A stretch of 64,000 bases of DNA from positions 1,376,001 to 1,440,000 of the forward strand of contig CAVSGI010000010.1 in NCBI GenBank assembly GCA_963727445.1, in the 5' to 3' direction. The stretch is from an uncultured delta proteobacterium. Its GTDB lineage: Bacteria > Myxococcota_A > Polyangia > Polyangiales > B10-G4. Made by a program: the position numbers and the translations under genes. Shown here piece by piece: positions 1-64,000 of the stretch. Position 1 is the stretch's first letter. Every line of letters begins with the position of its first letter. The notes below the pieces were generated by a model, which saw nothing but the letters and a program-made list of their open reading frames with translations, was not told the DNA's origin and did not search any database.

Positions 1-479
1 ATCTTGAGCGTGCCGTCCTCGCAGAGGAAGAGGTTGGAGGGCTTGAGATCGCGATGGACCACCTGGGCGCGGTGGGCCGCCGCCAGACCGCTGGCCGCCG
101 CGAGGGCGAGGCGATGCGCCGTGTGGACGTCCAGGCGTTCTCTCGCGATGCGTTCCGCGAGGGACTCGCCGACGAGGAGCTCGAAGGCGATCCAGGGCAC
201 CCCCTCGTCCACCCCCGCATCCACCACCTCGACGATGTTGGGGTGGTCGATGCGGATGCGCGCCTCCCGCTCGAAGCGAGCGCGCTCGGCCCGTGTACGG
301 ATGCCGCTCGAAAGCAGCATCTTCACCGCGACCTCTCGGCCCTCCGGATCGGTGGCGCGGTAGACGACGCCCATGCCCCCGCGACCCAGGACCTCCCCGA
401 GCTCGTAGTGGCCGACCCGCCCGCGCCCGGGCGCGTCGTCGCGATCCTGAGCGCCCGCGTCGTCGACCATCGCGCGCAT
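1..479 (-). CDS. Ser/Thr protein kinase, N-terminal part (runs off the window)
   Basis: Manual minus-strand translation from ATG 479 (or 470): YELGEVLGRGGMGVVYRA..VAVK..HPNIV..HRDLKPSNLFL..LKI. Not in the ORF track because there is no stop inside the window. Confidence 0.9.
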   Translation of the reverse strand, partial: MRAMVDDAGAQDRDDAPGRGRVGHYELGEVLGRGGMGVVYRATDPEGREVAVKMLLSSGIRTRAERARFEREARIRIDHPNIVEVVDAGVDEGVPWIAFELLVGESLAERIARERLDVHTAHRLALAAASGLAAAHRAQVVHRDLKPSNLFLCEDGTLK

Positions 480-548
480 TATCGGATCAACACCCCCGAG
501 GTGCGAGGATCGTGACCCGCAAATCGGGCGGGCCGCCAAATCCGTGCG

Positions 549-719
549 TCAGGAGACGAGCAGGGCGAGCGAGGCGCTCAGGAGCGCGATCGTCACCAAT
601 CCGGAGCCGAGGAGCATGGCCAAAAGAGCCCGAGAAATGGGCTCCTCGACCGGCGGGGCCAGGAACGCTGGGGCGACGACGCGAGCGCGAGGATCGAAGG
701 GAGTGTGGGACGAGCGCAT
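549..719 (-). CDS. small hypothetical membrane protein (~56 aa)
   Basis: ORF with a hydrophobic C-terminal helix (ALLAMLLGSGLVTIALLSASLALLVS) that fills the intergenic gap. Start uncertain (719 or 779). Confidence 0.4.
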   Translation of the reverse strand: MRSSHTPFDPRARVVAPAFLAPPVEEPISRALLAMLLGSGLVTIALLSASLALLVS

Positions 720-860
720 GAATCGACTACGACGGCGGCGCGGCTTCGGATCGATCGTGCGTGGGTGTCGTCGGGACACCTACATTTCCCAGAAAAAACG
801 GGAAATATCGCGCAACGACGGACATCGACCCCTTGCAGAAAAGTGGCCTGAACAGCGACC

Positions 861-2795
861 ATGGAAACGCTACGGTTAGTCCCCTTGGTCCTCCCTAAGA
901 ACGAGAGCGCGAAGTCCGGCGAGGTCACGCGGGTCGGACGCTACCAGCTCGCCTTCGAGCTCGCTTCCGGCGGCATGGCGACCGTCTACCTCGCCCGGAC
1001 GGAAGGCCCCGCCGGCTTCGACAAGGTCGTCGCGCTCAAGCGCATCCATCCCCACCTGGCCAAGGAGAAGGCCTTCATCGACATGTTCCTCGACGAAGCG
1101 CGAATCGCGTCGAGGATCAGCCACCCCAACGTTTGTAGCGTCTTCGATTTCGGTGAGGCCGACGGCTCGTTCTTCATCGCGATGGAATACGTGATGGGCG
1201 AGACGGTCTCACGGCTGATCCGTCGCCTGCGCACGGAGAAGGAGCACTACAAGGACCCCCGGCTCCCCGGCCTCGCCGCCAAGATCATCGCGAGCGCCTG
1301 CGACGGGCTCCACGCGGCGCACGAGCTGAAGGGGGACTCCGGCGAGCTCCTGCAAGTGGTCCACCGCGACGTCTCGCCCCAGAACCTCTTCCTCGCGTAC
1401 GACGGCACGGTCCGCGTGGTGGATTTCGGCATCGCCCGCGCCGCCGGCCGCCTCCACGAGACGCGCACCGGCACGGTCAAAGGCAAGCTGGCCTACATGC
1501 CGCCCGAGCAGGCGCGCAAGCTCGCGGTCGATCGCCGGGCCGACGTCTGGGCCCTGGGTGTGGTCCTGTGGGAGATCCTCTGCGCCAAGCGACTGTTCAA
1601 GCGCGCGAACGACGTCGAGACGATCCTGGCGGTCATCAACGACCCGATCCCGGCGCCGTCGGAGGTCCGCAAGACCGTCCCCGAGGAGCTCGACCGGATC
1701 GTGATGAAGGCGCTCGCCCGAGACCGCGACGACCGCTACGCCACGGCACGGGAGATGGGCCGGGAGCTCCACCGCTTCCTCGGCACCCTCGACGAGCCCG
1801 TCACCAACGGCGACCTCGCCGACTGGATGGACGAGCTCTTCCCGGTGGAGAAGAAGCAGCGACTGGAGCTCATCGCCGAGGCACGTCGGACGCGGTCTGG
1901 GGCTGTGCCGCAGCTCGTCGATATCGCCGAGGAGCGCTCCGAGTCCGAGGTTCGGCCGATCATCAGCGACACCGACGTGAAGAGCGACGTCGTGACCGAC
2001 GGGAAGACGAGCCGCATCGTGGATACGCCGTCCGTCGCATTCGACGATGGGCTGGCGACGGACGAGGTCCCGAACGCCGACGAGCCGTCTACGGTCGACG
2101 AAGACGCCCCTCCCCCGATCGCTCAGCCGGCGGCGGCGGTCCCCGAACCCATCGACGCAGCGCTCATCGCCCCCGGCCCCAACAAGAAGCTGATCGCCCT
2201 CGGGCTCGGCGTGGCCGCGCTCCTGCTGATCGGCATCGTCGCGCTCTCCTGGGGCGGTGAGGAGCCGGAGGTGGCGGACGCCGAGAGCACCGACGTGGCG
2301 GAGAGCGAAGCGGAGCGCCTGGCTGCCGAAGACGAGGGCGCCAGCGCAACCGAATCCGAGCAGGAGACCGGATCCGTCTTCGACCCCGAGCCCGAAGATG
2401 AATCGGGGACCGAGGCGGAGACGGAGGCGGAGTCAGAGGCGTCCGAGGACGACGATCCCGTGTTCGGACAGGCCGCGGAGACCGAGACCGAAGCGGAGAC
2501 GGACACACCCGAGCCGGATCCACGACCGACCCACCGCCCCTCGATGCGTTGGCAGAGACCGTCGTCGCAGATGAGCAATTCGCACGCGGTGGGCGACGTG
2601 AACATCAGCACCCCGGGCGGATGGGCCGACGTCTATCTCGACGGTCACAAGCTCGGCCGCGCACCGGGTCGCCTGACGGTCCCCGCCGGCCGGACGGTAC
2701 TGATTTTGCGCCCCTTCGGTGGCTCCGAGTCGCGACGCGTCTCGGTCAACGTGCCCGAAGGGGCCACGCGCCGGGTCATCGTCGACCTGAATTGA
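861..2795 (+). CDS. membrane Ser/Thr protein kinase with acidic linker and C-terminal PEGA-like domain
   Basis: ELASGGMATV, VALK, HRDVSPQN, DFG, YMPPEQ, DVWALG; TM helix LIALGLGVAALLLIGIVALSW; C-terminal TPGGWADVYLDG..GRAP. Confidence 0.95.
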   Translation: METLRLVPLVLPKNESAKSGEVTRVGRYQLAFELASGGMATVYLARTEGPAGFDKVVALKRIHPHLAKEKAFIDMFLDEARIASRISHPNVCSVFDFGEADGSFFIAMEYVMGETVSRLIRRLRTEKEHYKDPRLPGLAAKIIASACDGLHAAHELKGDSGELLQVVHRDVSPQNLFLAYDGTVRVVDFGIARAAGRLHETRTGTVKGKLAYMPPEQARKLAVDRRADVWALGVVLWEILCAKRLFKRANDVETILAVINDPIPAPSEVRKTVPEELDRIVMKALARDRDDRYATAREMGRELHRFLGTLDEPVTNGDLADWMDELFPVEKKQRLELIAEARRTRSGAVPQLVDIAEERSESEVRPIISDTDVKSDVVTDGKTSRIVDTPSVAFDDGLATDEVPNADEPSTVDEDAPPPIAQPAAAVPEPIDAALIAPGPNKKLIALGLGVAALLLIGIVALSWGGEEPEVADAESTDVAESEAERLAAEDEGASATESEQETGSVFDPEPEDESGTEAETEAESEASEDDDPVFGQAAETETEAETDTPEPDPRPTHRPSMRWQRPSSQMSNSHAVGDVNISTPGGWADVYLDGHKLGRAPGRLTVPAGRTVLILRPFGGSESRRVSVNVPEGATRRVIVDLN

Positions 2796-2835
2796 CCCTC
2801 CTCACCGCGCGTCCGAGCGCGTATCATCGTCACCG

Positions 2836-3633
2836 ATGCACTTTCTTCGAGTGGCCATTCCCTGCGCCCTCGTGCTCCTCTGGACGTCATCCGTCGCTGC
2901 GCAAGGGGGCATCGCCGAGGGCGTTCAGCTCCTCGAGCGGGCGGAATTCGAGAGCGCCGTGGCGGCTTTCGACCGCGCCGAGGCCGCGACCGAGGGGCTC
3001 AGCCGCGCCAATCTCATCGCGCTCTACGTGAACCGCGCCGCGGCGCAGCTCGCCCTCCAACAGGGAGGCCGGATGCGGGAGGATCTCCGCCGCCTGGCCA
3101 CCCTCAATCCCGACCACCACTTCGACGCCGCGACGCGGCCCGAGATCGTGGAGGCCTTCCAGGGGCTCCGCGGCCGCGAGGTCGTCGGCCTTCGCGCGGA
3201 GGTGAGCGAAGATCCAGGCGGAGCCCGTGTGTCTGGCGAGGTCACGAACGACGTCGAGGAGCTCGCGCGCTCGGTCCGCGTCCGCGCGCGGATCGGCGAT
3301 GGTGATTGGCAAGAGGGCGACGGCTCGCTGGTGCTCCCCGCAGCGGTGGGAGGAACCGTCGAGTACGTGGTGGAGGTGATCGGCCCCGGCGGCGCGGTCC
3401 TCGCCAACGAGGGTACGGAGTCGGCACCCGCGACTCATGCGCTGGGCGGCGCGACCGCCGGCGCGCCGCAGCCCGATGATCCGCTGGCCGACGACGACGA
3501 CGACGGCAACATCGGGCTGATCGTCGGGATCGTCGCCGGCGTGGCCGCCATCGCTCTGGTGGTCGCCATCATCGCGGTCGCCGCGACCAGCGGCAACGAC
3601 CAGACCGCGCCCGACGCGCCGATGATCTTCTGA
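2836..3633 (+). CDS. exported TPR-like protein with C-terminal membrane anchor
   Basis: Signal peptide (..SVAAQ), helical TPR-like N-terminus, beta-rich middle, C-terminal TM helix; follows the kinase. Confidence 0.75.
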   Translation: MHFLRVAIPCALVLLWTSSVAAQGGIAEGVQLLERAEFESAVAAFDRAEAATEGLSRANLIALYVNRAAAQLALQQGGRMREDLRRLATLNPDHHFDAATRPEIVEAFQGLRGREVVGLRAEVSEDPGGARVSGEVTNDVEELARSVRVRARIGDGDWQEGDGSLVLPAAVGGTVEYVVEVIGPGGAVLANEGTESAPATHALGGATAGAPQPDDPLADDDDDGNIGLIVGIVAGVAAIALVVAIIAVAATSGNDQTAPDAPMIF

Positions 3634-3646
3634 TCGGCTCTCCGGC

Positions 3647-5338
3647 TCAGAAGAGCGAAGGCCGCCACACCACGCCCGCGAGGACGAGGAGCGCGTCGAT
3701 GTCCCGACTGGTGAGCCCGTCGACGTCGACGGTGACGTCGAGCTCCGGCAGCGGCGTGAGCAGGATGCCGCCGCCGACCATGTGCTCGAAGTAGCGGTCG
3801 ACGTCGGCGCGGTAGCGCGTCAGCGCCGGACGGTAGTGAATGGAGAGGTCGAAGACGCCGGGGATGATCTCGGCGCCGACGCCCGCGCGGATCGCGTAGG
3901 TCTCGATGAGCTCGCCGGTGGTCACCATCACGGTCAGATCGGCGCGCGCCACGTCGAAGAGACGAACGGCTCGTGCGTTGACCCACCCCGCGAGCTGGTC
4001 GAGGCGGTCCTTCTGGCCGACCTGGATCACCGTGCCCCCCGCCGTCACCGCCACCTTTTCGAGCTCGACCCCCACGTCGGCCGCACCGACCATGCGCGGC
4101 TCGAACTGCCCGGTGCAGGTCTCGTTCTCTGTCGGCGTGGCGGGCGCCCCCGGCACACGCACACAGAGCCAGCTCGGCGGCAGGTAGGACGCGAGCCAGC
4201 GCGAGCGCTCCGGCCGGCGCATGTCGAAGCGCGCGCCCGCACGGAAGACGCCGAGGCGAAGCGTCCCGTCGACGCCGGCCGCGGTGAGCTCGACCTGATC
4301 GGCGCCCCAGGGGTTGTCCGCGTCGAAGAGGTTGATCTCCGCGTGCGCACCGACGCGGGACTCGCCGGGAAACATGTCCACAGTGGCCGTGAGGCGGCGC
4401 TCGTCGATGGCGCCGTTGTAGAGCGACCCGTGGCCGACCAGCGCCACCACCGGACGGAGCGGATGCTCGGGCATTCGGAAGATCGCCTCGAGCCCGAAGC
4501 GGCTGGTGTCGAAGTTGGGGGCGCCGTCGATGGGGTTGGGCACGAAGCCGCCGAAGCCGGCGACGGTGATGCCCGAGAAGTTCGGGGACTGAATGCGCAG
4601 GCCATCCAGCTGTCCGATGGTGCTCGCTGCGTAGCGCATGCGACCGAGCGCAGCGTAGAAGTCCGCCGTCTGGCCGTAGGCGATCTGGAGCTCTCGCACC
4701 CTGAGATACGGCTGCGACGGACGCCCGGCGCGCGTGTCGAGGTTCGGCGCCATCCAGGCCTGGAACGCCGCGTCCGCGTCGATGGAGAGCGGCGTCCCCT
4801 GAATGGGCTCGGCGTGGACCTGCGCGCGAACCGCCACGCGACCGATCCCCGTGCCCTGGCCGCCCAGGGGGAGCATGGCCGCGCCTCCGACACCGAGGGC
4901 CAGGTTCAGGCGATGCTCGGCGGTGGTGACGCCCAGAGGCACGTAGTCCGGTTGCTGCTCCGATGCCGGCAGGGTGGCGTCGGGCCACTGACCGCGGAAC
5001 GCGGCGAGCGGCCGCACCGGCGGCAGCGCCACTTCCTCTTCCGTCCCGGCGTCACGCCGCGTGATCGCGACCCCTCGCGCCCCCAGCTCCACTCCCGACG
5101 GCGGGATCTCGATCGTCGCGTAGGAGGAGGTGACGCCGATGACCTCGTAGCGATGGCGCTGGATCAGCACCCGATCGCCGCGCGAGATCCCCTCGTTGGC
5201 GCCGGGCTCGACGTAGGCACGATCGCCGCTCACGTCCACGACCTGCACCCGGACGCGACGACGCTCCTGAGCCTCGGCTTCCGCCGCGGACAACAGGCCC
5301 AGCAGCCAGAGCGCCATCATCGGAAGCAGCCGCGTCAT
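3647..5338 (-). CDS. putative outer-membrane beta-barrel protein associated with multiheme cytochromes
   Basis: Signal peptide (..AEAEAQ), alternating amphipathic strands in the C-terminal two thirds, terminal Phe (GVVWRPSLF); 4-nt overlap with the upstream cytochrome gene. Confidence 0.7.
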   Translation of the reverse strand: MTRLLPMMALWLLGLLSAAEAEAQERRRVRVQVVDVSGDRAYVEPGANEGISRGDRVLIQRHRYEVIGVTSSYATIEIPPSGVELGARGVAITRRDAGTEEEVALPPVRPLAAFRGQWPDATLPASEQQPDYVPLGVTTAEHRLNLALGVGGAAMLPLGGQGTGIGRVAVRAQVHAEPIQGTPLSIDADAAFQAWMAPNLDTRAGRPSQPYLRVRELQIAYGQTADFYAALGRMRYAASTIGQLDGLRIQSPNFSGITVAGFGGFVPNPIDGAPNFDTSRFGLEAIFRMPEHPLRPVVALVGHGSLYNGAIDERRLTATVDMFPGESRVGAHAEINLFDADNPWGADQVELTAAGVDGTLRLGVFRAGARFDMRRPERSRWLASYLPPSWLCVRVPGAPATPTENETCTGQFEPRMVGAADVGVELEKVAVTAGGTVIQVGQKDRLDQLAGWVNARAVRLFDVARADLTVMVTTGELIETYAIRAGVGAEIIPGVFDLSIHYRPALTRYRADVDRYFEHMVGGGILLTPLPELDVTVDVDGLTSRDIDALLVLAGVVWRPSLF

Positions 5339-6222
5339 CGTCCGCGTCCTCCCGGATGGCAGGAGAGACAGGCGGCGCCGCTGGTCGCGACCGCGCCACC
5401 CCGGTGCTGCTGGCGGATCATGAGGGGCGAGTGCGCGTGGCAGCCGGTGCAGGACACGGCGTTGGTCGCCGGCTCGGAGAGGTGGCAGCTACGGCAAGGC
5501 GCTCCACGGTGCGAGCCGAAGCTGATCGCGAAGCGGATGTCGTGGGTCCGGGGCGCCGTGCTCGTGAGCGGGCTGGTGCGCGGCAGCGCGGTGGGATCGA
5601 CGAACGCCGGCGTCCAGCCGTCCGCGCGGTGACACGCCCCGCAGTCGCGAGGGAAGGGAGGGTTGCCGGCCGTGCCGTCGTGGTTGGGATGGACGCTGCT
5701 GTCGCGGTACTCGCTCTCGTGGCAGGCGTAGCACTCGGCCGGTGTCGCGCTGTACCAGCGCTCGCCGGTTCGCCGGTGGCAATCGGTGCAGGCCGCGAGG
5801 ACGTGCATGCCCGTGAGCGGCAGGCGCGTCTGCCGGTGGATGGTGATGGCGCTCGTCCGGTACCAACCCTGCGCGTTGTGGCAGCGGTCGCAGCTCTGTC
5901 CGAGGCGCCGCTGGTGCGGGTCCTGGTGGCAGCTGTTGCAGTCGCGGCGTACGCGCTGCTCGGGCTGGTGGCAGTTGGTGCAGGCCACCGCGCGGTGGCG
6001 GCCCGAGAGGGGGAAGCCGGTGCGGGAGTGGTCGAAGCCCGATTCGCCGCGCACCGTCCCGGTCACGCCCCACCCCTCGGGGGTGTGGCATGCGCTGCAC
6101 TGGATCCCCTGGGTGATCGACGCGTCGTGTCCCCGGCGTTGCGCCCCAGCGTTCGATCCCAGCACAGCCGCGCCGGCCAGACTGGCGACTGCCGCGAGAG
6201 CGAAGAGTACGCGTCCCCTCAT
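5335..6222 (-). CDS. decaheme cytochrome c (10 CxxCH), exported
   Basis: ATG 6222 overlaps the upstream stop; signal peptide MRGRVLFALAAVASLAGAAVLG; CSACH, CTNCH, CNSCH, CDRCH, CTDCH, CYACH, CGACH, CRSCH, CTGCH, CLSCH. Confidence 0.92.
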   Translation of the reverse strand: MRGRVLFALAAVASLAGAAVLGSNAGAQRRGHDASITQGIQCSACHTPEGWGVTGTVRGESGFDHSRTGFPLSGRHRAVACTNCHQPEQRVRRDCNSCHQDPHQRRLGQSCDRCHNAQGWYRTSAITIHRQTRLPLTGMHVLAACTDCHRRTGERWYSATPAECYACHESEYRDSSVHPNHDGTAGNPPFPRDCGACHRADGWTPAFVDPTALPRTSPLTSTAPRTHDIRFAISFGSHRGAPCRSCHLSEPATNAVSCTGCHAHSPLMIRQQHRGGAVATSGAACLSCHPGGRGR

Positions 6223-8057
6223 CGCTCCGGCTCCTCGTGCGGTGAGGCGTGACAATCGTTGCACTCGTTGTAGCCCAGACGATAACGCACGACCTCGGTG
6301 TCGTTGCGGAGATTGACGGTGGGGTGGCAGCTCGCGCACTCCGCCTGCGCGTGGCGGCCCTCGAGCGCCCAACCCGCCTTGGCCACGTGGTCGAAGCGGC
6401 GGATCTGGAAGATGGTCGTCGTGTGGCAGCTCTCACACGCCTTCTGCGGATCCGTGAGTCGGAACTGACCGGCGTGAACGTCTGCGTGACACCCCTGGCA
6501 CTCCCGCGGCGCGCCGCGGTAGCTCGCGCCGCGCCCCGAACGCCGGTCTTCCTCCGACGGAGAGTGACACGCGTCACAGGTGGTCAGCTCGTGAGCGCCC
6601 GTGAGCGGCCAGGTCGAGTGATCGATGTTCGGGCGATCCCACCCCGCCGCGCTGTGGCAGCTCGCGCATCCCCCCGCTGCCATCTCCCGCGCGAACTGAT
6701 CGCCGTGTGGGTTTTCGTGGCACGTCGCGCATGCCTCCTGGGCGCCGCTCCAAGAGAGGCGCGGGCGATTGTCGTGATGATGGCAGCCGCTGCACGGCAC
6801 GGCCGTGTGACGCCCCTCGAGCGCGAAGCCCGTGGAGGCGTGCATGGTCACGCCGAAGAGGCTGGGCGAGAAGCCTCGCACGGTGTGGCAGCCGCCGCAC
6901 TCGCCGCCCTCGCGGGACGCGAACTCGCCAGAATGCCGATCCTGATGGCACGAGTCGCAGCGGTCGAAGGTCAGCTCGCGATACCGCTCCTGAGGCGGCA
7001 GCCGGCGCTGGTGACATCGGTCGCAATCGACGCTCTCGTGGCGGCCTTCGAGGGGGTAGGCGGTGCGCGCGTGCGCCGCGCGACCGATCCGCTCGGGCAG
7101 CCCCGTCCACTTGATCGACCGGTGGCAGCGCGCGCAGTTGCGGCCGAACTCCGCTTCGTGCACCGGCCGGTGACAGCCGACGCAAGCGCGGCCTGCGCGC
7201 GGTGCGCGGTCGACGCCGGCGTCGTGACATCGTCCGCAGGCGACGCGCGCGTGACCGTTGCGCAAGGAGAGCCCCGGATGGTTGCTGCGCACCGCGCCGA
7301 GGTCGTCCCACCCGCTCTCGTTGTGGCACTGGGCGCAGCGCGGCCCGTACCGGCCGCGGTGAGGATCGGAGTGGCAGCTCGCGCAGGTGCTGAACTCGAT
7401 GCCGCGGTATCGGGGCGGCTCGCCGTGACACTCGCGGCAGGCGACGCTCCTGTGCTCTCCGCGCAGGGCGAAGCGCGAGAGCGAATGATCGAACTCGCTC
7501 ATGCGAACCGTCCGCCAGTTCTGCTCGTTGTGGCAGGTGTTGCATCGATCCCCGAAGCGGCCGCTGTGCGGGTCGTCGTCGGAATGGCAGGAGTTGCAGT
7601 TGGTCCTGAGCCCGAGATAGGTCCGGTTGCCGCGACGGTTGCGGCTATCGTGGCAGCGGCGGCACTGGATCTGGAGGTGACCGCCGCGGAGCGGCCAACC
7701 GGTGTCGTCGTGATTGAGTCGTTCCGGCGATCCGCCGGGCCAGCGCACCAGCGACGTACCGCGCCCGAGGTGCTCAACGTGACAGCTGACACAATCGCGC
7801 CCGCGATATTCGCGCCCGTGAAGCCCGCGATGCGCGCGGATCTGCGCCCCGAGGTCGTTGTGGCAGCGCAGGCAAGCGCTCTCCTCGACCCGCCGGCCGG
7901 AAGCGTGACATCGGTTGCAGTTGTCGTCGCCTTCGAGCTCGCTGTGCGCGCGGCTGAGCGGACCCGGCGAAAGGAGCTGAGCGCGCGCGACGGATGGAGG
8001 TCCCGCCACGACCATGGCGCTGCTGACCAGGAGGAGCGCTATCGTCTGTGGTCTCAC
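6219..8057 (-). CDS. 23-heme cytochrome c built from c7-like triheme repeats, exported
   Basis: GTG 8057 overlaps the upstream TGA; signal peptide ending ARA-Q; 23 CxxCH counted; repeated H..(W/F/Y)(P/A)LxGxH..CxxCH..CxxCHxDxHxG..CxxCH module. Confidence 0.93.
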   Translation of the reverse strand: MRPQTIALLLVSSAMVVAGPPSVARAQLLSPGPLSRAHSELEGDDNCNRCHASGRRVEESACLRCHNDLGAQIRAHRGLHGREYRGRDCVSCHVEHLGRGTSLVRWPGGSPERLNHDDTGWPLRGGHLQIQCRRCHDSRNRRGNRTYLGLRTNCNSCHSDDDPHSGRFGDRCNTCHNEQNWRTVRMSEFDHSLSRFALRGEHRSVACRECHGEPPRYRGIEFSTCASCHSDPHRGRYGPRCAQCHNESGWDDLGAVRSNHPGLSLRNGHARVACGRCHDAGVDRAPRAGRACVGCHRPVHEAEFGRNCARCHRSIKWTGLPERIGRAAHARTAYPLEGRHESVDCDRCHQRRLPPQERYRELTFDRCDSCHQDRHSGEFASREGGECGGCHTVRGFSPSLFGVTMHASTGFALEGRHTAVPCSGCHHHDNRPRLSWSGAQEACATCHENPHGDQFAREMAAGGCASCHSAAGWDRPNIDHSTWPLTGAHELTTCDACHSPSEEDRRSGRGASYRGAPRECQGCHADVHAGQFRLTDPQKACESCHTTTIFQIRRFDHVAKAGWALEGRHAQAECASCHPTVNLRNDTEVVRYRLGYNECNDCHASPHEEPER

Positions 8058-8923
8058 TCGGACCAGATCCAACGATAGCCGTAGAACCAGGCGACTCCGA
8101 TGTGCACCGAAACTGAGAGGATCATCAAGATCGCGAGAAAGCGATGGAGCCCGCGCCAGCTGCGTAGGAGCGCGGTGCCGGCTGCGGTGCCCGCCTCGGC
8201 GCCGGCGAGCTTCGCGGTCTCCTTCGTGATGCGCTTGGCTTCCTCGAGCTCCTCCGGGAGCATCGTCTTCGGGCGCGTGAGCTCGTGAAACGCATCGCGC
8301 ACCACCCTGCGACGCGCGCGCTGCTCCTTCATCCATCGCGGGATGGTCGCGATGGCGCGCATGAGCGAGACGTTGGCCGCCAGGTAGGTGACCTTCTTCG
8401 CGCTCAGCTCTTTTCGGATCATGGCGCCGAGCCCCGGCAACAGCTCGTCCAAGGCCATCAGGTTGTCCGCGATCTGTTGGCTGTCCGGCTTGGGTGCGAT
8501 GGCGTAGAAGTACCGACCGATCACGCCCGTGAGCACCACCATCGAGAGGCTGGCAGATGTGACAGTTGCGATCGGTGTACGCAGTTGGAACGCCGAGTGG
8601 AACAGGATCAGCAGCGAGCCCACGAGCCCCGTCACTACGTGCATGTTCAGCCAGGCTTCCATCGAGCCCAGGAGACGGAGGCGGGCGACGCGCCGGCGAA
8701 CCAGATAGAGCAGATTCGTGAGAATCAAAAAGGTTCCGACGATTCCGTAGCCATGTCCGACGATGCTGCCAGGGCTCAGCACGCGGTAGTCGTCGTGCAT
8801 CACGCGGTCCTGGAGATCCATCGTGTAGAAGTCCCAGCCACGAGCCAGGAGCACCGCCGTCGTCCCCACGAGTATCAACAGGAGCAAGAAGCGGGCCCGC
8901 TTGGGCCGCATCTGTTGCTCCAT
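8054..8923 (-). CDS. inner-membrane protein, cytochrome b / ferric-reductase-like with four His
   Basis: About five TM helices with His pairs WLNMH..ILFH and WRGLH..VSVH; GGGAG RBS before ATG 8923 (the ORF-track start at 9376 overlaps the divergent gene). Confidence 0.75.
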   Translation of the reverse strand: MEQQMRPKRARFLLLLILVGTTAVLLARGWDFYTMDLQDRVMHDDYRVLSPGSIVGHGYGIVGTFLILTNLLYLVRRRVARLRLLGSMEAWLNMHVVTGLVGSLLILFHSAFQLRTPIATVTSASLSMVVLTGVIGRYFYAIAPKPDSQQIADNLMALDELLPGLGAMIRKELSAKKVTYLAANVSLMRAIATIPRWMKEQRARRRVVRDAFHELTRPKTMLPEELEEAKRITKETAKLAGAEAGTAAGTALLRSWRGLHRFLAILMILSVSVHIGVAWFYGYRWIWSE

Positions 8924-9034
8924 CCGCGTGAGACTCCCCGTGTGGCGCATGAGCGGCCCCATGCTGCCGACCGCGCCGCTGGTGTCAACGTGAAAAGTAC
9001 GCTCGCGGCCATTGATTGGCGATAGTTTACGAGC

Positions 9035-10348
9035 GTGACGACCGCGATCATCCTCGCCGCCCTGGTCGGTCTCGCGCTGCTCCTGTCCTTCGCCTGGAAG
9101 AGCTTGGAAGGGGCGCGGGAGCAGAAGTCGGCGGACTTGCTCGCCGACATGGCGTCGATGGGTGATGTCGCCCCGCCAAGCCTCCACCCGTACATCGATC
9201 CTTCGAAGTGCGTCGGCTCGGGCGCCTGCGTTCGCGCCTGTCCCGAGCACGACGTCATCGCCCTCGTCGGCGGTCAGGCCCAGCTGATCAACCCCCTCGG
9301 CTGCGTCGGCCACGGGGCCTGCGCCGCGGCCTGCAGCTTCGATGCGATCAAGCTCGTCTTCGGAACCGAGACGCACGGCGTCGAGCTGCCCAAGACGGAC
9401 AGGAACTTTCAGACGAATCAGCCCGGCGTCTACATCGTCGGAGAGCTCGGCGGCATGGGGCTCATCCGCAACGCCGTGTCACAGGGCTCGCAAGCGGTGG
9501 CGCACATCGCCTCGGGCGGTCGGCGCGGCGGCGGGGATGTCTTCGACGTGATCGTGGTCGGCGCAGGCCCCGGCGGGATCGCCGCCACCCTCGCTGCGAT
9601 GGAGGCAGGCTTGAACGTCGTGTGCGTCGAGCGGGAGGAGCTCGGCGGAACCATCCTCCACTACCCGCGCGCGAAGGTCGTGATGACGGGCACCCTCGAG
9701 CTCCCGCTCTACGGCAAGGTCCGCAAGCGCACCATGAGCAAAGAGAAGCTCGTCGAGCTCTGGGACGACATCCGCGACAAGACGCAGCTGCCAGTGGCGA
9801 CAGGTGAGCTCGTCGAAGCGCTCGTGCAGAACGCGGACGGCACCTGGACCGTTCGCTCGACGACGGGGGATCGCCGTGGCGCCAACGTGGTGCTCGCCCT
9901 CGGGCGGCGCGGCTCACCCCGCAAGCTGGGTGTACCCGGCGAGGATCACGCCAAGGTCGCCTATCGGCTCCTCGAGCCGGAGGTCTTCGAAGGACAGCAC
10001 GTGCTGGTCGTGGGCGGAGGCAACAGCGCCGTGGAGAGCGCGATCGCCCTGGCCGATTACGGCGGCTGCGCCTCGGTGGGGATCAGCTACAGACGCACCG
10101 AGTTCGCGCGCTGTCGCGGCGAGAACAAGGCGCGCATCGCGGAGCTCCTATCGACGGGAAAGGTGCGGGGCTTCTTGCCGAGCAACGTCGCGCGCGTCGA
10201 AGATCGAACGGTGACTCTGCGCTCCGACGATGGACGCGAGGCGCCGCTCCAAAACGACGCGATCATCGTCCAGATCGGCGGCACCAGCCCGGCGAAGCTC
10301 CTCCAGAGCTTCGGGATCCAGATGGTGACGAAGTACGGCGAGCGTTGA
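9035..10348 (+). CDS. membrane-anchored ferredoxin-domain NAD(P)/FAD oxidoreductase (TrxR/YpdA-like)
   Basis: N-terminal TM helix; CVGSGACVRACP and CVGHGACAAACS; TNQPGVYIVGE; VIVVGAGPGG (FAD); VLVVGGGNSA..SYRR (NADPH-type). Confidence 0.9.
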   Translation: MTTAIILAALVGLALLLSFAWKSLEGAREQKSADLLADMASMGDVAPPSLHPYIDPSKCVGSGACVRACPEHDVIALVGGQAQLINPLGCVGHGACAAACSFDAIKLVFGTETHGVELPKTDRNFQTNQPGVYIVGELGGMGLIRNAVSQGSQAVAHIASGGRRGGGDVFDVIVVGAGPGGIAATLAAMEAGLNVVCVEREELGGTILHYPRAKVVMTGTLELPLYGKVRKRTMSKEKLVELWDDIRDKTQLPVATGELVEALVQNADGTWTVRSTTGDRRGANVVLALGRRGSPRKLGVPGEDHAKVAYRLLEPEVFEGQHVLVVGGGNSAVESAIALADYGGCASVGISYRRTEFARCRGENKARIAELLSTGKVRGFLPSNVARVEDRTVTLRSDDGREAPLQNDAIIVQIGGTSPAKLLQSFGIQMVTKYGER

Positions 10349-10354
10349 AGAACC

Positions 10355-11395
10355 TCACGGGCACGCGCTGGCACCGCCGCCCACGCAGATCGTCAGAGAA
10401 CCGTAGTCGCAACACTGCCCCGAACAGCCACCGCAGGGACAGGCGCTGCACCCGAGCGTCGTGAAGGTCCGGCAGCTCCCGCCGACGCAAACGGCGTTCG
10501 GGGCGCACGGCATGTCACACCCACCGCAGTGTCGGGGATCGGTCGTGATGTCGACGCAGTGATTGGAGCAGTTCGTCATCGTGGTCGTGCAGCGGTCCTC
10601 GCAGGTTCCGCTGCGACACGTGACCTCGCTCCCCGTGTCGCAGGCCCTACCCTCCGAGCCGCAGTTGTTCGGGTCGGTTCGCAGGATGGTGCAGCTCCCG
10701 TCGGAGAGCATGTCGAGCTCCGGGCGACACTCGCAGCTCCCGCCGGTGCAGTACTGCTCGCCGACGGCGCAGGACGAGCCGCAGCCCGGCACGCTGGTGT
10801 CCTCCGTGCTCGTATCCCACGACCCCGTGTCCCAACCCGAGTCGACGCGGGAATCACGTCCGCTGTCCCTGACGTTCGTGTCGGGTCGCGCGTCCATCGC
10901 GGTGTCCGGGGGCGCGTCGGGGAGCGCGTCCATCGCTCCGTCGGGCGCCGTCGCGTCGGGCATACCCGCGTCGTCGGACGTACAGCGCCCCTCTGTGCAC
11001 TCCATCGACGTGCAGGCCGCCTCGCCCGGACCCGGGTCGAGCGTCACGACGAAGGGGTCCACCTCGGTCGGCAGCGTGAGCTCGCGACACCCTTCGACGT
11101 ACCAGTGGCAGCTCTCGTTGCGCGCCCTTCCGCGTACGGCGTAGCTCCCCGCAGGCAGCGCCATCGGCCGCATGGTGCCCGACCCCGAAAGCGGAACCTC
11201 GGCGCTGAAGAGCACGCGCCCGTCGCAGCTCCCCTCGAGGATCGACGCCTCGACGTAGCGCGCCTGCGCCCGCTCGGCCTCGGTTCGAAAGTGAACGCCC
11301 CAATGGAGCGGGTGCGCATCGGCCCGGCACGCCGTGAGCAGGGTCAGCAGGACCCAAGCAGCGCGAATCGTCAGTTGCGACCGTTCGGATGACAT
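10355..11395 (-). CDS. Cys-rich lipoprotein (myxobacterial DPxNCGxCG-type repeats)
   Basis: Lipobox LLTAC; D/A/T-rich linker; TDPNNCG and TDPRHCGGC repeats; paralog of 16441..17634. Confidence 0.8.
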   Translation of the reverse strand: MSSERSQLTIRAAWVLLTLLTACRADAHPLHWGVHFRTEAERAQARYVEASILEGSCDGRVLFSAEVPLSGSGTMRPMALPAGSYAVRGRARNESCHWYVEGCRELTLPTEVDPFVVTLDPGPGEAACTSMECTEGRCTSDDAGMPDATAPDGAMDALPDAPPDTAMDARPDTNVRDSGRDSRVDSGWDTGSWDTSTEDTSVPGCGSSCAVGEQYCTGGSCECRPELDMLSDGSCTILRTDPNNCGSEGRACDTGSEVTCRSGTCEDRCTTTMTNCSNHCVDITTDPRHCGGCDMPCAPNAVCVGGSCRTFTTLGCSACPCGGCSGQCCDYGSLTICVGGGASACP

Positions 11396-12276
11396 TCGAG
11401 GCAGAAGTTCACGGAGGAGGTGCCGGTTGGATAATCCCGAACCTCACGGTGCTTGCTGTCCATGCGGGAGCGCGAGTGTTCTCCGGTGTGACAGCCGATG
11501 CAGTCGGTGTTCATCCCGCCCGTGCTCGGCCCGAGATCCGGGTTGTGGCAATCGAGGCAGGCGTAGTCGTGAGGCTCCCGCTGGATCGGGAAGCGCGACT
11601 CCGGGTGCGCGGCCTCGAGCGCCGGCGTCCACGCGGTCGTCGTGTGGCACGTGTCGCAGGTCGTCGGGAAGGAGCCGTGCCCCGGATAGGGGCTCGAGTC
11701 GTAGTCTGCGCGGTGACAGCCCACGCAATCGCGCGGCGTGCCCGCGTAAACCGGCGGGCTGCCCACGTGACAGCTCGAGCACGCCGTCGCCGCGTGGGCG
11801 CCGTCGAGGGGCCAGGAGTGATCGAAGGTCGAGGGCCGCCAGGCCGCGTCGTCGTGACACTGGGCGCAGTCCGTGGGGTAGCCGTCGTGCGGCGGCATGG
11901 TGGCGTTGTCGTAGTCGCTCTGATGACAACCGACGCAGGTGTTCGGCGTGTCGCCGGGACGGTAGCCGACCGTATGACACCGGTTGCAGTCGAGCTCCGC
12001 ATGCGCGTTCTGGAGCACGAACCACTCGTGGTTGATCGCCACCGCCGGAACCCACGCGTCCTCGGTGTGGCAGTCGGCGCACTTGGTGTCGAAGAGATCC
12101 TGGTGCACCGGATTGTCAGTCGCCTGGTACTCGGGGAGGTGGCAGAGGACGCAGTCCTCCTCCATCACCGGCACCGCCTCGTGCCGGGGGTCCTGACAGG
12201 CCCCGAGGGCCGCCGCGGCCACGAAAACCAGCCCCAGGACCACACTCCATCCCCGGCGAGACATGACCATACGCAT
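11371..12276 (-). CDS. 11-heme cytochrome c lipoprotein
   Basis: Lipobox ALGAC; 11 CxxCH (CVLCH, CADCH, CNRCH, CVGCH, CAQCH, CSSCH, CVGCH, CDTCH, CLDCH, CIGCH, CLECH). Confidence 0.92.
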   Translation of the reverse strand: MRMVMSRRGWSVVLGLVFVAAAALGACQDPRHEAVPVMEEDCVLCHLPEYQATDNPVHQDLFDTKCADCHTEDAWVPAVAINHEWFVLQNAHAELDCNRCHTVGYRPGDTPNTCVGCHQSDYDNATMPPHDGYPTDCAQCHDDAAWRPSTFDHSWPLDGAHAATACSSCHVGSPPVYAGTPRDCVGCHRADYDSSPYPGHGSFPTTCDTCHTTTAWTPALEAAHPESRFPIQREPHDYACLDCHNPDLGPSTGGMNTDCIGCHTGEHSRSRMDSKHREVRDYPTGTSSVNFCLECHPNGRN

Positions 12277-12320
12277 CGTATGTCACCCCGGGCCGATCGA
12301 TTGATCAATCTTTCGGACCG

Positions 12321-15020
12321 TCACCGATCGAGGGGGACGATGACCCGGGTCCGCTGCCCTGCCCTCACCCGGATCGTCGCGGCTTTTTCGGGGCTTCGGC
12401 CGAAAGGCAGGAGCCGCAAGCGGTAGCTTCCTGGCCTCAGGCGCAAGGTCCCTGGGGATCGCCCGACGCGTTGATCCCCGATATACACGTCCGCCCACCC
12501 ACCGGGCGTCGCGATGTTCACGCGACCGCGCCTCGGCTGACGGGTTGTCGTCGGGGCTCGTGCCCCCCCAGGGTCCGGCGCCTCCTCGACGCTGGGGTCG
12601 GACGCCTCCTCGAGAGTGGGATCCGGCTGCGGATCGGGATCGCCGGGACCCAGGAGCTCGAGGCCGTCCTCGTCGCCTGCCTCCACCGCGACAGCCTCGG
12701 GCGCTTCGGGCTCGCCAACGGATGGGGTCACCTCTTCTTCGGTCGTCTCCGTCTCGCCTTGCTCTCGGGTGTCTCGGGTTCCGCGCTCGGGGGTGAAGAC
12801 GTGGGTGCCTGCCCACACGCCGATCACCGCCACCGCGATCACCGCTCCGATCCAGCCGATCGCCCGCAGGGGCGAGTGCGACTCCTCCGAGGGGTAGTGG
12901 CTGATGCGCTGCTCGGGTGGCGGCACCTCGATCAATTCCGAGTCACCGAGATTCTGCGTGTGGTGGGCGTCGTGCTTCTGGGGACCGCGCACGTGCGCAA
13001 TCAGGTCCTCGAGGTGCTTTCGTTCCCGGCCGAAGACCCGCTCCATCCACTCGGCGAGGTCCGCTCGAGAGACGGGCTCGGCCTCCGCCGCCATCACGCG
13101 CGCCAGATCGCGCCCGAGATCGCGCGCCGTCGGGTAGCGCTGGTCGGGGTCTCGGCTGAGCGCTTTGAGGGTGACCCGGTCGAGCTCCGCGGAGACCCGC
13201 GGGTTGAGCTCGGAGGGCGGCGGGATGGGAGCGTCGAGCACCGCCATCAGGGTGTCGGGATCATTGTCGCGCCGGAAGAGCCGCCGCCCTGTGAGCAGCT
13301 CCCAGAGCACGATCCCCATCGCCCAGACGTCGACGCGACGGTCGAGCTTCTTTCGCCGGCACTGCTCCGGCGAGACGTAGCCCAGCTTGCCCTTCATGGC
13401 GCCGGTCTTGGTCTTGTGGAGCCGGCCCGCCGCCCGCGCGATGCCGAAGTCGACGACGGTGACATGGCCCCCGAAGCCGAGGAAGAGGTTCTGCGGTGAG
13501 ACGTCGCGGTGGATCACGTCGAGGGGCTTGCCGAAGTCGTCCTTCGTCTCGTGGGCGGCGTGAAGCCCTTCGCACGCGTCCGCGATGATGTAGGCGGCGA
13601 GGGCGGGCCATGTCGGCGCCTCTCGGTCCTCCTTGCTCTCCGCGATCTTCTTGAACACCGCCCCCAGGGTCTCGCCCTGGATGAACTCCATCGCGATGTA
13701 GTAGCCGCCGTCGACCCGTCCGAAATCGAAGACGCTGCACACGTTCGGGTGGTCGATGCGCGAGGCGATGCGCGCCTCGTCCAGGAACATCTCGATGAAG
13801 GACGCTTCCCTGGCGAGGTGGGGATGGATGCGCTTGAGGGCGACGAGCTTCTCGAAGCCGCCCGGCCCTTCGGCGCGCGCCAAGAAGACGGTCGCCATCC
13901 CGCCCGAGGCCAGCTCCGCGCTCAAGGTGTAACGGCCGAATTTCTGGCCCGGCTGGGCATCGGAAAAGGACGCGCCCGGCGGGCGAATGGGCGTGAGGGC
14001 CTGCCCGTCGGCGCTCGTCACGGCGGTCACGAAGGAGTCGGCATCGCCGAAGTCCTTCAGGCTCAGCTCCGGCCTGATCTCGCCGGTCGGCTCGGCGACG
14101 AAAGAGCTCGGGCCGGGCTTGGGGTGAGGCCGGGTGGTCGCCATGTCGGTCGCGCGCCCGGCGAGCACGTCCCGGGCTGCACGCCCGCCCGCCGCACGTG
14201 CGCGTGCCACGAAGCCCTCGAGCACGTCCGCCACGTCGCGCGCCCGCTCCGGCCGCTCCTTCGGCTCGACCGCCAACATCGAGCGCAACAGTGGTCTCAA
14301 CTCCTCGGGAACCCCATCCCAGGCAACCACCTCCAGATCGGCCTCGGCCGGCAAGGCCCCGGTGAAGGCGCGCACGAGGATGCGACCGAGGGAGTAGAGG
14401 TCCGCTCTCGCGTCCACCGCCCCACGCCGCCACTGCTCTGGCGCCATGTACTCCGGGGTTCCACCGACGAGCGCCTCCTCGTCATCGACGGCGATGGCGA
14501 CGCCGAAATCCGTCAGGCGAACGTCGCCCGCGCGCGAGATGAGGATGTTCCCCGGCTTGACGTCGCGATGGATGATCGGCTGATGCTCGTTGTGGTGTGC
14601 ATAGTCGAGAGCCCGCGCCACCTCCGCCACGACGTGCGCGACCACATCGGGCGCGAGCTGCATCCCGGACTCCTGCGCCTCGTCGAGGATCTGGCCGAGA
14701 TCCGTCCCGTCCACCCACTCCATGGCGAGGAAGTACTCGTCGCCGGCCCGTCCGAAATCGAACACGGGAACGATGTTGGCGTGGGCCAGCCGCATGGAGA
14801 GGCGCGCCTCGCTGACGAAACGGTCGAGCGTCCCCGGTCGCGACAGCCGCTCGGCCTGGATGCGCTTGATGCACAGGTCCTTCACCACCCCGCCGGGCCC
14901 GAACGCCCGGGCGCGATGGACTTCGCCCATGCTCCCGCGACCGAGCGACTCGAAGAGAATGTACTTCCCGACGCGCTCAGGGCCTCTTGCAGGGCTCGCC
15001 TCCGACACGGCGAGGATCAT
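12321..15020 (-). CDS. Ser/Thr kinase with two tandem kinase domains, TM helix and PEGA-like domain
   Basis: Domain 1: LGRGSMG, HRDVKPGN, DFG, YMAPEQ. Domain 2: LASGGMA, HRDVSPQN, DFG, YVSPEQ. Then TM helix and TPGGWADVYIG. Confidence 0.93.
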   Translation of the reverse strand: MILAVSEASPARGPERVGKYILFESLGRGSMGEVHRARAFGPGGVVKDLCIKRIQAERLSRPGTLDRFVSEARLSMRLAHANIVPVFDFGRAGDEYFLAMEWVDGTDLGQILDEAQESGMQLAPDVVAHVVAEVARALDYAHHNEHQPIIHRDVKPGNILISRAGDVRLTDFGVAIAVDDEEALVGGTPEYMAPEQWRRGAVDARADLYSLGRILVRAFTGALPAEADLEVVAWDGVPEELRPLLRSMLAVEPKERPERARDVADVLEGFVARARAAGGRAARDVLAGRATDMATTRPHPKPGPSSFVAEPTGEIRPELSLKDFGDADSFVTAVTSADGQALTPIRPPGASFSDAQPGQKFGRYTLSAELASGGMATVFLARAEGPGGFEKLVALKRIHPHLAREASFIEMFLDEARIASRIDHPNVCSVFDFGRVDGGYYIAMEFIQGETLGAVFKKIAESKEDREAPTWPALAAYIIADACEGLHAAHETKDDFGKPLDVIHRDVSPQNLFLGFGGHVTVVDFGIARAAGRLHKTKTGAMKGKLGYVSPEQCRRKKLDRRVDVWAMGIVLWELLTGRRLFRRDNDPDTLMAVLDAPIPPPSELNPRVSAELDRVTLKALSRDPDQRYPTARDLGRDLARVMAAEAEPVSRADLAEWMERVFGRERKHLEDLIAHVRGPQKHDAHHTQNLGDSELIEVPPPEQRISHYPSEESHSPLRAIGWIGAVIAVAVIGVWAGTHVFTPERGTRDTREQGETETTEEEVTPSVGEPEAPEAVAVEAGDEDGLELLGPGDPDPQPDPTLEEASDPSVEEAPDPGGARAPTTTRQPRRGRVNIATPGGWADVYIGDQRVGRSPGTLRLRPGSYRLRLLPFGRSPEKAATIRVRAGQRTRVIVPLDR

Positions 15021-15028
15021 ACGCGTCT

Positions 15029-16372
15029 TCAGTCGCGGCGTGATGGGGGCGGCGGTTTGAGGCCGAGCTTCTCCATCCGGTAGAGCAGAGCCCGGCGGGA
15101 GATCCCGAGTCGTTTCGCCGCGTGGGTGCGGTTGCCGCCGCAGGCTTCGAGGGCGGAGAGGATCACGTCGCGCTCCGCGTCGTCCACCTTCTGTACGAGG
15201 CTACCGCCTCGGGCGTTGCTGGGCGAAGCGGAGAGGTCGCCGAGATCTCCTGCTCGCACCAGCTCGTGGGGGGAAGTCGCCACCACGCGCTCCATCACGT
15301 TGCGGAGCTCGCGGACGTTGCCCGGCCATCGATGACTGCGAAGGGCGGCCACCGCGTCGGGGGCCAGCTCGAAGGAACGCGAGGGGCTGAGCTCGGAGAG
15401 GAAGTGCTGCGCCAGCGGGATCACGTCCTCGACGCGCTCCCTCAGGGGCGGCACGAGGATGCGGACGACATCGAGCCGAAACCGTAGGTCCTCCCGAAAG
15501 CTCCCGCGCTCGACCGCTACGTCGAGGTCCCGATTCGTCGCCGCGATGACGCGAACGTCGATTGGGATCTCCTCCGTGTCGCCCACCCGGGTGATGACGC
15601 GCGACTCGAGGGCGCGCAGGAGGCGGGCCTGGGTGGCGAGGCTCAGCTCGGCCACCTCGTCGAGAAAGAGCGTGCCGCCCCCAGCCGTCTCGAAGAGCCC
15701 GGGCCGCCGGTCGCTGGCGCCGGTGAAGGCGCCCTTTTCGTGTCCGAAGAGGGTGGACATGGCGACCCCCTCAGCGATGGCCCCGCAGTTGACCGCCACG
15801 AAGGGTCCTCCGGCGCGCCGGCTTCGGCGGTGGATGCGCTGAGCCAGCACCTCTTTGCCCGCCCCGGTCTCCCCGAAGAGCAGGATCGTGCTGTCGGTGG
15901 CCGCGGCGCGATCCGCGAGCTCCAGCACCTCGTGCATGGCGCGATCGTGCGCGACGAGATGTGCGTCGGCCTGCGGCTCGCGCAGGTCTTGCGCATGGCT
16001 CCGCGCCGCGGTCCCACCGACCACGACCACGAAACGCGCCTCGCCGACCTGCAACTCCGCCCCCGAGGCGACGCGCCGCGTGCCCCGCACGCGCTGTCCG
16101 TCCACCAGGGTTCCGTTTCGGCTTCCATAGTCGACCAAAGTGACCGTGCCGCCGCCGTCCCAGCGGAGCGTTGCGTGAGTTCGGCTGACCAATCCATCGT
16201 CGACGACCACGCCCGAGGAGCGACTGCGGCCGATGCTGAGCTCGGCCCCGCGCGGCAGCTCGGCCAGCGGAGGCGCAGCGGGCCCGGAAACCACGGTGAG
16301 ATAGGCGCGCGGTCCGTCATTCCTCGGTTTGTCGAGGGGGGAATCGAAAGTCGTGCCGTCTCTCGCCGCCAA
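15029..16372 (-). CDS. FHA-domain sigma-54-dependent enhancer-binding protein
   Basis: FHA (IGRS..VSRTH..SRNGT), Walker A GETGAGKE, GAFTGA, LFLDEV, WPGNVREL, Fis-type HTH. Start uncertain (TTG 16372 chosen; 16477 overlaps the next gene). Confidence 0.93.
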   Translation of the reverse strand: MAARDGTTFDSPLDKPRNDGPRAYLTVVSGPAAPPLAELPRGAELSIGRSRSSGVVVDDGLVSRTHATLRWDGGGTVTLVDYGSRNGTLVDGQRVRGTRRVASGAELQVGEARFVVVVGGTAARSHAQDLREPQADAHLVAHDRAMHEVLELADRAAATDSTILLFGETGAGKEVLAQRIHRRSRRAGGPFVAVNCGAIAEGVAMSTLFGHEKGAFTGASDRRPGLFETAGGGTLFLDEVAELSLATQARLLRALESRVITRVGDTEEIPIDVRVIAATNRDLDVAVERGSFREDLRFRLDVVRILVPPLRERVEDVIPLAQHFLSELSPSRSFELAPDAVAALRSHRWPGNVRELRNVMERVVATSPHELVRAGDLGDLSASPSNARGGSLVQKVDDAERDVILSALEACGGNRTHAAKRLGISRRALLYRMEKLGLKPPPPSRRD

Positions 16373-16440
16373 GTCGCCGGAGAAATTATCACGTAAGCGG
16401 ACTTGTCGCCTCCCGGGGACCGCGGTGTACATTCGAGATA

Positions 16441-17634
16441 GTGAGAGCCTCGCTTCTTCTTCTTTCGCTGGTGGCATCCCTGCTCAGCGCCGCCGGCTGC
16501 AACTCCGAGCCGCATCCGCTCCGTTGGGGGTTCAGCTTCGACAGCGACGCGGACCGCATGCGGGCGGTCTTCGTGGATGCGGTCATCGCCGAGGGGAGCT
16601 GTGACGGCACGGTGCAGTACGAGTCGCTGATCCAGGTGAGCACGGGCGTGTCCGCCGAACGGCCGAACACGCTGGACCCCGGGCATTACTGTTTCCGAGG
16701 GCGCGCCCGAGACATCGACTGCAACTGGTTCGTCAGCGGCGAGCTCGAGCTCGACCTGCCCACCGAGCAGTCGCCGATCATCGTCGCCCTGAACACCCCG
16801 GAGACGGGCGCAGCGTGCGCGATGATGGAGTGCAGCGAAGGCCTCTGCACCGGCGAGACGCTCGATGGTGGCATGGACGCCACCCCCGATTCGATGCTTG
16901 ACGGCACCACCGACAGCACGGTCGTGGACAGCGGAACCGACACCCGCGCGGACACGCGTCCACCGGACACGGGGATCACGGACACCTGCGTGTCGATGAT
17001 GGAGACGTGCAACGGACTCGACGACGACTGTGATGGTCGCACCGACGAGGACTTCGACCTCAACACGGACGACGCGAACTGCGGAAGCTGCGGGATGGCA
17101 TGCACGGGCGACCTGAGCTGCATGTCCGGCTCCTGCGACTGTCCTTCGTCGCTGACCTTCGATCCGCCGAACAACTGCATCGACACCACCGCGGACCCGA
17201 GCAACTGCGGGGCCGTGGGTACCGTTTGTCGCGACGATCAGTGGTGCCGGGACTCGATATGCGAGTGTCGTCCTGGGCTCACCGACGCGTCGGGGACCTG
17301 CGTCGATCTCTCCACCGACCCGATGAACTGCGGCTCCATCGGCAACGACTGCAGCACCATGGGGTCGATGGTCACCTGCCGAAACACCTGCGAGGACAGC
17401 TGCAACGCCGGCCAGACGAACTGCAGCAACGCCTGCGTCGACCTCAACTCCGACGACTTCAACTGCGGCCTGTGCGGAAATGCGTGCAGTCGCGACCGCT
17501 TCTGCCGGGCCGGTCGATGCGACCGCTACGTCGTGGCGACCGGCTGCTCGTCGTGCCCCTGTGGCGCTTGCGGAGGAGGAACCTTCGACAACTGCACCAG
17601 CTACGGCAGCGCGACGATCTGCTACAACGACTGA
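16441..17634 (+). CDS. Cys-rich lipoprotein with ETCNGLDDDCDG metal-binding motif
   Basis: Lipobox AAGC; CNGLDDDCDG motif; repeated D.xNCG; N-terminal domain shared with 10355..11395. Confidence 0.85.
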   Translation: MRASLLLLSLVASLLSAAGCNSEPHPLRWGFSFDSDADRMRAVFVDAVIAEGSCDGTVQYESLIQVSTGVSAERPNTLDPGHYCFRGRARDIDCNWFVSGELELDLPTEQSPIIVALNTPETGAACAMMECSEGLCTGETLDGGMDATPDSMLDGTTDSTVVDSGTDTRADTRPPDTGITDTCVSMMETCNGLDDDCDGRTDEDFDLNTDDANCGSCGMACTGDLSCMSGSCDCPSSLTFDPPNNCIDTTADPSNCGAVGTVCRDDQWCRDSICECRPGLTDASGTCVDLSTDPMNCGSIGNDCSTMGSMVTCRNTCEDSCNAGQTNCSNACVDLNSDDFNCGLCGNACSRDRFCRAGRCDRYVVATGCSSCPCGACGGGTFDNCTSYGSATICYND

Positions 17635-17646
17635 CCCCTCGTCCAG

Positions 17647-17819
17647 AAAAAATGAGGCCGGCGGCCGCCGTCACGGATGTTGGGGGAGGGGAGGGGTATC
17701 CGTGAGCGACGACCGCCGGGTGGGAAGCTCGGACGGCTTGCGCTCGTCCGGGCGTGGTCTGCGGCTCCCACCCAGGTTGGATTGGGGAGGGGGTATGACT
17801 CGGTGACAACCGCCGACCC
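17647..17819 (-). ncRNA. putative structured RNA / 3' UTR element: three hairpins, two with C-rich loops, ending in a terminator-like U-tract
   Basis: Minus-strand stems close with G-U wobbles; loops contain CCCCUCCCC..AA; the middle hairpin has a GCAA tetraloop; U6 at 17647-17652. Confidence 0.5.
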
Positions 17820-17830
17820 TTGTTCTTTGT

Positions 17831-20194
17831 TCAAGCCGCTGGCAGAGGCATCTCCGTTTCGTGGGAGGCAGCCGCGCTGTCGAGCGGCTCGAGGGCAGCG
17901 TCGAGCACCTGGTGCATGTCTTCGACGAAGACGACCTCGAGCTCGTCGCGCACCGACTCCGGCACCTCGTCCAGATCCGCCTCGTTCTTCTTCGGCAGGA
18001 TCACCCGCGAGAAGCCGGCGCGATGGGCGGCCAGCACCTTCGACTTGATGCCGCCCACGGGCAGGACGCGGCCGCGAAGGGTCGCCTCACCGGTCATCGC
18101 CGTGTCCGGCCGCACGCGCCTGCCGGTGAGCAGTGAGGTGAGCGCGGTGAACATGGTGACGCCGGCGCTCGGGCCGTCCTTGGGCACCGCGCCCGCGGGG
18201 ACGTGGACGTGCAGATCGCTCCCGTCGAGGAAGCTGGCGTCGACGTCGAAGCGAGAGGCGTTACTGCGCACGTAGGCCAGGGCGGCGCGGACCGACTCGT
18301 TCATCACGTCACCGAGCTGGCCGGTGATCTCGAGCTTGCCCCTGCCCGGCATGCGGGTGGTTTCGATGTAGAGGATGTCGCCGCCGACCGGCGTCCAGGC
18401 GAGGCCGGCCGCCACGCCGGGGGCGCTCACGCGCTCGGCGAGGGTGTCCGAGAACCGCGCGCGACCGAGGACCGAGCGCAGGTCGTCGATGGTGATCATC
18501 ACCCGCACTTCGGTGTCGGCGTCGTCGCGCCGGGCCACTTCCAGAGCGGCGTGGCGACAGAGCTTGGCGAGCTGCTGCTCGAGCTTCCGCACGCCCGCCT
18601 CGCGGGTGTACTCGCGGATGGTGGCGACGAGGGCCTCGTCACTGACGCGGAGCTGATCCTCGGTCAGGCCGTGGCGCTTCATCTGCTTGGGGAGCAGGTG
18701 GTCCCGCGCGATCAGCCGCTTCTCCTCGGTGGTATAGCCGGTGACCTCGATGATCTCCATGCGATCGCGAAGCGGCGGCGCGATGGTGGCCAGGTCGTTC
18801 GCGGTAGCGATGAAGAGCACCTCGGAGAGATCGAAGGGGAGCTCGAGGTAGTGATCGGTGAAGGTCGCGTTCTGCTCGGGGTCGAGCACCTCGAGGAGGG
18901 CGGCTTCGGGGTCGCCGCTGTAGCCGCGGGCGAGCTTGTCGATCTCGTCCAGCACCATGACCGGGTTCTTCACCTTCGCCTTGCGGAGCGCGGCGATGAT
19001 GCGGCCGGGAAGCGCGCCGACGTAGGTGCGGCGATGACCGCGGACCTCGGCCTCGTCACGCACGCCGCCGAGGCTCACCCGCGCCAGGGGGCGTCCGGTG
19101 GCTCTCGCGACCGACTGCGCCAGCGAGGTCTTGCCGACGCCGGGCGGTCCGACGAGGCACAGGATCGTGCCGCGCGCCTCGGGGCTGAGCTTGAGCACCG
19201 CCATGTGCTCGAGGATCCGGCGCTTGGCTTCTTCGAGACCGTGATGGTCGTCGTCCAGCGCCTGGCTCACCGCTCCGATGTCCTGACCCACCTCGGCGCG
19301 CTCGTTCCAGGGGAGGTCGGCGACGGTCTCGAGATGCGTGCGGATCACGTTGGCCTCGGCCATCTGACTCGACATGCCTTCGAGGCGGCCCAGCTCGCGG
19401 TCGACGAGCTTTCGCGCATCCTCGTCGAGCTCGAGCGCTTCGAGGCGCTCGCGCAGGCTCGCCAGCTCGTCTTCCTTGCCCTCGCCGAGCTCGCGCTGAA
19501 TGGCGCGGAGCTGCTTGCGGAGCATCGCTTCGCGCTGTTCACGAGTGAGCTCGCTGCGGACCTCGGAGTCGATGCGCGAGCGGAGCTCGGCGCGCGTGAT
19601 CGCGACCTTGAGCATCGTCGCGACGAGCCTGAGGCGCGCCTGCACGTCGAGGTTCTGCAGAACCTGAACCTTCTCCTCGGCGGGTACGTCGAGCCAGGTC
19701 GTGACACGGTCGGCGAAGAGTCCCGGAGCGTCGTCGTCCGAGAGCACTTCACGCAGGCCGCGATCGTCGCTGGCCAGCTCGCCCAGGTGGTCGCGAAGCG
19801 CTTCACGCAGCGCCTCTGCTTCCTCGGTGTCGTCGCCGGTCTCGAGCGCCGGCTGAACCTCGACCTTCCAGAAGGGCTCGTCTTCGAGGATCTGGCGGAT
19901 CTCGACGCGCTCGACCGCCTCGACCAGGAGCAGCATTCCGCGCTCCCCCCGATCGGTCTTGTCCTTGACGATCGCGAGGGTCGCGACGGGGTGAAGGTCG
20001 TGGGTCTTGGGGTTTTCGACCTGCAGCTTCTTCTGCACCCCGACCACCACGAAGCTCCCCGACTCGACGGCGCCGACCAGCGCTCGCGAGCGCGTACGTC
20101 CCACCGGGATGGTGGTCACCCGCCCGGGCAGCACCACCCCACTCCGCAACGGGAGCAGGGGAAGGGTCATCTCGAAGACGCTGTCTGACTTCAT
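17831..20194 (-). CDS. lon: Lon ATP-dependent protease (endopeptidase La)
   Basis: LPLLPLR N-terminal domain, GPPGVGKTS, GHRRTYVGALPG, LDEIDK, PKDGPSAG catalytic Ser; GGGAG RBS before ATG 20194. Confidence 0.97.
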   Translation of the reverse strand: MKSDSVFEMTLPLLPLRSGVVLPGRVTTIPVGRTRSRALVGAVESGSFVVVGVQKKLQVENPKTHDLHPVATLAIVKDKTDRGERGMLLLVEAVERVEIRQILEDEPFWKVEVQPALETGDDTEEAEALREALRDHLGELASDDRGLREVLSDDDAPGLFADRVTTWLDVPAEEKVQVLQNLDVQARLRLVATMLKVAITRAELRSRIDSEVRSELTREQREAMLRKQLRAIQRELGEGKEDELASLRERLEALELDEDARKLVDRELGRLEGMSSQMAEANVIRTHLETVADLPWNERAEVGQDIGAVSQALDDDHHGLEEAKRRILEHMAVLKLSPEARGTILCLVGPPGVGKTSLAQSVARATGRPLARVSLGGVRDEAEVRGHRRTYVGALPGRIIAALRKAKVKNPVMVLDEIDKLARGYSGDPEAALLEVLDPEQNATFTDHYLELPFDLSEVLFIATANDLATIAPPLRDRMEIIEVTGYTTEEKRLIARDHLLPKQMKRHGLTEDQLRVSDEALVATIREYTREAGVRKLEQQLAKLCRHAALEVARRDDADTEVRVMITIDDLRSVLGRARFSDTLAERVSAPGVAAGLAWTPVGGDILYIETTRMPGRGKLEITGQLGDVMNESVRAALAYVRSNASRFDVDASFLDGSDLHVHVPAGAVPKDGPSAGVTMFTALTSLLTGRRVRPDTAMTGEATLRGRVLPVGGIKSKVLAAHRAGFSRVILPKKNEADLDEVPESVRDELEVVFVEDMHQVLDAALEPLDSAAASHETEMPLPAA

Positions 20195-20230
20195 CGCTTT
20201 GGTCTCCCAGGCCCTCGGGCCCAATCGCTG

Positions 20231-20250
20231 TTGAACGTAAATCTGTTCAA
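20231..20250. promoter_or_regulatory. palindromic operator candidate upstream of lon (TTGAAC-N8-GTTCAA)
   Basis: Perfect 6-bp inverted repeat 36 bp upstream of the lon start, in an AT-rich divergent intergenic region. Confidence 0.4.
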
Positions 20251-20426
20251 ACAAGCGTCAACGTTGGCCGGCGACCGATCGCGAGCCAAGGCCTGGAAAT
20301 CACATAGCTACCCGCCTAGTAATCGTTGTAACGATTTTTCTGGGGCCACAGACGCGGTCCAGATGCGCAATTCGCTTTAAGGTTCGTTAAGTACCTGTAA
20401 TCAAAGGGACCTCGCATTTTCGAGGT

Positions 20427-22319
20427 ATGGAAAAGCACCTCCCCCTCCCGCTGCTGCCTCTCCTCCTCCTCGGGCTCTGTGGCTGCGCCGATCCGGGCAT
20501 CGACCTCCTGGTCGAGCTCCGCACGGATCTCGAGCCAGGGGTCGATTTCACGTCGATCCGCACGATCCTCGACGACGGCCCGACACAGGAGCGAGCGGTG
20601 TTCATCGGCGAAGACTGGATGACCGCCAACCGCATCGCCGAGTTTCCCAGCCTGCTCCCTGGGGCGCGAGAGGTCCGCGTGGTGCTCCTCGATGACGCGG
20701 GCGCGGTCGTCGTCGATCGCCCCACCACCTTCGTCCAGGACGACGACTACGGCCTGAGGGTCACGATCACGCGTGACTGCGTCGGCGTGGTCTGTCCCGG
20801 GCCGACCGACGCGCGCGACCTCGGTGCGTGTCACGGCGGCGCCTGTGTGTCGACGGACTGCATCCAGACCGGCGACGGATTCTGTCCGGACGCCCAATGC
20901 GCGACCGACGCCGATTGCGGCGCCGATGCTGCCAGCTGCACGAACGTCCGCTGTGTCGAGGGGTTGTGCATGGAGGGGCCCAGCCTCGACTGCGACGAGC
21001 CCCCGCTGGTGATCCCCCCGAGCGGTTGGGTGGGCGAGGAAGCGCCGAACACCACGGTGCTCCCCGTGGTGGATCCACCGGGAACGTGCCTCTCCCAGTT
21101 CCGCGTCCCCTTCGAGAGGGTGCTGGGGCTTCGGACCCTGGCGGACGGAACGCTCATCGTTCACGGCACCTTCCTCGACACGATCACCCTGGGGGACACC
21201 ACCCACACGACCGGCGGCGACTCGTACGCGAATGGCATCGTCGCCGGCTTCGATCCGAGCGGCACTCCGCTGTGGTCGATATCAATCGCCTCGGAGCAGC
21301 ACAACGAGATCGCGGATGTCGCAGAGATCGACGGCGTCCTGTATGTCGCTGGGTACTTCAAAGGCACAGCGAGCCTCGGTCGCTTCGCGATGACCTCGAC
21401 GGCGGACTCCGAGGATGGCTTCATCGCTCGAATCGACACGACCCACGTCGTGGGCGCCGTCCGTACCTTCGGAGGCGACTTCACCGACCGCGCGACCAGC
21501 ATCGCGGCACACGCCGGCAACCTCTTCGTGGGCGGATACTTCCAGGGGCCGGCGGACTTCCTGGGTACGACGCACACCAGCGCAGGCATCGACGGCTTCG
21601 TGCTGCGGGTGCGGAGCAGCGATCTGGCGCGCGTGACCTCCTGGACCTATGGCAGCTCGGCGGATGATCGCGGCTTCGCCATCGACGCAAGCGATGGTTC
21701 GGTCTTCGTCGGCGGCATGTTCCGCGGCGAGCTGCGTTTCGGTGACGACATCCTCTTCACCTCCGAGCTCGACGGCTTCGTGGCGATGTCGGATCTCGGT
21801 GGCGCTTTCTCATGGGGCAGCGCCTTCACCTTTCGCGGAATGGACTACCTCGACGGCGTCATGGCCGACGGCGACTACGTCGTGGCCGGAGGAACGTTCG
21901 CCAACATCCTGGATGAGGGAATGAGCGTCGTCCGGGTTTACCGGCGCAACGGCAGCATGGTCTGGGAGCAGACCATCGGCGACCGCTACATGGCCAACCA
22001 GGGCGCCAACCCCATCCTCGACGATGGCGTCGCCTACATGGCCAGTGTGGTCACGTTTCCCGTCGACGTCGCCGGAGTGACCATCGGCGAGGGTGGTGGC
22101 CCACGGAATCTGCTGGTCACCGCCCAGGATGTCGAGACCGGCGAACTGCTGTGGCACCAGGTCGGCTTCAGCGAGGACGACGTCTTCTCCCCCACCATGA
22201 CCTTCGGCCAAGACGGAGACCTGTGGATGAGCGGCCTCAACCAGGGCGAGCTTCACTGCAGCGATAGCGTGTCCAGTGTGGAAGACGGCGACGTCGCCAT
22301 CATCCACATGCGTCGCTGA
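20427..22319 (+). CDS. lipoprotein with Cys-rich segment and beta-propeller-like repeats
   Basis: Lipobox LCGC; repeated (Y/F)VxGxFxG..DGF(I/V) blades. Confidence 0.8.
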   Translation: MEKHLPLPLLPLLLLGLCGCADPGIDLLVELRTDLEPGVDFTSIRTILDDGPTQERAVFIGEDWMTANRIAEFPSLLPGAREVRVVLLDDAGAVVVDRPTTFVQDDDYGLRVTITRDCVGVVCPGPTDARDLGACHGGACVSTDCIQTGDGFCPDAQCATDADCGADAASCTNVRCVEGLCMEGPSLDCDEPPLVIPPSGWVGEEAPNTTVLPVVDPPGTCLSQFRVPFERVLGLRTLADGTLIVHGTFLDTITLGDTTHTTGGDSYANGIVAGFDPSGTPLWSISIASEQHNEIADVAEIDGVLYVAGYFKGTASLGRFAMTSTADSEDGFIARIDTTHVVGAVRTFGGDFTDRATSIAAHAGNLFVGGYFQGPADFLGTTHTSAGIDGFVLRVRSSDLARVTSWTYGSSADDRGFAIDASDGSVFVGGMFRGELRFGDDILFTSELDGFVAMSDLGGAFSWGSAFTFRGMDYLDGVMADGDYVVAGGTFANILDEGMSVVRVYRRNGSMVWEQTIGDRYMANQGANPILDDGVAYMASVVTFPVDVAGVTIGEGGGPRNLLVTAQDVETGELLWHQVGFSEDDVFSPTMTFGQDGDLWMSGLNQGELHCSDSVSSVEDGDVAIIHMRR

Positions 22320-22323
22320 TCGC

Positions 22324-24390
22324 TCACTCGCAGGCGCCGGCGTTGCACGTGCCGGCGCCGCAGTCGATCCCGCAGCCGCCGCAGTTCAGGGGATCGCTCT
22401 CGGTGTTCGCTTCGCAGCCCGTGCTGGGGTTCGAATCGCAGTCGGCCCGGCCGGGCTCGCATGCGTCGATGCGGCAATCCCCGCGCGTGCAACCCACGGT
22501 CGTCACCCCGGAAAGCGCCGTGCAGTCCGTACCACAGTCTCCGCAGTTCGCGGCGTCCCCGGTGACGTCGACCTCGCAGCCGTTGGAGGCGGAGCCGTCG
22601 CAGTTGGCGAAGCCAGGGTCGCAGACCGCGATGACGCACACGCCGCTCGAACAGAAGCCCTCCGCGTCGGACGGGTTGCAAACCTGATTACAGTCACCGC
22701 AGTGCTCGAGGCTGTTGATGCTCGCCTCGCATCCATCGGCTGGGTTGTCGTTGCAGTCGCGGCGGCCAGGATCACAGGTGAAGCCGCACGCGCCCGCAGC
22801 GCAGGTCCGGCTCGCGCCGGGCGGTTCGGGGCAGGTCGTGGCGCAACCCCCGCAATGAAGCGGATCGCTGGTGGTGTCGGTGCACGAGCTGCCGCAGGTC
22901 GTTCCCGCGCCGCAGGTCGAGGCGCACTCGAACCCGCCCTCGGCGTGCGGCGAGCAGAGCGGCGTCGGATCGTCGCAGCGGATGCCGCAAGAGCCGCACG
23001 TCTCGGCCTCGGCGAGGCTCACCTCGCAGCCGTCCTCGATGTCGCCGTTGCAGTTGGCGAAGCCCGAGTCACAGCGAAGGACGCAGCGACCGTCGACGCA
23101 GGCAGCGGCCGCGCTCCGTGGGTCCGAAGGGCAGGCGTTGCCACAGCTGCCGCAGTTGTCGACGTCGTCGGCGAGGTCGACCTCGCAGCCATCCACCACC
23201 GTGGCGTTGCAGTCGGCGCTCGAGCCCACGCAGCCCACGATCTCGCAAGTCCCCGCTGCGCACGACGCGACGGCATCGGTGGGTGCGCAGCTCACCCCGC
23301 AGGCGCCGCAGTTCCCGATCTCCTCGAGCGCGGACTCGCAACCGTTGTCGTCCAGTCCGTCACAGTTGCGGAAGCCCGAGTCGCAGGCGAAGCCGCAGCT
23401 GCCTCCGGTGCAGATGGCGCGGGCTCGGGGCGGCGCGCTACAGCCGTTGTCGCATCGGCCGCAGTGCACGGGTGAGGTGGCCAGGTCCACGCAGCTCTGG
23501 GTGCAGTCGGTCGCCGGCGCATCGCAGGTCGCGGTGCAGGCGAAGCCGCTCCCGTCGGGGTTGGCGCAGAACGAATCAGGCGCCGTGCAGGTGGTGCCAC
23601 ACGCGCCGCAGCTCGCGGGCGCCGAGAGGCTCGTCTCGCAGCCGTCGCTCACATCGCTGTTGCAGTCGGCCCACCCGCTGTCGCAGACGAGAGTGCAGCT
23701 GCCCACGCTGCACACGCCCGATCCGTGTGGCGGATTCGTGTCACAAACGGTGCCGCAGCTGCCGCAGTTGTTCGGATCGGTGTTGAGATCGAAGGGCTCG
23801 TCGACCGCGTCGTCGCAGTCGTCGTCCATCCCGTTGCAGATCTCTCCCTTGGGGACGCAGCCGTCCGTGCCCCCATCGGTCCCACCGTCGGGGCCTCCGC
23901 CGCCTCCGTCGATCCGGTCGGGCCGACCCGTCCACTCCTCGTACTCCGACTCTTCGACCAGCGCGCTCCGGCACATGTCTTCCTGCGCCCGGCGGGGATC
24001 GCAGGTCTCTCCCAGGTCGCAGCCGACGCCGACACAGTCGCGCCCGAGGACGATGCGAAGCAGCCTCACCTGGTCTTCCGCGAACGCCGCGCGTGCGCGG
24101 TATTGAATCACGTCCGTCCCGTCGAGACTCCCGGTCACGGTGATGTCGATCGGCGTCAGCGCTCCGCCCCGCCACACGACGCCCAGGGTCGCGGGGAGCG
24201 CCATCTCGCCGTCGAGGGACCCCATCGCGCGACGAAGCTCGCCCTGGGGACCGGTGATGTCGATGGTCAGCCCGTCGAGCTCGGCGGGCACGTTCAGGTC
24301 GGTATCCACCGACACCATGAGCTGGGTCAGATCGGCGGTCCGACAGCTCGAGGCGCAGAGAAGCGCGAGCGCGAAGAGGAGCCTCTTCAT
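22324..24390 (-). CDS. Cys-rich repeat lipoprotein
   Basis: ATG 24390 overlaps the upstream stop; lipobox ASSC; EICNGMDDDCD; many DCN..DGCE..NCGxCG repeats. Confidence 0.85.
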   Translation of the reverse strand: MKRLLFALALLCASSCRTADLTQLMVSVDTDLNVPAELDGLTIDITGPQGELRRAMGSLDGEMALPATLGVVWRGGALTPIDITVTGSLDGTDVIQYRARAAFAEDQVRLLRIVLGRDCVGVGCDLGETCDPRRAQEDMCRSALVEESEYEEWTGRPDRIDGGGGGPDGGTDGGTDGCVPKGEICNGMDDDCDDAVDEPFDLNTDPNNCGSCGTVCDTNPPHGSGVCSVGSCTLVCDSGWADCNSDVSDGCETSLSAPASCGACGTTCTAPDSFCANPDGSGFACTATCDAPATDCTQSCVDLATSPVHCGRCDNGCSAPPRARAICTGGSCGFACDSGFRNCDGLDDNGCESALEEIGNCGACGVSCAPTDAVASCAAGTCEIVGCVGSSADCNATVVDGCEVDLADDVDNCGSCGNACPSDPRSAAAACVDGRCVLRCDSGFANCNGDIEDGCEVSLAEAETCGSCGIRCDDPTPLCSPHAEGGFECASTCGAGTTCGSSCTDTTSDPLHCGGCATTCPEPPGASRTCAAGACGFTCDPGRRDCNDNPADGCEASINSLEHCGDCNQVCNPSDAEGFCSSGVCVIAVCDPGFANCDGSASNGCEVDVTGDAANCGDCGTDCTALSGVTTVGCTRGDCRIDACEPGRADCDSNPSTGCEANTESDPLNCGGCGIDCGAGTCNAGACE

Positions 24391-25337
24391 CGGCCCAGCT
24401 CGACGATGGAAGGCTCGAGCGTACCGGCGATGCCTTGCGCAGGCTGGCTCACCGCGATGAACGCCACGACCGAGGCGACCACCACGGCAACCACCACGCC
24501 TGCGCCCACGCCGGTCCAGAACCACGGGTTTTCCCAGACGGTTCCGCTCTCCTCGGCCATGCGCTGTCGGTCGCGTCGCTCGCGCTGCTGGCGCTCGTTC
24601 TGTCGTCGCGCGACCTCGGCAGGATCGGGCGCCACCGTCTCCGGCTCCTCGGTGGGGACCGCTTCCGGCAGCTCCTCGAGGAGGGTGCCGCCGGGGACGA
24701 AGCCCGCGCCCGTCGTCGTGGGCGTGGGTTCCGGTTCGGGCTCGGGCTCGGGCGGCGGCGGGATCTCGAGGGCCAGGACCGCGGAACGCCCCTCGCTCAC
24801 CTCGGCAACGCCCTGCGCCACGATCTGATCGTCGCGCCGGATCACCACCGTGCGCGCGCCGGGATCGACAGGCACGGCCACACCGACCGCGGCGCTCGGG
24901 AGCGCGCGCTGGTCGAGGGTGATCGAGACGCCGGTGGGATCGCCGGTGAGCTCGATCGTCAGCTGCCCCACCTTCGGCTCGGCCTCGTGCATGAGCTGCT
25001 CCGCGGCCTCACGCGCACGGGGCGGCGCCTCTTCGTTCCGAAGCACGCGCTGCAGGTGCTCGACCGCTTCGACGTAGCGCTCGAGGCGGACGAGCGCAGA
25101 CGCGAGGTTGTAGTGCACCACGGGCGACTCACGAAGCTCGAGCGAGCGTTCGAAGTGAGCGGCGGCGGTCGCGAACTGCTCCTCGGCCATCAGCTCCACG
25201 CCCTGCGCGAAGAGGGATCTCGCCATCGCGGTCCGCTGAACCTCCGCTTCCTGTGTCTCGTCTTCCTGGGCTCGGACGCTCGTAGGCGCGACGAGACAAA
25301 GGGAAACGATTCCCGCGATGAGAGCCCCTGACCTCAC
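24387..25337 (-). CDS. exported TPR + PEGA-like protein with C-terminal TM helix
   Basis: Signal peptide (VRA-Q), TPR (ARSLFAQG..HYNLA), beta domain (VPVDPG), WENPWFWTGVG TM anchor. Confidence 0.85.
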   Translation of the reverse strand: MRSGALIAGIVSLCLVAPTSVRAQEDETQEAEVQRTAMARSLFAQGVELMAEEQFATAAAHFERSLELRESPVVHYNLASALVRLERYVEAVEHLQRVLRNEEAPPRAREAAEQLMHEAEPKVGQLTIELTGDPTGVSITLDQRALPSAAVGVAVPVDPGARTVVIRRDDQIVAQGVAEVSEGRSAVLALEIPPPPEPEPEPEPTPTTTGAGFVPGGTLLEELPEAVPTEEPETVAPDPAEVARRQNERQQRERRDRQRMAEESGTVWENPWFWTGVGAGVVVAVVVASVVAFIAVSQPAQGIAGTLEPSIVELGR

Positions 25338-25369
25338 GGTGGCCTGGGAGTATAGTCGAAGCCTCGGTC

Positions 25370-27028
25370 ATGCGGCCCACCCTCGACATGACAGGCGCCA
25401 TCATCGATGGGCGCTATCTCCTCAAGGATCTCATCGGCGAAGGCGGAATGGGCGGGGTTTTTCGTGCCACCGACCAGACGCTCCAGCGCGACGTGGCGGT
25501 GAAGCTCCTCTTTTCGGGGGACGAGCGCGATCGCGAGCAGCGAGTGGACCGCTTCCTCCGCGAGGCGCGGATCGCGGCCGCGGTGCAGCACAAGAACATC
25601 GTCAACATCATCGACTTCGGGAGCACGGACGACGGTCGCCCGTACATGGTGATGGAGTACCTGGAGGGGGAGACCCTCGCCGAGCGCCTCGCCCGCTCGC
25701 CGGCGCCCAGCATCGAAGAGGTGTCGCAGATCATCGCGCAGACGCTCGGCGGGCTCGCGCGCGCACACGATGCCGGCGTGGTCCACCGCGACATGAAGCC
25801 GGAGAACATCTTCCTGGTGAAGGACGCCGACGGCGCCTACCCGAAGATCCTCGACTTCGGCATCTCGCGGAGTGTCGTGCCGGAGTCGGGGCCCAGCTCC
25901 GCGCTCACGACGCGCGAGGGCTTTCTGGTCGGGACGCCCCAGTACATGAGCCCGGAGCAAGCGCGAGGGCTGAAGGACGTCGACCGCGCCACCGACATCT
26001 ACAGCATGGGGGTCATCCTCTACGAGTCGCTCACCGGCAAGCTGCCCTTCGTGTCGGAGCACGTGGGCGATCTGATCATCCTCATCGCCGCGGGAAACAC
26101 CCACACCGTCTCCGAGGTGCGGCCGGAGCTCGGCGAGCCGCTGTCGGAGGTCGTCCGCAAGTCGATGAGGGTGGAGCGCGAGGATCGTTACGAGGACGCG
26201 CGCGCGATGCGCGACGGGATCACCGACGCCCTCGAGCGGATGGAAGAGGACGTCCGCGCCCTCCCCTGCCCCTCCCGCGCACGTCGCTCTCTCATGCCTC
26301 AGAAAGCGACAGCGGACACGGTGGAGGCACGAGGCGCCGGGCGGCTCTCCGAGGAGGAGCGAAAGAGCGCGGGGCACGCGAAGACCCTGCCGGCCACGCC
26401 TTCCAACCCCGAGATCGGCGCGCCGGAGATCCCGCGCAGCAGCACGCCCTCGATCGAGACGCCCAACGCCTGGTCGGTCAACGAAAAGCGTCCGAGCGGC
26501 GGGACCAGCCGCTGGGTGGTGGTGGCGTTGCTCGGTCTGATCCTCGCCACGGGTGCGTGGGTCTTGACGGAGCGCGGCGAGGGCCCCGCGGCGGCGGGAT
26601 CGATCTCCGCGGACGGCCCCGAAGAAGCACCGCCCGAAGCGCCGACGCCCGAAGCACCGCCAGAAACGCCACCGGTCGAGCCACCCGAAGAGGTGGAGCC
26701 CGCAGAGGTCACAATCTCCCTCGAAGGCGTCCCCGACGACGCGACGATCACCGTCGACGGTGAGGAGACCGAAGGCCTCTTCCACACCTTCGAGGCCGAC
26801 GGGCGCGAGCACGTCTTCGGCGTCGTAGCGGAGGGCTTCGAACCCTTCGAAGCGCGGCGCACCGCAGACGCCGACGCCTCGATCGCCGTCGCGCTGGTCC
26901 CCGTCCCGGAGCCGTCGCAGCCCGCCGTCTCACGACCCGCGATGATGTCGACCCGCATGATGGCGCGGGCGATGATGTCGTCGTCGGGCATGCGGCCGCC
27001 CGACGTGTTGAACGAGCTGGACTACTGA
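25370..27028 (+). CDS. membrane Ser/Thr protein kinase
   Basis: IGEGGMG, VAVK, HRDMKPEN, DFG, GTPQYMSPEQ; TM helix; Pro/Glu linker and PEGA-like domain. Confidence 0.95.
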   Translation: MRPTLDMTGAIIDGRYLLKDLIGEGGMGGVFRATDQTLQRDVAVKLLFSGDERDREQRVDRFLREARIAAAVQHKNIVNIIDFGSTDDGRPYMVMEYLEGETLAERLARSPAPSIEEVSQIIAQTLGGLARAHDAGVVHRDMKPENIFLVKDADGAYPKILDFGISRSVVPESGPSSALTTREGFLVGTPQYMSPEQARGLKDVDRATDIYSMGVILYESLTGKLPFVSEHVGDLIILIAAGNTHTVSEVRPELGEPLSEVVRKSMRVEREDRYEDARAMRDGITDALERMEEDVRALPCPSRARRSLMPQKATADTVEARGAGRLSEEERKSAGHAKTLPATPSNPEIGAPEIPRSSTPSIETPNAWSVNEKRPSGGTSRWVVVALLGLILATGAWVLTERGEGPAAAGSISADGPEEAPPEAPTPEAPPETPPVEPPEEVEPAEVTISLEGVPDDATITVDGEETEGLFHTFEADGREHVFGVVAEGFEPFEARRTADADASIAVALVPVPEPSQPAVSRPAMMSTRMMARAMMSSSGMRPPDVLNELDY

Positions 27029-27082
27029 CGGCGCACGTCACGGTTGCGGCTCCCCACGCTGCACAGGCATGCTCGCTCCGCG

Positions 27083-28534
27083 ATGGGGGAGACGCTCTTC
27101 AGCCACGATCTCAGGATCCTGACCTGTCAGCGCTGTGGTGCGCCCTTCGAGGCGGGCGTCGAGGGCGGCTCCTTCACCTGCACCTTCTGCCACGCCGAAA
27201 ACCAGCTGCGCCGGCGCGACGAGAGCGCGGACCTCTCCGCCGCGCAGGCGGCGGCCCAGGCGACGGTGAGCGAAGCGGAGCGACACGCCCGGCTGCGCGA
27301 ACAAGACAGCCGCCCCCCGATGCTGCCTCCGGACATCGCCCAACTGACCCACGACGGATATCTCGCCCCGGAGCACGTCGAGCACGCGCGGCAGCTGTGG
27401 CGCTCGCTCCGACAAGAGGTGGGTGTCGGCGCGCCTTTCGCCACCAGTGAACGGCTCTTTCATCTGACGCTCCTGCTCGCGCCGCACCTCGACGTGCGCG
27501 AAAGGCGCGCCTTCCTCGAAACCGCGATCGAGATCCTCGAGGATCCCGGTCACCGGCAGGTCATTCGTGGTGCGCTCGCCCGGGATGCGGTGTTGGCGGG
27601 CGACCTCGGGGCGGCGGACGCCTGGCTCGCACCCATGAATCCGCGCGCGACCGACCTCGCCATGGACACCGCTTACCGCTACGCAGCGGCGATGCTCGCC
27701 ACCGCACGCGGCCAGGACGCACGCGTGACGGAGCTCCTCGGCTGGCGCGACACCGACGTCCCCCTCGCCGACGCCGACGAGGTGGGCTGCGCCATCCTGC
27801 GCGCCAACGTGCTCGAACGGCAGGGTCGGACGCAAGAAGCCGCCGCCGAGCTCACGCGAGCGCTCCACGATCACGGCAAGGCGCCTCTGCGTTACGAGCT
27901 CGCGCGGATGGCGCAGCTCGGGCCGGCCCGCGCCACCGTCGCGCAGGTGCTGGGACAGCACGACGCGCAGGAACGACGACAGATTCAGGCCGGCATCGAC
28001 CAGATGAAGCTACAGCTCGCCGGCATCGAATCGCCGACCTGGCACCCGGTGAACCTGATCGGCGCGATCTTTCTCGGCTTCATCCTGTCGTTGGTTGTCA
28101 CGATCCCCTGGAGCTGCGGCGTGGTGCCGAGCGCCGACATCGATCCCTGGCTCGGCCCGCACGCGAAGACCTTCTGTCCCGCCGTCTGCGACGGCTGCAC
28201 CGACCCTTACAGCTACCTCCAGTTCCACACGTCCAGCAACGGCAGCGAGTCCGATCACTTCTACGTCTACTGCAACGACCCCAACGGCACGGTCATGTCG
28301 ATGCACGAGAACTGGGGCCAGCTGATGAGCGCCCGCGGGACGAACGAAGCCTACGAGCTTCCCGGCGGCGGCTTCACCCTGTGGCTCACCTCCCTTCCCT
28401 GCTGGGCGCCCGTGGGCTTCTTCATCTGGCTCGCGTACCGGGCGTCGACCGCGGGGAAGCGGCGCGCGAAGGCGCGGGACGTGCGGGAACGGATCGCCGA
28501 GTCCGAGCGCCGGCTGGCGTCGATCGGCACGTGA
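27083..28534 (+). CDS. Zn-ribbon, helical-repeat membrane protein
   Basis: N-terminal CQRCGAP..CTFC; helical middle; two TM helices flanking a Cys-containing loop. Start ATG 27083 preferred. Confidence 0.7.
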   Translation: MGETLFSHDLRILTCQRCGAPFEAGVEGGSFTCTFCHAENQLRRRDESADLSAAQAAAQATVSEAERHARLREQDSRPPMLPPDIAQLTHDGYLAPEHVEHARQLWRSLRQEVGVGAPFATSERLFHLTLLLAPHLDVRERRAFLETAIEILEDPGHRQVIRGALARDAVLAGDLGAADAWLAPMNPRATDLAMDTAYRYAAAMLATARGQDARVTELLGWRDTDVPLADADEVGCAILRANVLERQGRTQEAAAELTRALHDHGKAPLRYELARMAQLGPARATVAQVLGQHDAQERRQIQAGIDQMKLQLAGIESPTWHPVNLIGAIFLGFILSLVVTIPWSCGVVPSADIDPWLGPHAKTFCPAVCDGCTDPYSYLQFHTSSNGSESDHFYVYCNDPNGTVMSMHENWGQLMSARGTNEAYELPGGGFTLWLTSLPCWAPVGFFIWLAYRASTAGKRRAKARDVRERIAESERRLASIGT

Positions 28535-28545
28535 GACGACCGCCC

Positions 28546-29460
28546 ATGACTGAAGAGCGCCGACGCGGATTGATCGCGCAGCTGATCGCCTATCTCGCGG
28601 CGCTCGCCGTCGGCGCCGTGGTCTTGTCGTACGCCGACCTCGGCTCGCGCTGGCTCGAGATGCTCGCGGCGGACGCCGCCGCCACCGCCGTGGTCTTCGC
28701 CTTCAGCGTGGGCCTCGGAAACTCCAGCCTCTACGATCCCTACTGGAGCGTGGCGCCGCCGGTCATGGGAGCCGTGTGGATCGCGATGGGCACGGACGCG
28801 CTCCGTGCGCGCGCGATCCTCGCCCTCACGCTCACCTTCGTGTGGGGCGCGCGCCTCACCTTCAGCTTCTTCCGCGGATGGCCGGGCCTCGGCCACGAGG
28901 ACTGGCGCTACCGCGACCTCCGGAAGAAGACCGGCAAGGCCTACTGGCTGGTGAGCCTCCTCGGCATCCACTACTTCCCGACGGCGCTCACCTTCGGCGG
29001 CAGCCTCGCCCTCTTCGCGGCCATCGACAGCGACGCCCCCTTTTCGATCCTCGACGGCGTCGCCGCCGCTCTGACCATGGCCGCGATCGCCATCGAGACC
29101 CGGGCCGATCGCGAGCTCCGCGACTTCCTTCGCGCGGGCCCCGGGCCGGGATCGATCCTGAGCGCCGGCCTCTGGGCTCAAAGCCGCCACCCCAACTACC
29201 TGGGAGAGATCCTCTTCTGGTGGGGGCTCGCGCTCTTCGCCGTCGCCGGCGGCGCGACCCTGCCCCTCGCGCTCGGCGGCGCATCGGCGATCACGCTCCT
29301 CTTCGTCTTCGTGAGCGTCCCGATGATCGAACGCCACATGGCCGAACGCCGGCCGGGCTGGGCCGAGCACCGCCGAAAGGTCCCGGTGCTCCTGCCGACC
29401 AGGCTCTTCACTCGCCGAAGCCGCGGAGCTCGCGATCGAGGAGCTTCGCCGCCACGTTGA
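28546..29460 (+). CDS. DUF1295 / steroid 5-alpha-reductase-like membrane protein
   Basis: NSSLYDPYWS, EDWRY, GLWAQSRHPNYLGEILFWWG; multiple TM helices. Confidence 0.88.
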   Translation: MTEERRRGLIAQLIAYLAALAVGAVVLSYADLGSRWLEMLAADAAATAVVFAFSVGLGNSSLYDPYWSVAPPVMGAVWIAMGTDALRARAILALTLTFVWGARLTFSFFRGWPGLGHEDWRYRDLRKKTGKAYWLVSLLGIHYFPTALTFGGSLALFAAIDSDAPFSILDGVAAALTMAAIAIETRADRELRDFLRAGPGPGSILSAGLWAQSRHPNYLGEILFWWGLALFAVAGGATLPLALGGASAITLLFVFVSVPMIERHMAERRPGWAEHRRKVPVLLPTRLFTRRSRGARDRGASPPR

Positions 29461-31324
29461 TCAGGTCGCGCTCTGTCAGGATGCCCACCAGCCTGTCGCC
29501 TCGAACCACTGGCAGGCACGCCACCTGATGGGCACGCATCTTCTCGACCGCCTCGAGCGTCGGCGTATCCGGAGAGACGGTGACCGGGCTCTCCTTCATG
29601 ATGTTGCGCACGACCACCGCGCCGCGGGGCTCCCGTCCGCCCTGAGCCAACAGGCGTATCAGCGACCGGAAGGAGACCAGCCCGACCAGACGACCGTCCT
29701 CGTCCTCGACCGGGATGTGCCGGATGCGCTCCCAGTCCATGAGATTGGCCGCAAGGTCGACGAGATCGTCGGGCTGCACGGTGAAGAGGTCGCGCGTCAT
29801 GAACTGCCCGACGGTCTTGTAGCTGTGGCGCCAATCCCGTGCTTCGTCGAGCTCGGCCAGCGGCCACTCGTGAACCGGGTGGCCCTCGACCTGACGCTCG
29901 AGTGACGCGGCCGTGACCGCGCGGAAGCGCTCGCTGCGCGTTCCCTGGTTGTTCATCTTCGCCAGCGAATCGAGGGCCCACTGCGCCCCGGTCCGCCCAC
30001 TCTCGACGCGCTCTTCGATGACGCCGAGATACCTGTCGATGTCCGCCTGCACGATCCCGTGACTCGCGAGGCCCGCGCGCGCACTGGGCAGGAGCTCGGT
30101 GACCAACTCGGCGGCGGTGGCGCTCTTGCCTCCAATCCAGGCGAACTGCGCCCGTAGACCGTGACGCGCCGCCGCGACGAAGTTGGCCTTCGCGTCGTCG
30201 AAGTCCATCACCTCGGTGATGTCGTCGTACTCCTTCGAGAGCGCCGCCAAGAGGCCGTAGTAGAAGGCGGCGTTCGCGACTTCGTCCAGCACCGTCGGCC
30301 CGGCAGGCAGGACCCGATTCTCGATGCGGAGGTGCGCTTTGCCCTCGTTCACGCCGTAGCAGGCGCGATTCCACCGATAGACGGTTCCGTTGTGGTGACG
30401 CAGGGCGGTCAGGTTCGGCGCCTCGCCGCGCTTCACCATCTCGAGGGCGTTCTCGCTGACGTCGGCGGAGAGCATCACCCGGAAACGGGCGATGTCGTCG
30501 CGGAAGATCTCGAGCACCGAGTCGTCGACCCACTTCTCACCGAATTGCACGCGCGGCCTTTGGCCGCGGACGAGCTGAGCGCTCGACCGGTGGTCCACCG
30601 AATGCTGAAAGAGCGCCACGCGCGTCTCGTGCCAGAGGCGATGCTCCGCGAGGAGCGGCGAGTTCACCGCCGCCGCCAGCACCGGAGCGGTCACCGCCTG
30701 GGCGAGGTTGTAGAGCTGCGCGAACTCGGAGGGCCCGACCTGGAAGTGCAGCTGAAAGCTGGTGTTGCAGGACTCCAGCATCACGTTGTCGTGCGTGGTG
30801 TAGAACTCGTCCACACCCTTGATGTGCACCTGGAAGTCGCCCCCACGCGCCTTGACCATCGCCGCGTTGAGGGCAGCGTAGCGAGGCACCGGCGTCATGT
30901 TCGCGAGGGTTAGGTCGCTCAGCTGAAGGGTGGGAAGTATTCCCGTGAGGAGGAGCTCGGCGCCGCACTGCTTCGCCGCTTCGCGCGCGAGCGCGAGGAG
31001 CGCTTGGATCTCCTGCTCGAGGACACTCAGGCAGTCTCCACCGAACTCGTGCGGCGGCAGGTTCGCTTCGAGGTTGAAACGCGCGAGCTCGGTGGTGAAG
31101 AGCGGATGGTCGAGGCGCTCCAACACCTCGGTCGACACCGGGGCGGGCATACATCCGGCGTCGACCAGGAAGATCTCCTGCTCCGCCCCGATACGCCGAA
31201 CGCCCGATTCGATCATCCCGGCGTCGATCATCTGCGAAAGCGCCTCGACGTCGTCGAGCAGAGCGCGAGTGAAGGTTCGCTGCTGCTCGTGATCGGCGAG
31301 CGCCTCTGCGTCCTTGTCACCCAT
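29408..31324 (-). CDS. glutamate-cysteine ligase family 2 (GCS2-like) protein with C-terminal CBS pair
   Basis: IGAEQE, TELARFNLE, SFQLH, YRWNR, HLRIENRVLPAGPT; CBS repeats (FMTRDLFTV..RHIPV and IMKESPVTV..LPVV..GILTERD). Confidence 0.88.
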   Translation of the reverse strand: MGDKDAEALADHEQQRTFTRALLDDVEALSQMIDAGMIESGVRRIGAEQEIFLVDAGCMPAPVSTEVLERLDHPLFTTELARFNLEANLPPHEFGGDCLSVLEQEIQALLALAREAAKQCGAELLLTGILPTLQLSDLTLANMTPVPRYAALNAAMVKARGGDFQVHIKGVDEFYTTHDNVMLESCNTSFQLHFQVGPSEFAQLYNLAQAVTAPVLAAAVNSPLLAEHRLWHETRVALFQHSVDHRSSAQLVRGQRPRVQFGEKWVDDSVLEIFRDDIARFRVMLSADVSENALEMVKRGEAPNLTALRHHNGTVYRWNRACYGVNEGKAHLRIENRVLPAGPTVLDEVANAAFYYGLLAALSKEYDDITEVMDFDDAKANFVAAARHGLRAQFAWIGGKSATAAELVTELLPSARAGLASHGIVQADIDRYLGVIEERVESGRTGAQWALDSLAKMNNQGTRSERFRAVTAASLERQVEGHPVHEWPLAELDEARDWRHSYKTVGQFMTRDLFTVQPDDLVDLAANLMDWERIRHIPVEDEDGRLVGLVSFRSLIRLLAQGGREPRGAVVVRNIMKESPVTVSPDTPTLEAVEKMRAHQVACLPVVRGDRLVGILTERDLINVAAKLLDRELRGFGE

Positions 31325-31340
31325 TTCAGTGGCGAATGTA

Positions 31341-31883
31341 TCAGCCTACGGGGCGGTTCGACATCGGCGCCGCGGCCCTCTGCAGCACCTCGCGCAGGCG
31401 CTCCTCGGGCCAGGAGTATCGCTCGTTCTTGCCGAGGTGGATCGCGAGCCAGCTCACCGTGCTCGGGATGTCCGCAAAGACCTTGGTGGGGTGCGGTGGT
31501 CGGCCGATGAGGATGGTGGTGCTCATGAAGGCGCGGACCGCGCTGCCGACCATTCCGTCGACCAGGATCACGTGCGCGGTGGCGATGTCGCGCTCGTCGA
31601 CGTCGGCTGTCTGACGCGCCGCCTCCTCACGGACCTCGGCAGAGAAGCGTGGGACTCCCTCCACGATGACGTTCGCGAAGGCGCACCCGCCGGTGGTGCG
31701 CCGCCTCACGCCCTTGTAGACACGGTCGATGGTGCGCATGTGCTCCAGCTCGGGCGCGTTGAACCACGTGGCGATCTCCAGATTGTCCACGGTGGCGACG
31801 CGAAGACACTCATCCGAGAATTCGACCTCGTACCCGCCCACCAGACGAGGATACTCGCCCTCGGCCAGCGTCCGAAAGGGCAC
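31341..31883 (-). CDS. hypothetical protein (STAS/SEC14-like alpha/beta, myxobacterial)
   Basis: 180-aa ORF in a co-directional run with plausible composition; family call tentative. Confidence 0.55.
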   Translation of the reverse strand: MPFRTLAEGEYPRLVGGYEVEFSDECLRVATVDNLEIATWFNAPELEHMRTIDRVYKGVRRRTTGGCAFANVIVEGVPRFSAEVREEAARQTADVDERDIATAHVILVDGMVGSAVRAFMSTTILIGRPPHPTKVFADIPSTVSWLAIHLGKNERYSWPEERLREVLQRAAAPMSNRPVG

Positions 31884-31904
31884 TGTCGAAGAAGGTGCGA
31901 GCGA

Positions 31905-34349
31905 TCACCTGCCACCGGCGTTCGCCACCGCCGGACGCTCGCCGTCCACGTGCGCCGCGCGTCGAACGTCGGCGAGCGCCCGGGCGAGGTGCGGTGCCTG
32001 CTCTCGGCAGATGCGGCCGTAGCGATGTGGCGAAATGCCGGACTGCACCAGGATCCGCTCGAGGAGCTCGACGGCATCGGCCTGCCTCTGAAGACCACGG
32101 CTGCCGACCGCATCCACCGTCTCCGCCACCGCCACCAGCGCCGCCAGCACCTCCGCCAGAGACTGGTCGGCCTGGGTCCCGCGTGCCGGCTCCTCGGGGA
32201 GCGTGACGCGCGGAGCCGGCTGCGGGAACCAGCGCTCGAAGCGATGCATGAGCGCGCGACGGTGGCGATGCATGGCCTCGAGCCGCGCGCGCTCCCCGTC
32301 GCTCATGGCATCCAGATCGACGCCCATGAATTCCAGAGTGGTTCGGTGCGCATCGAGCTCGGCGAGGGCCTCTACGTCGCGCGCGCGCTCGAGCCCGTGG
32401 ATCTCGTCGAGGAGATCGTGGAGCTCTCGGCTCGTGCTGGCTGTGCCGGTCTCCGGCAGCCAATCGAAGCGCTCTTCGTCCGGAAAGCCGGCGATCACCG
32501 ACTCGAGGAAGTCGTCGGAGAGGAATTGGTAGAACACCTCCTCGCCGCGCGCCCGCTGCCGAGCGGCGAGGGATTCGAGGGCCGGGTTTTCGAGACCGAG
32601 CGCGACGATGTTGAGGCGCACCGGCAGCTCGCTACCCACCTCCATCCGCGCATTCCAGACGAGCTCGTGATCCACGTCCGCCTCACCGTCGGTCACCAGG
32701 ACGATGGAAGCACGCGCCAGGCGCTGGTCGTGCGCCTCCGCATCTTTAATCTGCTCGAAGCTGGCGAGGAGCGCACGCTCGATGTCGGTCTCCCCGATGC
32801 GCACCGTCTCCACCACTTCGGAGACTGCGCTGAGACAATCGGATGGCGTCGCCACACGCCGCGTCTCCCACGGTTTCTTCGTGAAGTAGCGATAGTAGAG
32901 GACCGGATCGTAATAGCGCTCCGAGTCGAGTAACCGACTCCTCAGCGTGAGCAGCTCCGCGAGGATGATCGCGTCCCGCATGCGGGCGCGGGGGCCGAGC
33001 ATCGAGGTCGACGCGTCGAGAAGGTAGACGCGGACCTCGGTCGCCAGCTTGACCTTCGCGCGGCGCCGCACCTCTTCGGCGACGTAGCGGCGCGAGAGGA
33101 GCCGGCCCTCGGCGAGATGGAGAAGGACGGCGCGTGGGTCGACGATCACCGCATCTACGACGTCCGCTGGCGAGGTGGCGTTCATGAGGATCATGTGGTC
33201 CGTGGGATGCCGAACCGCGCGGAGGGTGCGCGACTCTTCGAGCACACGGAGCGGGGTCGTGACGCCACCGACCTCCACCGCGGCGTCGACCCCGAAAGTC
33301 GATAGCAGCTGCTCGAGAGCCGCTTCACTCTTCAAATGGGAGCGGGCGTGCTCCAGATTCTCGCGCACCAGACCATCGGACCGGCGAATCCGTACCTCGA
33401 GGTCGTCACGGGCCTCTTCGTATGCACGCCCGATGGCGTCGTCGACCTCCGCGCCGAAGGCACGCCGCGCGACCGCGGCGAGCGCCCCGCGACGCAGCTC
33501 GGGCGAATCCGCAGCACGGCGGGCGCCCATCGCCGTGAGCGCGCGGTCCGTGAGGCGTCCGAGCGTGATATCCCCGGCCGAGGCGGCGACGCGGTCGAGC
33601 GCGCGAACCGCTTCGCTCGCGACCCGCGCGTCACCTCGCGACGCCGCGCCGCGGGCCTGATGCAAGAGGCCCACCGTAGTGGAGACGCCGCCCACCTCGA
33701 AGCGATCGATCGCCTGGATTTCGCGCGCGATCCACTCCTGCCGTGCGGCGGTCGCTTTCGCATCGAGGGTAACGGCGGCACCTGCTTCGAGCAGGGTGCG
33801 GCGCGCGGTCTCGAGCAGCCGGCGCCGGCGACCGAGGTGGTCGGTCTCAGCGCGCGCGGCGTCGAGGAGCGCCTCGACGAGCTCCACCGGCGCCATGGGC
33901 GCGGCGCTCGATGCATCGGTCACGCGCCCCGCCGCGATCACCGGTGGGGAGAGGGTGCGCGGGTCGAGACGCCCAGCGACGCGCCGCCCCTCGGAGTCGT
34001 CGGGCGAGGCGACCCTCGCCGCGCGACCGACCACGCCGTGAAGGCGCCAGAGCCACAGTAAGTGCGCGGCAGGAGGGGATCCGTCGGTGATGGCCGCGCG
34101 CTCGAGCTCCTCGACGTTCTCTTCGAGCTCGTCGAGGGCGGCTTGGACATGTGGCGCGATGTCCGCCTGCTCTCCGTCCTTTCGCATCGCGTCGAGCAGC
34201 GCCGTCGTGCGTTCGACGGAGAGCTTCGGCTCGCGACGAAAGAGCCTGTGAAAAGCCCACGACAGAAAACGGAAGTGTCCGCCGATGCTCTCTGGCTCAC
34301 GCGCCAGGCGGTGGATCCGCGCCGCCAGCTCTTCGAGTTGCGCTTCCAC
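31905..34349 (-). CDS. vWA-domain protein, partner of the MoxR ATPase
   Basis: MIDAS LLDASTSM, GETDI, IVLVTDGE; starts 1 nt after the ATPase stop. Confidence 0.85.
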   Translation of the reverse strand: MEAQLEELAARIHRLAREPESIGGHFRFLSWAFHRLFRREPKLSVERTTALLDAMRKDGEQADIAPHVQAALDELEENVEELERAAITDGSPPAAHLLWLWRLHGVVGRAARVASPDDSEGRRVAGRLDPRTLSPPVIAAGRVTDASSAAPMAPVELVEALLDAARAETDHLGRRRRLLETARRTLLEAGAAVTLDAKATAARQEWIAREIQAIDRFEVGGVSTTVGLLHQARGAASRGDARVASEAVRALDRVAASAGDITLGRLTDRALTAMGARRAADSPELRRGALAAVARRAFGAEVDDAIGRAYEEARDDLEVRIRRSDGLVRENLEHARSHLKSEAALEQLLSTFGVDAAVEVGGVTTPLRVLEESRTLRAVRHPTDHMILMNATSPADVVDAVIVDPRAVLLHLAEGRLLSRRYVAEEVRRRAKVKLATEVRVYLLDASTSMLGPRARMRDAIILAELLTLRSRLLDSERYYDPVLYYRYFTKKPWETRRVATPSDCLSAVSEVVETVRIGETDIERALLASFEQIKDAEAHDQRLARASIVLVTDGEADVDHELVWNARMEVGSELPVRLNIVALGLENPALESLAARQRARGEEVFYQFLSDDFLESVIAGFPDEERFDWLPETGTASTSRELHDLLDEIHGLERARDVEALAELDAHRTTLEFMGVDLDAMSDGERARLEAMHRHRRALMHRFERWFPQPAPRVTLPEEPARGTQADQSLAEVLAALVAVAETVDAVGSRGLQRQADAVELLERILVQSGISPHRYGRICREQAPHLARALADVRRAAHVDGERPAVANAGGR

Positions 34350-34350
34350 T

Positions 34351-36931
34351 TCAGCCGCCCGTGGCGCTGTCGAATCTCTCGTCGCTGAGTGCCTTCACCA
34401 GCGCGAGCACCTCCGCCATGCACTCGTCGCGGAGCGCCTCGAGACGTGCGCTGAGCGGAGAGACGCGCGAAGCGGCGCTCGGGAAGAGTCTCCTCAGCAG
34501 GTCGAGCTCGAGCGCGAAGCGCGTGAGCACGTCGTCGTCGATCGCGAGGCGGAAGAACCTCGAACGAACCACCGCGCGGAGGCGCTCGCGCGGGGGAGCC
34601 TCTTCCGGGTGGCGCTCCCAGAACGTCTCCAGGCGGTCGAGCGCGCGCTCCACGCGCGAGAGATCGGTGGTCAGGATCTGCTCGCGCAGGTCGGCCTCGA
34701 CGCCCGACACCAACGCGAGGACCGCATCGGGCTCGGCCGCAATGGCACCGCTCTGCGCCAGTCGCTCGGCCACGCTCACCAGCGCGACGACCATGGAGGT
34801 CCGCTGCTCTCGGTTCCGGAGCTCGAGGTAGCCGTCGTAGCTCGGCTCGAATCTCTTCGATGGCGGGGGCCTGTGGCTCGGCCCGGAGCAGCGCCTTCGC
34901 CGCGAGATGGATGAGATGCGACGGCAAGACGGCGCCTTCGAGCCCCGCCGCGGACAGGGACGAAAGGAGGCTATCGACCTCCCCGGCGGTCGAAGGCCGG
35001 TCGGCGGCGTCGAAGCGCGCAAAGGCAGCGCCGAGCAGGGGACGGAGCCGCGGACCGCAGACCTCTCGCAACAGATCGCGGGGCGCCCCGAGCACCCGGA
35101 GCGCTTCGGCGTGACGCGAGACCTCGGCGAAGAGCGGGCCGAGCCCCTCGAACACTGCGTCGAGGTCGCTCTCGGCGCTCACCTCGAAGAGTCGCTCCAC
35201 CTCGCGCACCATCGCGCCGTCCCAGGCGGCGGCGAGCACGTTGCCCAGCCGCGCCAGCTCCTTGCCGATCCGACTCTCGGCGAGCTCGTCTTCCTCGGCA
35301 GAAGCGCCGAGCGCCGCGAGCCGGCCACGACGCGCGAGCAGGTCTTTGGTGCGTGCGATGGCCTCATCGCCCCGCGCTCGGATCTCGCTGGCCGGCAGGA
35401 GGTCTGCGTCGTCCGGTGAGCCCGAGGGCAGGATGGCCTTGAGGGCGGCAGGCGGTGACGTGAGGGCGCGACTCACGAGCTCGCGGCTGCGCCCCCTGAG
35501 CCACTGCGCCAACTCCGCGCCCCTCTTGCCGGTTTCATCGAGCGCGCTCGCGATCGCGTCGAGCTCGTCCAAGACCGCGTCGATACTCCGCTCGTCATCA
35601 GCGCCTGCGGAGAGGCCACGACGAAGCGCGCGCTCGAGCAGAGCCGCTGTGGCCTGGTCGAGCACGTCCTCCGCGAAAGCCGCGCTTTCTTCCGCCGCCT
35701 TCACCTTCTCCCCGAGGTCCCTGGTGAGGTCGAGGAGCGCCTCGGGCGAGGACTGCTCCTCCGCGAGCGCACGCTCGAGCTGCTCCCGCGCTGCCTCGGT
35801 CTCGGCGGAGGGCATCCGCGTCTTCTTCAGCGGCTCGATCGCCGGCGGCGCCGGGAGTCGCGCCAGACATCGATCGAAGATCTCCCGCTCGGCGCGCACG
35901 ATCGCGAGCTGGGCCCGCTCCCGTGGGTCGGACTCCACCTCGAGGAGACGGTCGATCTCGTCGGGCTCCGGTCCGCTGAGCACCATGCTGAGGCGCAGCT
36001 TCTCGAAATCCTCCGGATGCACCTGGAGCTCGCGATCGCGCCCGCCGATGGTGCGGTCGAGAACCACGATCGCCTTGAGCAGACGGCCCAGCCGGACCGC
36101 GGTGCGCGTCGACAGGTAGCGGGTCGGCACGAAGGTCGGATCGGCGCGCACCGCCGCCTGCACCTCCTCGTGAAAGAGCGAGAGGAGCTGCGTGAGGCGC
36201 GGAACGAGCGGCGGCGGGAAATGCACCCGCTCCGTCGCCTCCTGCAGCGCGTCCACGTCTTGAATCGTGAGCCGTGCCGTCAGCTCGGGCTCGGGCGCGC
36301 GCCCCACCCGCGCCCTCAGGACGCGGTCGAGCGCCCCGGCGTTGGCGAAGCCCCGCGGGACGAAGCCGATGAGCGCGATCCGATCGACGAAGGCCAGGAG
36401 GTTGTCTCGTGAGTGCTCGAGGACCTCGCTGATGTAGCGATTGCTGGTCATCAGCGCACATTCGATCGCGCCTCTCGTGACCTTGGTCCCGTGCTTCAGC
36501 TCCCTCTCGTGAAGGAGGTTGAGGGTCGTGCGCAGGAGCATGTCACGGCCGTCGAAGACCTCGTCCAGGTGGGCGTGGATCGCGCCGAGCATGCCCTCGT
36601 CCGTGAAGTGCTCGGTGCGGCCGGTCTCGGTGAGCACCTTGAAGTCGATGGGTCCGACGAGGTCCGTCTGCACGGTGCTCTCGGTGAGCTGTCGCGCGAA
36701 GACGCTCGCCTCTCCCGTGTGGCGGTCGACGATTCGGTCCACCACCCCCCGCACCAGGCCGCTCTTCGCCGTTCCGGGGGGGCCGGTGAGAAGGACGTGC
36801 TCGCGCGCCAGGAGCGCCAGCGCAATCTGATCGAGCACCTGACGCCGTTCGACGAAGGTGCGGTCCAGCTCGTGGAAGAAGGCCCGAAAGTGCGTGACCG
36901 CCGCCTCGAGATCTCCGCCGCCCTTCCCCAC
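34351..36931 (-). CDS. MoxR/RavA-like AAA+ ATPase with long helical C-terminus (one frameshift near 34850)
   Basis: HVLLTGPPGTAKS, HLDEVFD, LNLLHERE, TSN, FVDRI. Removing one base at 34849-34853 joins the two ORFs into about 859 aa. Confidence 0.85.
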
Positions 36932-36988
36932 CGCGCGTAGAGTAGACGACGCTTGAAATGCTTGCGAGGCGCGATTAGGTGGAGGGAC

Positions 36989-38557
36989 GTGGGGAATCTC
37001 GCTGCCGATCTCGGGGCCGTGGCCGATGAAGTGCGCCAGACGCACATCTCGTGGGTCTTTCTCGCGGGCGACGACGTCTACAAGGTGAAGAAGCCGGTCG
37101 ACTTCGGGTTCCTCGACTTCTCGACGCGCGACCGCCGGCGCGATGCCTGCGAGGCGGAGGTGTCGCTCAACCGCGAGCTGAGCCCGGACGTGTATCACGG
37201 CCTGATCCCGGTCGTGCGCAGCGAAGACGGCGAGCACAGCCTGGGCGGTGAGGGTGAGGTGGTCGACTGGGCGGTCCACATGCGACGGCTCAGCGACCGC
37301 GACCGCCTCGATCAGCGCCTCGCCCGAGGCTCGCTGAGCGACGAAGGCATCACCGAGCTCGCCTGCCAGATCGCTCGTTTTCACGCCGGCGCGCGTGCTG
37401 ACGAGACCACGGCCCGCTTCGGCGACATCGAGGTGATCCGTACGAACGTCGTGGAGAACTTCGCGCAGACCCACGACACGGTGCTTTCACACGTGACGCC
37501 CGAAGAGGCAGAGGAGATCGAGGCGTGGCAGCTGCGCTTCCTCGAAGAGCACGCCGACCTCTTCGCGGCGCGGGTGGCACACGGCCACGTCCGAGACGGC
37601 CACGGCGACCTCCGCCTCGAGCAGATCTATCTCCACGACGAGGGCGACGTGCGCATCCTCGATCGCATCGAGTTCAACGAGCGTTTCCGCTTCGGTGATG
37701 TCTGCGCCGACGTGGCATTCCTCTCCATGGATCTCGCATTCCGCGGGCGCGTCGATCTCGCGGAGCGCTTTCTCGCCGTCTATGCGCGCGAGGCGAACGA
37801 CTTCGACTTGTTTCCTCTCGTCGACTTCTACGAGAGCTACCGCGCCTACGTTCGCGCCAAGATCGCGTCCATGACCGCGGCGGACGAGGGCATCGACGAG
37901 GCGACGCGGACGCGGGCCGCCGACGAGGCGCGCCGCTACTACCTGCTCTCCCTCGCCGTCGAGCACGAGGCGATCATCCCGCCGCGGGTCGTCGCCGTGG
38001 GCGGTGTCATCGCCAGCGGCAAGAGCACCATCGCTGACCGCCTCTCCGCGATGCTCGGCGCTCCGGTGGTGGAGACCGATCGCACGCGCAAGCACATGCT
38101 GGGCGCGCGGCCCACCGAGAAGGTTCACGAGGGCTCGTGGAGCGGCGCCTACGACCCGGCGTTCACCGAGAAGGTCTACGACGAGGTCTATCGCCGGGCC
38201 GGGCAGGTGCTCGCTTCGGGTCGGCCGGTGATCCTGGACGCGAGCTTCCGGTCCGAGGAGATGCGCGCACGCGCCCTGAGGCTCGCGCGAAAGCACGGGG
38301 TCCCCTTCGAGCACGTCGAGTGCCTCTGCGATCGCGAGACCTGCCTGGCGCGCCTCGCCGAGCGGGCCAAGCACGAGAGCGTGAGCGATGGTCGCGCGGA
38401 GATCTTCGACGACTTCGTCACCAAGTACCGCTCGCCCAGCGAGAGCGAGCGCGGCTCCTTCGACGGATACCTGCGTCTGGACACGACCGCCCCGCTCGAG
38501 GAGAGCCTCCGCGTGCTCGGCGGGCACTTCCCGACCTGGGATGGCCTCAACGCCTGA
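36989..38557 (+). CDS. bifunctional aminoglycoside-phosphotransferase-like / P-loop kinase (Rv2004c-like)
   Basis: THISWVFL..YKVKKPV.FGFLDFS, HGDLRL, ILDRIEFN; Walker A GVIASGKST; GGAGG RBS before GTG 36989. Confidence 0.9.
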   Translation: MGNLAADLGAVADEVRQTHISWVFLAGDDVYKVKKPVDFGFLDFSTRDRRRDACEAEVSLNRELSPDVYHGLIPVVRSEDGEHSLGGEGEVVDWAVHMRRLSDRDRLDQRLARGSLSDEGITELACQIARFHAGARADETTARFGDIEVIRTNVVENFAQTHDTVLSHVTPEEAEEIEAWQLRFLEEHADLFAARVAHGHVRDGHGDLRLEQIYLHDEGDVRILDRIEFNERFRFGDVCADVAFLSMDLAFRGRVDLAERFLAVYAREANDFDLFPLVDFYESYRAYVRAKIASMTAADEGIDEATRTRAADEARRYYLLSLAVEHEAIIPPRVVAVGGVIASGKSTIADRLSAMLGAPVVETDRTRKHMLGARPTEKVHEGSWSGAYDPAFTEKVYDEVYRRAGQVLASGRPVILDASFRSEEMRARALRLARKHGVPFEHVECLCDRETCLARLAERAKHESVSDGRAEIFDDFVTKYRSPSESERGSFDGYLRLDTTAPLEESLRVLGGHFPTWDGLNA

Positions 38558-38579
38558 CGAGTCGCTCCGCTGAGGGACT

Positions 38580-39536
38580 TCAGCAGCCGTCGATGCACTC
38601 GGGCACGTCGACCTTCAGCGCGTAAGGCGGACAGCTGCCGGCGATGATGACCTCGAGCACGACCGGGATCGTCCCACCTACGTCGTAGCTCGTGAGGCAT
38701 GCGGAGGGCGGATCGGCGTAGTCCACCGTCACCGCCTGGGCCTCGGCGAGGTCGGTGGCGAAGTCGGCGTAACACTCGGCATGGGTGGGATCGGTGGGTG
38801 CAAAGGTCCCGACCACCCGCTGTGGATCCAAGCAGCCCGGCGACGTGCTCGCCTCCATGCTGGAGATCGTCACCGCTCCCGGGACACGCCGGTACACGCA
38901 CCCCTCTCCCGTCGTTTCGAGGGCCAGGCATTGTGGCGGGACGTCGAGGGGTGGATCGATCTCGAGCGCGACCGTCTCGGTGACGGCGAAGTCCAGGCCG
39001 CGAGCCGTCACCTTCAACAGGAAGTGCCAGCCGGTGGGGTCGTCCCAGGCGATCTGGTCGTAGATGATGTCCGTGTGGCCGTTCGCCCCGACCCGATGGA
39101 GATCGATGCCTTCGACCGGTGACCAGTCCTGAAGCCCATCCGCACCCCCGGGGAAATCGGGATCGGGGAGGTTCTCGAAGGTCACGCGCACGCAATCACC
39201 CTCGGAAGCGAGCTCGGAGGGAAGCACGACCTCGGGCGTGATCATGGTCCCGCCCTGAAAGCCCCACTGGAACGGGGCGTGACCGGTCGCGGCGTAAGCG
39301 GTGAAGACGTCGTCCCGCGTCTCTCCGACGAGCATGGGCGTGTCGACGGGGTCGTCCATGCTGTAGACGAGGCTGGCGCAGTCCATCGGACTGCCGTCGG
39401 GCAGGGGCATCGAGGTGTCGAGGGACGAGTCGACGACGGTCGCATCCCCGCCCCCGTCGGCCGGAGGCGAGGTGGCGTCGTCACCGCAACCGAGGAGCGC
39501 GGTGAGCGTCGCCGACAGGAGACGAAGCCGGTTCAT
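38580..39536 (-). CDS. hypothetical lipoprotein
   Basis: Lipobox LLGC followed by a D-rich linker; WGFQGG motif; start overlaps the upstream stop. Confidence 0.75.
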   Translation of the reverse strand: MNRLRLLSATLTALLGCGDDATSPPADGGGDATVVDSSLDTSMPLPDGSPMDCASLVYSMDDPVDTPMLVGETRDDVFTAYAATGHAPFQWGFQGGTMITPEVVLPSELASEGDCVRVTFENLPDPDFPGGADGLQDWSPVEGIDLHRVGANGHTDIIYDQIAWDDPTGWHFLLKVTARGLDFAVTETVALEIDPPLDVPPQCLALETTGEGCVYRRVPGAVTISSMEASTSPGCLDPQRVVGTFAPTDPTHAECYADFATDLAEAQAVTVDYADPPSACLTSYDVGGTIPVVLEVIIAGSCPPYALKVDVPECIDGC

Positions 39537-40795
39537 CCGCTGCACGAGTCGACCTCCGTGCTCTTTCTTCGGCGGCGGCGCCGCCTCTCGACGGTCAGCG
39601 CGAGCAACATCGCGATGCCGGTGAATGCGCCGCTGGGGGCCTTCGCCGCGCCGACTCGGCAGGCGCAGCCTCCAGCGCCGCGAAAGCTGGCGCCGGACTC
39701 GGCGCTGCCCGCGTCGCTCGACGCGGATGCTCCGTCCGCGCGATAGCCGCCATCATCGGCAATGGAGCCGTCGCGGCCGCCATCTCCGAAGCCGCCATCG
39801 CCAGAGCCGCCATCGGCGAAGCCACCGTCAGGCAGCCCCGCGTCCCCGGCGCCGGGCCCGACCAAGATTTCACATCGGTTGTTGTCGAGCATCGGGTCGT
39901 GAACGGCTCCGCTGCCGAAGGCGAGGAAGCGGTCGACCAGCGTCGGCGCGCTGTCGAATTGCAGGGTGATGGTCAGCTCCGCTCCCTCACCCGCTGGAAG
40001 GACGTCGGGGTAGACACACTGGACGATGCCGACGGGCGCGCCTTCGTCGGTGCAGGAGAACGGCGGATCGAAGCGCGAGGTGATGGTTGCGGTCGAGGGA
40101 ACCCGGAAGATGATCTGGGGACTGCTCACGTCGATCGTCGCGTTGTTCATCAAGCGGAAGGTGACGTCGACGGTGTCGCCGGCCATCACCTCACGGCCCA
40201 GCCCCGTGCATTCGAGCGAGACGTCGCCGTTCGCGTCGTCCCGAAGCACCTCGGTGACCACGCGATAGCCGTCCCAATCCCCGTCCGAAAGGGCGTTGAG
40301 GCGGTGAAAGAGCGTCCGCCTCCCCGGCATGAGCTGCAAGATGTCGCCCTCGGCCGAGGTGAGGCCGAGACCGCCGCTGCCATACGAGATGCCCGAGCGG
40401 GCGAAGTAATCATCCGACATGGCCATGCACACGTCCTCGGTGATGATACCCACGATCGGAGCGGAGAAGACCATGATGGCGTCGTTGTGAATGGGAAAGG
40501 TGTTGGGGTGCTGAAAGACGAAATAGGCGTCCGCCGCGTCGAGGGTTCGTAGGTTGTCGCAGGACGGCACCATATCGTCGTATCGCCCGACGTCCACGAT
40601 GCTGAAGGGGATCGCGGCGGGCGCGTCCAGCGAACCCTCGAAGAAGATCTCGGACACGTTCACCGGCCCGTACATGGGGTCGGGCGGGTCCATCTCCCGA
40701 ATGTCTCCTACGGTGAAGATCACTTCGGCAGACACGGAGGACGCCTGCAGCACCAAGGAGAAGAAAGCGAGGAGGGCGGCGAACCGAACGCTCAC
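39533..40795 (-). CDS. exported protein with DUF11-like Ig domain and MYXO-CTERM sorting signal
   Basis: Signal peptide (VSA-E); GDTVDVTFRLMN..DPMLDNN; DGG linker; GGCACRV + hydrophobic stretch + RRRRRRR tail. Start uncertain (40795-40828). Confidence 0.8.
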   Translation of the reverse strand: MSVRFAALLAFFSLVLQASSVSAEVIFTVGDIREMDPPDPMYGPVNVSEIFFEGSLDAPAAIPFSIVDVGRYDDMVPSCDNLRTLDAADAYFVFQHPNTFPIHNDAIMVFSAPIVGIITEDVCMAMSDDYFARSGISYGSGGLGLTSAEGDILQLMPGRRTLFHRLNALSDGDWDGYRVVTEVLRDDANGDVSLECTGLGREVMAGDTVDVTFRLMNNATIDVSSPQIIFRVPSTATITSRFDPPFSCTDEGAPVGIVQCVYPDVLPAGEGAELTITLQFDSAPTLVDRFLAFGSGAVHDPMLDNNRCEILVGPGAGDAGLPDGGFADGGSGDGGFGDGGRDGSIADDGGYRADGASASSDAGSAESGASFRGAGGCACRVGAAKAPSGAFTGIAMLLALTVERRRRRRRKSTEVDSCSG

Positions 40796-40878
40796 CGGAG
40801 GCAGAAACGACACGGGTCGATCATACACCTTCCGGGGACGTTCCCACGCGAGGATCGTCGCCGTCTGAGGTGCACCGT

Positions 40879-41769
40879 CTAAGGTGCAGGTGACTGTGTG
40901 TGTGCCCGCGCCACTGCCTCTGAGATCGTGGTGCAGTCGTCGTAGGGCAGGGAGAAACAACTCGTGCCGCGCATCGCCTCGCAGGCTCGGGTCGCCCCCG
41001 CCACGTCCCCGAGCTCGATGTAGGTGTGAACCAAAGTGTCCCCTGCGCTGCACTTCACGTAGTCCGAGGTCAGCGGGTTGTCGAGGATGTCCCCCGCGAC
41101 CGAAAGGCCGTCCTCGATCGGCCGATTGTTCAAGGACCGCAGCTGGCGCTCGGCGTAGCGATCGGCGCGAAACGGAAGCAGGAGCAGGCCCGTCGCGACG
41201 AAGATGGCGAGACCGATGGCGCCCTGCGTGAAGTAGACCCGGCGCCCGGGCTTGTTGCCCTCGCGACGGACGCGATCGTCGATCTCATCGATGCGTTCTT
41301 CACGGACGCGGTCGAGGGCCCAACGGATGACGCTCGGGTCACTGACCTGAAGCGGCGCGATGAGTAGCTCCTGGCCATCCGTGCCTTCGATCATGAGCAA
41401 CTCGATGTATCCGACGCCGCGCGCCTTGTGGCGTTTGACCTTCCGCGAGCCGGTGACGTCACGCCACTTCATGCCCCGCTCCCGAAAGAAGCCCACCCGG
41501 CGGATCTCGGTGTTGCCGATGTGGATGGTCTCGAGCAGCAACGTCCGGCTGATGAGCCACACCGCGGCAACCAAGAGGCCGATCCCAGGTGCGATGAGCA
41601 CATAGCCCTCGCCGGTGACGAAGGCGTCCACGATCCAAGCCGGCCCGAAGACCATCAGCCAGAACGCCATGAACCAGAGGCAGAAGGTCAGGAGGATCCG
41701 GCGCCCGCGATGAGGGCGGAGCGTGATCACCTCGGGGATCGGCGCGGGCTCGGCAGCGGTGCGATACAC
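40879..41769 (-). CDS. membrane protein with PH-like domain
   Basis: Two N-terminal TM helices, beta segment (IRRVGFF..MKWRDV), a third TM helix and a Cys-containing tail. Confidence 0.65.
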   Translation of the reverse strand: MYRTAAEPAPIPEVITLRPHRGRRILLTFCLWFMAFWLMVFGPAWIVDAFVTGEGYVLIAPGIGLLVAAVWLISRTLLLETIHIGNTEIRRVGFFRERGMKWRDVTGSRKVKRHKARGVGYIELLMIEGTDGQELLIAPLQVSDPSVIRWALDRVREERIDEIDDRVRREGNKPGRRVYFTQGAIGLAIFVATGLLLLPFRADRYAERQLRSLNNRPIEDGLSVAGDILDNPLTSDYVKCSAGDTLVHTYIELGDVAGATRACEAMRGTSCFSLPYDDCTTISEAVARAHTQSPAP

Positions 41770-41806
41770 GGGCGCGCGGACAGGGTAGCGCGCAGCCGAG
41801 GCGCCG

Positions 41807-42736
41807 TCACGACGCGTAATCGATCACCGGTCCGTAGGGAATGATCCCCGTCGGGTTCAGCTTCCGGTGACTGCCGAAGTAGTGCTCTTTGACCTCTTTC
41901 AGATCGAGCGTCTCCGTCATCCCGGGCATCGCGTAGATGCGCTTGGTGAAGGCCCAGAGATTGGGATAGTCGCGAAGGCGCTTCAGGTTGCACTTGAAGT
42001 GGAAGTGGTAGACCGGATCGAAACGGAAGAGCGTGGTGAAGAGTCGGATGTCGGCCTCGGTGAAGCGGTCACCCACCAGGAAATCGTGCCCGTCGAGCCG
42101 TGCCTCGAGCATCTCGAGGGACTCGAAGAGCTCCCGCACCGCCTGATCGTAGGCATGTTGCCGCGTGGCGAAGCCCGCGCGGTACACGCCGTTGTTGACG
42201 GTGCGATAGACCACGTCGTTGAGAGCGTCGATCTCCTCCCGCAGCGCCTCGGGATAGAGCTCCACCGACGCATCGCCCAGCGCATTCATCTCGGAGTCCA
42301 GCATCCGGATGATCTCCGAGGACTCGTTGTTGACGATGGTCTCCTTCACGCGGTCCCACAGCACCGGCACCGTCACGCGGCCGGTGTAGTCCGGCTTTGC
42401 GCGCGTGTAGATCTCGTGGAGATGACGCGACCCGTAGAGGTGGTCCGGCTTGTCCTCCGAGAACGTCCATCCGTTCTCGAGCATCAACGGCTCCGCGATG
42501 CTCACGCCGATGGCTGCGTCGAGCTTCTTCAGCTTGCGGACGATCAACGCTCTGTGCGCCCATGGACAGCCCCAGGCCACGTAGAGGTGATAGCGCCCGC
42601 TCTCGGCGGGAAATCCAGACGAGCCGTCGGCCCGAATCCAGTCCCGGAAGAGAGAGTCTTCTCGAACGAAATGTCCGTCGTGCTTCTCCGTGTCGTACCA
42701 GCGGTCGTGCCAGGTTCCTTCGATCAGCATTCCCAT
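41807..42736 (-). CDS. yqjG: glutathionyl-hydroquinone reductase (YqjG/ECM4-type GST)
   Basis: GRYHLYV..CPWAHR, YTGRVTVPVLWD, IVNNESSEI, NNGVYRAGFA, RFDPVY..HFKCN, NPTGIIP. Confidence 0.95.
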   Translation of the reverse strand: MGMLIEGTWHDRWYDTEKHDGHFVREDSLFRDWIRADGSSGFPAESGRYHLYVAWGCPWAHRALIVRKLKKLDAAIGVSIAEPLMLENGWTFSEDKPDHLYGSRHLHEIYTRAKPDYTGRVTVPVLWDRVKETIVNNESSEIIRMLDSEMNALGDASVELYPEALREEIDALNDVVYRTVNNGVYRAGFATRQHAYDQAVRELFESLEMLEARLDGHDFLVGDRFTEADIRLFTTLFRFDPVYHFHFKCNLKRLRDYPNLWAFTKRIYAMPGMTETLDLKEVKEHYFGSHRKLNPTGIIPYGPVIDYAS

Positions 42737-42780
42737 GACGCCGACTTAGAGCCAGGGCCGCGGACCGCAAGGGTGGGCGC

Positions 42781-45174
42781 TCAGCGCCCGAGCATGCGCC
42801 GCCAGAGCGCCACGTTCTGCCGGTGTCGCGCCGCGAGCGGCTCGAGGATGGCGGCGATGGACTCGTGCCCGCGAACCGCATCCCACGACGGGTTGTCCCA
42901 GAACCACGGATAGTTCTCGTTGCCGAGATAGATCGCACGACGCAGCCAAGCCGATGCTTCGTCCACGTCGCCGGCGACAGCGTGATACGTGGCGACGCGA
43001 TAGGCGGTCTCGGGGTCGCAATCCGCCGCCGCACGCACGCTCTCGCCGATGCACGCGGCCGCGCCCTTTCGGTCGCCGAGCGCCAGGCGACACATGGCGA
43101 GGGTGGGGTGGGCGATGCGGAGGTTGGGCTCGTCGCTGACCACCGTTTCGAGGATCTGAGCCGCCTCGGCGTAGCGCTCTTGCCGGAGGCGCAGATAACC
43201 GAGCGTGTTGCGCAGCAGCGGATGGCTCGGTGAGAGGGCGAGCCCCTGCTCGGCCTCCTCCACCGCAGCATCGATCTCACCGCGGTAGTGCAGGATGCGC
43301 GCGCGGTGATTGTAGACGACGTGCGCGTCGTGCGGGTTGAGCGAGAGCGCCGCGTCGAGCTGCCGTTGCGCTTCGCCGTAGACGCCGTCGAGCCGGAGCA
43401 GCGTGGCGGCGACCAGCCGGACGTCGAAGCTGTCGGCCGCCGTCTCGAGGAGGTGATGAACCGCGTGCTGCGCGCTGGACTTTTCGCCGAGCGACAGGAA
43501 GGTGAAGACGCGGAACACCTTGGCTTCGAGACCGCGCGGATCGATCGCTAGAGCCTCTTCGAAGGCGTCGCGGGCGGCGTCGAGGGAGCGCGAGTCCCCG
43601 AATCCGTTGCGCGCGTACTGGAGGTGCGCGACGCCGAGGCCCGAGCGCGCCGGGGCATAGCGGGGCGCCGCGGCCGTCACCTCCTCGAGGAGCTGGCGCG
43701 CGTCGTCGAGCTCCGCGCGCCGCCGCGTTCGCAGCATGAAGCTCGAGAGCTTCGCCCGGGCGCGGATGTACTTCTGTGAGAGCTCGGGTGAAAGGGCGCG
43801 CGTCGGCTCTGTCGCGGGCTCGGGGGCGAGGTCGCCCGAGCCTCTGAGCGACGCGAAGACCTCCTCGGTCACCGACGTCTGAAGCGCCGCGACGTCGAGC
43901 CGTTCACTCGCGAGGGTGTCTCCTGCTGTCACCGTCCCGGCCGCGATGTCGAGGAGCTGCCAGCTGAGCGCGAGCTGGTCGGCGCCGCGGGTCAGGCTCC
44001 CGCTGAGTAGATGGGTGACCCCGAGGCTCTTGCCCGCCTCGACGGGATCGCTCGGCAGCGACGTCATCGCCAGGAGCGACCCCGAGGGCCGCACCGATAT
44101 GCCGCCCAGGCGCGAGAGGCGGCCCGCGATGGCGTCGGCGATGGCGAAGCCGAAGTCGGGACCGGGCGCGGCCGCGCCCTCGCGCACGTCGCGGAAGGGC
44201 AGGACGGCGAGAGACAGCGCCGGCGCCTCGGGCTCGGCGCGATGAACCAACTCCACCAGCGCGCGCACCAGACGACCGGCCTTGGCGCCCGAAGCGGGGC
44301 TCGGCGCGGACGGCGCCACGGTGATGGCGCTCCCGTCGAGGGACAGACCGCGCATCACGGTCTTGAGCGCGTCACGGACCGACGCCGCCGAGTCCTGGCG
44401 CTCCTGCGGGCTCTTGGCGAGCGCACGCATCACGATCGCGCCGAGCTCTTCGGGGAGGTCGGGGCGGACGGTGTCGGCGGGCGTAGGCGTGGCGAACTGG
44501 ATCGAACGCGCGATCAGGCTCGGGTCCCCCGACGTGTCGAAGGGATGGCGACCGGTCAGCATCTTGTAGAGGATGACGCCCAGCGCGAAGACGTCGCTTC
44601 GTTCGCTCGAAGGCCTGCCGACGAACTGTTCCGGCGCCATGTAGCCGACGGTCCCGGCGGGCCCCGACGGCGTGGAGGTCACCGAAGCATCACCGCTCGA
44701 CGCGTCGTCACCGCGCCGCACGGCGAGGCCGAAGTCGAGGATCTTCACCATGCCGCCCTCGGACACCATCACGTTGGAGGGCTTGAGGTCGCGGTGCACG
44801 ATACCCAGCGCGTGCGCGGCAGCGAGCCCCTCGGCGATCTGCAGGCCCACGGAGAGCGCGAGCGGGATCGAGAGCGGTCCGCCGTCGACCAGCTCCGAGA
44901 GCGGCCGGCCCGGCACGTACTGCATCACGAGAAAGGCGCGGTCTCCCTCCTCGGACGCTTCGTAGATCGCGCACACGTTGGGGTGGTCGATCGCGGAAGC
45001 CAGACGGGCCTCGCGCAACAGCCGCGCTTTCGCCGCGTCGCCGGAGGCCTTGAGGGTCTTGAGGACCACGGAGCGCAGCAGATGCGTGTCGTAGGCGTGC
45101 TCGGCGACGCCGTGAGCGCCGGCGGACAGGCGCCGGATCACCTCGTACCGTCCACCACCACGCCGCGTGCTCAC
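42781..45174 (-). CDS. cytoplasmic Ser/Thr kinase with TolB-like domain and TPR repeats
   Basis: HPNVC, HRDLKPSN, DFG, YMAPEQ; SLAVLPF motif; C-terminal TPRs. Confidence 0.92.
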   Translation of the reverse strand: MSTRRGGGRYEVIRRLSAGAHGVAEHAYDTHLLRSVVLKTLKASGDAAKARLLREARLASAIDHPNVCAIYEASEEGDRAFLVMQYVPGRPLSELVDGGPLSIPLALSVGLQIAEGLAAAHALGIVHRDLKPSNVMVSEGGMVKILDFGLAVRRGDDASSGDASVTSTPSGPAGTVGYMAPEQFVGRPSSERSDVFALGVILYKMLTGRHPFDTSGDPSLIARSIQFATPTPADTVRPDLPEELGAIVMRALAKSPQERQDSAASVRDALKTVMRGLSLDGSAITVAPSAPSPASGAKAGRLVRALVELVHRAEPEAPALSLAVLPFRDVREGAAAPGPDFGFAIADAIAGRLSRLGGISVRPSGSLLAMTSLPSDPVEAGKSLGVTHLLSGSLTRGADQLALSWQLLDIAAGTVTAGDTLASERLDVAALQTSVTEEVFASLRGSGDLAPEPATEPTRALSPELSQKYIRARAKLSSFMLRTRRRAELDDARQLLEEVTAAAPRYAPARSGLGVAHLQYARNGFGDSRSLDAARDAFEEALAIDPRGLEAKVFRVFTFLSLGEKSSAQHAVHHLLETAADSFDVRLVAATLLRLDGVYGEAQRQLDAALSLNPHDAHVVYNHRARILHYRGEIDAAVEEAEQGLALSPSHPLLRNTLGYLRLRQERYAEAAQILETVVSDEPNLRIAHPTLAMCRLALGDRKGAAACIGESVRAAADCDPETAYRVATYHAVAGDVDEASAWLRRAIYLGNENYPWFWDNPSWDAVRGHESIAAILEPLAARHRQNVALWRRMLGR

Positions 45175-45208
45175 GTCGCCGACTCTACGCGATCCTCGGA
45201 GCCGATGC

Positions 45209-46612
45209 TCAAGAGGCTTTGAGCCGAACCGGCAGAACGCAAACCGGATGCTCCGCCATCAGCTCGTCGCCACGGCGCACCTGTACCGACCAACGCACCG
45301 AGTGTCGTCCGTCGACGAGCGTCGGCATCTCGTCCGCCGGGAGATCCAGCCAAGCTTCGAGCCTTCCCTCGCCTCGGGGGGAGAGCTGCGCCGGAATGCG
45401 CCGCACGATGTCGCGCGCCGGGGCGGTGACGTCCGCAGAGGTCGCGCGCTCGTGCCGGACCAACTCGGCGCGGTAGTGGGTGCCGTCCGCCTCGGGAACG
45501 CGAACGCGGATGTGTACGGCGTCGGCGAGGGCAACGGCCGCCGACACGCGCATCCGAACGCGGCACCGTTCGAAAGGCGCGTCGCGCTCGTCACGGCGCG
45601 GCCGGAAGTGCTCCCACGCCATGAGCGAGATGATCGCGGCAGCGAGGGTCACCACCGGACCGGCGCCTGGCGGCATCGGGAGGAGCAGCGCGAGGGCGAT
45701 GCCGAGCGCGAAGATCGAAGCCGAGCCCAGCACCGCGAATCGCTCACGACGTCGCGCGCCCGGCAGAACGTGCATCCCCTCGGCCCACAAGCGCGACAAG
45801 GACTTTCCGAGGTGTCGCTCGGTCAGGAGATCGGGCACGTCGCCCGGCAACAGCCCGTCGAAGAGGCCGCGCGCCGGCGTCTCGGGCGGGGACGCGTCGC
45901 GGTAGCCGCCGACGCGCGTCTGCGGGCGCCGCGCATGGATGGTGCGTGGCTCCACCGAGAGCTCGGTTCCCACCGACGCGCTCTCACCGCGGCGGTAGGC
46001 GATCGCCGCCTCGACGCGATGGGACACGCCCACCAGCTCTCCGCGGCCGGAGATGGGGTGACGGGGCGCGGTCAACACGAAACGACCATCCTCACCGACG
46101 CGAACCCGCGGACCGAGGATCTCACGCCGGGGGCCACCGCCGACGGGCTCGATGGAGGATCGGACGCGCACGTGCGCGTCGCGTACCGCGCGAGCGGCGG
46201 ACAAGACCAGGCGTCCCCGTATCGGCGTGCCCGCTTCGACCGAAGCGCGACCGAGCACCACCTGCGGCGGCATCTCGACGACTGGAAAGACGCTCGGCTC
46301 GAGGAGGCTTCGCTCGTACGAGCCGTCGAGCTCGAGGCCGCAGCGCCGACAGCGCGGCTTCTGCGACGACAGCCCGAGGATGGGCCCGGCGGCCGACGCG
46401 AAGATCATCATCAACGGCAGTGAGAACATGTAGTCCCACATGAAGAACGGATAGATCACCGCCCAGGTGAAGAGGCCGAGGATCCAGGCCGCGCGAATCG
46501 CTTTCCATCCGCGCCAGGGATCGGCGGTGCGCACCTCGCGCTCGCATCGTGGGCAGTGGCGACCGGCCTTCTCATCATGAAGCGTCCGATCCTCCCTACT
46601 GCCGTATGCCAC
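45209..46612 (-). CDS. hypothetical membrane protein with split Zn-ribbon
   Basis: CPRC..two TM helices..CRRCG, then beta-rich domains separated by two more TM helices. Start uncertain. Confidence 0.6.
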   Translation of the reverse strand: MAYGSREDRTLHDEKAGRHCPRCEREVRTADPWRGWKAIRAAWILGLFTWAVIYPFFMWDYMFSLPLMMIFASAAGPILGLSSQKPRCRRCGLELDGSYERSLLEPSVFPVVEMPPQVVLGRASVEAGTPIRGRLVLSAARAVRDAHVRVRSSIEPVGGGPRREILGPRVRVGEDGRFVLTAPRHPISGRGELVGVSHRVEAAIAYRRGESASVGTELSVEPRTIHARRPQTRVGGYRDASPPETPARGLFDGLLPGDVPDLLTERHLGKSLSRLWAEGMHVLPGARRRERFAVLGSASIFALGIALALLLPMPPGAGPVVTLAAAIISLMAWEHFRPRRDERDAPFERCRVRMRVSAAVALADAVHIRVRVPEADGTHYRAELVRHERATSADVTAPARDIVRRIPAQLSPRGEGRLEAWLDLPADEMPTLVDGRHSVRWSVQVRRGDELMAEHPVCVLPVRLKAS

Positions 46613-46682
46613 TACACCAAGCTTGAAACGACCCCACCCGCGCGGCAAGCCGAGGTAGGGTGCACGCCGAAGGCCGTCGCGC

Positions 46683-48041
46683 GTGGACGAGGAAAAGGTG
46701 TCGATCCCCCGGCGGCTCTTCGAGCTCGCCTGGCCCATCATCGGGCTCAACGTCCTCAACGTCCTGTCGCTGGCGGTGGACACCGCGATGGTCGGACGCC
46801 TCCCTCACCCGGAGCAGGCGCTCGCCGGGCTGAGCTACGCGACCCAGATCATCTTCCTTCTGATGGTGGCGATGATGGGCCTGACCATCGGCGCCGTCGC
46901 TACCGTCTCTCGCGCGCACGGCACCGGGGACGAGGCGCGCGTCAACCACATCCTGCTCCAGTCGACGCAGCTCACGGTGTTGCTCGCCGTCGGCGTCGCC
47001 ATCGCCGGCAACCTCCTCGCCGAAGAGATGCTGCGCGCCCTCGGTGCGACGGACGCGACGCTGGCCCAGGGCCTCGCATACCTGCGCCCGCTCCTCACCT
47101 TCGCCGTCTTCTACTATCTGAACGTCTTGTACGCCGCGGTGCTCCGCGGCGTGGGCAACACCCGCCTGCCCTTCCTGATCGCGCTCGGCTCCAACGCCCT
47201 CAACTTCTGCATCAACTACGTCTTGATCCTCGGCCACTTCGGTGCGCCACGCCTCGGCGTGCAGGGCGCCGCGATCGGCACCGTCGTCTCCTACGCGGCC
47301 GCGTCGCTCACGATGATGTTGCTGCTGCGCCGGGGAACGGTGGCGGGGGTCGTCCTTCGGCTCTCGCCGACCTCGGTCGACCGCGACCTCGCGCGCCAGC
47401 TGATCAAGGTCGGCGCGCCGGCAGCGGCGGACATGGTGATCCTCAACATCGGCTTCCTGTCGATCGTCGGCATGCTCGGGCGCATCGATCAGGCAGCGGT
47501 GGCTGCACACGGCATCGGCCTGCGCATCCAGGCGCTGGCCTTCGTCCCGGGTCTGAGCGTCTCTCAGGCGACGGCCGCCATGGTGGGCAAGGCGCTCGGC
47601 GCCCGCGACGAAGACGAGGCGCGCGCCGTGGTCAAAGCGTCCGTCATCCTCTGCACCGCGATCATGACCACCCTCGCCGTGTCGATCATCGCCGGCGGAA
47701 CGCAGATCGTCCGCGTCTTCGACGTGCCGCAAGGTAGCGACCTCGAGCGGCTGGCCCTCACCTGGATTCAGCTACTCGGCAGCGGCATGCCCATCATCGG
47801 CATCAACATCGGCTTCATCGGGATGTTCCGCGGCTCCGGGGACACCAACACCAGCCTGATGATCAACGTCTTCGCCACCCTGCTGGTCCAGGTCCCCCTC
47901 AGCTGGCTGCTGGGCTTCGGCCTGGGCCTCGGGGCCTTCGGCGTCTGGCTCGCCTTCCCCCTGAGCTTCGTGATCAAGGCCAGCGCCGCCTGGTTCTTCT
48001 ACCTGCGCGGCCGCTGGGCCAAGCTCGGCGCTCGTGTCTGA
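46683..48041 (+). CDS. MATE family efflux transporter
   Basis: VDTAMVGRL, LRGVGNTRLP, LGVQGAAIGT, FRGSGDT; about 12 TM helices. Confidence 0.95.
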   Translation: MDEEKVSIPRRLFELAWPIIGLNVLNVLSLAVDTAMVGRLPHPEQALAGLSYATQIIFLLMVAMMGLTIGAVATVSRAHGTGDEARVNHILLQSTQLTVLLAVGVAIAGNLLAEEMLRALGATDATLAQGLAYLRPLLTFAVFYYLNVLYAAVLRGVGNTRLPFLIALGSNALNFCINYVLILGHFGAPRLGVQGAAIGTVVSYAAASLTMMLLLRRGTVAGVVLRLSPTSVDRDLARQLIKVGAPAAADMVILNIGFLSIVGMLGRIDQAAVAAHGIGLRIQALAFVPGLSVSQATAAMVGKALGARDEDEARAVVKASVILCTAIMTTLAVSIIAGGTQIVRVFDVPQGSDLERLALTWIQLLGSGMPIIGINIGFIGMFRGSGDTNTSLMINVFATLLVQVPLSWLLGFGLGLGAFGVWLAFPLSFVIKASAAWFFYLRGRWAKLGARV

Positions 48042-48749
48042 AGGCGGGAGCGGCGAGGCGCCCACGAAGGCGAGCACGGCGTCGAGCGCGGAGACGTGCG
48101 CCAGGCGCGAGCGGAGATAGGAAGGGCTGAGCTGCTCGAGACGCGCGATGGCGCGCGCCGCGATGCTCTCCACGTGATAGACGCCGGCGCCCTCGGGCAT
48201 CCGGCCGAGCTCGCGCACCACGGTCTGGCGCGCCGTGGCCGCATCGTAGCGGCGCCGGTAGAGGAGCTCGGAGAGCTCGAGGAGCTCCACGTCGCTCTGC
48301 CTGGCGAGCGCAGCCGCGCCCTCGCCGCGGCGCGGCCGCGCCGTCGCGAGCTTGCGACGTGCAGCCGCCTCCACCAGGCGCTCGCGCACCTTCGCCGCGC
48401 GCCGCCGCCCGGGATGCGCGCGCGGCCGATGCCGAGCGGCGGCCAGCGCCACCGCGAAGGTGTCGCCCGCTTCGAAGGCGCGGGTCAGGCGACCGTCGAC
48501 GTCCTCACCGTCGGCGACAAGCACGTCGAGCTGCGCCGCCGCGCGATCCCGCGCGGCGACGAAACGCTGCTCGAGCTCGGCGATGCGCTTCTCAGCTGTC
48601 TCCCGGAGACGCTCCGCCGCGCCTTCGGGCGCGTCTTCGGCGCGCGCGAGGAGGCGCTCGACCATCGTGAGCGCGGGCGCGTCGAAGAGCCGCGCCCCCT
48701 CTCCTTCGAGGTGACGGAGGCGCTCTGTCAGATGTGCGAGGGTCGTCAT
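47772..48749 (-). CDS. DUF2894-like protein (Zorya type III ZorG-like)
   Basis: PEGAGVYHVESIAARAIARLEQLSPSYL resembles the recalled DUF2894 core P.NAGP.N...L..R.L..(M/L)..LSP.YL. The last 270 bp overlap MATE antisense and are doubtful. Confidence 0.65.
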   Translation of the reverse strand: MTTLAHLTERLRHLEGEGARLFDAPALTMVERLLARAEDAPEGAAERLRETAEKRIAELEQRFVAARDRAAAQLDVLVADGEDVDGRLTRAFEAGDTFAVALAAARHRPRAHPGRRRAAKVRERLVEAAARRKLATARPRRGEGAAALARQSDVELLELSELLYRRRYDAATARQTVVRELGRMPEGAGVYHVESIAARAIARLEQLSPSYLRSRLAHVSALDAVLAFVGASPLPPSDTSAELGPAAAQVEEPGGAGLDHEAQGEGEPDAEGPEAQAEAQQPAEGDLDQQGGEDVDHQAGVGVPGAAEHPDEADVDADDGHAAAE

Positions 48750-48768
48750 CGTTCGCTCGCGCCGAGGC

Positions 48769-51021
48769 TCAGGCAGGGGCCGCGGCCGCGCCGCGCTCCG
48801 CCGCCTGGTTCAGCTGCTCGAAGAGCTCTTGCTGAAAGCCGAGCTGCTGATCGAAGAGCTCGTGGGTCCGGGCCAGGTAGTTGCCGAGGACATCCACCGC
48901 CGCGTGCTCGCCGGCGTCGACCACCGCCTGATCGATCTTGCCGAGGCTCTCGATCCAGGTGTTCGCGGCTTCGCGCTGCTTGTCGACCGCGCCCGCGAAC
49001 ATCTCGGCGACCGCCGCCATCTCGCCGCCGCCGGCGTGCACCAGGCTCGCGGCCTCGCGCACCAGGCCCGCGGTCTCGCGCAGGGTCTCGTCGATGCCCT
49101 TGGCGTGCTCCGACAGATGCGCCGCGAGGGCCTCCGTCCCCGCGCGCTGGCGGTCGGCGAGCTCCTCCTCGAAGACCGCGAGACGCTTCTGCTGCGCCTC
49201 GGCTGCAGCCTCGAATCGGAGGGCGAGATCCGCGATGCGGCTCGCGCCCCGCGTCTCGGCCTCCTCCACGCGGCGGTCGGCTGCCTGCGCGAAGGCCTCG
49301 AGGGCCGCACACTGCGCGGCGGTCGCTTGCGTCATCGCTTCGCCCGCCTGGCCGAAGCGCTCCACCAGCTTCGCGCTCTCTGCCGAGTGGACCTCGCCCG
49401 CGGCCGAGATCTTCTCGAGCAGCTCGGCGTTCAGCGCCTTCTGCGCATCGTTCGCGGCGCTGATCCTCTCGATCAGCTCTGCGGCACGGGCGCTCTGGGC
49501 CTCTTCCGCGGACGCGCTCGCCTCGAGGCGCTCCCGCACCAGGGTGCTCGCCGCGCCGAGGTCGGCCCTGACGCGCTCGGTCAGCGCCCCCAGATTCGCG
49601 GAGACGTTGTCGCTCACGCTGCCGAGGTTCGTCGAGACGCTGTCGGACATGCTGTCGAGGCTCGTCGACACGTTCTCGGTCACCGTTCCCAGGCTCGTCG
49701 ACACGCGCTCGGTCACCGTTCCCAGGCTCGTCGACACGCGCTCGGTCAGCGAATCCATGCTCGTCGACACGTTCTCGGTCACCGCGCCGAGGCTCGTCGA
49801 GACGGTCTCGGTCACCGCGCCGAGGCTCGTCGAGACGGTCTCGCTCAGCGAATCCATGCTCGTCGACACGTTCTCGGTCACCGCACCGAGGCTCGTCGAG
49901 ACGGTGTCGCTCAGCGAATCCATGCTCGTCGACAGGCGCTCGGTGAGCGCGCCGAGGTCCTTCGACATCCGCTCGGTGAGCGCGCCGAGGTTCTGCTCGA
50001 CCTGCTCGGCGAGCGCGTGCGTCCGCTCGCTCCGCGCCTCGTCGTGCTCCGCGACCTTCGCGAGCGAGGTGCGCACCGTCTCGGAGAGCGACTCGATGTG
50101 CTCGCCCAGGTGGGCGGAGCGCTCGGCAGTCTCCTTCGAGAGCTCGGCGAAGCGGGCGGCGCGCGCGTCCTCGGTCGCGGCCATCTTCTCGGTCATCGTC
50201 TGCCACTGGGCAGCGAGCTCCTCGGCGCGCGTCGCCTCGGCCTCGCGGATCTGTCGCGCGTGGGCCTCGAAGGCGATGAGCAGGCGCCCATCGGCGTCGG
50301 CGCGACGCTCGAGCTGCTGGTCGAGGCGGGAGGCGACCTCCTTGAGGTGGCCGTCGAGGGTCTCGACCGCCACCGCCTGCACGCGGCGCCGCTCGGCGGC
50401 ATCGGTCTCGATGGAGTTGCGGATCTCGGCGAGATGCGCCGTGGCGGCTTCGGTCGCCTTCTGCATCGCGTCGGCGGCGACGGGCGCCACCGCCTCCTGG
50501 GCCGCCTTCGCGGCCTTGGCCACGCCCTTCTCCATGTCCTCGCGGATCCGATCGGCGGTGTGGCGGAGCACCCGGCCAATCTCCTCGCGGTCCTTTTCGG
50601 CGGAGGCGCTCGAGGCGTCGCTCAGTCGCTCGAAGGTGCGCTGCGCTTCGGAGACCGCGGCGCCGATGCTGGCGCTGGTGCTCTCGGCGCTCTCGCCGAT
50701 CACCCGGCGCGTCTCGTGAATCGTCTCGGCGTGGGCCTCGCCCAGGCTCGTCTCGAGCTGGCGGAGCCGCTCGACGGCGCTCGCGAGCGCATCGGCGGCC
50801 TCGGGCAGCGCGCGCCCCTGGTCGGCCAGGCTCTCGAGGGCCGCGAGGTTCCTCTCTCGCGCGGGACGCGCGAGCGCCTCCGCCACTGCGACAACGATGG
50901 CGATGGCCAGGCCGCAGAAGATCGCCGGAGCGACTGCATCGGCGCCGAGCCAGAGAGCTCCCACGAGAGCGGTGATGGCGAAGGCGACCGCGCCCATGCC
51001 GACGATTGCATTTCGATTCAT
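48769..51021 (-). CDS. membrane-anchored long coiled-coil protein, ZorA/DUF802-like tail
   Basis: Two N-terminal TM helices, about 700 aa of Ala/Glu-rich helix, 11-aa repeats; C-terminus EMAAVAEMFAGAV..LGKID..LGNYLARTHELFD..FQQELFEQL resembles recalled DUF802-protein termini. Confidence 0.7.
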   Translation of the reverse strand: MNRNAIVGMGAVAFAITALVGALWLGADAVAPAIFCGLAIAIVVAVAEALARPARERNLAALESLADQGRALPEAADALASAVERLRQLETSLGEAHAETIHETRRVIGESAESTSASIGAAVSEAQRTFERLSDASSASAEKDREEIGRVLRHTADRIREDMEKGVAKAAKAAQEAVAPVAADAMQKATEAATAHLAEIRNSIETDAAERRRVQAVAVETLDGHLKEVASRLDQQLERRADADGRLLIAFEAHARQIREAEATRAEELAAQWQTMTEKMAATEDARAARFAELSKETAERSAHLGEHIESLSETVRTSLAKVAEHDEARSERTHALAEQVEQNLGALTERMSKDLGALTERLSTSMDSLSDTVSTSLGAVTENVSTSMDSLSETVSTSLGAVTETVSTSLGAVTENVSTSMDSLTERVSTSLGTVTERVSTSLGTVTENVSTSLDSMSDSVSTNLGSVSDNVSANLGALTERVRADLGAASTLVRERLEASASAEEAQSARAAELIERISAANDAQKALNAELLEKISAAGEVHSAESAKLVERFGQAGEAMTQATAAQCAALEAFAQAADRRVEEAETRGASRIADLALRFEAAAEAQQKRLAVFEEELADRQRAGTEALAAHLSEHAKGIDETLRETAGLVREAASLVHAGGGEMAAVAEMFAGAVDKQREAANTWIESLGKIDQAVVDAGEHAAVDVLGNYLARTHELFDQQLGFQQELFEQLNQAAERGAAAAPA
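49553..50001 (-). repeat. 33-bp (11-aa) imperfect tandem repeat, about 13 copies, inside the ZorA-like tail
   Basis: Units VSTSLGAVTEN / VSTSMDSLSET / VSTSLGTVTER; near-identical DNA units such as ctcggtcaccgttcccaggctcgtcgacacgcg. Confidence 0.9.
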
Positions 51022-51854
51022 TGGTTACCTCTGGACGCGATCTCACACGCCGCGTCGACGAGCTGGGTGAGGAGCTCCGCGTCTCGATCGTACAGAGCGA
51101 GCGCGAGCGCCTCGGCATCGCGCACGTGGGCGCGGATGAAGCCATCCTCGGCGAGCCATCCCTCGGCGGCGGCGACGACCGCGGGGTCGTCAATCGGTCC
51201 ATCGGGGAGCGCCTCGGCGGCGTGGATGAAAGCGGCCTCGAAGGACTCTTCGAGACGCTCCGTGAGTTGGTCCATGAGCTCGCGCGTGCCGACCAGGAGC
51301 GCGCGGGAGAGCGCGGCATCGATACGCTCGATCTCCGTGGCCTCGGGTCCGAGGCGTTGGATCTCGGGGGTCAGGTCGTCGCGCAGGAAGACCAGCTCCG
51401 CGCGCGCCGTCCGGAGCGCGCGCCCGAAGCGCTGACCGTGCGCGTAGGAGCACGCCTTCGCCACGCGCGCGAGCGTCTTCTTCGTGCCTTTCGGCCGCGC
51501 GCCATTCGCCTCGAGGGTCTTCAGGAGCTCCGCGGCGTTTGGCAGCCGGTCGGTGCCGTCGAAGGCGGTTTCATAACGCCGGAGGATCTGATTTCGAATG
51601 GCGCGGATGCGGAGGGTGAGGCGCTCGCGAAAGACGAGGGTCTGCTCGAGAACCGTCTCGAGATCCTGCGGCGTCTCACCCGAAACCCCCGTATCGAGGA
51701 GGTCGCTGAGCCAGATGCTCCCGTTGATCTCGAAGCGGCCGCCGAGGGCTTCGGCGGGCCCCCGCCGCTCGATCTCGGCCGGTGCCCAATGCGCCGCACC
51801 CGCCAGTCGCGACAGCGGCGCCTCCACCGTCTTCACTCTCCGAGGTGTACGCAT
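51018..51854 (-). CDS. DUF3348-like helical protein (Zorya type III ZorF-like)
   Basis: All-helical 278-aa ORF with a 4-nt overlap to the ZorA-like gene; AEALGGRFEINGSIWLS and DAELLTQLVDA loosely resemble recalled DUF3348 termini; position fits the DUF3348-DUF802 gene order. Confidence 0.55.
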   Translation of the reverse strand: MRTPRRVKTVEAPLSRLAGAAHWAPAEIERRGPAEALGGRFEINGSIWLSDLLDTGVSGETPQDLETVLEQTLVFRERLTLRIRAIRNQILRRYETAFDGTDRLPNAAELLKTLEANGARPKGTKKTLARVAKACSYAHGQRFGRALRTARAELVFLRDDLTPEIQRLGPEATEIERIDAALSRALLVGTRELMDQLTERLEESFEAAFIHAAEALPDGPIDDPAVVAAAEGWLAEDGFIRAHVRDAEALALALYDRDAELLTQLVDAACEIASRGNQ

Positions 51855-51905
51855 GATGAACGGGCGTTTTTACTTGGAGATCCGGGGCCACGCAAGGAGT
51901 GAAAT

Positions 51906-51923
51906 GACACTACGTGTAGTGTC
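51906..51923. promoter_or_regulatory. palindrome GACACTAC-GT-GTAGTGTC (NrdR-box-like) upstream of the Zorya-like operon
   Basis: Perfect 8-bp inverted repeat about 50 bp upstream of the 51854 start. Confidence 0.4.
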
Positions 51924-52014
51924 CCCAAGCCCTAGTGGGGGTCAACATTTCGGCACCCGCTCCCTTGTGCTTTGGGGCCTTCGGTCAGGCGGACCTCGCG
52001 TCGGAGATCGCGCT

Positions 52015-53883
52015 TCAGGTCCCGCGATTCGCGCGCGCCATCCAGTGGCCGGTGATGACGACGGGGATCGCGAGGCAGGCGAAGACCTCGAGGTGGTAGG
52101 CGGGCAGCGCCCAGGCGACGAGCGCCACGATGTAGTGGCCGAGGGTGAGCGGAAGCCAGGGCCAGCCGAGCGTCCCGAGCAACGTCGCCCACAAGGTGCC
52201 GTTGACGAAGGCGCCGATGACGGTGGCGTGGGGCATGGAGACGCCCAACGCGCCGAGGAGCGGCCACAGAACCATCGACTGCGCGAAGACGAGCAGGCTG
52301 GTGAGGGTCACGCGCCGGTTGGTCGCGTTGAGCAGCATCTTGCGCCACCACACCATCCCGCTGAGCCCGGCGCCTACCAGGAAGGTCGTGCCCAGGAGCG
52401 CGAAACGCACGTGGTCGACCGGCCAGATGTCGAAGCGCGTGAGCGCGCTGGTGCCGAGGCAGAAGGCGGCAAAGCCCGCGGCGGACACGTAGAGGCGGAC
52501 TACGCGCTCGCGCAGACCGAAGCCGAGATCCGCGTCGCGCTCCACCCTGTCGAGGGCGCGCGCCGCCTGCTCCACCGCACCCCGCAGCACTTCGGGCGGC
52601 GCGTCGTGCTGCCGGAGGAGCGTCTTGGCGACCCGCGGGCTGCCGCGCTCGAGCTGGAATTCGATCATCGCCTCGAGGAGCGTTCGACGCCCTCGGATGG
52701 CGCGCTCGTTCTCGGGCCAGCTCCGCAACGCCTGATCGAAAGCGAAGCGCCCCTCGTGAAAGAGCGCCTCAATCGTCTCCTGGTCGGCCTCGGAGCGTTC
52801 CCCGTCGATCTGGGAGGCGCGTCGCAGCTCTTCGGTTCGCCGCTCGGCTTCCTCGCAGAGCTCGACGCTCCCCCAGTGAAGGAGGAAGTCGTCGATGGCC
52901 TCGGCGAAGGCCTCCGCGCTCTCGAAGCGCTTCTCCGGCTCGCGCGCCATCGCCTGCCGAGCGATCGCTGCGAGCTCGCGCGGGACGTGCTCGTCATAGG
53001 TCGGCGTCTGCGAGACGAACGCTTTCATGAGGGCCGCGCTCACGTGCGCTGCTTCGTGAGGAGGCTTGCCGGTGATGAGCTCGTGCAGCGTGGCACCGAG
53101 GAGATAGACGTCGGAGAAGACGCCCAGCCCCTCGCCCTTCCCGAGCGCCATCTCCGGCGACATGTAGAGGGGCGTCCCCTCGATGCGTTTGACGTCGCGC
53201 GCCCGCGGCACGCCGAGCGGCCCGACCTCGCTCAGGCTCACGGCGACGCCCCAATCGACGAGGTAGACCTCGCCGAAGCCGCCGATCATCACGTTCTCGG
53301 GCTTGATGTCGCGATGGAGGATGCCGAGCGAATGCGCGAAGTGGAGCGCGCTCGCGACCTGCCGGAGGATCGAGAGGTGCTTGCGGATGAACGCGGGGTC
53401 GTGCCGTTCCGTCGGCGGCACGCCTTCAATCATCGACGACCACGGCTCGCCGTCGATGCGCTTCATGACGATGAGCGGCTTGCCCTCTTGGTCACGCCCC
53501 AGCATGTGCACCGGCACCACGTTCGGGTGCTCGAGGAGCCCCGTGACCCGTCCTTCGCGCAGGAGCTGAAGTGCCTGCTCTGCCCGCGGCACGTCGACGC
53601 GCAGCGCCTTGACTGCGACCGTGCGCTGGAGGGCGGTCTGGGTCGCGGAGCGCACCACCCCCATCCCCCCTTCCCCGATCGGATCACCCAGGAGGATCGG
53701 CGCGATCCCTCCATCCGTCGTCGGCTCGAGGAGCGGGTCGAGCGCGCCGCGAGCCGGCGCGGAGAGCGACTCGATGGTATCCACCGACGCGATCGTGTCG
53801 CTCAGAGACAGCTCCTCCGGCTCGATGCCGAGCTCCGCCCAGGTCTTGCGAAGCGTCGCGTCAGGGGTCGTGTCGGTGGACAT
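52015..53883 (-). CDS. Ser/Thr kinase with C-terminal multi-pass membrane domain
   Basis: IGEGGMG, VAVK, HRDIKPEN, DWG, GTPLYMSPE; about six TM helices at the C-terminus. Confidence 0.93.
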   Translation of the reverse strand: MSTDTTPDATLRKTWAELGIEPEELSLSDTIASVDTIESLSAPARGALDPLLEPTTDGGIAPILLGDPIGEGGMGVVRSATQTALQRTVAVKALRVDVPRAEQALQLLREGRVTGLLEHPNVVPVHMLGRDQEGKPLIVMKRIDGEPWSSMIEGVPPTERHDPAFIRKHLSILRQVASALHFAHSLGILHRDIKPENVMIGGFGEVYLVDWGVAVSLSEVGPLGVPRARDVKRIEGTPLYMSPEMALGKGEGLGVFSDVYLLGATLHELITGKPPHEAAHVSAALMKAFVSQTPTYDEHVPRELAAIARQAMAREPEKRFESAEAFAEAIDDFLLHWGSVELCEEAERRTEELRRASQIDGERSEADQETIEALFHEGRFAFDQALRSWPENERAIRGRRTLLEAMIEFQLERGSPRVAKTLLRQHDAPPEVLRGAVEQAARALDRVERDADLGFGLRERVVRLYVSAAGFAAFCLGTSALTRFDIWPVDHVRFALLGTTFLVGAGLSGMVWWRKMLLNATNRRVTLTSLLVFAQSMVLWPLLGALGVSMPHATVIGAFVNGTLWATLLGTLGWPWLPLTLGHYIVALVAWALPAYHLEVFACLAIPVVITGHWMARANRGT

Positions 53884-53934
53884 CTCCGCGAGGCATGATG
53901 ACCGAAGCCCCGGTTGGGGAGCGACCCCGAATCC

Positions 53935-54570
53935 TCACGCCGCGCTCGCGTAGCGTCCGAGGTGAGCGAGGATGCTGTCGACGTCTTCGAGCTCGCTGCC
54001 GGTGCTCGGGTCGACGAAGCGAAGCGGGCCGGGCACGCGGAGGTAGGGGATCTCGAGCTCGCAGAGCTGCTCACGGACCAAGCGGGCGGCGGGGTCGGCC
54101 TCGTCGCCGTAGAGGATCAGCTCGCGCTCGGGGGCAACGCTCGACCGGGCCCGGAAGCCGGCGCCGCCACGGGCCAGGCTGGCGAGCTGCGAGGTCAGCA
54201 CGAACCCCGGGCCGAGGAGCCAGCGCGGCGCCTTGCTCTCGCCATAGGTCTCGTAGAGATAGGCGACGATCTGCTCGCTCTCAGTCGTCTCGAGACCGGT
54301 GTTGGGGTCGACGAGGAAGGGAAAGCGGGCGCGGCCGGCCTTGTAGATCGCCTCGGGGCGAAAGCGGCGCCCGTCCCGAGGACAGGGGCGCACCCGAACT
54401 GGCAGCGCCAGCTCGGTCAGGGCCTCACGAACGCGACGGCACATTGGACAGCCCTCGTACTCGTAGAGGACCAAGGGCTCGATATCCCGAGAAATCTCCC
54501 GATTTCGGGAGCTTCCATGACCGGAGCGGAAGGAGCTGGCGAGGCGGCTTAGCGCGATGTTCATCAACAT
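53935..54570 (-). CDS. glutaredoxin / GST N-terminal domain protein (tandem thioredoxin-like domains)
   Basis: LYEYEGCPMCRRVREAL..FPFLVDPNTG..ESEQIVAYL; second degenerate copy without Cys. Confidence 0.88.
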   Translation of the reverse strand: MLMNIALSRLASSFRSGHGSSRNREISRDIEPLVLYEYEGCPMCRRVREALTELALPVRVRPCPRDGRRFRPEAIYKAGRARFPFLVDPNTGLETTESEQIVAYLYETYGESKAPRWLLGPGFVLTSQLASLARGGAGFRARSSVAPERELILYGDEADPAARLVREQLCELEIPYLRVPGPLRFVDPSTGSELEDVDSILAHLGRYASAA

Positions 54571-54604
54571 GCTCTGAACATGACCGATTCCTCATGTATG
54601 CTGA

Positions 54605-54634
54605 AGCTCATGTATTCTCATTCGTACATGAGCT
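54605..54634. promoter_or_regulatory. inverted repeat in the divergent GST/LysR promoter (candidate LysR site)
   Basis: AGCTCATGTA-N10-TACATGAGCT, perfect 10-bp arms, in a 70-bp AT-rich spacer. Confidence 0.55.
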
Positions 54635-54640
54635 GATTCG

Positions 54641-55559
54641 ATGGACCTGCGCACCGTCAATCTCAACCTCCTGTTGGCGCTCGACGTCCTGCTCGAAGTG
54701 CGGGGCGTGGGCGCGGCGGCGCGGCGTCTCGGCGTGACCCAATCGGCGATGAGCCACTCGCTGAGGCAGCTGCGCGAGCTCTTCGACGATCCGCTCCTCG
54801 TCCGCGAAGGGCATCGCATGGTGCCGACGCCGCGTGCCGAGGCGCTCGCGCCCTCGCTGCGCGACGCGCTCCGCACGATTGAGAGCGTCGTCGAGAGCCC
54901 GGAGGCTTTCGATTCCCTCCGCCGTCTCGCGAACGTTCACGGTCGCGATCCTCGATGGATGGGCCTTCGCCTACGGGCCGCCGCTCCTTCAGGCGATGCA
55001 GCGCGAAGCGCCGCGGGCGACGCTGGAGCTCGTCCCACCCGACAATGATCTACCGACGCTCCTCGCGTCCGGTCGCGTCGACGCGGCGATGATCCCGCCC
55101 ATCGATCTTCCGTCGGGGCTCGAAACGGTCCCGCTCCGGGGCGAGAACTTCGTCGTCCTCTGCCGCGAGGACCATCCGGACATCGGCGACACCATCGATC
55201 TCGACACGCTCTGCCGCCTCCCTCACGCGGTGATGAGCCTGGGCAAGGGCGGCCCCAGCTTCGTGGACCACGCCCTCGCCGAGCTCGGCCGCGAGCGCTT
55301 CGTCGCGCTTCGCTGTCCCTATTTCCTGGTCATCCCGGCCATGGTCGCCGCGTCGGACCTCATCGCGTTCGTCGTCGAGCCGGCCGCCGAGCAGCTCGCC
55401 GCGATCTATCCCGTTCGTTGGGTGCCCGACCCGATCGGTCTCGGCCACATGCCGCCTTCGCTCCTCGCGTGGCACGCGCGCTATGACGCGGTGCCCGAGA
55501 ACCGCTGGTTTCGGGACTTGATGATGCGCGTCTTCCGCGAGCACTTCGCGGACCTGTGA
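54641..55559 (+). CDS. LysR-family transcriptional regulator (one frameshift near 54913)
   Basis: NLNLLLAL..AARRLGVTQSAMSHSLRQLRELFDDPLLVR HTH; the substrate-binding domain continues in the next frame; removing one T gives 305 aa. Confidence 0.9.
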
Positions 55560-55571
55560 CGAAGGGAACGC

Positions 55572-56432
55572 TCAGCCGAGGAGCGCGGCGAGATGCTCGC
55601 TGTGGAGCTCCGCCTCACGGCGGCCCACGTCCTCGGTCTCGTCGATCGGCGCGTGCTCGCTGTAGTCCCAGCGCGTGATCGGCAGTCGCTCTCGGGGGGC
55701 GACGTAGTAGCGCCGCCCGCGCCGCCCGACGTGCTCGGGCGCGTAGGGCCGCGTGAGCAGCACCAGGGTGTGGTCGATGCCGGGGACGTCCTCGACGAGG
55801 AAGGCCGGCGCGTTGTCGATCATCGAGCCGTCGATGAGCATCCCGTCGAAGCGGCCGAGATTGGTGAAAGGCGGCGTGGACGAGGAGCTGATGATCAGCT
55901 CGACCAGCTCGTCGATGGTCTCGCACTCGCGCGCGTCGAAGGCGCGAGGCGCGAAGCCGAAGCGGCGCGGGAGACGCGGATGCAGGCCGCCCGGCACGAG
56001 CTTCTTTTCGAGCTGATAGACCGTGGCCCCCATCGCGATGCTGAGCGCAGACGGCAAGCGACCCTCGTAGGCGGTGCAGAGGATCCGCACCGGGAAGGGG
56101 GCGTTCCGCACGCGCTCGAGGCCGCCCTCGGCGAAGGCGTGCTTCAAAGTCGCGCGATAGATCTCGTCGTGGGGAAAAGGACGCTCGCCGCGCCGCAGGC
56201 GCTCCGCGCTGAAGAGCCCGCGGACACCGACGCGGCGCGCCGCGAAGAACGCCTTCGCTTCGGCGATGCGCTCACTCAGGATCAAGGTGACCGCGGCCGC
56301 GCCCGCGCTCACGCCCGCCACGGCGCCCACGCGAGGCCATAGATCGTTCGCCCAACGCTCCATCCAGCCGATCTGATAGAACGCGCGATTGCCGCCGCCA
56401 GCGAAGGTGATACCGATGTTCCGCTCAGTCAC
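55572..56432 (-). CDS. patatin-like phospholipase
   Basis: AGGGNRA oxyanion motif, GVSAG nucleophile elbow, IDGS. Start 56432 or 56462. Confidence 0.88.
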   Translation of the reverse strand: MTERNIGITFAGGGNRAFYQIGWMERWANDLWPRVGAVAGVSAGAAAVTLILSERIAEAKAFFAARRVGVRGLFSAERLRRGERPFPHDEIYRATLKHAFAEGGLERVRNAPFPVRILCTAYEGRLPSALSIAMGATVYQLEKKLVPGGLHPRLPRRFGFAPRAFDARECETIDELVELIISSSSTPPFTNLGRFDGMLIDGSMIDNAPAFLVEDVPGIDHTLVLLTRPYAPEHVGRRGRRYYVAPRERLPITRWDYSEHAPIDETEDVGRREAELHSEHLAALLG

Positions 56433-56478
56433 GGGGGCGCAGCATATCCCCAAAAGGCGCATCGCGCCGCCGCGTGCT

Positions 56479-56790
56479 TCAGAGCTCGGCGCCGCTCGTC
56501 GAGTGGCGGCAGTGCGCGTAGGCCTCCTCGTCGACGATGTCGGAGCGACAGACGTAGGTCACCGCGAGGTTGCAGCCGCGCACGCGATAGACGCGCTCGC
56601 CGTCCTGTTCCATGAGTCGTTCGCTCGAGAGCTGGGCGGGGTTGCAGCGCAGTCGGCGGGAGGCGTCGGGGAGGATCTTTTCGAGCTCGGCCTCCATGGA
56701 TTTGACCCGAAGCTGACGAGCGTTCATCGGGAAACAAGACGTCAACAATCCCAACCCCGCGACAATCCAGGCTTTTTGCCAGTTTCCCAC
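56479..56790 (-). CDS. small hypothetical lipoprotein
   Basis: Lipobox LLTSC; ASRRLRC..YRVRGC..TYVC pattern. Confidence 0.65.
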   Translation of the reverse strand: MGNWQKAWIVAGLGLLTSCFPMNARQLRVKSMEAELEKILPDASRRLRCNPAQLSSERLMEQDGERVYRVRGCNLAVTYVCRSDIVDEEAYAHCRHSTSGAEL

Positions 56791-56860
56791 CCACTGCCCA
56801 TGGTAGGCCTCACGAGGCCGCGTGGCGACCCCGAAGCCGTTTGCTAGAAACCGCGTCGCA

Positions 56861-57730
56861 ATGCGCACCTCCCTCTCCCTTGCCTCCCTCCCCCTTCTCC
56901 TCCTCACCGCCTGCAGTCAGTCGACGACGGCCGAGCCGGATAGCGGGATCACCTTCATGGCCCCCGATGCGACCGCCGACAGTGGAAGCGGCGGCGGCGA
57001 CGGAGGAGGCGACGCCGCGATGACGGGCGACGGCGCGATCATGTCGACCGACATCGGACAGACCTGCGGCACGGACACCGACTGCTCCGAATTCTGCGCG
57101 ACGGATGGCGAGGGCTTCCGCGATGGGTACTGCACCCAGTTCTGCGATGACATGACGCCCTGCCCCGGCGACTCGATCTGCCTTCAGGTGAGCCGCGATC
57201 AGTCGTGGTGCTTCGCCCAGTGTGACCCGAGCGCGGCCGACCGGCCGTGCCGCGCGGGCTACGGCTGCGCCGTCGACATCTCCATTCCGGCGCCGGTCTG
57301 CATCCCCGGCTGCACCGACGACACCGATTGCCCCGACTCGACCGTCTGCAACCCCGAGGGGGGCGGCCGCTGCTACAGCCCCGACGCCAACTGGGGCGAC
57401 GCCTGCGCCCAGAGCACCGAGTGCCCCGACGGCGCGTTCTGTTTCGCCGAAGCGTTCCGCGGCTGGCCAGGCGGCATGTGCATCGCCTTCGGCTGCGACC
57501 CGGCCGACACCACCGGCGGCGGCTGCCCGATGGGCACCGAGTGCGTCACTGGGGGCGGTCGCTTCGGTCGCTGCGTCGTGTCCTGCGAGACGACAGACGA
57601 CTGCCGCGACGCCTACACGTGCCAGGCCGACATGATGTATCCCGACCGCATGACCTGTCAGCCCGCCTGCGAGAACAACTCGCAGTGCACCGAGAGCCGC
57701 GTCTGCACCGATATGGGCACCTGCGGGTAG
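56861..57730 (+). CDS. Cys-rich lipoprotein
   Basis: Lipobox LLTAC; DGG linker; repeated G..C....(D/E)C..(D/G)GxC..C units. Confidence 0.85.
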   Translation: MRTSLSLASLPLLLLTACSQSTTAEPDSGITFMAPDATADSGSGGGDGGGDAAMTGDGAIMSTDIGQTCGTDTDCSEFCATDGEGFRDGYCTQFCDDMTPCPGDSICLQVSRDQSWCFAQCDPSAADRPCRAGYGCAVDISIPAPVCIPGCTDDTDCPDSTVCNPEGGGRCYSPDANWGDACAQSTECPDGAFCFAEAFRGWPGGMCIAFGCDPADTTGGGCPMGTECVTGGGRFGRCVVSCETTDDCRDAYTCQADMMYPDRMTCQPACENNSQCTESRVCTDMGTCG

Positions 57731-57763
57731 CCCTTCCGGGAGGGGGGTAGTACCGTCGGAACG

Positions 57764-59435
57764 ATGACGTCCCGTCTCTGGACGGTCGCATGCGGCCTCC
57801 TCGCGCTCGCCGGCTGTAGCGCCGACGTCGTCTTCGAGCCGGGTGGCATCGCGCTGTCAGGCGATGGAGCGGGCGTGGTGCTTCCGTCCATCGCGCCAGC
57901 GCCGGCGCTGGTGGCGGCCGCCGATCCCCAGCTCGACGGTTTCGACGGATGGCCGCTGGTCTTCGATGCGGAGCATCACGCCGTCGACGGCCGAAGCTGT
58001 CGCATCGTGCTCATGCGCGACGACCTGATAATCGCCGAGCCCGAAGCGGTGTCGAGCGCGGGCACCTGCGCAGCCGTGTGGGATGGACGCACGACGGGGG
58101 CGGCGCGCGTCGCGCCGGGCCTCGTCGAGGTGACGGCGACGGTGAGCTCGGCGGAAGGCGAGGTGCTCGCGACCGCCATAGCGCCGATCGAGATCGTCCG
58201 CCTCGGCATCTCCGAGATTCAGCTCGCGGCGGTGGCGGGGAGCGGCGCACGCGTACCCCTTCTCTATCGCGCGACCGACGGCGTCCGGCGCGGCTTCTAC
58301 GAGCTCGCCGACGATACGGTGCCCTTTCGCATGGCGCCGGACGCGTCGGAGGATGCGCTCGCGGTCGACCTCGAGCTCGCCGATGGGACGCCGCGCGCCG
58401 TGCCGGACACGTGGGCGGATTCTGACGAGCCCGCCCCTCGACGCGCGCGCGGCCGACGGGGTCGAGCACGACACCTTCAACCTCCCCGCGGCCTTCGTCG
58501 CCGGCACCTCGGTCGCGATCGACGCCACGCTGAGCGCGAGCGTCGCCGGAAGTGAGGGCGGCGGCGCCCCGACCGCCACCGAGGTCCGCGTGCTCCCGCC
58601 GGAGGGCACGAGCTTCGAAGGCGACGGCCTCTTCGGGCACGACGAGGTGCTGAGCGCGACCACCACCACCTCGCCGGTGCCCGCGGTGGGGCGCTACGAC
58701 CTCTCCCTCGTGTGGCGCTTCGAAGCCCGCGCGCCGGGTGGCGATTGGCAGGCGGTGCCTGGGGAGATCGTGACCGTCCATCGTCTCTACGGACTGGTGG
58801 ACGAGCCGATCTTCGATTTCGCGAGCGTGCCGCACCGACCGTGGGTCGACGTGGTGGACACGGTCGCGGGTTGGGTCGACGGTCGCACCAGCGACGCCGA
58901 CGAGGTCGCCGGACAGATCGTCGAGGGTGTGTACTACGAGCTGGGGCTTCGATACGACCGCGAGCGCGGCGCGTCGTTCTACACGAACTATGGGAGCGGC
59001 TTTTCGGACGCAGTCTTCGACGCCTCGCAGTTTCAGGACCGCGCCAACGGCGACGTCATCAACTGCTCCGACGCGGCGAGCATCGTCTCGAGCTACGCCA
59101 ACATGATGGGGATCGATCTCCGCTATCACATCCTCACGCACCGCACCGACACCGGATTCGACCTGAACTTCATCCAGGCCATCGGCTGGATGGGCTTCAC
59201 GGAGACGCCGTTCACCAGCGGACGCGGCGCCTTCCGCTATCACGCGGTGGTGGGTCCGCCCGACGGCCGCTTCTTCGACGCCACTCTGGCTCTCGACGGC
59301 GATGGGACGCCGACCGCGCTGCCGAGCGTGCTCTTGTTGGCTGAGGGCATGATGCCCGACGACTACAAGCGGGACCTGTCGAGCGAGTGGATGGACGTCC
59401 AGACGACCATGGACGACAAGGTGCGGATCCGATGA
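57764..59435 (+). CDS. lipoprotein with C-terminal transglutaminase/papain-like Cys-His-Asp domain (one frameshift near 58420)
   Basis: Lipobox LAGC; FlgD-like WDGR motif; INCSDAA..FRYHAVV..FFDATL; removing one T joins the ORFs into 556 aa. Confidence 0.75.
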
Positions 59436-60106
59436 AGCGCATCTTCGTCCTGGCGCTCGCGCTCTTCGCATTCGGTCCGTCGGCCGCCAGGGCACAGCAG
59501 ATCCACGCGGGCGTGGACGTGGGGGCCGTGGTGCCGGCGGCGATGCGCGTCGTCGACGTCGTCGTGCCGGACCGCGCCGAGAGCCCGGTTCGGCTTTCCC
59601 TCGCCGCGCAGGACGACGGCCAGGCTGCGCTTCTGGTGGACGTCTGGGTGACGCCGGAGTCCCGGGCCGCGCGCGAGCGCTACCAGCACGCCCTCGCCGA
59701 GCTCACGAGCGTCGTCGCCGAGGCGCCAGGGCTCGGTGATTCGGGCGTCGCCGACGCGGGCTTCGCCGCGTTCGTTCGAGACAACGTCGCGGTGGCCATC
59801 CGCCGCATCCGCGGCGGACACGACGTGGTTGCGCTCGCGCGCCAGATCGATCGGGCCATCGCCGCCTCACCCGCCGGGCCGGCGCGCGCCTCGCGCGCGC
59901 TTCAGCTTCCAGACCTCGACGCGATGGCCGTTGGCGAGCACGCGACCATCACGCTCCCGACGTGGGCACTCGACGCCAGCTTCACCGCGCATGGTGACGC
60001 CCGCGTCCGCCGCACGCGCGACGGTTGGCTGCTCACCCGGACCGGCGACGGCCCCGCGCGGCTCGAAGCGCACGCCGTCGACCACGCGCTCCGGCCGATG
60101 CGTTGA
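59432..60106 (+). CDS. exported hypothetical protein
   Basis: Signal peptide MKRIFVLALALFAFGPSAARA-Q; ATGA overlap with the upstream gene. Confidence 0.75.
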   Translation: MKRIFVLALALFAFGPSAARAQQIHAGVDVGAVVPAAMRVVDVVVPDRAESPVRLSLAAQDDGQAALLVDVWVTPESRAARERYQHALAELTSVVAEAPGLGDSGVADAGFAAFVRDNVAVAIRRIRGGHDVVALARQIDRAIAASPAGPARASRALQLPDLDAMAVGEHATITLPTWALDASFTAHGDARVRRTRDGWLLTRTGDGPARLEAHAVDHALRPMR

Positions 60107-60109
60107 GCT

Positions 60110-60355
60110 TCAGAGATCGCCGAGGATCGTCCACGGGATCGCGCTGATCGCGGTCCCCAGGAGCAGGACCGCCGCGGCGGCGAAGGTGATCACGGTATTC
60201 GCCACCGGGCGGGCGCGCAGCAGCGTCAGCCACTCGGAGGTGAGAGTCGGAAGGGGCGCGTGGGCCGCCAGCACCACCGTGCGCATCCGTTCGAGCTGCG
60301 CGTCGCTGGGAGAGAGAGGGCCGAACGCTTCTTCGAGTCGGGCGTCTTCACTCAT
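60110..60355 (-). CDS. small membrane protein, putative anti-sigma factor
   Basis: 81 aa with one C-terminal TM helix; 4-nt overlap with the ECF sigma gene. Confidence 0.65.
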   Translation of the reverse strand: MSEDARLEEAFGPLSPSDAQLERMRTVVLAAHAPLPTLTSEWLTLLRARPVANTVITFAAAAVLLLGTAISAIPWTILGDL

Positions 60356-60987
60356 GTGGATGCTCCCTCTCGTCGCGACGCGTGTCCCTCGTCGCTGAGC
60401 ATCGCGAGCAGACGCTTCCGCTGCCGCTCGCAGATCTTCCGCACGTTCGCGCCGCTGAGCCCCGTGAGCTCGGCGACCTCCGCGGCCTCGAGACCGGCGC
60501 CGTAGCGCAAGCTCACGACCTCGCGGTCACGTTCCGGCAGCTCGGCGAGGGCGGCGAGGAGGCGCGCGCGGCTCTCGGCGCCGAGGAGCTGCTCTTCGGG
60601 TGTCGCAGGCGCCTCCTTCACGTCTCGCGCCGCGTCCTCTTCGGCGAGCTGACGGCGCCGCCCACCTCGGGTCGAGCGATTTCGCGCCGCGTTGAGCGCG
60701 ATGGTCGAGAGCCAGGCGAGGAAGCGCCGCCCAGGACGCGCTTCGTAGCTGCCGAGGGAAGCGAAGGCCTTGATGAAGGCGTCCTGGACGATGTCCTCGG
60801 CCTCGGCCTCGCTCTTACAGAGCGCGCGCACCGCGCGAAAGACGCGATGCACGTGCGCGCCATAGAGGGCCGCCATCGCCTCGGTGTCGCCTCGGCGCGC
60901 CCGGCGAACGAGCGCGAGGGTCTCCTCCTCGGGGAGCTCGGACGCGGGGCCGAGGCGATGGCTGAGGATGGCGAAGAGGAAGTACAC
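60352..60987 (-). CDS. ECF RNA polymerase sigma factor
   Basis: AEDIVQDAFIKAF, FLAWLSTIALN, LAELPERDREVVSLRY..EVAELTG; GTG 60987 lies just after the upstream stop. Confidence 0.92.
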   Translation of the reverse strand: MYFLFAILSHRLGPASELPEEETLALVRRARRGDTEAMAALYGAHVHRVFRAVRALCKSEAEAEDIVQDAFIKAFASLGSYEARPGRRFLAWLSTIALNAARNRSTRGGRRRQLAEEDAARDVKEAPATPEEQLLGAESRARLLAALAELPERDREVVSLRYGAGLEAAEVAELTGLSGANVRKICERQRKRLLAMLSDEGHASRREGAST

Positions 60988-60989
60988 GG

Positions 60990-61814
60990 TCAGGCGCGGC
61001 CTTCCATGAAGCCGAGGGTCCACACCGACGAGCGGAAGGTGCCGGTCGCGCCGCGAACCACGACGATCGCAGGCAGACCCAGGAGCGTCGCGCCCACGAT
61101 GGCGGGAACGAGACCCGCGGTGAAGTAGAGGGCGAAGCCCACGATGGCGGCCGGCAGACACGCGACGAAGGTCGCGAAGCTCCCGCCCACCTGTCCGGCG
61201 AAGGACAGAAGGGTCAGCCGAATCGCATCGGCGAGCCGCCCGTGGAGGAACCGGCGCGCCGCGCGGAGCGCGTCGCGCACGCGCATGTAGTCGAGCACGA
61301 CGAAGCGGAGGCCCAGCTCGTAGAGGAAGTACAGGGTGAGCGCAGCGGGGATGGCGACCACCACGAGAGGAAGCGCCAGCAGCGCCGCGGCGAGCATCGG
61401 GACGAGCTCGAAGGCGCCGAGGGCGAGGGGTGCGACGATGACCACGCCGATGCTGAGGAACGACGCGGCGAGCAGGAGCTTGAGGCCGAGCACCGACCAG
61501 AAGTGACGGCGACTCTCCCTGAGGCCGTCGACGATCCCGAGCACCTCGCGCTTCTCCGAGTCGTCGCGGACGCCGCGGATGAGCGCCGCCTCGGACAGGA
61601 CGTGGAGGATGCCGGCGACGAGGCCGAGGGCGGCCAGGACGGCGGCGAGGATGAAGAGCCAGGTGGGAACGACCCCTCCGCCGGCCGCCCCGCCGGTCTC
61701 GGCCCCGCCCCCACCGCTCGAGCCGGCGGCGGCGACGAAGAACCCGAAGAACCAGAGGTGCTTGTGGGCCCAGAGTGTGGTCAGCGAGCGCTTGGCGATG
61801 CGAGAGAGATTCAC
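60990..61814 (-). CDS. multi-pass membrane protein
   Basis: HKHLWFFGFF..GSSGGGG N-terminal motif and five to six TM helices; first gene of the ECF operon. Confidence 0.8.
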   Translation of the reverse strand: MNLSRIAKRSLTTLWAHKHLWFFGFFVAAAGSSGGGGAETGGAAGGGVVPTWLFILAAVLAALGLVAGILHVLSEAALIRGVRDDSEKREVLGIVDGLRESRRHFWSVLGLKLLLAASFLSIGVVIVAPLALGAFELVPMLAAALLALPLVVVAIPAALTLYFLYELGLRFVVLDYMRVRDALRAARRFLHGRLADAIRLTLLSFAGQVGGSFATFVACLPAAIVGFALYFTAGLVPAIVGATLLGLPAIVVVRGATGTFRSSVWTLGFMEGRA

Positions 61815-61893
61815 GGATTTTTCCCCTTTCTACAGGGAGAACCCGTGAGGGCGCAGCGGCGTGACAGAGCCGGGGTCGATTTTTTCGCCGTTC

Positions 61894-62901
61894 TCAGGCG
61901 GGGGCGAGGAGGGCGCGGGCGGCCTCGACGATGCGCCCGACGTTGGGCAGGGAGGCCTGCTCGAGGTCGCGCGCGAAGGGGAGCGTGCCTCGTACGCAGA
62001 CCCGCGCGAAGCGCGGGGTCAGGCCGTGCTCGAGGGTGATGGCGGCGAGCTCGCCGGAGAGCCCGAAGCGCTCGAAGTCCTCGTCGACGACCAGGAGGCG
62101 CCCGGTCTCGTTCACCGACCGCACCACGGTGGCGGCGTCGAGAGGGCGAACGGTACGAAGGTCGATCACCTCGGCCTCGATGCCGTTGGTGGCGAGCGCG
62201 GCGGCGGCTTCGAGCGCGCGATGCACGGAGACGCCGAGGCTCACGACGGTGACGTCGCCGCCCTGTCGGCGGATCGCGGCTTCACCGATGGGGACGAGGG
62301 GAAGCGCTTCGGACACGTCCTCCTCGACGCCCGCGGCGGGCACGTCGAAGCTCACGTTGTCACGCCCGCCCGTGCCGAGGGTCTCGCGCCACAGGTCGCT
62401 CAGGAGCTTGTGCTCCATGAACACGACCGGTCCCTCGAAAGCGATCGCGCTCCGCATCAGGCCCGCCGCATCCCCGGGGGTCGATGGGACCACCACCGTG
62501 AGCCCCGGGATGCCGCCGAGCATGCCCCAGAGGCACTGCTCGTGCTGTCCTCCATCGCCCAGGCCCCCTCCGCACGGCGCGCGGAGCACCATCGGCACCT
62601 TCCATCGCCCTCCGGAGAACGCATCGACCTTGGCCATGTGGTTGAGCACCGCGTCCATCGCGACGGCGACGAAGTCGACCATGATGAGCTCGACGATGGG
62701 GCGCATCCCCGCCATGGCCGCCGCGACGCCGGCGCCGACGAAGGCCCCTTCGCTGATCGGCGTCGCGCGAATACGCTCGGGGCCGAAGTGCGCGAAGAGC
62801 TCGGGCCTGAGCCCGTGCACGTCCTCGCCCATCACGAAGACGCGGGGGTCCGCGTCCATCTCGAGGCGCACGGCGGCGTCGATGGCCTGACCAAACCTCA
62901 T
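61894..62901 (-). CDS. TPP-dependent 2-oxoacid/acetoin dehydrogenase E1 beta subunit
   Basis: Own RBS (GAGGAGG) and ATG 62901; MGEDV, TPISE, GMRPIVE, QHEQ, EVIDLRTVRPLD. Confidence 0.93.
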   Translation of the reverse strand: MRFGQAIDAAVRLEMDADPRVFVMGEDVHGLRPELFAHFGPERIRATPISEGAFVGAGVAAAMAGMRPIVELIMVDFVAVAMDAVLNHMAKVDAFSGGRWKVPMVLRAPCGGGLGDGGQHEQCLWGMLGGIPGLTVVVPSTPGDAAGLMRSAIAFEGPVVFMEHKLLSDLWRETLGTGGRDNVSFDVPAAGVEEDVSEALPLVPIGEAAIRRQGGDVTVVSLGVSVHRALEAAAALATNGIEAEVIDLRTVRPLDAATVVRSVNETGRLLVVDEDFERFGLSGELAAITLEHGLTPRFARVCVRGTLPFARDLEQASLPNVGRIVEAARALLAPA

Positions 62902-63924
62902 GAGCCCTCCTCCTCGGTGATGGCACGAATGGCGGAGGCGACCTCGTCGACGAGCGCGCGATCGATGGCGTCCACCTCGGCTTCGTGACTCTTCACGAGC
63001 TTCTTTCGAATGCGGACGAGGGGATCGCGCCGGTCGCCGCGGCCCTCGCTCCGCGCCTTGATCATCGAGCCCGAGCATGGAGCCGAGGCTGCGCGCCCGC
63101 TCCGAGACCCCGGCCCCGCCCGAGCCGAAGAGCCCGCTCAAGAGCTCCCGGGTCGTCCCAATCGCCTGTTCGGAGGTGGGGTCTTTCGAGACCTTCACCA
63201 GGGGATCGCCCAGGAAGTGTCCGTCGAGGCGAGCCACTTGCGCGTGGAGAAGCGCCGGCCCCTTGCCGCGCCGCACGTCGTGAAGGAGCTTGCCGGCGAC
63301 GGCGTCGACCGCTTCGGGATCGGTTCCCTCCACGTCTTCCACGCGGAGACCGAAGCCGCGGGCGCGCTGCGAGAGCTCACCCCCCGTGACCTTCTCGCTC
63401 CGCGTGGTGATGGCCCAACCGTTGTCCTTGCAGACGAAGAGCACCGGCAGGCCCCAGGCCACGGCGAGGTTGAAGCTCTCGAGGACCATGCCCTGATTCA
63501 TGGCGCCGTCCCCGAAGAACGCGAAAGCGACCCCGCTCTCGCGACGCAGGTGGTGAGCCAGGGCGAACCCTACGGCGGCCGGCGCCGCAGCACCGACGAT
63601 CCCCGAGGCCGCGGCGTGGAATTCCGGCGCGTAGAGGTGCATGTGTCCCCCGCGGCCGCGACAGAGGCCCTCCTCGCGACCGATGCACTCGGCGAGAACG
63701 TCGCGCGCCGGCACGCCCAGGCCGGTCAGCACCGGGCTCGCGCGGTGATCGATGGCGTAGTAGTCGTCGGGCCCGCGATACGCGAGCAGCCCGGAGATCA
63801 ACGCCTCCTCCCCCGTCCCCAGGTGCATCTCGCCGGGCGCCAGCCCCCGATGCCAGAGCTCCGCCAGCCCCAGCTCCACGGCCCGCATCCGCGCCATCAC
63901 GCGGTAGTGGTCGAGCAGCTCCAT
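62898..63924 (-). CDS. TPP-dependent 2-oxoacid/acetoin dehydrogenase E1 alpha subunit (one frameshift near 63071)
   Basis: GEMHLGTGEEA, HR, GRGGHMH, FFGDGA..N TPP motif; the alternative frame gives a normal DPL..helical C-terminus that stops at 62898. Confidence 0.9.
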
Positions 63925-64000
63925 CGCACCTCCAGAGACGAGAACTAGCCGCCGATCGAGCGCCCGCTACCCCAGTGATAGGATGGGCGAGATGGAGCGG

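Follow-up and report, generated by a model that had tools for sequence, protein, structure and literature searches.

A PCC3-type porin-cytochrome gene set with a membrane-anchored Fe-S flavoprotein: a candidate NAD(P)H-to-surface electron conduit in Myxococcota

Does a cluster of multiheme cytochrome genes in an uncultured member of the Myxococcota encode a route by which cytoplasmic NAD(P)H could deliver electrons to the cell surface? The question is raised by positions 3647..12276 of the stretch of DNA analysed here, termed the window (64,000 nucleotides of contig CAVSGI010000010.1, assembly GCA_963727445.1). An original prediction, made from the sequence alone, proposed that this locus specifies a complete trans-envelope conduit. 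We propose that a gene set of the type termed porin-cytochrome c complex 3 (PCC3), together with a membrane-anchored Fe-S flavoprotein, may form a quinone-independent conduit that spans the envelope and takes electrons from NAD(P)H in the cytoplasm to the surface, and we rate the chances of this reading as about even.

The set consists of six conserved genes. Four are on the minus strand and are translationally coupled; these encode an inner-membrane protein (IMP; 8054..8953, 282–299 aa, five helices, start uncertain), a 23-heme c-type cytochrome (6219..8057, 612 aa, with a GTG start and a signal peptide), a 10-heme c-type cytochrome (5335..6222, 295 aa, with an SPase-I-type signal peptide) and a predicted outer-membrane beta-barrel (3647..5338, 563 aa, with a signal peptide and a C-terminal Phe). 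Consecutive genes overlap by four nucleotides, GTGA at 8054-8057, ATGA at 6219-6222 and ATGA at 5335-5338. The flavoprotein gene (9035..10348, plus strand, 437 aa) diverges from this operon, and its product has an N-terminal transmembrane helix followed by ferredoxin-type and Pyr_redox_3 domains. The sixth gene, on the minus strand, encodes an 11-heme c-type cytochrome lipoprotein (11371..12276, 301 aa, lipobox LGAC). A motif count on the window sequence gives 44 CxxCH heme-binding motifs, 10, 23 and 11 in the respective cytochromes, and a scan of these proteins for the CxxxCH, CxxxxCH and CxxCK variants found none. The coupled genes, the distribution of the 44 motifs and the two outlying genes are thus as originally described. 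The divergent intergenic region, 8954..9034 as read from the sequence, had been given as about 110 bp. The divergence is present, but its length is better given as a range, as the IMP has candidate ATG starts at 8902, 8914, 8941 and 8953, and the gap accordingly ranges from 81 bp (start at 8953) to 132 bp (start at 8902); relatives favour the upstream starts. A gene for an MXAN_6577-like Cys-rich protein (10355..11395), located between the flavoprotein and 11-heme genes, was considered as a member of the set and rejected, since its family is present in dozens of copies genome-wide.

The grouping of these genes is beyond chance. The IMP, 23-heme, 10-heme and barrel genes are found together in all eight of the related loci first examined, and the grouping recurs in dozens more. 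Five loci detected by weak matches to the barrel profile all hold the flavoprotein, the IMP and cytochromes of the 23-heme and 10/13-heme types in another gene order, and four of the five have a third cytochrome. The cassette is also present in Bacteroidota, Gemmatimonadota and Ignavibacteriae. In Prolixibacter denitrificans DSM 27267 a single co-directional operon comprises a ccsBA-like gene, the IMP, the flavoprotein (whose gene overlaps that of the IMP), a 20-heme and a 16-heme cytochrome and a barrel homologue (hhalign 91%, E 9e-7); in Emticicia oligotrophica the cassette is found on plasmid pEMTOL02. Co-occurrence elsewhere, on which the proposed conduit depended, therefore extends across genomes and four phyla.

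The core of the set matches a layout already in the literature, and the novelty that the original prediction implied for it does not stand. He, Barco, Emerson & Roden (2017; PMC5566968) predicted the PCC3 gene cluster, which has also been surveyed in Gallionellaceae (PMC10734462) and in Sideroxydans sp. CL21 (10.1101/2025.02.27.639646); passages in these papers term it "functionally unverified". As laid out by He et al., it consists of an IMP of ∼300 aa, a periplasmic cytochrome with 21–27 hemes, a second cytochrome and a porin (PMC5566968), and the account of the Gallionellaceae gives the second cytochrome 10–35 hemes (PMC10734462). The window has the same four genes, overlapping one another, with heme counts of 23 and 10 that fall within these ranges, and its cytochromes share the very low residue-to-heme ratio of PCC3. 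The published signature of PCC3 and PCC4 IMPs, namely five transmembrane helices, WX3HX13H on helices 3 and 5 and SGXXG on helix 4 (PMC5566968), is also present, with T125 in place of the published S. On layout and motif signature the core thus matches proteobacterial PCC3. PCC3 has never been biochemically characterised, and the locus therefore does not reproduce an already characterised complex. The two differ in distribution: homologues of PCC3 are reported by He et al. only from Alpha-, Beta- and Gammaproteobacteria (PMC5566968), whereas the window locus is from Myxococcota and has relatives in Bacteroidota, Gemmatimonadota and Ignavibacteriae. They differ also in that a third, lipoprotein cytochrome belongs to the window set.

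The IMP had been described as a four-His membrane protein. Four His residues do form HX13H pairs, but an alignment of 23 sequences shows five invariant His (H36, H88, H102, H253 and H267) and one, H50, that is nearly invariant. W84x3H88x13H102 on helix 3 and W249x3H253x13H267 on helix 5 are invariant in this alignment, as is G126xxG129 of the helix 4 motif TG126xxG129, where some relatives have S at the position of T125. The AF2 model displays five long helices (pLDDT 84.4), and the protein carries a cytoplasmic helical insert of ∼100 aa; the positive-inside pattern indicates an N-in/C-out topology. Family searches show a weak DUF4405 match, with PF14358 and PF01292 precomputed on relatives, no match to Pfam Ferric_reduct, and no quinone-binding family in Pfam or NCBIfam. 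Foldseek comparison of the model with solved structures yields no significant match (best E 0.26), and the similarity to Escherichia coli cytochrome b561 CybB, a superoxide oxidase (5oc0), is weak and within the range common for helical bundles. The four HX13H His residues are likely heme ligands, and the IMP is likely a di-heme-b transmembrane electron carrier. Two b hemes would be bound between helices 3 and 5, with H88/H253 on the cytoplasmic side and H102/H267 on the periplasmic side, and these may carry electrons over the inner membrane in the manner of ferric-reductase/NOX-type and b561-type proteins.

From the same HX13H signature He et al. proposed a different model for PCC3 and PCC4 (PMC5566968), in which the IMP acts as a cytochrome b that reacts with quinones, and the conduit takes up electrons from donors outside the cell, such as Fe(II) or minerals, and delivers them to the quinone pool. 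Applied to the window, this would make the flavoprotein a side branch or an unrelated neighbour. Sideroxydans sp. CL21, an iron oxidiser, is reported to express PCC3 genes and to upregulate one IMP gene during iron oxidation (10.1101/2025.02.27.639646), and statements in the PCC3 literature regard Mtr/Mto-type conduits as reversible. A quinone site in the IMP is compatible with the present data, but the searches that detected no quinone-binding family in the protein speak against it. The named carriers of the cassette, which are not known to be iron oxidisers, also argue against this model. So does the close tie of the flavoprotein to the IMP.

The flavoprotein has two ferredoxin-type motifs, C59xxSxxC65xxxC69P and C90xxH93xxC96xxxC100P, in which the second Cys is replaced by Ser/Thr in one and by His in the other. 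All 38 orthologues in the alignment have the anchor helix and the His, H93, which is invariant. The FAD/NAD(P)H domain (residues 170–435) has a thioredoxin-reductase fold with GxGxxG at 176–181, GGGNSAVE at 327–334 and SYRR at 351–354; Pfam assigns Pyr_redox_3 (2.4e-36) and Fer4 families. The nearest solved chains are thioredoxin reductases (TrxR), YpdA/Bdr and TrxR-type ferredoxin-NADP reductases (7a76, 7a7b, 3ab1, 3lzw). A role as a TrxR or YpdA (Bdr) disulfide reductase was rejected, since the scores are below the equivalog cut-offs (137 bits against 339.9 for YpdA, 67.8 bits against 343 for TrxR) and a redox-active CxxC is absent, no conserved CxxC being present outside the ferredoxin domain in the 38 orthologues. 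Judging from its motifs, we infer that the Fe-S clusters are unusual; the cluster type and any preference for NADPH or NADH are likewise suggested by motifs. Anchored by its N-terminal helix, the protein would face the cytoplasm, oxidise NAD(P)H at FAD and pass single electrons via the two clusters to the IMP hemes.

Where the flanks of the IMP gene extend for 7 kb or more in each direction (40 loci), the flavoprotein gene is beside it in 39 (Myxococcota 30/31, Bacteroidota 6/6, Gemmatimonadota 2/2, Ignavibacteriae 1/1), with a median gap of 214 bp, and the genome with the single exception has an orthologue elsewhere. Presence and absence also agree across 41 related genomes: each of the 11 genomes with a strong flavoprotein orthologue also encodes the IMP, and such an orthologue is missing from all 30 genomes that lack the IMP. 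Kin genomes are not independent, so that co-occurrence counts of this kind exaggerate how many separate events lie behind them. In addition, the two proteins are found as a single chain in 21 of the best 150 representatives of the IMP profile. Fourteen of these fusions are full-length with the flavoprotein followed by the IMP, one has the reverse order and six are shorter forms. One fusion cluster has 18 members, the named ones from Archangium and from Myxococcaceae and Archangiaceae MAGs, and its 750-aa form is present on many separate contigs. Both orders fit an IMP that is N-in/C-out and a flavoprotein that is N-out/C-in. One representative, P0284, has the IMP fused to multiheme domains.

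Adjacency, co-occurrence and natural fusions together bind the flavoprotein to the IMP too closely for a bystander role, and the quinone-linked model is considered unlikely for this locus. The original proposal of a link from NAD(P)H to the surface is strengthened in its flavoprotein part; the flow of electrons from NAD(P)H we infer. A flavoprotein partner goes beyond the descriptions of PCC3 consulted here, and the terms FAD, ferredoxin and pyridine nucleotide do not occur in the main text of He et al. (PMC5566968).

The remaining steps of the NAD(P)H-driven conduit concern the periplasm and the outer membrane. The 23-heme protein, with ∼26 aa per heme and 50 His, has Cytochrome_C7 matches in six stretches (Pfam), indicative of c7-like modules. 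Its orthologues are 50–63% identical and present in all eight related loci, and in 76 loci their heme counts have modes of 23 (34 loci) and 20 (25 loci). It is likely a periplasm-spanning wire, and would bridge the space between the two membranes. The 10-heme protein (∼30 aa per heme, 22 His, Cytochrome_C7/c3 Pfam matches) has a modal count of 10, seen in 46 of 73 loci, and its gene adjoins the barrel gene in all eight related loci; with its gene coupled to that of the barrel, the protein may reside in or at the barrel. An orthologue of the 11-heme protein (23 His; 41–60% identity) is near the operon in six of the eight related loci and in many further loci, and is absent from the other two within the stretch fetched. 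The lipobox Cys is present in orthologues with intact N-termini, which makes the protein a candidate for the outer-surface or outer-membrane-associated end of the wire. The supply of His residues (50, 22 and 23 for 23, 10 and 11 hemes) would be enough for bis-His ligation throughout.

The barrel is predicted with confidence, as the original prediction had it. It displays the general properties of outer-membrane beta-barrels, i.e. a signal peptide, a closed antiparallel barrel in the predicted structure and an aromatic C-terminal residue. An N-terminal beta domain (residues 27–93) is followed by a low-confidence linker and ∼22 strands (residues 144–558); C392 and C408, within a loop, are invariant. 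The barrel profile matches 42 of 401 Myxococcota genomes. The barrel and cytochromes are outside the MtrB, MtrA and MtrC families by NCBIfam cut-offs, which bears out the view that the components are unlike MtrA/MtrB. The barrel has no NCBIfam match at E<=0.01, the MtrB/PioB family TIGR03509 (cut-off 240 bits) included; for DmsE/MtrA TIGR03508 (cut-off 192 bits) the 10-heme protein has no match and the 11-heme protein scores 28.2 bits; and for OmcA/MtrC TIGR03507 (cut-off 209 bits) the 23-heme protein scores 15.1 bits, below cut-off. A genome-wide search for TIGR03509 (genome 85.6% complete) was also blank, which is weak evidence because the named control genomes likewise gave no match. The barrel has no Pfam or NCBIfam match of any kind, and neither collection, as searched, holds models of OmbB/Ext barrels.

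The nearest structural matches of the barrel include OccK/OprD substrate channels and TonB-dependent receptors. This raises the question of whether the system ends in the periplasm, with the barrel a plain porin that houses no cytochrome, and with the cytochromes acting as an electron store or reducing a soluble substrate that enters through it. Supplementary Table 6 of He et al. lists clusters of a cytochrome, an HX13H-IMP and an 'other redox protein' without a porin gene, this protein being 412–425 aa in Dechloromonas, Gallionella ES-2 and Leptothrix (PMC5566968); thus the inner module can occur without a barrel. In the window, however, the barrel gene overlaps the 10-heme gene, it is kept with the cytochromes in all eight related loci, and a distant homologue is present in Bacteroidota. 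The conserved lipoprotein cytochrome that accompanies the set points in the same direction, as does the barrel itself, with ∼22 strands and no plug-sized domain of its own, since the N-terminal domain has only ∼67 residues. A system confined to the periplasm is thus judged quite improbable, and the predicted barrel and the gene co-occurrence across genomes and phyla uphold the reading of a trans-envelope porin-multiheme conduit.

Outward flow through such a conduit is preferred, since NAD(P)H donates electrons at low potential and a membrane potential that is negative inside helps them to leave the cell. Perhaps the same parts run in reverse, from a very low-potential extracellular donor (a cathode, Fe(0) or reduced humics) through hemes and Fe-S clusters to NAD(P)+. 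TrxR-type ferredoxin-NADP reductases are reversible enzymes, and the cultured carrier Prolixibacter denitrificans has been described as iron-corroding. Inward flow would oppose the inside-negative potential and end at the −320 mV NAD(P)+ couple, and the set encodes no energy-coupling subunit; reverse operation is regarded as highly improbable. With outward flow, the 11-heme lipoprotein would meet the acceptor, for example Fe(III)/Mn(IV) minerals, humics or O2. Such a conduit would dissipate rather than build proton-motive force, and would thus suit redox balancing or reductive metal mobilisation, not classical respiration. Many carriers are, judging by their names, presumably aerobic heterotrophs, and a classical anaerobic metal-respiration role fits these poorly.

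The proposed conduit combines features of several known systems. It shares the logic of MtrCAB, MtoAB and PioAB, which pair a multiheme cytochrome with an outer-membrane barrel and have a lipoprotein cytochrome as the possible outer end. MtrA, with ten hemes in ∼300 aa, resembles the barrel-adjacent cytochrome of the window, whereas MtrB has 26 strands compared with the ∼22 predicted here. The input differs in being a putative di-heme-b protein and a flavoprotein instead of the quinol oxidase CymA. In the Geobacter Pcc (OmaB-OmbB-OmcB) and Ext systems, too, a barrel occurs together with a multiheme cytochrome in the periplasm and a lipoprotein cytochrome. Desulfovibrio Tmc and Hmc also connect periplasm and cytoplasm, through a multiheme cytochrome in the periplasm, a cytochrome b in the membrane and an Fe-S protein in the cytoplasm; their Fe-S subunits are HdrD-like, and they lack both a barrel and a flavin/NAD(P)H domain.

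On the cytoplasmic side, the flavoprotein domain belongs to the fold family of TrxR-type ferredoxin-NADP+ reductases and YpdA/Bdr, and has the same GxGxxG and GGGNSAVE motifs, to which it adds a membrane anchor and a ferredoxin domain in whose cluster motifs a Cys is replaced by Ser/Thr or by His. Ferric reductases (FRD), NOX/FRE enzymes and CybB have two HX13H pairs on two helices for stacked b hemes, as predicted in the IMP, and He et al. likened the PCC3 IMP to FRD (PMC5566968). FRD and NOX/FRE proteins also share the FAD and NAD(P)H donor side predicted for the window set, and in some lineages with the cassette the flavoprotein and the putative heme module form a single chain. In the window this module is split into two genes, its flavin part has a thioredoxin-reductase fold with an Fe-S ferredoxin domain and is not FNR-like as in NOX, and its electrons are predicted to go to a c-heme wire and not straight to O2 or Fe(III).

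The core of the locus, in a window of approximately 70% G+C, is an operon of four overlapping minus-strand genes. A membrane protein, termed the IMP (8054..~8953), is followed by a 23-heme cytochrome of 612 amino acids with a GTG start (6219..8057), a 10-heme cytochrome of 295 amino acids (5335..6222) and a 563-aa protein that ends in Phe and has no Cys-heme motif (3647..5338). Divergent from the operon, on the plus strand, is a gene for a 437-aa flavoprotein (9035..10348), in which a hydrophobic N-terminal helix is followed by Fer4-type motifs and a Pyr_redox_3 FAD/NAD(P) domain. The minus strand then encodes a Cys-rich, MXAN_6577-like secreted protein with 33 Cys residues (10355..11395) and an 11-heme lipoprotein of 301 amino acids (11371..12276). 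The original prediction described these coupled genes and heme proteins, and the genes, overlaps and heme motifs read in the sequence bear it out: the core junctions read GTGA, ATGA and ATGA, and the CxxCH motifs (23, 10 and 11 in the three cytochromes) sum to 44. His residues number 50, 22 and 23 in the 23-, 10- and 11-heme proteins, respectively, and are thus sufficient for bis-His ligation of every heme. The barrel, IMP and flavoprotein genes are each found once in the genome. Only two DNA metagenome runs contain sequence words of the locus, in small shares of 0.11 and 0.06, and no RNA run is among those listed.

The genome has 27 open frames with at least four CxxCH motifs. It also has three Cytochrom_C_asm genes, one inside a 1103-aa frame, and maturation genes of the kind that the original prediction suggested looking for are therefore present; cytochrome c maturation is not in doubt, despite the lack of a ResB family match in this genome. 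Outside the window there is a second large multiheme cluster (C2:64867-79759, on another contig), whose frames carry 29, 6, 12, 10, 8 and 10 CxxCH motifs, and a lone frame with 26 at C10:601753-605373.

The Cys-rich protein between the flavoprotein and 11-heme genes was considered as a conduit component and rejected, as it has many paralogues genome-wide and is rarely found beside the set. Its gene adjoins the set in only two further loci, one fetched twice from a single genome (L010/L017) and one with a 47-aa match (L047). By tblastn, paralogous stretches number in the dozens and are spread over at least 15 contigs, some of them in tandem arrays (e.g. C2:183.5-185.4 kb and C12:271.9-274.7 kb). 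Ser/Thr protein kinase genes lie on either side of the locus, at 861-2795 (+) and 12321-15020 (-). The 644-aa kinase has a PEGA domain at its end; the 899-aa kinase apparently has two kinase domains, its residues 14-299 and 295-678 matching different stretches of a related locus, L009, where kinase genes also adjoin the barrel gene. A 265-aa open frame at 2836-3633 (+), on the strand opposite to the barrel gene and immediately downstream of it, has no Pfam or NCBIfam match.

The 563-aa protein also has no Pfam or NCBIfam family match. Its homologues fall into 116 clusters; wherever a name is given, it is from Myxococcota or 'Deltaproteobacteria' metagenome-assembled genomes (MAGs) and reads 'hypothetical'. 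An AlphaFold2 model built with 47 homologues (mean pLDDT 86.8, pTM 0.68) begins with a signal-like helix and a small beta domain (residues 27-93), which a poorly predicted linker separates from approximately 22 long strands over residues 144-558. The model thus agrees with the barrel originally proposed, and the protein is a predicted outer-membrane barrel. The original prediction also held that the parts are unlike MtrB. The protein is not, by sequence, a member of the MtrB/PioB family, which has no match anywhere in the genome, the control genomes being likewise without a match.

In an IMP alignment of 23 relatives, five His residues are invariant (H36, H88, H102, H253 and H267), as are G126, G129 and two Trp residues, W84 and W249, each four residues ahead of the first His of its pair. 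Helices 3 and 5 thus each carry W-x3-H-x13-H, and helix 4 carries [S/T]GxxG. In the AlphaFold2 model (pLDDT 84.4), helices 4 and 5, the last two of five long ones, are separated by a helical insert of ∼100 residues. Lys and Arg are abundant in the N-terminus, the helix 2-3 loop and this insert, which should therefore be cytoplasmic; H88/H253 would then lie close to the cytoplasm and H102/H267 close to the periplasm. The nearest ESM Atlas clusters, unnamed 'hypothetical proteins' of Acidobacteriota, Myxococcota and Gemmatimonadota, provide no functional lead.

A protein with these properties is described in the literature on porin-cytochrome clusters. The 'conserved inner membrane protein' of the predicted types PCC3 and PCC4 has about 300 amino acids and five helices, the fourth bearing SGXXG and the third and fifth WX3HX13H, and is likened to the di-heme ferric-reductase domain (He et al., 2017; PMC5566968). 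The window IMP has the same helix count and the same signature. As outlined by He et al., PCC3 combines this membrane protein and a porin with two cytochromes, one periplasmic (median 21 hemes) and one 'extracellular'. Gallionellaceae PCC3 clusters are reported to have 21, 24 or 27 hemes in the periplasmic cytochrome and 10-35 in the other (PMC10734462), and those of Sideroxydans sp. CL21 have 24+14 and 24+12 hemes, in a preprint that labels PCC3 'functionally unverified' (10.1101/2025.02.27.639646). The core operon matches this layout and is accordingly of PCC3 architecture, an assignment made by gene arrangement and motifs. The core is thus already known, as a prediction.

The flavoprotein is a different matter. 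Its flavin domain is closest to enzymes of the thioredoxin-reductase fold (TrxR, YpdA/Bdr and the TrxR-type ferredoxin-NADP+ reductases), but it scores far under the cut-offs of these families and has no redox-active CxxC, none being conserved outside the ferredoxin domain in 38 aligned orthologues. All 38 have the membrane helix. The ferredoxin domain (residues 59-101, window 9209-9337) carries the motifs C-x2-[S/T]-x2-C-x3-C-P and C-x2-H-x2-C-x3-C-P. In both, the second Cys of the classical motif is replaced across the 38 orthologues, which come from several phyla: by Ser/Thr in the first, where three orthologues retain Cys, and by the invariant His93 in the second. These substitutions suggest [3Fe-4S] clusters or Ser/His-ligated [4Fe-4S] clusters. 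An SYRR...R stretch stands after the second Rossmann motif, and we take it to resemble the NADPH-binding HRR motif of thioredoxin reductases.

Two flavoprotein genes are possibly damaged, although MAG sequencing error is equally possible. That of locus L011 (G038:C1:2670124-2671104) has an internal TGA and matches as two tblastn pieces; that of L071 (8599-9918) has lost the ferredoxin motifs over some 60 residues in a frameshift-like manner. Weaker paralogues (E 1e-61 to 1e-95) are found in four related genomes, at G033:C3:101817-103040, G032:C34:31618-32643, G031:C15:34262-35197 and G003:C714:63600-64574. They sit in open frames of 730-830 aa and may represent a related flavoprotein fused to another domain; G032 and G033 are without the IMP, and G003 and G031 have the full set.

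Three kinds of evidence tie the flavoprotein to the IMP. The first is adjacency. Among 40 loci with at least 7 kb on either side of the IMP gene, 39 have a flavoprotein orthologue, at a median distance of 214 bp (30/31 in Myxococcota, 6/6 in Bacteroidota, 2/2 in Gemmatimonadota and 1/1 in Ignavibacteriae); in the lone exception the orthologue is elsewhere in the genome (E 2.6e-156). The second is co-occurrence. A strong orthologue is present in 11 of 41 related genomes, all 11 of which have the IMP (one cut by a contig end), and in none of the 30 without it, two of which have weaker paralogues; related genomes are not independent, and the carriers span nine different families. The third is natural fusion. 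All 29 chains of at least 420 aa among the 150 best IMP-profile representatives were scanned with Pfam. In 14 full-length chains, ferredoxin and Pyr_redox domains precede the IMP; one chain has the reverse order, six shorter ones also include both parts, and in seven the extra part has no Pfam domain. The remaining chain, P0284 (867 aa), is a second kind of natural fusion, in which the IMP domain (residues 49-278) is joined to multiheme cytochrome domains. One cluster of flavoprotein-IMP fusions comprises 18 members; its 750-aa form is found on many separate contigs, among them some of Archangium, Myxococcaceae and Archangiaceae MAGs, and is therefore not an assembly accident. Either fusion order is compatible with an N-in/C-out topology of the five-helix IMP and an out-to-in course of the single flavoprotein helix. 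On the basis of adjacency, co-occurrence and natural fusions, the flavoprotein belongs to the conduit system.

The set as a whole is conserved. The barrel is found in 9 of the 41 related genomes; the eight loci fetched from other genomes all have the four core genes together, seven with the flavoprotein gene adjacent and six with an 11-heme-type gene nearby. Within 401 Myxococcota genomes the barrel profile matches 42, about 14 of them strongly and at full length and the remainder more weakly. Five weak-match loci, when refetched, all have the flavoprotein, the IMP and 23-heme-type and 10/13-heme-type cytochromes in another gene order, and four have a third cytochrome. A scan with the IMP alignment, one genome per species, gave 80 loci, 60 from Myxococcota-type MAGs and the others from Bacteroidota, Gemmatimonadota, Ignavibacteriae, one Nitrospira MAG and one unclassified bacterium. 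Prolixibacter denitrificans DSM 27267 has a co-directional operon of ResB/CcsA-like, IMP, flavoprotein, 20-heme, 16-heme and 534-aa secreted protein genes. There the flavoprotein gene overlaps that of the IMP, and the 534-aa protein aligns with the barrel profile over 477 columns (hhalign 91%, E 9e-7). Plasmid pEMTOL02 of Emticicia oligotrophica DSM 17448 shows the same order as annotated: ccsA, hypothetical, NAD(P)-binding, two 'cytochrome c3 family' and hypothetical. The IMP profile has 3026 relatives at E<=0.001 among 1.84 billion cluster representatives, and the membrane module is thus common in nature.

The most economical reading is an NAD(P)H-to-surface chain, in which we infer every protein-protein contact. 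NAD(P)H would reduce the FAD of the flavoprotein, which would pass electrons through two Fe-S clusters to a cytoplasm-side heme b of the IMP and on to a periplasm-side heme b. The 23-heme wire would take them to the 10-heme protein, seated at the barrel or within it, and the 11-heme lipoprotein would deliver them to an outside acceptor. Outward flow is favoured, by reasoning from established bioenergetics, because NAD(P)H is a strong reductant and electron export runs with the membrane potential; reverse flow along this chain would oppose both. Because the outward NAD(P)H path would build no proton-motive force, it resembles a redox outlet or a means of mobilising metals reductively. Several carriers are known as aerobic heterotrophs. 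The main rival is published: a quinone-linked inward flow of electrons from Fe(II) is possible (PMC5566968).

A flavoprotein partner is not mentioned in the main text of He et al., where FAD, ferredoxin and pyridine nucleotide do not occur, in the eight supplementary files (PMC5566968), in the PCC3 passages of the Gallionellaceae paper (PMC10734462) or in the available text of the CL21 preprint (10.1101/2025.02.27.639646). For Dechloromonas, Gallionella and Leptothrix, Supplementary Table 6 of He et al. gives clusters that have no porin but place an 'other redox protein' of 412-425 aa, left unnamed, next to HX13H membrane proteins; this protein may be of the same family and is a partial precedent. 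A literature search limited to exact words in one paper collection found no paper on a flavoprotein-fed conduit. The cassette is also not described in section 9 of the peat EET preprint or in passages of the outer-membrane cytochrome survey, the bioanode metagenomes and the Methylobacter bioanode paper, whose cluster is Mto-type. The original interpretation is upheld in part: a porin-cytochrome conduit linked to the flavoprotein stands, and the core is an already published prediction. The conduit is of PCC3 type, a widespread kind to which this locus adds a Myxococcota example, and its point of interest, judging from sequence, is a conserved NAD(P)H-type Fe-S flavoprotein as putative input.

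The known extracellular electron-transfer routes (Mtr, Pcc and Mto) draw on the quinone pool. Direct feeding of a conduit from a cytoplasmic NAD(P)H flavoprotein would wire metabolism to the outside in another way, energy-dissipating and independent of the respiratory chain, and in groups not usually counted as electroactive (Polyangia, Bacteroidota, Gemmatimonadota and Ignavibacteriae). As cultured carriers exist, Prolixibacter denitrificans and Emticicia oligotrophica, the hypothesis is directly testable. Perhaps the system is a bacterial, envelope-spanning counterpart of the eukaryotic NADPH oxidases and ferric reductases, a non-respiratory outlet that bypasses quinones; taken as a whole, this reading is tentative, possible rather than probable. 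The ferredoxin-flavoprotein and the di-heme-b membrane protein would deliver electrons from NAD(P)H directly to a porin-cytochrome wire; the users would be bacteria from soil and sediment, most of them aerobic, in at least four phyla. Possible uses would be dissolution of Fe(III)/Mn(IV) minerals for uptake, reduction of humics and production of extracellular superoxide. If this is true, the published view of PCC3-type clusters as quinone-based and iron-oxidising would have to be revised. The flavoprotein and the putative di-heme-b protein are encoded by separate genes in this locus and form a single chain in some Myxococcia.
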